Source: a virus (taxonomy: Duplodnaviria; Heunggongvirae; Uroviricota; Caudoviricetes). From it: a DNA stretch of 12,745 nt. Both the position numbers and the translations under genes were made by a program. The stretch lies in IMG/VR virus record IMGVR_UViG_2698536428_000008. One strand, given 5' to 3'. Shown in pieces: positions 1 to 12,745 of this stretch. The notes beneath the pieces were generated by a model that saw nothing but the letters and a program-made list of their open reading frames with translations, ran no database searches and had not been told where the DNA came from. The number at the start of each line of letters is the position of its first letter. Positions within the stretch are counted from its first letter, which is position 1.

Positions 1-180
1 GGTTTCCCCCTGGCGAATACGGGCGGCGAATACCGCAATACAACCGGACGGGCAACGGCTACGCGCTTCGCGTTCCGTCCAGGCGGTTACGTGGATGATT
101 TGAGATTCTGACGCGCCAAAGATGATAAAGCGCCAGATAAATGCGGTTTGAGAATGTACAAGGGTAGGGATAGTAGCCAT
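1..180 (-). CDS. Hypothetical protein, N-terminal 60 codons only; the gene runs off the left edge of the window
   Basis: ATG at 180-178 preceded by a strong Shine-Dalgarno GAGGAGG (complement of 189-195) with 8-nt spacer; the frame stays open to position 1. Translation begins MATIPTLVHSQTAFIWRFIIFGASESQIIHV. The same frame is also stop-free upstream to ~1071, so the true start is uncertain. Family not recognised. Confidence 0.45.
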   Translation of the reverse strand, partial: MATIPTLVHSQTAFIWRFIIFGASESQIIHVTAWTEREARSRCPSGCIAVFAARIRQGET

Positions 181-625
181 GTTGGCAGCCTCCTCAGTGT
201 GGTTAAGATAACCGCCACGCAAAAGGCTAATTTCGCTGGTGGCGGACTGTACAGGGTTAGCCTTACCGGACACTGAAGAAACCGGCGCGGATTGCTCCGC
301 CCCCGTACAGCCCACCATTGATAAGGTGTGACTATGCGGCACAAAAAAACACGCGGGGCGCGTGCTGTGCGCTTCAGTTGTTTTCAGGAGGCTAATCCCG
401 ACACCCGTTTTATGAGGTGCGCGGGAATCATAGCCATTTTTGCTGGTGGCGATCAACTGGTTTTTTACACCCGCTTTATTCAGGTTGTGTGAGTCCCGCC
501 CTTGCGGGTGTGTGGTATGATTTCTCATAGCTACCTCGATACTTTCGCTATCGTTGGTGGTTAGAAGCCCTGCGAGTGGTAACGACACTTGCGGGGCTTT
601 GCATTTATGCACCTTGATAACCTCA

Positions 626-661
626 AGGTGTGGCCCACTATATTCTTTAGGTGTGGCCCAC
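626..661. promoter_or_regulatory. Two copies of AGGTGTGGCCCAC (each containing the palindrome GTGG-c-CCAC), 23 bp apart, upstream of the small RHH gene; candidate operator
   Basis: Exact 13-bp direct repeat at 626-638 and 649-661, read from the sequence; each has an internal inverted repeat. They sit just upstream of a -10-like TATACT at 692-697. Operator function is inferred, not shown. Confidence 0.3.
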
Positions 662-727
662 GTCAAGAGTTTTATTTGTGCTTTTTCTGTGTATACTGTC
701 CCCCACCAATCCAACAGAGGAATAGAA

Positions 728-907
728 ATGGCAACGGGTACAACAAACGCAAAATCACAAGCTCTAAAGGCTCGTGTACCACACGAAATAGTAAACGACA
801 TGGAATTAGTGAAAGAATCAGGCGAAAGCACATCACAATTCATCATTGCGTCAATGCAAGGCGAGATCAAACGCCGCCAGCGCCGCAAGGCCAAAGAGCA
901 GGAATAG
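728..907 (+). CDS. Small ribbon-helix-helix (Arc/CopG-like) DNA-binding protein, 59 aa
   Basis: ATG at 728 with GAGG about 8 nt upstream; it is the in-frame internal start of track ORF 554..907. The sequence KARVPHEIVNDMELVKESGESTSQFIIASMQGEI fits a beta-strand/helix/helix RHH pattern, and the tail is basic (KRRQRRKAKEQE). The fold call is from pattern recognition only. Confidence 0.55.
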   Translation: MATGTTNAKSQALKARVPHEIVNDMELVKESGESTSQFIIASMQGEIKRRQRRKAKEQE

Positions 908-1024
908 CCCACCAGCAAGCCAGCACACTGAGCACATTGCCCACCAGACAGCAAATCGCTATGATGTTCTGGCTTATGTTTAGTGTTTTCCCACTGGCGG
1001 CCCTCTGTGGTCGCCTTTGTTTTG

Positions 1025-1606
1025 TCACTGAATGCGGTTGCCAAAGTAAAACTCAGGCTGATATTCACGTATCAGCCTTTTTTCTTCTTCCTCCAGCTCA
1101 CGCTTTTTGCGCTTACATGCCTGTAGCTCCCTCCCCTTCTGACTGGCACTTATCTGATATTGCTCTTTACGGCGAGAAAAGTCCTGTAATGCGCCCCACG
1201 GGATACCATAAGCCCCCGTTTTTCTGATTCCTGGTATCACATTCCTGAATACCCAGTTACTGAAACGATGGGCGAACGTGCCAGGAGTAACAGCTTTCCG
1301 ACTTCTGGCGATCAGCTTGTAAAAACCGGATTCAGAAATGAGGCTATGATTTGGGTTTCCTCGAATACCGTAGCTTAAAGCGACGGTTTTCTTTTCATCC
1401 GCATCTAGTGCTTTTATAGCATCGCGTGAGTTACTTATTTCCAGAGCAACACAAACATCTTTTGCAACAAACCACGGATCGCCGTTCAGATACACCACAC
1501 GAACGTTCACACTATCAAAGCGCAGAACGACGAGATCACGAATATCGCAGAATTTTTTCACTGGACGAGCGTACCCCTTGCCCGTCACGGCAATATTTTT
1601 ATTCAT
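1025..1606 (-). CDS. Bro-N domain protein (phage antirepressor-like), 193 aa, with a basic, Glu/Lys-rich C-terminal tail
   Basis: Track ORF; ATG at 1606 with AAGG upstream. N-terminal region FCDIRDLVVLRFDSVNVRVVYLNGDPWFVAKDVCVALEISNSRDAIKALDADEKK matches the Bro-N signature (G-PWF-A-DV, DEK). C-terminus KRKKRELEEEEKRLIRE is charged and helix-prone. Confidence 0.8.
   Translation of the reverse strand: MNKNIAVTGKGYARPVKKFCDIRDLVVLRFDSVNVRVVYLNGDPWFVAKDVCVALEISNSRDAIKALDADEKKTVALSYGIRGNPNHSLISESGFYKLIARSRKAVTPGTFAHRFSNWVFRNVIPGIRKTGAYGIPWGALQDFSRRKEQYQISASQKGRELQACKRKKRELEEEEKRLIREYQPEFYFGNRIQ
1055..1091 (+). terminator. Candidate intrinsic terminator for plus-strand transcripts from the RHH gene, embedded in the 3' end of the convergent Bro-N gene
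   Basis: 9-bp stem AGGCTGATA / TATCAGCCT (1055-1063 / 1070-1078) with a 6-nt loop, followed by TTTTTCTTCTTCC. The minus-strand reading also has a U-rich tail, so it may work in both directions. Confidence 0.4.
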
Positions 1607-1623
1607 CGCGTTTTTACCTTATA

Positions 1624-1650
1624 GACAAAAAACCCCTCGTGATGAGGGGC
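1624..1650 (-). terminator. Candidate rho-independent terminator between the alpA-like gene and the Bro-N gene
   Basis: Stem CCCCTC / GAGGGG (1633-1638 / 1644-1649) with a 5-nt loop; on the minus strand the hairpin is followed by TTTTTTGTC. It lies 13 bp after the alpA-like stop and about 26 bp before the Bro-N start. Confidence 0.5.
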
Positions 1651-1662
1651 ATTATTTACTGG

Positions 1663-1920
1663 TTATTGCTGTTTTGTTTTTCCAGGTTTCCATCCAGGAT
1701 GCCACTCACCACGGATCCATGCCTGAACCTCTGAAAGTCGATACCCTGCAGCACGTTCACCGATCTTGATACGTCGCGGGAATTTACCTGCCTGCTCCAT
1801 TTTCCAGCGTGTTGAGTTTGCCAGCGTGGTAAGTGCTATGCACTCTTTTTCACGAATGAACCGATCAATGTCCTTCATTGTGCGCAAATCGTTTTCATCA
1901 ACAAGAGAATAAATTGTCAT
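1663..1920 (-). CDS. alpA: AlpA/Vis-family phage regulatory protein (excisionase-like, helix-turn-helix), 85 aa
   Basis: Track ORF; ATG at 1920 lies 1 nt after the integrase stop, with GAGGTGG upstream (translational coupling). Motif LTTLANSTRWKMEQAGKFPRRIKIGERAAGYRLSEVQAWI matches the AlpA family pattern. Confidence 0.8.
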   Translation of the reverse strand: MTIYSLVDENDLRTMKDIDRFIREKECIALTTLANSTRWKMEQAGKFPRRIKIGERAAGYRLSEVQAWIRGEWHPGWKPGKTKQQ

Positions 1921-1921
1921 A

Positions 1922-3163
1922 TCACACCACCTCTTTATTAAGCTCGATAACGTTGTTGTTAAATCCTGCTATCGTATTAAGGTAATTAACCCACATATTA
2001 AGCACCTCAAGTTTTTTCTTTATATGCCTGCTTTTATTGTAAACACCAGCAACCCCTTTCACTTTATGACCTAAAAGAAGTTCGACAATATAAGGATCCG
2101 CCCCCATATCATTAAGCGCAGTGGAAAATGTGCGCCTGAAATCATGTATGCACCACAAGCCATTAGTATCATGACCAAGACGCCTGCATATTCTGTTTGC
2201 AGCCCCTGTTATTGTCGCCCTTTGCAAAGCACAACCGACAACATAACCGCGATTTTTTGTTTCTGCGTAAAGATTAACGATCCATTGTTTTATACCGTCA
2301 GGAACAGGCCTTACTATGGCCTCCTTGTTTTTGCTGTGCTCTTTTGGGACTGTCCATACCCAGTTTTTTAAATCCCATTCGTCCCAGGTGGATAGCCTCG
2401 CCTCCTGCTGTCGGCAACCAAATACCAGGCAGATAACCATTATTCTTCGGTTATATATTGATGACAGAGTTAGCAAATTATTACCGTAAGCATAAGACCA
2501 TACATCAGCGGTTTCATTGATATTAAGAACGCGCTCCCTTATACCGGATGAGCGCCCGACATAACTTACGTTAATATCTTCAAAGGGATCGCACGCGATG
2601 TATTGCCTGACGCGACAAAAACGCAACGCCTGTTTGATATCAAGAAAAATTGCACCAGACATAACAGGCGCATTTTTTTTGATCCTGTCAAAGACGGTAA
2701 GCCATGTGTGTAATTTGCACTGTTCTATAGCCATATCACCGATATAGGGGAAGATATGCTTTTCAAATCGTTTTATTAAATATTCATGCTCTTTTCTGGC
2801 TGTTGTGGCGTGATTGTCGTACCAGTAAAACAGCGCATCCCTTACGGTCACTGGTTGCATAGTTTTTTCGGCAGCAAGTTTTATTTGCCTGCGGGGGTCC
2901 AGATTTTCAGCCAGCCATTCACGGCACTGATCACGCATGCGCCTGGCCGTTGCAAGAGACATGTCAGGATAGCGACCAAGTGTAAGCCATACCGGAGGGG
3001 ATTCCCTGCCACCAAGACGATAGTAAAAAACAAAGCTGATCCCCCCAACCATGCTTACACGCACAGACAACCCGCGCCCATCCGCTATTGTTTTTTGTTT
3101 GTCCTGCCGTTTTCCGACAAGACTCTTTAACAGTTTGTCACTGAGTTTGTTTTCAATAGCCAT
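1922..3163 (-). CDS. int: Tyrosine-type site-specific recombinase, P4-like integrase (413 aa)
   Basis: Track ORF; ATG at 3163 with GAGGG upstream. N-terminal arm-binding pattern (LSDKLL...DGRGLSVRVS...GGISFVFYYRLGG...LGRYPDMSLATAR...DP) is typical of P4-family integrases; the C-terminal domain has HDFRRT, LLGH and a late Tyr. Confidence 0.93.
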   Translation of the reverse strand: MAIENKLSDKLLKSLVGKRQDKQKTIADGRGLSVRVSMVGGISFVFYYRLGGRESPPVWLTLGRYPDMSLATARRMRDQCREWLAENLDPRRQIKLAAEKTMQPVTVRDALFYWYDNHATTARKEHEYLIKRFEKHIFPYIGDMAIEQCKLHTWLTVFDRIKKNAPVMSGAIFLDIKQALRFCRVRQYIACDPFEDINVSYVGRSSGIRERVLNINETADVWSYAYGNNLLTLSSIYNRRIMVICLVFGCRQQEARLSTWDEWDLKNWVWTVPKEHSKNKEAIVRPVPDGIKQWIVNLYAETKNRGYVVGCALQRATITGAANRICRRLGHDTNGLWCIHDFRRTFSTALNDMGADPYIVELLLGHKVKGVAGVYNKSRHIKKKLEVLNMWVNYLNTIAGFNNNVIELNKEVV

Positions 3164-3181
3164 TAAAAGCCCTCAAGAGAT

Positions 3182-3235
3182 TTGCAATACACACCCATCC
3201 CGATCGCCAATTTGCAATACACATTGCAATACACA
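3182..3235. repeat. Three direct copies of TTGCAATACACA 20-70 bp upstream of the integrase start; candidate integrase arm-type or regulatory sites
   Basis: Exact 12-mer at 3182-3193, 3212-3223 and 3224-3235 (the last two in tandem), read directly. Function is inferred from position next to int and the element junction. Confidence 0.5.
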
Positions 3236-3311
3236 AAACCGCGAAAAACTGGAATGGTGATGAACGGTCATCAAAAGCATGGAAAACGACATTCCAGACG
3301 CAGCAAGGGTT

Positions 3312-6292
<2,981 letters not shown>

Positions 6293-6318
<26 letters not shown>

Positions 6319-6838
6319 TCAGCAACCCCGGTATCAGTTCATCCAGCGCGGCTGCTTTGTTCATGGCTTTGATGATATCCCGTTTCAGGAAATCAACATG
6401 TCGGTTTTCCAGTTCCGGAAAACGCCGCTGCACCGACAGGGGGATCCCGTCGAGAATACTGGCAATTTCACCTGCGATCCGCGACAGCACGAAAGTACAG
6501 AATGCGGTTTCCACCACTTCAGCGGAGTCTCTGGCATTTTTCAGCTCCTGTGCGTCGGCCTGCGCACGCGTAAGTCGATGGCGTTCGTACTCAATAGTCC
6601 CTAGCTGGAGATCTGTCTCGCTGGCCTGCCGCAGTTCTTCAACTTCCCGGCGCAGCTTTTCGTTCTCAATTTCAGCATCCCTTTCGGCATACCATTTTAT
6701 GACGGCGGCAGAGTCATAAAGCACCTCATTACCCTTGCCACCGCCTCGCAGAACGGGCATTCCCTGTTCCTGCCAGTTCTGAATGGTACGGATACTCGCA
6801 CCGAAAATGTCAGCCAGCTGCTTTTTGTTGACTTCCAT
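6293..6838 (-). CDS. nu1: Terminase small subunit gpNu1 (181 aa)
   Basis: Track ORF; MEVNKKQLADIFGASIRTIQNWQEQGMPVLRGGGKGNEVLYDSAAVIKWYAERDAEIENEKLRREVEELRQ matches lambda Nu1 (N-terminal wHTH, ATP-reactive C-terminus). Lies immediately downstream of cos on the minus strand. Confidence 0.95.
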
Positions 6839-7060
6839 TGTTCATTCCACGGACAAAAACAGAGAAAGGAAACGACAGAGGCCAAAAAGCTCGCTTTCAG
6901 CACCTGTCGTTTCCTTTCTTTTCAGAGGGTATTTTAAATAAAAACATTAAGTTATGACGAAGAAGAACGGAAACGCCTTAAACCGGAAAATTTTCATAAA
7001 TAGCGAAAACCCGCGAGGTCGCCGCCCCGTAACCTGTCGGATCGCCGGAAAGGACCCGCA
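6839..7060 (-). other. cos: cos site: cosN 12-nt cohesive end at 7016-7027, cosB between cosN and Nu1, cosQ-side flank to the right
   Basis: Plus strand 7016-7027 is AGGTCGCCGCCC, the reverse complement of the lambda cohesive end GGGCGGCGACCT. The minus-strand sequence from 7027 down reads GGGCGGCGACCTCGCGGGTTTTCGCTATTTATGAAAATTTTCCGG..., matching the lambda left end and leading into Nu1. Confidence 0.85.
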
Positions 7061-7226
7061 AAATGATAATAATTATCATCTACATGTCACAACGTGCATC
7101 TACGCCATCAAACCACGTCAAATAATCAATTATGACGCAGGTATCGTATTAATTGATCTGCATCAACTTAACGTAAAAACAACTTCAGACAATACAAATC
7201 AGCGACACTGAATACGGGGCAACCTC

Positions 7227-7421
7227 ATGTCAACGAAGAACAGAACCCGCAGAACAACAACCCGCAACATCCGCTTTCCTAACCAAATGATTGAACAAAT
7301 TAACATCGCTCTTGAGCAAAAAGGGTCTGGGAATTTCTCAGCCTGGGTCATTGAAGCCTGCCGTCGGAGACTAACGTCAGAAAAGAGAGCATATACATCA
7401 ATCCAAAGTGATGATGGATGA
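7227..7421 (+). CDS. ylcI: Small prophage protein (64 aa), probably YlcI/DUF3950-like
   Basis: Track ORF MSTKNRTRRTTTRNIRFPNQMIEQINIALEQKGSGNFSAWVIEACRRRLTSEKRAYTSIQSDDG. Size and position (between cos/Nu1 and bor) fit the ylcI slot of DLP12-like prophages; the family assignment is from memory. Weak RBS. Confidence 0.55.
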   Translation: MSTKNRTRRTTTRNIRFPNQMIEQINIALEQKGSGNFSAWVIEACRRRLTSEKRAYTSIQSDDG

Positions 7422-7781
7422 ACATCCCGGTTTCTTCCACCATCGCACCGGAAAAGCGACTATGAGGGTAACCCTGCGTCTGTCAGCACAGTAAAACCCG
7501 GTGTGCATCGTTTTTGATTATTCCCGCACACTCACGCAGAAGGAATTCCCCGTCGGGCTACGGTCATGGTTAATGCGGGAATACGGCGACGATACAGCGC
7601 AGCTAAAAGGGTAATGGACAGATAGAGCGGTTTATTTCATTCCACAGGATTCTGAGTGCCCCCCCTCCTCCAATAGGCTGAGCATCCACCTATATAGTTT
7701 TAATTTTCATCAATCCATTTAACTATCGTTTAATTGTTGTCACATAGGATTCTGCCGTTTTTAACAATGCAGGATAATAAG

Positions 7782-8075
7782 ATGAAAAAAATGTTGTTTT
7801 CTGCCGCTCTGGCAATGCTTATTACAGGATGTGCTCAACAGACGTTTACTGTTGGAAACAAACCGACAGCAGTAACACCAAAGGAAACCATCACCCATCA
7901 TTTCTTCGTTTCGGGAATTGGACAGGAGAAAACTGTTGATGCAGCCAAAATTTGTGGCGGCGCAGAAAATGTTGTTAAAACAGAAACCCAGCAAACATTC
8001 GTAAATGGATTTCTCGGTTTTATTACTTTAGGCATTTATACTCCGCTGGAAGCGCGTGTGTATTGCTCACAATAA
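7782..8075 (+). CDS. bor: Bor outer-membrane lipoprotein (serum-resistance moron), 97 aa
   Basis: ATG at 7782 with AGGAT upstream; internal in-frame start of track ORF 7734..8075. Signal peptide with lipobox LITGC; MKKMLFSAALAMLITGCAQQTFTV...EARVYCSQ matches lambda Bor. Opposite strand to the lysis genes, as in lambda. Confidence 0.95.
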   Translation: MKKMLFSAALAMLITGCAQQTFTVGNKPTAVTPKETITHHFFVSGIGQEKTVDAAKICGGAENVVKTETQQTFVNGFLGFITLGIYTPLEARVYCSQ

Positions 8076-8106
8076 TTGCATGAGTTGCCCATCGATATGG
8101 GCAGCT

Positions 8107-8568
8107 CTATCTGCACTGCTCATTAATATACTTCTGGGTTCCTTCCAGTTGTTTTTGCATAGTGATCAGCCTCTCTCTGAGGGTGAAATAATCCCGTTCA
8201 GCGGTGTCTGCCAGTCGGGGGGAGGCTGCATTATCCACGCCGGAGGCGGTGGTGGCTTCACGCACTGACTGACAGACTGCTTTGATGTGCAACCGACGAC
8301 GACCAGCGGCAACATCATCACGCAGAGCATCATTTTCAGCTTTCGCATCAGCTAACTCCTTCGTGTATTTTGCATCGAGCGCAGCAACATCACGCTGACG
8401 CATCTGCATGTCAGTAATTGCCGCGTTCGCCAGCTTCAGTTCTCTGGCATTTTTGTCGCGCTGGGCTTTGTAGGTAATGGCGTTATCACGGTAATGATTA
8501 ACAGCCCATGACAGGCAGACGATGATGCAGATAACCAGAGCGGAGATAATCGCGGTTACTCTGTTCAT
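8107..8568 (-). CDS. Rz: Rz i-spanin (153 aa)
   Basis: ATG at 8568 overlaps the endolysin stop (ATGA); the track ORF extends 4 codons further from a [63 protein letters not shown]... matches lambda Rz (N-terminal TMD, periplasmic coiled coil). Confidence 0.93.
8166..8348 (-). CDS. Rz1: Rz1 o-spanin lipoprotein (60 aa), fully nested in the +1 frame of Rz
   Basis: Track [63 protein letters not shown]: lipobox VVGC and a proline-rich stretch, embedded in Rz as in lambda. Confidence 0.9.
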
Positions 8569-9062
8569 TGCTGACCCCACAAACAGATTTCACGCTCAAT
8601 CTCACGACGAGTCATGAGACCTTTCCATTGCTTACCGCCAGCATATGTCCAGCGACGTAGCTGATCACATGCGCCTTTGATATCGCCCTGGTTTATTTTG
8701 CGAAGAAGCGTCGATGTTCTGAAATTGCCAGCACCCACGTTGTAAACGAATGAGTAAAGAGCGCCGCGCATTGTTTCCGGTATATCGACTTTGATGTACG
8801 GGTTAATTTGTCTGGCGACCGTGGCAAGGTCTTTATTCAGGAGGGCTTTGCATTCTGCTTTGGTATACGTTTTACCGAGCATGATGTCTTTTCCTGTATG
8901 CCCGTGACATACAGTCCATACACCAACAATATCTTTGTATGGTATGTAGCTGACACCTTCCAGACCATCGTTACCACTTGGGCCAGTGATTAACACTGAT
9001 GCTATAGCAATTGCTCCGCCACCAATAGCAGCAGCAACGGCTTTTCGTAATGATGGAGGCAT
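8565..9062 (-). CDS. R: SAR endolysin (phage 21 R / DLP12 RrrD-type lysozyme), 165 aa
   Basis: Track ORF. N-terminal Gly/Ala-rich signal-anchor-release segment ([20 protein letters not shown]) followed by a T4-lysozyme-like E-8-D-5-T catalytic spacing ([17 protein letters not shown]). Start ATG overlaps the holin stop (TAATG). Confidence 0.95.
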
Positions 9063-9277
9063 TATTCACCTCTCGCAGCCTTGCGCTTATCTTCTTTAAT
9101 CTTGAAATAAAGGTTTGTCAGGTACGTCAGCAGGCCAAATACCAGGCTACCCAGCACACCTATTGCTGCCCACTGTGAGGGCGTGACTTTATCGAGCAGC
9201 TGTAAAAACCAGTAACCGGCACTACCTGCTGAGGTGCCATAGGCGACACCCGTTGTTAACTTATCCATGGATTTCAT
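9062..9277 (-). CDS. S: Class II pinholin (phage 21 S / EssD-type) with dual-start motif, 71 aa
   Basis: ATG at 9277 with GAGGTGGGG upstream; the track ORF 9062..9322 starts further upstream from a [74 protein letters not shown] has two TMDs and the M-K-x-M dual-start pattern. Confidence 0.9.
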
Positions 9278-9395
9278 AACCCCACCTCGCAGACAAAGCG
9301 GGTGTAAATTGAGGGAATACAACGTATCGCAAAAAAGCAGAAACGTAACAGACTCGGAGTCAGTGAATAACTCAGGTATTGGGTTATCAGCTAAT

Positions 9396-9440
9396 ATCGA
9401 GACTCAAAAAATGGAAAAACCCGCTCGACGGCGGGTTTAA
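9396..9440 (-). terminator. Strong intrinsic terminator on the minus strand about 120 bp upstream of the holin gene; candidate tR'-like late-leader terminator
   Basis: 8-bp stem AAACCCGC / GCGGGTTT (9417-9424 / 9431-9438) with a 6-nt loop; on the minus strand it is followed by UUUUUCCAUUUUUUG (complement of ~9398-9416). Read directly; the tR' role is inferred by analogy with lambda. Confidence 0.5.
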
Positions 9441-9866
9441 GCTGTGTGACGAAGTAACCACTCTTAACAGCATAACCAATTTTTTACGTACGTAAACCAC
9501 AAAATGATATTTGCGAGAATGCTACCGAGTATTGAAAACACCACTACAAACACATAAGCAAATCTCAACAAATAACCAACAAATAATTTCCAGTGTTATT
9601 TTTAGCCGATTTAAATTGAACCTTCAAATTACAGAGCACTTATAAATAACAGCCGTTAATATAAATTGGCTAATAGATTTATTTTTATTCAGCCAAGATC
9701 CATGAATAGGATTCGATAGAAAAAAGTTCAGATAAAAATAGAGATCTACTTCACAAATCAAACGAGAAACCAAAACTTACATCTTGAAATAATCACATTG
9801 ATTAGATGAATATTTATCGCGCAGTGACATCATTTTTTAATAATAGTTCAAAAAAAAGGGCTCACG

Positions 9867-10949
9867 ATGAAAAAATTAACAGTGGCAATTTCTGCTGTAG
9901 CTGCATCAGTACTGATGGCGATGTCTGCTCAGGCAGCTGAAATTTATAATAAAGACAGTAACAAGCTGGATCTATATGGGAAAGTTAATGCCAAGCACTA
10001 CTTCTCCTCTAATGATGCAGATGATGGTGATACTACTTATGCCCGTCTTGGCTTCAAAGGTGAAACCCAAATCAACGATCAACTGACTGGTTTCGGTCAG
10101 TGGGAATATGAATTCAAAGGCAACCGCGCTGAATCTCAAGGCTCCTCCAAAGACAAAACCCGTCTTGCATTTGCAGGCCTGAAATTCGGGGACTACGGCT
10201 CAATCGATTACGGCCGTAACTACGGTGTAGCATATGACATCGGTGCGTGGACTGACGTTCTGCCAGAATTCGGTGGCGATACCTGGACCCAAACAGATGT
10301 GTTCATGACTGGTCGCACCACTGGTGTTGCAACTTATCGTAACAACGACTTCTTTGGTCTGGTTGATGGTCTGAACTTTGCTGCTCAGTATCAGGGTAAA
10401 AATGACCGCACTGACGTAACTGAAGCTAATGGTGATGGTTTCGGTTTCTCCACTACTTATGAGTATGAAGGATTCGGTGTAGGTGCAACCTATGCTAAAT
10501 CTGACCGCACTAATAATCAGGTTATCTACGGTAACAACAGCCTGAATGCATCTGGTCAAAATGCTGAAGTATGGGCAGCTGGTCTGAAATATGATGCGAA
10601 CAACATCTATCTGGCTACCACCTATTCTGAAACCCAGAACATGACTGTTTTTGGTAATAACCATATTGCCAACAAAGCACAAAACTTCGAAGTAGTTGCA
10701 CAATATCAGTTCGACTTCGGTCTGCGTCCATCCGTTGCTTACCTGCAATCTAAAGGAAAAGACTTGGGTGCGTGGGGTGATCAGGACCTGGTTGAATATA
10801 TTGATGTAGGTGCAACCTATTACTTCAACAAAAATATGTCCACTTTTGTTGATTACAAAATCAACCTGATTGATAAGAGCGATTTCACGAAAGCATCTGG
10901 CGTTGCTACCGATGATATCGTTGCTGTAGGTATGGTTTACCAGTTCTAA
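9867..10949 (+). CDS. nmpC: General-diffusion outer-membrane porin, OmpC/OmpF/NmpC family (360 aa), apparently intact
   Basis: Track ORF; signal peptide [23 protein letters not shown] then [24 protein letters not shown]; C-terminal ...VGMVYQF with the terminal Phe typical of porins. Position between Q and the lysis cassette on the opposite strand matches nmpC of DLP12-like prophages. Confidence 0.93.
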
Positions 10950-11085
10950 TTTGATTACTAAAAGATATGTTGCGGGAGGCTTTGCCTCCCCAACATATAA
11001 GTGGCTCCCTCAAGCCACTTCCTTTAGGAGCACAACCTTGCTTCTAACTATATAAACCTTCTGTTATATATTACCCTTTATTTTT

Positions 11086-11120
11086 GGGGGCGTTGCAACG
11101 CCCCATTTTTAATAATTTTT
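11086..11120 (+). terminator. Candidate intrinsic terminator closing the porin transcript
   Basis: Perfect palindrome GGGGCGTTGCAACGCCCC (11087-11104) followed by ATTTTTAATAATTTTT. Two further hairpins lie between the porin stop and this site (10963-10998 and 10999-11019). Confidence 0.5.
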
Positions 11121-11137
11121 AGTAAACAATTGGCATA

Positions 11138-11521
11138 TTAATTAGAGTTATTAACAACGATATCCATCTCTAACCGGATATCTAATGCCATTAACATCCC
11201 TTCAATTATGCCCTCAGCCTTCTGTAACCTTTTCCCGATATAACCATCAGAGCAGCAATGCTTACCTGCCAGTGACATGAATGTCATACCGACTACATAA
11301 TAATCTACTAATAAATCGTGCAAATCGCTGTTGTTCTTTTTCAGACGGGCCATGCACCCGCAAATAATCATCGCGTCATCGTCACAACATTGCGGGCGAG
11401 ATTTTACTTTTGAAGTAATTAATCCCTTAAAACCGGCGGCAATGGACGACCAGGTCACATCTTCATGATTATTAGCCGCCCACGCTCCCCAACGCTCAAG
11501 AACCATCTGAATATCACGCAT
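11138..11521 (-). CDS. Q: Late-gene antitermination protein Q (phage 21/82, QuuD-type), 127 aa
   Basis: ATG at 11521 with GGAG upstream; the track ORF extends 5 codons further from a [65 protein letters not shown]... matches DLP12 QuuD as I recall it; Cys-rich zinc-binding region present. Confidence 0.9.
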
Positions 11522-11606
11522 CAACTTACTCCACAAAAATCAGACCAGAACGCCAATTACAAGCAAAAATCAACAAAACAGTATTAGTTGATTGTTATCT
11601 CTGACT

Positions 11607-11744
11607 TCATACTCCTGCTCCTGTCAGGGTTTTGGCGTAATTCTTCAGTATTCGGTAATCGGTCAAAACAGAACCGGGGAAACGATATAAGCGCAGATGC
11701 CCCCAGCGGTGGCGAAGAAGTTCTGCCATATAAAACTCAAACAT
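11607..11744 (-). CDS. ylcG: Small ORF (45 aa) between rusA and Q, probably YlcG-like
   Basis: Hand translation: ATG at 11744-11742, immediately after the rusA stop, gives [45 protein letters not shown] then a stop at 11609-11607. Below the track length cutoff. Assignment is by position and size only. Confidence 0.45.
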   Translation of the reverse strand: MFEFYMAELLRHRWGHLRLYRFPGSVLTDYRILKNYAKTLTGAGV

Positions 11745-12106
11745 CATTCATTCCCCATTTCGGTGATGGTCAGTTCCAGCCTCCCACCTTTGGTAACAGG
11801 CATCTTCACAACGCGGTAATCAACGACCTGAGCATCATCCAGCCAGAAACCTGCTTTGGTGAGTGCGTCAAAAGCGGCTTTTTGCAGATTATCCAGGTCA
11901 CGGCGACGGCGATCCGGCATGTGGCACTCAATGCGGATTTTCACAGGCATAGCCAGGCCGATATCCAGCATTGCGTTTTTAATGATTCGGGCGACGTTAT
12001 CGCGGTATGCCTGCCCCTCTGCACTGACGTGCGTGCGCCCGCGATTATGGCGGTAATAGCGATTATTGCTCGGAGGCCAGGGTAATGTGATACTGTAGGT
12101 ATTCAC
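11744..12106 (-). CDS. rusA: RusA Holliday-junction resolvase (120 aa)
   Basis: Track [123 protein letters not shown] matches E. coli RusA. The start appears to be a non-ATG codon overlapping the ybcO stop. Confidence 0.93.
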
Positions 12107-12393
12107 GCCTTAATAACCCCCTCTTTCAGCCAGATAACCTGTGTTCTCGCCATACCTTCCAGCGCGCATTCTTTTGCATATGCAGCATCGACAAAATGTG
12201 TGCGGCGGTCGATTTCGTCGTGGCAGGCAGAACATGCAATGGTGGCAATCAGGTCTGGCGGTTTGATACCGGTACCGCACAATCCAGCCAGCCGGATATG
12301 TGCCAGTACAGACGTTTCAGAATTGCCATTACATACGCCAGGGATTCTTACCTGGCATTCCCGACCACGCGCTGCTTTTCTCAAATCAGCCAT
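12103..12393 (-). CDS. ybcO: YbcO-like nin-region protein (DUF1364, putative nuclease), 96 aa
   Basis: ATG at 12393 with a strong AAGGAGG upstream; the track ORF 12103..12432 starts 13 codons earlier. [64 protein letters not shown]... with Cys/His metal-binding motifs. Confidence 0.85.
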
Positions 12394-12556
12394 GATTCCT
12401 CCTTGCTGCCAGTCGCAACCATTTTTTATCAACCAGGCTAGCGGTATATCCGAGCAGTGTTGGTATTTCGGATGGCTTCAGCTCAGGCTTACGCTTACGA
12501 CGATTTGATACTCTGTAGATGTGTCCGTTCATGACACGAATAAGCGGTGTAGCCAT
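12386..12556 (-). CDS. ninE: NinE-like small protein (56 aa)
   Basis: Hand translation: ATG at 12556 with AGGAGG upstream gives [56 protein letters not shown]; its stop overlaps the ybcO start. Below the track cutoff. Position (upstream of ybcO-rusA-Q) fits ninE. Confidence 0.6.
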   Translation of the reverse strand: MATPLIRVMNGHIYRVSNRRKRKPELKPSEIPTLLGYTASLVDKKWLRLAARRNHG

Positions 12557-12666
12557 TACGCCTCCTGCTTGTCGCGGAGCAGCTGGAACTCGCAGCTCTG
12601 CGGAATAGTCAGGTGGCAGCCAATATTCACCGCCCAGGCTTCAACCTTACACAGGAAGACATACAT
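12556..12666 (-). CDS. Possible small ORF (36 aa) translationally coupled to ninE
   Basis: Hand translation: ATG at 12666 preceded by GGAGAG gives MYVFLCKVEAWAVNIGCHLTIPQSCEFQLLRDKQEA, with a TAA that overlaps the ninE ATG (TAATG). The frame is closed by a stop at 12733-12735 and no other minus frame is open here, so no long gene lies directly upstream of ninE. Confidence 0.25.
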   Translation of the reverse strand: MYVFLCKVEAWAVNIGCHLTIPQSCEFQLLRDKQEA

Positions 12667-12745
12667 CTCTCCGGTATCAAGATCGGAGGTATGGCGTAAC
12701 GACTGGATAGTGGTGATATCTGTAGTGGCACACTAAATTTGGCCA

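Follow-up and report, generated by a model that had tools for sequence, protein, structure and literature searches.

Bases 1-3371 of the window, the 12,745-nt stretch of DNA analysed here, very probably (at roughly 85%) comprise the Integration zone and the Bro zone of a PICI of the helper-embedded kind (HE-PICI) that integrated by means of its own tyrosine integrase at AAGGCGAT, around codon 276 in the portal gene of a prophage resembling lambda, where it is co-oriented with the helper late operon. The satellite is a further copy of the HE-PICI class described in 2023 and no new kind of element. A first-pass annotation had proposed that a satellite of the PICI or P4 type has its regulatory end here, beside a helper-type prophage, and all the parts that it listed were found: an integrase gene (int), alpA one base past the int stop codon, a terminator hairpin, a gene for a Bro-N protein, a small RHH gene that converges on it and comes with two perfect 13-nt repeats, and a leftward unit. 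Three complete relatives (L001, L002 and L003), each an element of ~11 kb, uphold this reading. A helper-type prophage does adjoin the satellite, which is, however, not merely next to the helper terminase genes but embedded in the helper portal gene; likewise, the limit previously set at 3163 has to be moved, as the element runs on to an att core at 3364-3371 within that gene. The window is an entire contig that ends inside icd; of the four successive HE-PICI zones (Integration, Bro, Replication, Late) it shows the first two, and the Replication zone, the Late zone, attR and the rest of the helper are seen only in relatives whose Int, AlpA and Bro proteins are 99-100% identical (in L001, L002 and L003 this figure is for Int and AlpA).

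The int-proximal junction between portal gene and satellite was defined by comparing attL (window, L001 and L002) with attR (L001 and L002). The identity block at 3371-3364 is common to attL and the L002 attR, and it is the block 'aaggcgat' given for the B_Phage_portal_2_241 HE-PICIs in the supplement of PMC10111431. The adjoining N-terminal fragment of the helper portal gene (lambda gpB family; 3364-4193, minus strand, 276 codons) matches Pfam Phage_portal_2 with E=4e-64 over profile positions 2-242 of 354 only; the ORF as listed extends to 3312 through 17 satellite-derived, unrelated codons. In the complete relatives the C-terminal half lies ~11 kb off and is followed by gpC, D, E and the tail genes. 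The portal gene is thus split without replacement sequence from the satellite, as is characteristic of HE-PICIs, the attR side being taken from the relatives. When joined, the two halves are 100% identical to intact portal genes over 402 nt; the predicted attB contains GTGAAGGCGATGTATGCC and the predicted attP contains CATAAAGGCGATTTATGTC. Because the halves rejoin perfectly, the junction is one of insertion and not of deletion, which argues against a prophage's own integration/immunity module lying here at a deletion junction. A prophage int, moreover, adjoins bacterial DNA at the prophage end, which is not so in the window; this explanation, together with that of a P4-like satellite considered below, is highly improbable. 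The first-pass annotation had named, as part of what would refute its reading, a left side of ordinary chromosomal genes with no second att site; this is ruled out by the relatives, which carry such a site with the portal gene resuming beyond it. Across 5426 complete E. coli genomes the same occupied junction was present in 64 (~1%), and the empty site in 3119. The window is a tidy, sharply bounded case from the portal-gene group.

The tyrosine integrase (1922-3163, minus strand; identified by its Pfam domains) belongs by its BLASTP score to the HE-PICI clade, being 53% identical to the Int of the founding HE-PICI 11capE with 470 bits; the clade cut-off in PMC10111431 was 400 bits in TBLASTN combined with a tree. 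Five loci (L001-L005) share 407-411 of its 413 residues. The start codon of alpA (1663-1920, minus strand) lies 1 nt past the int stop, with no intergenic promoter region, and its product, a member of an excisionase/activator family, matches Pfam Phage_AlpA and PHROG 2790 ('excisionase and transcriptional regulator'), is identical across five loci and shares 67% of its residues with the AlpA of 11capE. An intrinsic-terminator-like hairpin with a T-run follows (1632-1650, minus strand). Between int and the att core lies the doubled HE-PICI motif tgTGTATTGCAatgTGTATTGCa (3213-3235, minus strand), which probably represents arm-type Int sites. The doubled motif tgTGTATTGCantgTGTATTGCa has been described as unique to HE-PICIs, at 132 +/- 2 bp and 81 +/- 2 bp from the att centre (PMC10111431); here the start of the doubled TGTATTGC motif and the centre of the att core are 132.5 bp apart. 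A second doubled copy is present at the far end of L001, L002 and L003, at 78-100 bp according to the reference point, a spacing that in L001 only approximates the published one. A single third copy of the TGTGTATTGCAAAT motif (3180-3193, minus strand), which lies 17 nt upstream of where int starts, is conserved in all three complete relatives.

These features are those of the HE-PICIs of site group B:Phage_portal_2:241, such as Eco10269.11 and Eco14781.11 (Tommasini, Mageeney & Williams 2023, NAR Genom Bioinform; PMC10111431). Like them, the element has entered this gene at this codon; it also has their block aaggcgat and flanking attL sequence, the doubled TGTATTGC motif at the spacing that they show, an int-alpA pair, a Bro zone with C4 and isrK RNAs, and co-orientation with the late genes, and we found no difference of substance. 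The comparison with Eco567.11capE of E. coli NRG857c, the founding and only experimentally studied HE-PICI (PMC10111431), is more mixed. Both join int to alpA with 1 nt in between and have a YlcI/YnfO gene on the reverse strand and a gene resembling icd, and 11capE also has DUF4222, primase, SSB, capsid and decoration genes. Unlike the present element, it sits in the capsid gene E rather than the portal gene B, with the core aacccaagca, lacks a co-oriented Bro-N gene behind alpA as well as any C4 or isrK match, and has HEPN and DUF262 as cargo. A regulatory end of int and alpA, pri-rep, capsid genes resembling gpE and gpD, a length of ~11 kb and lambdoid cos helpers are likewise features of EcCICFT073 and other Gram-negative PICIs (Fillol-Salom et al. 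2018; PMC6092414); PICIs of this type, however, are inserted in the chromosome and their interplay with the helper is solely in trans, while the present element lies inside the late operon of its helper. Neither LPUN01 nor GCA_001609315, the accessions of this assembly, was found in the part of the PMC10111431 supplement that was searched. Truncation of the contig would have made this element hard to map in the HE-PICI survey.

The gene order of the ~11-kb relatives is int-alpA-bro-RHH-(icd)-DUF4222-primase or RepA helicase-SSB-capsid-decoration, and in L001-L003 the primase is co-oriented with the interrupted late gene. L001-L003 have genes resembling lambda gpE and gpD, and their helper is a lambdoid prophage rather than one of the P2 kind. 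Beyond the major capsid and decoration genes there is just a small-terminase (TerS)-like gene, in L001 and L002; the relatives have no portal, protease, head-tail connector or large terminase gene of their own, and the element is thus not a capsid-forming PICI (cf-PICI). A tRNA-targeting island was also dropped, the tRNA search of the window having found none. Several traits recall P4. The integrase is of the P4 type (Arm-DNA-bind_3), AlpA is a homologue of Vis, and CI/C4-type RNA immunity with an 'Ash' ORF is a hallmark of P4, in whose immunity region (P_LE-kil/eta-cI, Vis) as well as here an AlpA/Vis homologue stands upstream of a Bro-network or 'Ash' ORF that holds a CI/C4-type RNA and its targets, with a primase operon downstream. 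Unlike P4, however, no psu, sid or delta gene was annotated or called in L001, L002 or L003, the capsid and decoration genes are of lambda type and the helper is lambdoid rather than P2; moreover, alpA is coupled to int, a terminator precedes the next gene, and an additional RHH gene is accompanied by repeats of its own. We class the satellite as a PICI rather than as a P4-like element.

The Bro zone opens with a gene for a 193-aa Bro-N domain protein (1025-1606, minus strand; Pfam Bro-N, PHROG 2593), identical in L003-L008. It faces the sole rightward gene of the module, which encodes a 59-aa RHH protein of the YlcI/YnfO family (728-907, plus strand); downstream of the latter are two terminator-like hairpins (996-1015 and 1055-1078; 996-1078 together, plus strand), the second within the 3' end of bro. 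The profile searches proposed at first pass thus gave the expected families for AlpA and Bro-N, but not for the RHH protein, for which Pfam gave no match even at E<=1, nor the PDB any sequence match at E<=10. A predicted RHH fold is nevertheless supported, and the proposed kinship with the helper YlcI is based on the match of both to PHROG 949, the NCBIfam YlcI/YnfO model having been scanned against the satellite protein alone; a direct BLASTP comparison of the two proteins was not significant (E=0.08). Upstream of the RHH gene, the region 617-666 contains the operator-like direct repeats AGGTGTGGCCCAC (626-638 and 649-661). On the opposite strand a leftward promoter-like site, TTGACG-18-TATAGT, occupies 666-637, such that one 13-nt repeat overlaps the -10 element and the other abuts the -35 hexamer. 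The repeats accompany this RHH allele only (L004 and L008), with no further copy in the window, the helper ylcI and the vicinity of cos included. RHH alleles and their intergenic repeats vary together, whereas AlpA stays the same in five loci.

The first-pass annotation had assigned the leftward unit to a single gene of unrecognised family. A unit of that direction exists, but the evidence supports its interpretation as a P1/P4-style RNA immunity cassette composed of a predicted leader resembling isrK, an antisense RNA of the C4 type and an ORF resembling icd. The leader (344-420, minus strand) matches Rfam RF01394 with 61.8 bits against a gathering score of 50, carries the putative target sites a1 (398-389) and b1 (378-372), and in the predicted fold ends in a terminator hairpin with a U-run. 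It is followed by the C4-type immunity RNA (235-322, minus strand), which matches Rfam RF01695 with 75.4 bits against a gathering score of 45 and is supported by the compensatory changes given below; its predicted fold (z=-5.46) leaves both recognition elements, b' (279-270) and a' (263-254), without a pairing partner. Downstream target sites (191-230, minus strand) comprise a2 (230-224, UUAGCCU) and b2 (200-191, ACACUGAGGA), the latter over the icd Shine-Dalgarno sequence; the predicted b'/b2 pairing is of 10 bp and spans its GAGGA. Between the window (UUAGCCU/AGGCUAA) and L001 (UUGGCGU/ACGCCAA) the elements a1, a' and a2 show three-way covariation, and b1 and b' covary in a prophage copy. 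Full-length duplex folding of the C4 RNA with its targets, a calculation that ignores intramolecular structure, beats shuffled sequences and is otherwise uninformative; the pairing is judged instead by the free loops and the covariation. Score, unpaired loops and cover of the icd ribosome-binding site thus all agree with a C4 immunity cassette, for which the function is predicted. The icd-like ORF (1-180, minus strand, ATG at 180-178; NCBIfam phage_ICD_like, E=4e-15) is cut by the contig end.

The practical use of this example is in annotation. The icd-like ORF shares its reading frame with a longer 'Ash family' ORF that begins at 528, and the Pfam Phage_ASH match (432-151) corresponds exactly to the two RNA genes; at loci of this sort, annotations such as 'truncated portal' and 'ash family protein' stem from the insertion and from RNA genes. 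We rejected ORF 87-344 (minus strand), the mechanical candidate for the leftward gene, which has no family match and runs out of frame over the C4 RNA, and did not regard as a gene the upstream extension of a 267-codon minus-strand ORF from 801 (called 'Phage_ASH' by the gene caller), an extension that is antisense to the RHH gene and is seen only alongside the same cassette. The order of the parts, with target sites, C4 RNA, and target sites over the icd ribosome-binding site followed by icd, resembles that of P1/P7 immI (c4-icd-ant), as does a specificity residing in two short loops that covary with their targets; unlike in immI, satellite replication genes rather than an antirepressor gene follow icd. 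The scheme for P1 immI reportedly goes back to Citron and Schuster in 1990. Being absent from L002, L003 and 11capE, of which L002 and L003 are otherwise near-identical elements, the isrK-C4 cassette is not essential to the HE-PICI class.

In the lysogen, we propose, the helper late operon would be silent and with it int-alpA, for which no separate promoter is recognisable; a simple scan of the minus strand from 3364 to 3163 revealed no promoter-like or terminator-like site. The RHH protein would shut the leftward promoter by occupying the two 13-nt repeats, and leakage would be stopped by the RNA cassette, with the C4-type RNA pairing to the isrK-like leader and to the icd ribosome-binding site. 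Such pairing would block icd translation and, through termination or polarity as in P1 immI and P4 CI, the downstream replication genes. Upon induction, Q-modified late transcription from pR' would cross Nu1, A, W and the portal fragment (all on the minus strand, as are int, alpA and bro), enter int-alpA, pass the hairpin after alpA, which would halt ordinary transcription not modified by Q, and proceed into bro and beyond. Int and AlpA would then excise the satellite and restore an intact portal gene, so that the helper would make heads only once the satellite is free; AlpA would activate satellite promoters, and the satellite would replicate and be packaged by helper proteins. HE-PICIs are an unusual case of parasites inside an essential gene of their own helper virus, which builds no heads until the parasite leaves, and they are replicated and transcribed passively with it. 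Late-operon read-through, occupation of the repeats by the RHH protein and the action of the C4 RNA are inferred from sequence, and excision with late timing, following composite replication, has been demonstrated by experiment for 11capE only (PMC10111431).

The same element might instead be triggered in trans, a helper product inducing an alpA promoter in the 3' part of int and AlpA activating the rest, with portal read-through minor or irrelevant. AlpA is an activator required for induction in EcCICFT073, where its expression is turned on in trans by the helper, AlpA activates itself and AlpA overexpression alone induces the island (PMC6092414); cis read-through need not, therefore, be the trigger. 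The terminator-like hairpin after alpA and a weak promoter-like site within int (2467-2439), detected by scanning, fit such a scheme as well. Against it stand the missing intergenic promoter region between int and alpA and the late excision of 11capE after composite replication, and the co-orientation with the late operon in every locus seen and in all 491 published HE-PICIs is hard to explain by control in trans alone. We regard a trans trigger as the less likely arrangement, albeit one to be taken seriously, and favour induction through the late operon.

The proposed role of the RHH protein admits a bolder extension. This YlcI/YnfO-family member might be the protein repressor so far seemingly absent from Gram-negative PICIs, closing the leftward replication promoter through allele-specific 13-nt operators; as a paralogue of the helper YlcI, which belongs to the same PHROG and is encoded next to cos, it might also be a point of cross-talk between helper and satellite, and the satellite C4 RNA might share its specificity with prophage immI-type C4 RNAs. 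We offer this as a speculation with the odds well against it; were it true, satellite and prophages could read each other's immunity state. The Bro zone of the window, with its RHH gene and two operator-like repeats and its C4-type RNA and covarying targets, in any case makes a compact test bed for satellite silencing.

The element, the helper or both could be defective in this genome. Decay of either would leave a stranded, immobile module, with the contig end reflecting a real truncation or an IS insertion. The contig does stop within icd, many HE-PICI helpers look truncated and no virions have been recovered even for 11capE (PMC10111431), and the annotation of L001 lists the counterpart 'ash' ORF and another ORF beside it as pseudogenes. 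Every ORF in the window is intact, however, and the near-complete identity of Int, AlpA and Bro to the proteins of complete elements also speaks against decay, which we consider unlikely, more so than a trigger in trans, and we retain the reading of an HE-PICI whose remainder lies beyond the contig. Over its final 109 nt the contig matches L003, otherwise the carrier of a different Bro-zone variant, with 100% identity, a pattern to be expected where an assembler halts at a sequence repeated in the genome. The combination of Bro-zone cassettes in the window may be a particular mosaic.

The window turned out to span a complete contig, LPUN01000112.1, of assembly GCA_001609315.1 (its reverse complement is locus L006), so that no extension was possible within its own assembly. 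Nearly everything in it lies on the minus strand. With gene names taken from the near-identical annotated loci L001 (CP166879) and L002 (CP062871), the helper genes read, from right to left, ninE, ybcO, rusA and Q (quuD), then porin (+), S, R, Rz/Rz1, bor (+), ylcI (+), Nu1, A, W and the portal ORF. These genes make up the late operon of a lambda-like (DLP12-type) prophage, and the satellite module directly continues it on the same strand. What we take to be a lambda-type cos region lies at about 6950-7035, between Nu1 and ylcI (reverse complement GGGCGGCGACCTCGCGGGTTTTCGCTATTTATGAAAATTTTCCGG). The Rz1 ORF (8166-8348, -) is nested in Rz (8107-8580), a bor/iss-type lipoprotein gene (7782-8075, +) opposes the late operon, and a Porin_1 gene of 360 aa (9867-10949, +) stands on the opposite strand between Q and the lysis genes. 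This gene, which carries the annotation "porin OmpC" in the L002 prophage (near-identical to the helper here) and is frameshifted in L001, is preceded by a stretch of 32-36% GC (flanks 9250-9850) and looks like a lysogenic-conversion "moron".

The portal gene is present as a fragment only, covering positions 2-242 of the 354 of the Pfam Phage_portal_2 profile, and the element extends beyond 3163, with three copies of TGTGTATTGCAA(A)T between int and this fragment. Alignment of the junctions showed that portal sequence stops at GTGAAGGCGAT in the window and that the far junction in L002 reads CATAAAGGCGAT-GTATGCC, the block common to both being AAGGCGAT (window 3371-3364). A synthetic empty site, assembled from 200 nt of portal sequence of the window and 200 nt downstream from L001, aligned with intact "phage portal protein" genes at 100% identity across 402 nt; the intact site occurs in 3119 of 5426 complete E. 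coli genomes and the occupied junction in 64 genomes.

A megablast search with window positions 1-3400 returned partial matches in most genomes and two good ones, and the whole element was read from L001, L002 and contig L003, which encodes an identical Bro protein. In these relatives an island of about 11 kb interrupts portal in a lambdoid prophage that looks complete in other respects. The portal N-fragment is followed by int, alpA, bro and a reverse-strand YlcI/YnfO gene; by icd-like and other small ORFs and DUF4222; by a primase or RepA-type helicase and SSB; by PerC in some, a gpE-like capsid gene, a gpD-like decoration gene and, in L001 and L002, a small-terminase-like gene; and finally by the portal C-fragment and helper genes gpC, D, E, FI, Z/U/V and G. 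The first-pass reading of the module as the regulatory end of a satellite or PICI is thus supported by the replication and capsid genes and by a far junction that lies in portal.

A total of 491 helper-embedded PICIs (HE-PICIs) have been described, distributed over 14 sites within late genes of lambda type; their int, alpA and primase genes run in the direction of the late gene. The elements are organised in four zones (Integration, Bro, Replication and Late), some Bro zones containing C4 and isrK matches (Tommasini, Mageeney & Williams 2023, PMC10111431). For site group B:Phage_portal_2:241 the supplement to that study lists "aaggcgat" as the identity block, together with an attL that matches the one in the window. 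For the doubled motif tgTGTATTGCantgTGTATTGCa, unique to HE-PICIs, the reported distances from the attP centre are 81 +/- 2 bp and 132 +/- 2 bp (PMC10111431); the copy in the window (3235-3213, -) starts 132.5 bp from the core centre, and L001, L002 and L003 each have a second doubled copy at their far end. The integrase is 53% identical (470 bits, above the 400-bit cutoff of PMC10111431) to that of the founding element, 11capE of E. coli NRG857c, and AlpA is 67% identical to its 11capE counterpart. In 11capE, too, a single nucleotide separates int from alpA, and the element has an icd-like gene and, on the reverse strand, a YlcI/YnfO gene with 56% identity in the RHH core. Because of this site and identity block, motif spacing, protein likeness and gene arrangement, the element belongs, on sequence criteria, to a published group, occupies a site already reported, and is a further instance of a described class. 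A P4-like satellite was rejected, since L001-L003 lack annotated psu, sid and delta and the helper is lambdoid, as was a capsid-forming PICI, since L001-L003 do not encode their own portal, protease, connectors or large terminase. The remaining interest lies in the putative regulatory parts, namely the RHH protein with its repeats, its kinship to helper ylcI, and a C4 specificity common to prophage copies.

The first gene pair was as the first-pass annotation had described it. The int gene (1922-3163; Arm-DNA-bind_3, Phage_int_M and Phage_integrase domains) and alpA (1663-1920; Phage_AlpA, E=4.7e-14) are separated by a single base, GAGGTGGTGTGA-T-ATG, with the alpA Shine-Dalgarno sequence inside the end of int. 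The expected hairpin terminator was found, with a T-run, at 1650-1632, 13 nt past alpA (-12.7 kcal/mol, z=-3.05), as was the Bro-N gene (1025-1606, domain match), whose product can be assigned only to the "anti-repressor" Bro-N network and, judging by gene position, would be co-produced with Int and AlpA. A scan of the minus strand between the junction and int revealed no promoter-like or terminator-like site, and the genes between Q and bro, these two included, all point the same way (-), save porin, bor and ylcI; the read-through proposal of the authors of PMC10111431 therefore fits. Q-modified late transcription would continue beyond the portal fragment to cover int-alpA and would read past the hairpin behind alpA, and Int together with AlpA, a Vis/excisionase-type protein, would excise the island and remake an intact portal. 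Measurements on 11capE showed that its excision is precise and comes late, following composite replication (PMC10111431). Induction of EcCICFT073 requires AlpA as an activator, and there the helper turns on alpA in trans (PMC6092414), so similar switching may be a live alternative, or an addition, to read-through.

The convergent small RHH gene (728-907, +) encodes a YlcI/YnfO-family protein of 59 aa and is genuine despite its length, since all 52 database relatives measure 56-67 aa. Its operator-like repeats were also recovered, as two perfect copies of AGGTGTGGCCCAC (626-638 and 649-661) upstream of the gene; at least two matches arose in only 3 of 200 shuffles. The region's best promoter-like site, a leftward TTGACG-18-TATAGT (666..637), has one copy overlapping its -10 hexamer and the other directly adjoining its -35 hexamer; from this placement the RHH protein is predicted to repress it. 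One and the same AlpA sequence occurs in the window, L002, L003, L004 and L005, while RHH alleles diverge among these loci (26-31 of 57 residues identical, or unalignable), the intergenic repeats differ with each allele, and the 13-mer is confined to loci carrying the allele of the window. Because the repeats vary with RHH and AlpA stays constant, they are more likely candidate RHH operators than AlpA sites. The helper ylcI gene (7227-7421, +; DUF3950), which adjoins cos, shares PHROG 949 with the RHH gene (E=2e-35 and 3e-22, respectively), with pairwise BLASTP identity of only about 17%.

The leftward gene assigned to an unknown family is present, but it resolved into a set of known elements on the minus strand: an isrK-like RNA (420-344; Rfam, 61.8 bits, gathering score 50), a C4 antisense RNA (322-235; 75.4 bits, gathering score 45) and an Icd-like ORF (ATG at 180-178) that runs off the contig end. 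The Pfam "Ash" match reported by gene callers spans exactly the two RNA genes. An ORF at 432-151 (-) that matches Phage_ASH and several "transcriptional repressor/regulator" PHROGs coincides with them too; for the most part, such protein families may be no more than translations of conserved RNA genes. The fold predicted for C4 (z=-5.46) leaves loop UUUCUUCAGUGU and stretch AAGGCUAA unpaired. The loop is complementary to ACACUGAGGA at 200-191, covering the icd Shine-Dalgarno sequence, and to ACUGAAG in the isrK-like leader; the stretch is complementary to UUAGCCU twice, once at 230-224 and once in the hairpin loop of the leader (398-389). Between L001 (UUGGCGU/ACGCCAA/UUGGCGU) and the window (UUAGCCU/AGGCUAA/UUAGCCU), the three "a" sites have changed in concert, as have the "b" loop and its upstream target in the prophage copy of L002 (UUGAGUAG and CUACUCAA). 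The P1/P7 c4-icd immunity system follows the same logic, and that of P4 CI/seqA is similar; the C4 RNA would hold icd off and, by polarity, the replication operon. The cassette is optional: the window, L001 and L005 have it, but the L002, L003 and 11capE satellites do not. The helper early region of L002 (28118-28300, -) has its own isrK-C4 pair beside a P22AR-type antirepressor gene, with the same "a" sites (UUGGCGU/ACGCCAA) as the L001 satellite, which makes RNA cross-immunity between satellites and prophages conceivable.

Window positions 6-466 match L005 at 97% and 475-1100 match L004 at 99.8%; L003 matches only at 1-109 and 878-1100 (99-100%). With sharp breakpoints near 467-475 and 878-927, the Bro zone is by sequence comparison a patchwork of exchangeable cassettes, in agreement with PMC10111431. 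The contig ends inside icd, and over its final 109 nt it is 100% identical to L003, a different satellite variant; this exact match suggests that the assembly broke off at a sequence of which the genome has more than one copy, possibly in a second PICI. Cargo varies between elements, outside the window: 11capE has a HEPN and DUF262 gene pair at its late end (L009, 10037-11753) and the L002 helper a NACHT-domain gene (28683-30578), both of which look like defence-type cargo.

Follow-up and report, generated by a model that had tools for sequence, protein, structure and literature searches.

We consider it quite likely that the region between positions 183 and 727 of the window (the whole stretch of 12,745 nucleotides analysed here), taken as one unit, serves an integrated P4-like/PICI-type satellite as the immunity and decision region of its leftward (replication) operon. 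The minus strand of the region carries, as predicted from its sequence, an immunity cassette of P4/P1 type, which consists of a sigma-70 promoter, an IsrK-like RNA with its terminator, and a C4/CI-like RNA. The immunity system is of an already known type, while the composite arrangement found in the window is new. The original prediction had labeled the region "intergenic"; this label is replaced by an RNA immunity cassette inside a conserved long minus-strand frame. Its suggestion of RNA-based immunity of P4 type with repeated targets found support, as both the C4 and isrK families of Rfam were matched above their gathering scores and changes in the C4 loops are accompanied by changes in the targets. 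The sequence features that it named were all found to be present.

The Predicted RNA Immunity Cassette

The following elements were located on the minus strand.

456–427, minus strand: PLE-like sigma-70 promoter of the IsrK-like RNA (TTGATC, 18 nt, TATGAT; start near 420)
420–344, minus strand: IsrK-like RNA, as the P4 seqA leader (Rfam RF01394, 61.8 bits)
395–389, minus strand: a1 target in the hairpin-2 loop of the IsrK-like RNA
380–372, minus strand: b1 target in the IsrK-like RNA
366–348 (hairpin) and 347–341 (U run), minus strand: intrinsic terminator of the IsrK-like RNA (terminator scan, inverted repeat)
322–235, minus strand: C4/P4-CI-type antisense RNA (Rfam RF01695, 75.4 bits)
318–316, minus strand: conserved in-frame AUG inside the C4-like RNA
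281–270, minus strand: b′ loop (hairpin 2) of C4
264–257, minus strand: a′ stretch of C4
223–230, minus strand: a2 target UUAGCCUU, a perfect complement of C4 AAGGCUAA
186–200, minus strand: b2 target ACACUGAGGAGGCUG, containing the SD GAGGAGG (195–189) of the icd-like gene
1–180, minus strand: 5′ part of an Icd/Kil-like gene (ATG 180–178), which exits at the left window end

The covariance score for RF01394 (isrK) is to be compared with a gathering score of 50 and covers model positions 1–77, and that for RF01695 (C4) with a gathering score of 45, the match being full length (model positions 1–87). Both families also match P4's own immunity region, RF01695 in the cI region and RF01394 in the leader. 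The equivalence of IsrK with the seqA leader and of C4 with CI in P4-like prophages has been published (PMC3632133, PMC10111431). The IsrK promoter scores 9/12 in a consensus promoter scan and its hexamers are equally placed in all relatives and in P4. By consensus match, TATGAT ends 7 nt ahead of position 420, and this layout of promoter and terminator is repeated in the relatives and P4.

The two C4 elements predicted to pair, a′ and b′, are single-stranded. Pairing of the C4 b′ loop with 186–200 comprises 15 contiguous pairs including G·U and covers the SD. The a′ stretch forms 8 pairs with 223–230 and 7 pairs with 389–395, and the pairing of b1 (372–380) with C4 is weaker (7 pairs). Among the relatives, 19 distinct a′/b′ combinations were obtained, each with matching a1/a2 and b1/b2, and this co-variation of targets and loops supports RNA-based immunity with repeated targets. 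The functional steps of the model are all drawn from homology with P4 and P1. The constitutive-looking promoter at 456–427 would give rise to the IsrK-like RNA, ending at the intrinsic terminator, while transcription reading through this terminator would carry the C4/CI-like RNA. The processed C4 RNA would then pair with nascent leader transcripts, leading to premature termination and blocked icd translation, so that the replication genes downstream would be kept silent, which is the immunity proposed here.

The candidate targets of the original prediction were the 13-bp direct repeats at 401–413 and 467–479 together with CGGGTGT. The 13-mers are indeed present with 92% identity, but a role as immunity targets is unsupported. 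One such pair arises in ~5% of shuffles, which makes the pair borderline when taken alone. The copy at 401–413 makes up the loop and 3′ arm of hairpin 1 in IsrK, the copy at 467–479 lies at the (recombination) junction where an icd remnant meets the cassette and lacks conservation in sister types, and CGGGTGT falls inside a conserved leader CCCGCCCTTGCGGGTGT; all three were rejected as targets. The true antisense repeats, C4 270–281 against 186–200 and C4 257–264 against both 223–230 and 389–395, had been missed.

The protein encoded behind the cassette matches NCBIfam phage_ICD_like with 58.4 bits. P4 Kil matches the same model with 76 bits, P4 eta is also matched by it, and the annotation in relatives reads "host cell division inhibitor Icd-like protein". 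Toxicity is known only for homologues of the Icd-like protein, namely P1 Icd and P4 Kil.

The Long Open Frame

The cassette is embedded in a much longer frame with the following elements.

1071–1, minus strand: eta-like long open frame, in phase with ATG 528, AUG 318 and ATG 180, running antisense through the regulator gene
1068–1066, minus strand: GTG, a possible start of the long frame with a weak AAGG 7 nt upstream
475–528, minus strand: 5′ remnant of a second icd-like gene, 18 codons MRNHTTHPQGRDSHNLNK (ATG 528–526, SD GAGGU 537–533)

The stop-free run of 357 codons from 1071 to 1 that had been read earlier was confirmed, the first stop being the TGA at 1074–1072. The long frame is conserved and corresponds to the longer leftward gene, put forward as one of two options, with eta/kil of P4 as its counterpart. 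On its way the frame passes through the regulator gene (in antisense), the upstream promoter, ATG 528, the internal promoter, IsrK, C4, and the icd-like gene. Sequence comparison argues that it is a real and conserved frame, kept open by selection rather than by accident.

None of 2000 dinucleotide shuffles of 181–1071 stayed open. A search of species-representative genomes with the translated "Ash" frame (see below) provided 2 loci only, and more were obtained from viral contigs. As one locus set was collected through the translated frame and is biased to openness, it was corrected with sets ascertained by DNA pattern. With this pattern alone, 76 of 91 upstream sequences were found to keep the ATG-phase frame open for 276 nt, while the +2 frame contains at least one stop in each of the 91. 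In 55 of 78 relatives, not a single stop was observed over the 543 nt that precede the ATG-528 equivalent; for each of the five remaining frames the count is 0 of 78. The start of the regulator gene was located at seven spacings, all 1 mod 3, in 63 sequences, every one of which is open, and the frameshifted sequences (nine) are all closed. Antisense stops are avoided in 12/12 regulator protein clusters, for which the product of the expected probabilities is 1.5e-6. Comparative alignment revealed unequal indels that compensate each other, the total staying a multiple of three (relative L044b and P4). Moreover, the icd remnant of the window is fused in frame to the cassette, and in relatives the cassette is joined in frame to an upstream icd fragment at several different junctions. 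The N-terminus of the remnant is identical in the Icd-like proteins of two relatives (L003 and L004), both of which are without isrK and C4. The frame is not indispensable, since 15 of the 91 relatives, for example Stx phages such as L002, have lost it.

By homology with P4, when transcription comes from upstream, either from a promoter at 666–637 or from the alpA operon, ribosomes on the eta-like frame would pass through the cassette, and expression would become insensitive to immunity. The selection for an open frame in phase is indirect evidence for such a suppression of termination by translation. A passage of PMC10111431, citing Forti 1999, describes the eta frame of P4 as translated, with termination prevented. 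In the window, a Bro-N gene stands between alpA and the long frame and the only available starts are GTG 1068 and ATG 528. In relatives that lack Bro-N, the alpA-like gene ends with an ATG preceded by an SD. With Bro-N intervening and no convincing coupled start, translation from far upstream is uncertain in the window.

It could be argued that the two RNA genes alone matter and that the long frame is an untranslated shadow, left open passively by the constraints of RNA structure and by the codon usage of the regulator gene on the opposite strand. The product of the frame is of low complexity, rich in Cys, Ser and Arg, and differs completely between operator types, and third-position T is rare in the regulator genes (0.08–0.31), which lowers the chance of antisense stops; the loss in 15 of 91 relatives and the want of a good start after the Bro-N gene in the window point in the same direction. 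Nevertheless, we hold this explanation to be unlikely. The openness extends over promoter, operator and UTR segments that vary across 24 sequence types and are free of constraint from RNA or protein, the remaining five frames are never open, the phase is held at seven spacings and the frameshifted cases are closed. The in-frame junctions and compensating indels speak against a passive shadow, and the homologous eta frame is, in the passage of PMC10111431 citing Forti 1999, translated and prevents termination. Another explanation takes "Ash" (Pfam PF10554), encoded by 432–151, as a genuine folded protein domain with its own function. Pfam Phage_ASH does match the translation of the minus frame (44.1 bits against a cut-off of 26; residues 33–126 of the ORF from ATG 528, that is, nt 432–151), "ash family protein" is the PGAP annotation in relatives, Rha proteins "with an Ash domain" were reported in PMC8951638, and the overlapping orf45 of Gifsy-1 is translated (PMC4825925). 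However, the matched stretch is exactly IsrK, C4 and the start of icd, and as the match is translated IsrK and C4, membership in the family tells little of protein function. The variation obeys RNA pairing, loops and targets changing jointly while amino acids are altered freely; the nucleotide sequence and not the amino-acid sequence is described as conserved in PMC4825925; and Ash ORFs are flagged by PGAP as incomplete pseudogenes. A protein domain with its own function is, on this evidence, quite improbable. The preferred reading is that of two RNA genes inside a frame held open by selection.

The Candidate Plus-Strand RNA and the Regulator Gene

Upstream of the cassette, both strands carry further elements.

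513–521, plus strand: extended −10 TGgTATGAT, probable promoter of a plus-strand sRNA
528–606, plus strand: candidate cis-antisense sRNA, with SL1 at 528–563 and a GC-rich SL2 at 564–600, then UUUGCAUUUAU
666–637 (feature 626–666), minus strand: upstream leftward sigma-70 promoter (TTGACG 666–661, 18 nt, TATAGT 642–637; start near 630)
626–638 and 649–661: two direct operator-like repeats AGGTGTGGCCCAC, overlapping the promoter 666–637
692–697, plus strand: probable −10 TATACT of a YlcI/YnfO-family gene, which lies with the ribosome-binding site within 692–727
Just downstream of the −10 at 692–697, plus strand: third partial operator GTCCCCCAC
728–907, plus strand: YlcI/YnfO-family regulator gene (NCBIfam YlcI_YnfO_N, 63.7 bits)

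CGGGTGT (505–511) and the extended −10 TGGTATGAT (513–521) were both read directly in the sequence, as first noted. The latter is absent from the consensus promoter scan because it is without a −35, the sequence at that position being poor. Its variants in relatives, TATAAT, TATTAT and TGATATGAT, retain T1, A2 and T6 while the codons on the opposite strand change. The RNA expected from it would run antisense to the SD, to ATG 528 and to the greater part of the leftward 5′UTR. The fold energy of the plus strand is −41.6 kcal/mol (z −6.2), compared with −24.3 (z −2.1) for the minus strand. As a sequence-only alignment of SL2 left the upper stem unaligned, per-sequence folds and RNAalifold were employed instead. 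In 71 unique relatives the former revealed 33 different SL2 hairpins containing many G·U pairs, and the latter gave, for 22 sequences, 23 pairs of which 8 have compensatory changes. The predicted RNA has a terminator-like hairpin at its 3′ end, although the U tract after SL2 is interrupted (mean 4.7 U per 9 nt). The unit stands directly before an Icd-like gene of 66–68 aa, overlapping its SD and ATG, in 82 of 100 unique relatives, and similar sequence was found in 1408 of 5426 complete E. coli genomes (~26%), including Nissle 1917, ABU 83972 and O157:H7 strains. The Rfam search of 440–760 up to E = 10 returned two chance-level matches only and did not match sar, no ncRNA is annotated at this position in the 60 E. 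coli records listed, and a literature search for sRNAs antisense to icd-like genes returned nothing relevant.

Judged from sequence and predicted folding, the plus-strand RNA of ~528–605 is probably a sar-like cis-antisense sRNA that has no Rfam family. It would pair with the region of the SD and ATG 528, gating the entry of ribosomes into the long frame, in the manner of P22 sar. The arrangement in the 82 of 100 unique relatives would fit a type I toxin–antitoxin system in its anatomy, though the Icd-like protein differs from the hydrophobic toxins typical of type I.

The second promoter facing the cassette, at 666–637, scored 10/12 in the promoter scan. Its −35 is conserved, and the operator repeats change together with the type of regulator. 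The divergent YlcI/YnfO regulator would probably repress this promoter through the repeated operators. We assume a ribbon-helix-helix (RHH) fold for the regulator; the protein had no Pfam match, and a PDB sequence search returned no solved relative. A literature search on YlcI/YnfO function found nothing relevant. TATACT, TATATT or CATACT is kept at the position of 692–697 in relatives.

The extended −10 had been proposed to fire toward the regulator gene. The promoter is probably real, but a short terminated antisense RNA is its more likely product than just the regulator mRNA; the regulator gene has a conserved −10 of its own at 692–697. The alternative that the RNA of 528–605 belongs, as 5′ leader or attenuator started at the extended −10, to the mRNA of the YlcI/YnfO regulator, which follows from the original prediction, is conceivable but on the whole doubtful. 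The regulator gene does lie ~120 nt downstream on the same strand, no consensus promoter was listed for it by the promoter scan, and the imperfect U tract of SL2, which makes read-through plausible, counts for a leader too. On the other hand, all types have the −10-like TATACT/TATATT/CATACT, directly followed by an operator copy, ~30 nt ahead of the regulator's ribosome-binding site, read-through from 528 would meet the promoter 666–637 head-on, and in 82 of 100 unique relatives the unit overlaps the SD and ATG of the Icd-like gene, as an antisense regulator would. The same strand holds the open reading frame at 334–492, noted earlier as a 52-codon ORF, which might encode a protein of 52 aa. 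The frame exists (328–492 when read from GTG, with the ATG at 334), its ATG has an AAGGTG 5 nt upstream, and it is intact in the closest relatives. Its reading as a gene is unsupported beyond these and scarcely credible, as the ATG is missing in the sister P4-like types L001, L025, L029 and L034 and in most lambdoid modules, the ORF has no Pfam match, and it lies exactly antisense to IsrK and its promoter, the apparent ribosome-binding site being the complement of the conserved CACCUU spacer. The other plus-strand frame, 589–1227, also exists in the window. Among relatives, however, the plus frames are never open (0 of 78); the open phase is specific to the window and was rejected as meaningful.

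Comparison with Known Systems

The closest resemblance is to the immunity region of P4 (PLE, seqA leader with terminator t1, CI RNA and seqC; eta and kil), which contains the same two Rfam families in the same order. Besides the equal placement of the promoter hexamers, the 3′ end of C4 lies 54 nt from the ATG in both, the phage_ICD_like domain is common to Kil and the window protein, and a long ORF in the frame of kil/icd extends across the two RNAs and the internal promoter; the eta frame of P4 was checked to be stop-free. The two regions differ in the IsrK–C4 spacer (21 nt in the window, 107 nt in P4), in the a′/b′ specificity and in the length of the long frame (at least 357 codons against 197). 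Furthermore, the window frame holds the antisense regulator gene with operators and the additional promoter 666–637, which P4 is without, its 5′ part has the second-icd remnant and the candidate antisense RNA, and the Bro-N gene stands between it and alpA.

The immI region of P1/P7 (c4 RNA, icd, ant) shares the a′/b′ pair of the C4 family with a1/b1 upstream and a2/b2 downstream, the coverage of the icd ribosome-binding site by b2 and the co-variation of specificity types. Co-varying c4 specificity types are the basis of P1/P7 heteroimmunity. In contrast to P1/P7, no ant gene is seen downstream, where relatives have the icd-like gene and then replication genes, and the window has a terminated leader of IsrK type. 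The c4 and sar RNAs have been summarised in PMC12197685.

With isrK-orf45-anrP of Salmonella Gifsy-1, the window has in common, by prediction, a 77-nt IsrK produced by termination, read-through into a C4-like region and the fact that this region is also an ORF from a conserved AUG (318–316 in the window). In the fold of minimum free energy, the central part of IsrK is paired to the ribosome-binding site downstream (AGCCUCCU with AGGAGGCU), which resembles the published structure A (PMC4825925). However, the window equivalent of orf45 (46 codons) lacks a stop and continues in frame into the icd-like gene, and the gene downstream is Icd/Kil-like rather than AnrP.

The candidate sRNA and the regulator recall the immI region of P22 with sar and the RHH repressors Arc and Mnt. 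The sar RNA of P22 is a short terminated RNA that targets the ribosome-binding site of the operon's first gene, and a small repressor controls the operon promoter at overlapping divergent promoters. The resemblance would be one of the mode of working; the candidate RNA has no match in sequence or structure to sar or another Rfam family, and the controlled gene is a different one.

Implications

We tentatively suggest, at somewhat less than even confidence, that the transit of ribosomes through the frame of >350 codons could be an anti-immunity signal and that entry to it could be gated by an undescribed family of sar-like sRNAs. The frame would then be selected only for openness and threaded antisense through its own repressor gene with the wobble positions coinciding, and the sRNA would also gate translation of the Icd-like division inhibitor in most relatives.

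The analysis resolves an annotation problem in that the region has been called intergenic, an "ash family" pseudogene, or the "Ash domain" of Rha proteins, while the "Ash" domain would be the translation of two RNA genes. The logic of eta/kil in P4, that is, translation across an RNA immunity cassette, appears to be widespread and visible as the avoidance of stop codons, even across an antisense gene. In many E. coli strains, both clinical and probiotic, an unannotated candidate sRNA precedes the Icd-like division inhibitor. Finally, the 19 a′/b′ specificity types could predict cross-immunity between satellites and lambdoid prophages.

Gene Setting

The integrase-proximal end of an integrated P4-like or PICI-type satellite occupies window 1-3163 and carries the following genes:

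1922-3163, minus strand: tyrosine integrase ORF
1663-1920, minus strand: AlpA homologue (Pfam Phage_AlpA)
1025-1606, minus strand: Bro-N protein
728-907, plus strand: small YlcI/YnfO-family gene (NCBIfam, 63.7 bits)
from ATG 180 past the left end of the window, minus strand: Icd-like gene (NCBIfam phage_ICD_like, 58.4 bits)

Of 5426 complete E. coli genomes, 1594 contain DNA similar to window 1-1100, annotated there as 'Icd-like', 'ash family (pseudogene)' and 'YlcI/YnfO'. An Rfam scan of window 3164-12745 returned no tRNA or other RNA family.

IsrK and C4 RNAs

Two known RNA genes lie between the Icd-like and YlcI/YnfO genes, behind a promoter of their own:

456-427, minus strand: sigma-70-like promoter matching consensus (TTGATC 456-451, 18 nt, TATGAT 432-427)
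420-344, minus strand: isrK RNA (Rfam 61.8 bits, gathering threshold 50)
322-235, minus strand: C4 antisense RNA (Rfam 75.4 bits, gathering threshold 45)

IsrK begins 7 nt past the end of this promoter and closes with the hairpin 366-348 followed by a U run. P4 contains both Rfam families in the same order (C4 at 8507-8420, isrK at 8692-8615), with promoter hexamers in the same position. In P4-like prophages the IsrK-like RNA is the seqA leader and C4 is the CI RNA (PMC3632133; PMC10111431; PMC4825925); since this equivalence is already in the literature, the two-RNA part is known biology. The Pfam Phage_ASH match is exactly the translation of nt 432-151 (minus), that is, IsrK, C4 and the icd start. 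This match of profile PF10554 accounts for the 'ash family protein' pseudogenes in RefSeq as well as for the 'Rha proteins with an Ash domain' of Stx phages (PMC8951638).

The 13-mers at 401-413 and 467-479, listed in the original prediction as direct repeats, are present, as is CGGGTGT at 505-511. A pair of the 13-mer type arises by chance in about 5% of shuffles. The first copy (401-413) coincides with the loop and 3′ arm of IsrK hairpin 1, and the second (467-479) is located at a cassette junction and is different in sister types; neither is supported as a functional repeat. A 10-nt repeat, CGCCACCAGC (minus), is shared by the C4 3′ end (235-244) and the spacer between the IsrK promoter hexamers (442-451); sister types do not conserve it, and chance probably explains it.

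Tandem isrK-C4 modules, two or three per locus, were observed in lambdoid and some P4-like loci. Five loci (L043, L047, L050, L058 and L060) have a second module near 1550-1760; further cases are L044 (1282-1464), L016 (second C4, 1488-1576) and L173 (three sites). Tandem modules mostly differ in their C4 pairing elements (a′/b′), and downstream of each comes the conserved SD-ATG start (MAT...), giving the appearance of stacked immunity types.

Antisense Pairing and Specificity Types

The loop of C4 hairpin 2 (281-270, UUUCUUCAGUGU) is complementary to 200-186 (ACACUGAGGAGGCUG) over 15 contiguous pairs including G.U, a target that covers the icd-like gene's Shine-Dalgarno (SD) sequence. Another stretch of C4, AAGGCUAA (264-257), is complementary to UUAGCCUU (230-223) and also to UUAGCCU in the loop of IsrK hairpin 2 (395-389), with weaker pairing at the b1 site 380-372. 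Such an arrangement of loops and targets is known from P1/P7 c4 and P4 CI. Across 28 modules, 19 distinct a′/b′ combinations were found, and in each the upstream and downstream targets are altered in step. This co-change of C4 loops and targets directly tests the antisense design.

Folded as a whole, the leader reaches a z of -5.5, and in this minimum-free-energy structure the middle of IsrK, AGCCUCCU (386-395, minus), is predicted to pair with the icd SD, AGGAGGCU (186-194, minus), a sequestration in cis that resembles the inactive 'structure A' of Gifsy-1 (PMC4825925). The complementarity is absent from the sister type L001, and as a prediction the pairing applies only to this specificity type.

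Promoters, Operators and Regulator

Upstream of the YlcI/YnfO gene, a second leftward promoter is overlapped by direct repeats:

666-637, minus strand: strong leftward promoter (TTGACG 666-661, 18 nt, TATAGT 642-637; 10/12 consensus)
626-638 and 649-661: two direct repeats AGGTGTGGCCCAC

Relatives keep the -35 of this promoter and have the repeats swapped for others (e.g., GGTGTTGAACAC, CTGGATTCCAG, TGTGCGCACA), a replacement that accompanies change in the regulator's N-terminal part. A further copy of the repeat lies 3′ of the regulator's own conserved -10 (692-697). These patterns support a role of the YlcI/YnfO protein, with a putative ribbon-helix-helix fold, as putative repressor of both promoters. 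On the plus strand, two hairpins resembling intrinsic terminators were noted 3′ of its gene, at 996-1015 and at 1055-1078; the latter, which is a hairpin on either strand, falls within the Bro-N coding sequence at its 3′ end.

Long Open Minus-Strand Frame

The minus-strand frame of ATG 180 is, as originally reported, open from 1071 to 1, bounded by TGA 1074-1072, and none of 2000 dinucleotide shuffles of 181-1071 was open. The same frame holds AUG 318-316 at the C4 5′ end (the orf45 position) and ATG 528-526 with a good SD (GAGGU, 537-533). It also passes through the hairpin 996-1015, read as KTKATTEGRQW. Of 27 distinct modules, 24 have no stop between the IsrK promoter and the downstream ATG in the frame of that ATG, and their total lengths are divisible by three even where those of the parts are not (module L044b, 76+16+91+57; P4, 78+107+88+54).

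Because the earlier loci were partly found via the translated frame, the frame was retested on loci ascertained only by an 18-base SD-ATG DNA pattern. This set comprised 91 distinct upstream sequences, each with C4 at -142 to -55. Over 276 nt, 76 of them have no stop in the ATG-phase frame, and none lacks a stop in the +2 frame. For the region upstream of ATG 528, the leader pattern was used for ascertainment and gave 78 unique sequences: over 543 nt, 55 of these have no stop in the in-phase minus frame, and none is stop-free in any of the other five. The distance from the YlcI/YnfO start to this ATG is 133, 136, 190, 193, 196, 199 or 205 nt, all 1 mod 3, in 63 sequences, every one of which keeps the frame open through the oppositely oriented gene; the frame is closed in the nine sequences with a spacing of 194 or 197. 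From the coordinates, a 1 mod 3 phase would make the third codon positions of both strands coincide. No antisense stops were found in any of 12 regulator protein clusters (<70% identity); the product of expected probabilities, 1.5e-6, assumes independence, and the stop-avoidance statistics treat as independent sequence types from relatives (mainly Enterobacteriaceae viral contigs) that are not phylogenetically so.

The plus-strand frames of the original prediction fared differently. Both 589-1227 and 328/334-492 exist in the sequence; the former is open only in this window, and the latter, complete just in the closest relatives, loses its ATG in sister types; neither is supported as a functional frame.

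In relatives without the Bro-N gene the long frame starts where the alpA-like gene ends, at an ATG with SD; in this window the Bro-N insertion (1025-1606) separates the AlpA homologue from most of it. The start in those relatives matches P4, where, in the account of eta in PMC10111431, a 197-codon frame begins after the alpA homologue, spans PLE, seqA and cI in frame with kil, and by its translation prevents termination (after Forti et al. 1999). The eta and kil frames and the Icd-like domain were confirmed on the P4 sequence. The predicted product of the long frame resembles no folded protein and is wholly different between types. Comparative sequence evidence marks the open frame as a selected feature, and the selected property seems to be openness rather than sequence.

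Mosaic Origin of the Composite Arrangement

Relatives L003 and L004 have neither isrK nor C4, and their Icd-like gene starts with MRNHTTHPQGRDSHNLNK and leads directly into the Icd core. In the window, the same 18 codons (528-475) are followed by the promoter-IsrK-C4 cassette and then by a complete icd-like gene. In other relatives the cassette is joined after 25, 30 or 46 codons of an upstream icd copy, always in frame. Among 100 unique leader-carrying loci, 82 have a direct Icd-like gene of 66-68 aa, 16 are composite as in the window and 2 have C4 only. The junction sequence ACCUGAAUAAAGCGGGUG (462-485, minus) resembles IsrK hairpin 1 of the lambdoid type (ACCUUAUAAAGCGGGUG) and may have been left by recombination with another IsrK copy or by deletion of one.

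Candidate Plus-Strand Antisense RNA

The extended -10 recognized originally, TGGTATGAT at 513-521, is present and would start a plus-strand RNA near 528. Plus strand 527-612 folds at -41.6 kcal/mol (z -6.2, 0/200 shuffles) into two predicted stem-loops, the second (SL2) GC-rich and followed by UUUGCAUUUAU; the minus strand reaches -24.3 kcal/mol (z -2.1). Of 96 unique sequences, 94 fold better as plus strand than as minus strand (means -36.7 vs -24.1); the set includes about ten unrelated high-GC chance matches of a 17-mer, two of which appear to be the exceptions. Stems form in all of 71 unique relatives, which contain 33 different SL2 hairpins. Many pairs are G.U (e.g., 530, 532, 564, 571, 573) and would be A.C mismatches on the other strand. 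Pair types are exchanged at several positions (at 566, A-U in 38, C-G in 26, G-C in 4), and RNAalifold on 22 diverse sequences predicted 23 pairs, 8 with compensatory double changes. The -10 variants TATGAT, TATAAT, TATTAT and TGATATGAT keep T1, A2 and T6 and alter the opposite-strand codons.

The RNA would be complementary to about 75 nt of the leftward 5′UTR, including the SD and the first base or two of ATG 528-526. Its proposed mode of action is like that of the P22 sar RNA, to whose family it does not belong; it matches no Rfam family. Of 5426 complete E. coli genomes, 1408 contain sequence like 495-612, and in 847 the match extends over at least 80% of it. Among the strains matched nearly in full are ABU 83972, O103:H2 12009 and some O157:H7; in Nissle 1917 only the first 64% is matched, so the SL2 of the window type is missing. 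Among 60 E. coli records listed, none has an ncRNA annotation there, and our literature search found no description, though one may exist. These comparisons make a new antisense small RNA probable. A perfect small palindrome, CCCGCCCTTGCGGG (495-508), a few nucleotides before the extended -10, is invariant in the leader, partly by ascertainment since it served as search pattern; it could bind a protein or, in the icd leader, form an RNA hairpin.

Proposed Mechanism

By analogy with P4, P1, Gifsy-1 and P22, C4 would be processed out of read-through transcripts from the 456-427 promoter and would pair with the a1/b1 sites in IsrK and the a2/b2 sites near the icd SD on nascent transcripts, and the resulting early termination and block of icd translation would keep the replication operon silent. 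Upstream transcription and translation of the long frame would override this silencing, while the plus-strand RNA would limit ribosome loading at ATG 528 and the regulator would set the activity of the 666-637 promoter. As P4/P1-type RNA immunity with nested eta/kil-like translation, the system is of a known kind; the composite variant seen here is new and includes one RNA component which is probably undescribed.

Follow-up and report, generated by a model that had tools for sequence, protein, structure and literature searches.

A predicted Q-dependent late promoter and tR′-like terminator between an antisense porin gene and the lysis cassette of a DLP12/PA-2-type lambdoid prophage

Introduction

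In lambda, late genes are controlled by a pR′-6S RNA-tR′ arrangement, in which a constitutive promoter yields a short terminated RNA and read-through depends on Q (PMC7547250, PMC6606751). Where does late transcription begin when the gene for Q and the lysis genes are separated by a gene on the opposite strand? We asked this of a 12,745-nt stretch of DNA from a tailed-phage record (IMGVR_UViG_2698536428_000008), referred to below as the window. Its minus strand carries RusA and YbcO, then Q, an S21-type holin, a lysozyme, and an Rz spanin, in that order (open reading frames and Pfam matches), and a porin gene lies antisense between Q and the holin. The genes and untranslated regions that frame the question are as follows.

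11138 to 11521, minus strand: Q antiterminator, 127 amino acids, QuuD/Q933W type (Pfam PF06530, E 4e-53)
10950 to 11112, plus strand: porin 3′ untranslated region (UTR), with hairpins and the plus-strand terminator GGGGCGTTGCAACGCCCC plus a T-run at 11087-11112 (terminator scan, sequence)
9867 to 10949, plus strand: Lc/NmpC-type porin gene, antisense cargo between Q and pR′ (Pfam Porin_1, E 3e-153)
9278 to 9400, minus strand: 5′ untranslated leader of the holin gene (sequence)
9062 to 9277, minus strand: S21-type dual-start holin/antiholin, 71 amino acids, the first late gene (Pfam PF04971, E 3.5e-35)
8565 to 9062, minus strand: endolysin (lysozyme; Pfam PF00959)
8107 to 8580, minus strand: Rz spanin (Pfam PF03245)

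Results

Layout of the locus

Q lies upstream of the predicted late promoter on the same strand, as expected of a late unit of the Q21 family (PF06530), and the late genes follow on that strand, with Pfam lysis matches from 9277 to 8107 and long minus-strand open reading frames beyond. The holin type is annotated in phage 434B and, as essD, in K-12. The −35 element (9496) is 1,641 nt (~1.64 kb) from the Q stop codon (11138), on the far side of the antisense porin gene, so the promoter neither directly follows nor overlaps the end of Q. Such adjacency is typical of the Q21 family and is not required, because a displacement of 0.6 to 2.6 kb is found in many related loci. The porin gene is 90 to 100% identical in 41 IMG/VR loci of the same layout. 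Its cassette (~11152-9499) consists of the 3′ UTR with terminator, the coding sequence, and the upstream region, and it occupies precisely the interval that separates Q from the −35 element of the cognate late promoter. The 3′ UTR abuts the Q stop codon, with 23 to 25 nt between the terminator T-run and that codon. By BLAST, the segment 9283-9492 is common to SfII, SfIV, Stx, and other phages that have no porin. At the Rfam gathering threshold, there was no match in 9300-9700; the only matches were C4 and isrK, near the start of the window. The position of the porin 3′ UTR is presumably that of ipeX, downstream of nmpC/lc (Castillo-Keller et al. 2006).

A tR′-like terminator precedes the lysis cassette

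The elements that we assign to the late unit are listed here, all on the minus strand, with the evidence for each in brackets.

9491 to 9496, minus strand: −35 element of pR′, TTTACG (aligns with the annotated pR′ of 933W and VT2-Sakai)
9480 to 9493, minus strand: palindrome ACGTACGT (−31 to −24) and A6 tract (−23 to −18), the predicted Q-binding element (co-variation with Q)
9469 to 9474, minus strand: −10 element of pR′, TATGCT (conservation in 43 unique upstream variants)
9462, minus strand: predicted transcription start, the A of TAAGAG, ±2 nt (homology to Sp5; 7 nt after the −10 element)
9446 to 9466, minus strand: conserved start-site/initial-transcribed box TAAGAGTGGTTACTTCGTCAC (common to all Q clusters)
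9401 to 9438, minus strand: tR′-like intrinsic terminator, with stem 9438-9431/9424-9417 (+25 to +46) and then UUUUUCCAUUUUUU (scan, folding, homology)

A terminator scan reported the hairpin AAACCCGCCGTCGAGCGGGTTT at 9438-9417(−), with an 8-bp G+C-rich stem, followed by the T-tract TTCCATTTTTT. The arms read AAACCCGC-CGTCGA-GCGGGTTT, and the calculated folding energy is −12.0 kcal/mol. The first-pass annotation had placed a tR′-like terminator in front of the lysis cassette, and this assignment was borne out. The scan reported no second terminator-like site between the hairpin and the holin ATG at 9277, so that the hairpin is the sole candidate there. The distances quoted in that annotation were likewise right, with the terminator ~124 nt from the holin and Q ~1.64 kb away behind the antisense porin gene. 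Since the plus strand has no T-run, the terminator is expected to work on the minus strand only.

Relatives of this locus bear on whether the hairpin terminates transcription. The first terminator annotated after pR′ in 933W and Sakai is the homologue of the hairpin in the window. Divergent relatives carry unrelated hairpin and U-tract sequences at the same place, which argues for terminator function. A G-to-T change in the 3′ arm (GCTGG for GCGGG) is present in 17 of the 43 porin-type sequences, PA-2 included, and reduces hairpin stability to −6.2 kcal/mol; the hairpin of the window is intact. Counting against the hairpin, the 3′ end reported for Sakai lies at the second terminator (+258) and not at the homologous first one. 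An intrinsic terminator is present between the promoter and the late genes, and its efficiency we infer. As a separate observation, changes in the hairpin among relatives are mostly one-sided or replace the hairpin as a whole.

The predicted late promoter is homologous to pR′ of Stx phages

The stretch homologous to 9500-9410(−) is annotated in 933W and VT2-Sakai as pR′ putative late promoter, qut, and possible rho-independent terminator. Homology between the window and these phages runs from −37 to about +50, as written out below.

Window, minus strand, −37 to ~+50: GTTTACG-TACGTAAAAAATTGGT-TATGCT-GT-TAAGAGTGGTTACTTCGTCACACAGCTT-AAACCCGCCGTCGAGCGGGTTT-TT
VT2-Sakai, −37 to ~+50: GTTTACG-ATCGTAAAAATCTGCA-TATCAT-GA-TAAGAGTGGTTACATTGCCACGCAGTCG-AACCCGCCGATGCGCGGGTT-TTTTT

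The −35 element TTTACG, the 16-nt spacer, TAAGAGTGGTTAC, and the hairpin stem are common to both, as are, in 933W and Sp5, a palindrome of the form ACG(A/T)(T/A)CGT with its A-tract and a −10 element of the form TAnnnT. The −10 element itself is TATGCT in the window and TATCAT in VT2-Sakai. We therefore read pR′ as TTTACG-16-TATGCT at 9496-9469(−). Judged by consensus alone, this promoter is weak, with 8 of 12 matches, and hence its support comes from homology and conservation rather than from match quality.

In Sp5 of strain Sakai, differential RNA-seq (dRNA-seq) located the pR′ start, and Term-seq placed the 3′ end at tR′ 258 nt further downstream (Sy et al. 2020, PMC7547250). Measured upstream from the U-tract of Sakai's second annotated terminator, the same 258 nt lead to the A of TAAGAG, ±2 nt, which corresponds to 9462 in the window and to position 577,229 of NC_000913.3 in K-12. 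A literature text search returned nothing relevant on a start at 577,227-577,231 in K-12. With a start at 9462, the hairpin would span +25 to +46 and the U-tract would run to +62, giving a leader of ~50 nt. The ~190-nt leader of lambda 6S size in the first-pass annotation thus does not hold; a start at 9462 and a U-tract at 9416-9401 predict an RNA of ~47 to 60 nt, and a terminated pR′ transcript of the ~190 nt that mark the lambda 6S type is not expected.

The window and the Stx phages differ in what surrounds this module. Over 126 amino acids, Q of the window is 78% identical to Q of VT2-Sakai/933W; the similarity reaches the motif RLEMD, after which the window protein ends within 7 residues. 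Q of the Stx phages continues in a longer tail, so that pR′ and the 3′ end of the Q gene overlap there, whereas in the window the porin gene sets Q 1.64 kb apart from pR′. In the Stx phages, the mapped tR′ is the second terminator, at +258, and is followed by tRNAs and stx, while in the window the first hairpin is the only terminator and is followed directly by the holin. The Sakai alignment ends just past the first hairpin, at ~+50, and has no part in the region of StxS (74 nt, +185 to +258), a small RNA processed from the 3′ end of the Stx-phage pR′ transcript that ends at the second terminator. The pR′ module is carried by ~363 phage records, and 933W, not phage 21, is the informative comparator for pR′ of the window. 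Lambda_2E9 was rejected as a comparator: its Q is 87.6% identical (DNA), but the promoter and terminator downstream are different.

The −10 element is conserved in an otherwise variable region

We scanned IMG/VR with TAAGAGTGGTTACNTNGNCAC and, together with phage records, obtained 127 loci with the motif. The 34 nt upstream of the box fell into 42 variants in a single register, and there were 43 unique variants over 40 nt. Invariance of the initial-transcribed box among these loci is no independent finding, because the search pattern fixed that box. Upstream of it, the following bases were kept.

T at −12: 40 of 43 unique upstream variants
A at −11: 43 of 43
T at −7: 42 of 43
G at −6: 43 of 43
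A at −23, heading the A-tract: 43 of 43

A TAnnnT −10 element is kept across the 127 related loci within a region that otherwise varies. As far as sequence alone can tell, this base pattern is the signature of a σ70 −10 element under selection. Both the box and the pR′ module as a whole occur once in the window. The homology, anatomy, and conservation of the late unit are observed directly.

A σ-dependent pause element is expected in the initial-transcribed box. The only candidate is TAC(T/A)T(C/T) at +7 to +12, which reads TACATT in 933W, a fair −10-like sequence, and TACTTC in the window, a poorer one for want of the final T; we found no convincing σ-dependent pause element in the initial transcribed region of the window. 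The TAAGAG box, considered by analogy with TAAGCTG of phage 21, was ruled out in this role, as it spans −4 to +2.

A palindrome overlapping the −35 element co-varies with Q

In every upstream variant, a palindrome of 8 to 11 bp with an A-tract lies at −31 to −18, overlapping the −35 element, in a fixed register. The palindrome of the window, ACGTACGT, has a single exact copy there. We clustered the upstream Q proteins at 70% identity and obtained eight clusters, which compare with the palindromes as follows.

Q cluster 0 (window/933W type), 53 loci: ACGWWCGT/ACAATCGT, with ACGTACGT, ACGATCGT, or ACAATCGT
Q cluster 1, 23 loci: GCGGTCCGC-type
Q cluster 2, 16 loci: GCGTACGC
Q cluster 3, 5 loci: GTTATAAC
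Q cluster 4, 2 loci: TCGTTACGA
Q clusters 5 and 6, 1 locus each: GGAATTCC
Q cluster 7, 1 locus: GCGCACGC

Q cluster and palindrome class paired one to one in 102 of 102 loci, with clusters 5 and 6 sharing GGAATTCC, and the pairing held at Q-to-promoter gaps from 5 to 2,565 nt. All 42 porin-type loci (42/42) had the palindrome cognate to their Q cluster at the distal site. The predicted recognition helices vary from one Q cluster to another, and the closest resemblance goes with similar half-sites; both cluster 1 and cluster 2, for instance, have S[ED]xxIRxE together with GCG...CGC half-sites. The segments that follow the hairpin reassort freely among the Q clusters. Because Q and the promoter are physically linked, the pairing counts as less than fully independent evidence, and part of it could reflect this linkage rather than selection. 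We infer that the palindrome and A-tract at 9493-9480 form the Q-binding element, which would make 9496-9469 the Q-responsive promoter.

Other candidate promoters

Two further promoter-like sites lie upstream of pR′ on the minus strand, and each has been or could be taken for the start of the lysis operon.

9598 to 9627, minus strand: promoter-like pair TTGAAG-17-TAAAAA, judged a chance match in the porin upstream region (sequence, shuffles, alignment)
9823 to 9849, minus strand: σE-like motif GAACTA-16-TCACT, probably the published DLP12 promoter essDp, with +1 near 9818 (sequence, primer position)

The first-pass annotation took the TTGAAG pair for the late promoter. On that reading, Q would act at 9627-9598(−) and a terminated leader of ~185 nt, like 6S RNA, would be made. 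The hexamers are present as it described them (TTGAAG at 9627-9622, a 17-nt spacer, and TAAAAA at 9604-9599), a transcript started there would end at the same hairpin, and the −10-like TAAAAAT is conserved in relatives. However, the pair matches the consensus at only 8 of 12 positions, equal to pR′, has no T at −7 unless read as AAAAAT with an 18-nt spacer, and was not reported by a consensus promoter scan. Sites of 8/12 quality occur ~5 times per kb per strand in the window, and their number in the 34% G+C spacer 9323-9866 is that expected by chance (6 observed, 7.2 ± 2.6 in shuffled sequences). In an alignment of 43 porin-type sequences (the window and 42 porin-carrying loci), the −35 hexamer lies where the spacer varies most and reads TTCTTT, TTCGGC, TTCGAT, or otherwise in ~18 of 43 (~40%); in the same sequences, 9500-9410 is almost invariant. 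BLAST matches to the segment 9480-9720 came from 36 phage records, all of them porin-carrying, and the segment is absent from Stx phages, PhiR55, and other phages with the same Q type and terminator. The pair also lies within the porin's own upstream regulatory region, where there is no Q-type-specific element. We consider it very unlikely that this pair is the late promoter, which we place ~130 nt downstream, at TTTACG-16-TATGCT (9496-9469).

The RpoE-type promoter by the porin start codon deserves more weight, although we still regard it as improbable that essDp (9849-9823) mainly drives lysis, with Q cooperating and the hairpin lying in a leader of ~540 nt. RpoE reportedly drives essDp in vitro, and Q is said to act with RpoE. 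Control by both is stated in PMC7918800, with reference to Rueggeberg et al. 2013 and 2015, and the DLP12 regulatory region cloned in that paper, for which it refers to Rueggeberg et al. 2015, extends from −121 to +650. We reconstructed the position of essDp indirectly, from a primer and the numbering in that paper: forward primer Pdlp12Fw (position −121; PMC7918800) maps to 9939-9920(−), so that +1 falls at ~9818, and the reverse primer has no match in the window within 3 mismatches. The σE-like motif GAACTA-16-TCACT sits exactly there and is conserved, but the porin gene on the other strand, with its 5′ UTR and ribosome-binding site, would account for that conservation equally well. Being part of the porin cargo, the motif is lacking in relatives that share Q and the pR′ module. 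Co-variation with Q is seen for the palindrome at 9493-9486 and for nothing at 9849-9818. For known Q proteins, loading takes place at a σ70-dependent pause adjacent to a Q-binding element (PMC6606751; bioRxiv 10.1101/651190), and transcripts from essDp would reach the same terminator without having passed the Q-loading site. The σE promoter could be an additional, stress-responsive input that is stopped at tR′. The least probable alternative, slightly behind even the TTGAAG pair, is a pR′ directly after Q (~11137-10950), from which Q-modified polymerase would cross the porin gene antisense and meet 9438-9417 as one more terminator. This is the canonical lambdoid layout, and a weak TTGCAA-19-TAATAT can be read at ~11095-11065(−). 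Against it, there is too little room: only 23 to 25 nt part the Q stop codon from the porin terminator's T-run (11087-11112), and they do not resemble the pR′ module. The window has a single copy of the module signature (9454-9496), and it is at the distal site that the porin-type loci carry the palindrome cognate to their Q. The first-pass annotation had offered a choice between a late promoter displaced from Q and late transcription across the porin gene; displacement stands, with pR′ at 9496-9469, and crossing is not needed.

Judged from sequence comparison, we put the probability at roughly 0.8 that 9496-9401(−) is a Q-dependent late unit, pR′ plus tR′, of a DLP12/PA-2-type lambdoid prophage.

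Comparison with phage 21 and lambda

The phage 21 record OL657228 gives a Q-binding element, ATTGAGCA/AATGAGCA, in the promoter spacer, a start at 2042 (locus coordinates), a pause element TAAGCTG at +2 to +8, and a terminator at +3 to +50. The window has in common with it the Pfam family of Q, a Q-binding element in the spacer (a candidate in the window), a very early terminator with a leader of ~50 nt, and an S21-type lysis cassette downstream. A leader of ~50 nt is normal for this Q family, since the phage 21 terminator lies at +3 to +50. Aligning the region with pR′ of phages 21 and 82, as had been suggested as a check, recovered the architecture of phage 21 but no similarity to the Q21 binding element, and the promoter of the window has no sequence similarity to that of phage 21. 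The Q21 element is a tandem direct repeat (TGAGCA at −21 and −13), whereas the candidate in the window is a palindrome plus A-tract at −31 to −18, and TAAGCTG of phage 21 has no clear counterpart in the window. Q of the window is only distantly related to Q21, with a weak match to structures 6P18/6JNX (E 7.6e-7). Because Q21 uses tandem direct repeats, recognition of a dyad would, if true, imply a different loading geometry. Lambda Q is unrelated to Q of the window in sequence and in fold, and the lambda leader is ~194 nt long. The regulatory logic of lambda pR′-6S RNA-tR′ and of the window is the same.

Discussion

The arrangement suggests how the late genes would be switched, with the start taken from dRNA-seq of Sp5 and the logic of promoter, Q-binding element, pause, and terminator from what has been shown in phage 21. 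σ70 RNA polymerase would start at ~A9462 from TTTACG-16-TATGCT. Without Q, transcripts would stop at the hairpin and U-tract, +25 to ~+57, as an RNA of ~50 nt, and holin, endolysin, spanin, and the downstream late genes would stay off. Q, encoded 1.64 kb upstream on the same strand, would bind ACGTACGT and the A-tract in the promoter spacer and load onto polymerase that has paused within the conserved stretch transcribed first; the modified polymerase would then read through the terminator into the lysis cassette. The same terminator would also stop minus-strand transcripts begun further upstream. For the window sequence, Q binding to the palindrome, the pause element, the start site, and the efficiency of the terminator are all predicted. 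The porin cassette would be cargo with its own promoter region and terminator, lying upstream of the late start and uncrossed by late transcription; its placement would mean that late transcription never collides with the porin gene.

The same unit is found well beyond the window. Phage PA-2, the K-12 prophage DLP12 (quuD-nmpC-essD-rrrD-rzpD), and 434B have the Q-porin-S-R-Rz order of the window, the porin being lc in PA-2 and nmpC in DLP12; 434B carries the DLP12 segment. Their pR′-tR′ module is identical to that of the window, and none of the three records has a late promoter annotated. The 245-nt span 9396-9640 is present at ≥80% coverage (at least 80%) in 2,400 of 5,426 complete E. coli genomes. 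The pR′/tR′ of the window is an ordinary and very widespread cassette of the 933W/DLP12 Q type, and as a regulatory element it is of a known kind. Its value lies in fixing the position of a predicted Q-responsive late promoter for one of the commonest E. coli prophage modules, that of K-12 DLP12, PA-2, and 434B. The published DLP12 promoter appears to lie elsewhere than 9496-9469; the K-12 literature appears to place essDp ~355 nt further upstream.

The comparison also predicts Q-type-specific palindromic binding sites. We propose tentatively, at odds a little short of even, that the Q933W/DLP12 branch recognises a cluster-specific dyad element at −31 to −18, that the junction between Q and pR′ is a slot for antisense cargo, and that essDp is not the Q-loading promoter. 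Such a slot, running from the Q stop codon to the −35 element of pR′, would be general because the cognate pair would work at a distance, and accessory and defence genes may have landed in it repeatedly. Cargo found at the Q-to-pR′ junction includes porins, Kiwa, PDC-S20, and lipoproteins.

Cargo between the Q stop codon and the predicted late promoter

In related phages from IMG/VR, the gap between the stop codon of the antiterminator gene Q and the -35 element of the predicted late promoter, pR′, is 0.6 to 2.6 kb and holds other cargo, mostly in antisense. One example is the Kiwa defence protein KwaB, which is accompanied by a membrane partner (PADLOC, E = 2e-126); another is a KAP-type NTPase, PDC-S20 (E = 2e-176). 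Lipoproteins and membrane proteins are also encoded there. The Q-to-pR′ junction looks like a recurrent slot for cargo or defence genes.

Related IMG/VR loci with alternative cargo between the Q stop codon and the pR′ -35 element
L096, L018, L106, L027, L067, L112 and others

The Q protein of the window has seven residues past the conserved RLEMD and then ends (11138-11160, minus strand). In contrast, Q of the Stx phages 933W and Sakai (157 amino acids as annotated) runs on for ~24 residues, over the pR′ -35 element. Because the window Q stops early whereas the 933W/Sakai Q spans the -35 element, we place the cargo insertion point within the C-terminal tail of Stx-phage Q.

In phage Lambda_2E9 (L003 2880-3020), whose Q gene is 87.6% identical at the DNA level, the promoter region is different. 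The terminator there is similar to Sakai's second (StxS) terminator and is followed by a lipocalin gene in antisense.

Sequences flanking the porin gene

10950-11112, plus strand: porin 3′ UTR, with three hairpins and a strong terminator abutting the Q stop codon

An Rfam search gave no match at this 3′ UTR. Castillo-Keller et al. 2006 reportedly map the ipeX RNA, a repressor of OmpC/OmpF, to this position in DLP12 and PA-2.

Upstream of the porin gene, a patch of ~12 nt (9612-9627, minus strand) is hypervariable, bordered by invariant ATAATT and AATTTAAA; relatives are 85 to 100% identical elsewhere. The -35 element proposed in the first-pass annotation, TTGAAG, falls on this patch.

Start and terminator of the predicted late transcript

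The GenBank record of PA-2 annotates a CRP-binding site (L002 1730-1750, corresponding to window 9442-9462, minus strand) that coincides with the first 20 nt of the predicted late transcript (GAGTGGTTACTTCGTCACACAG). In most relatives, this stretch can fold into a small hairpin, GUGG(U)...(G)CCAC, at the 5′ end.

9419-9423, minus strand: GCTGG/GCGGG position in the terminator hairpin (3′ arm); GCTGG carriers include L002 (PA-2), L009, L019 and others

Of the 43 porin-type sequences, 17 have GCTGG instead of GCGGG, PA-2 among them. The change makes the hairpin weaker (-6.2 instead of -12.0 kcal/mol), and a CAGCUU/GAGCUG stem is favoured as an alternative.

Small-RNA matches near the start of the window

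235-322, minus strand: C4 antisense RNA (Rfam, gathering-level, 75 bits)
344-420, minus strand: isrK Hfq-binding RNA (Rfam, gathering-level, 62 bits)

These two matches adjoin each other.
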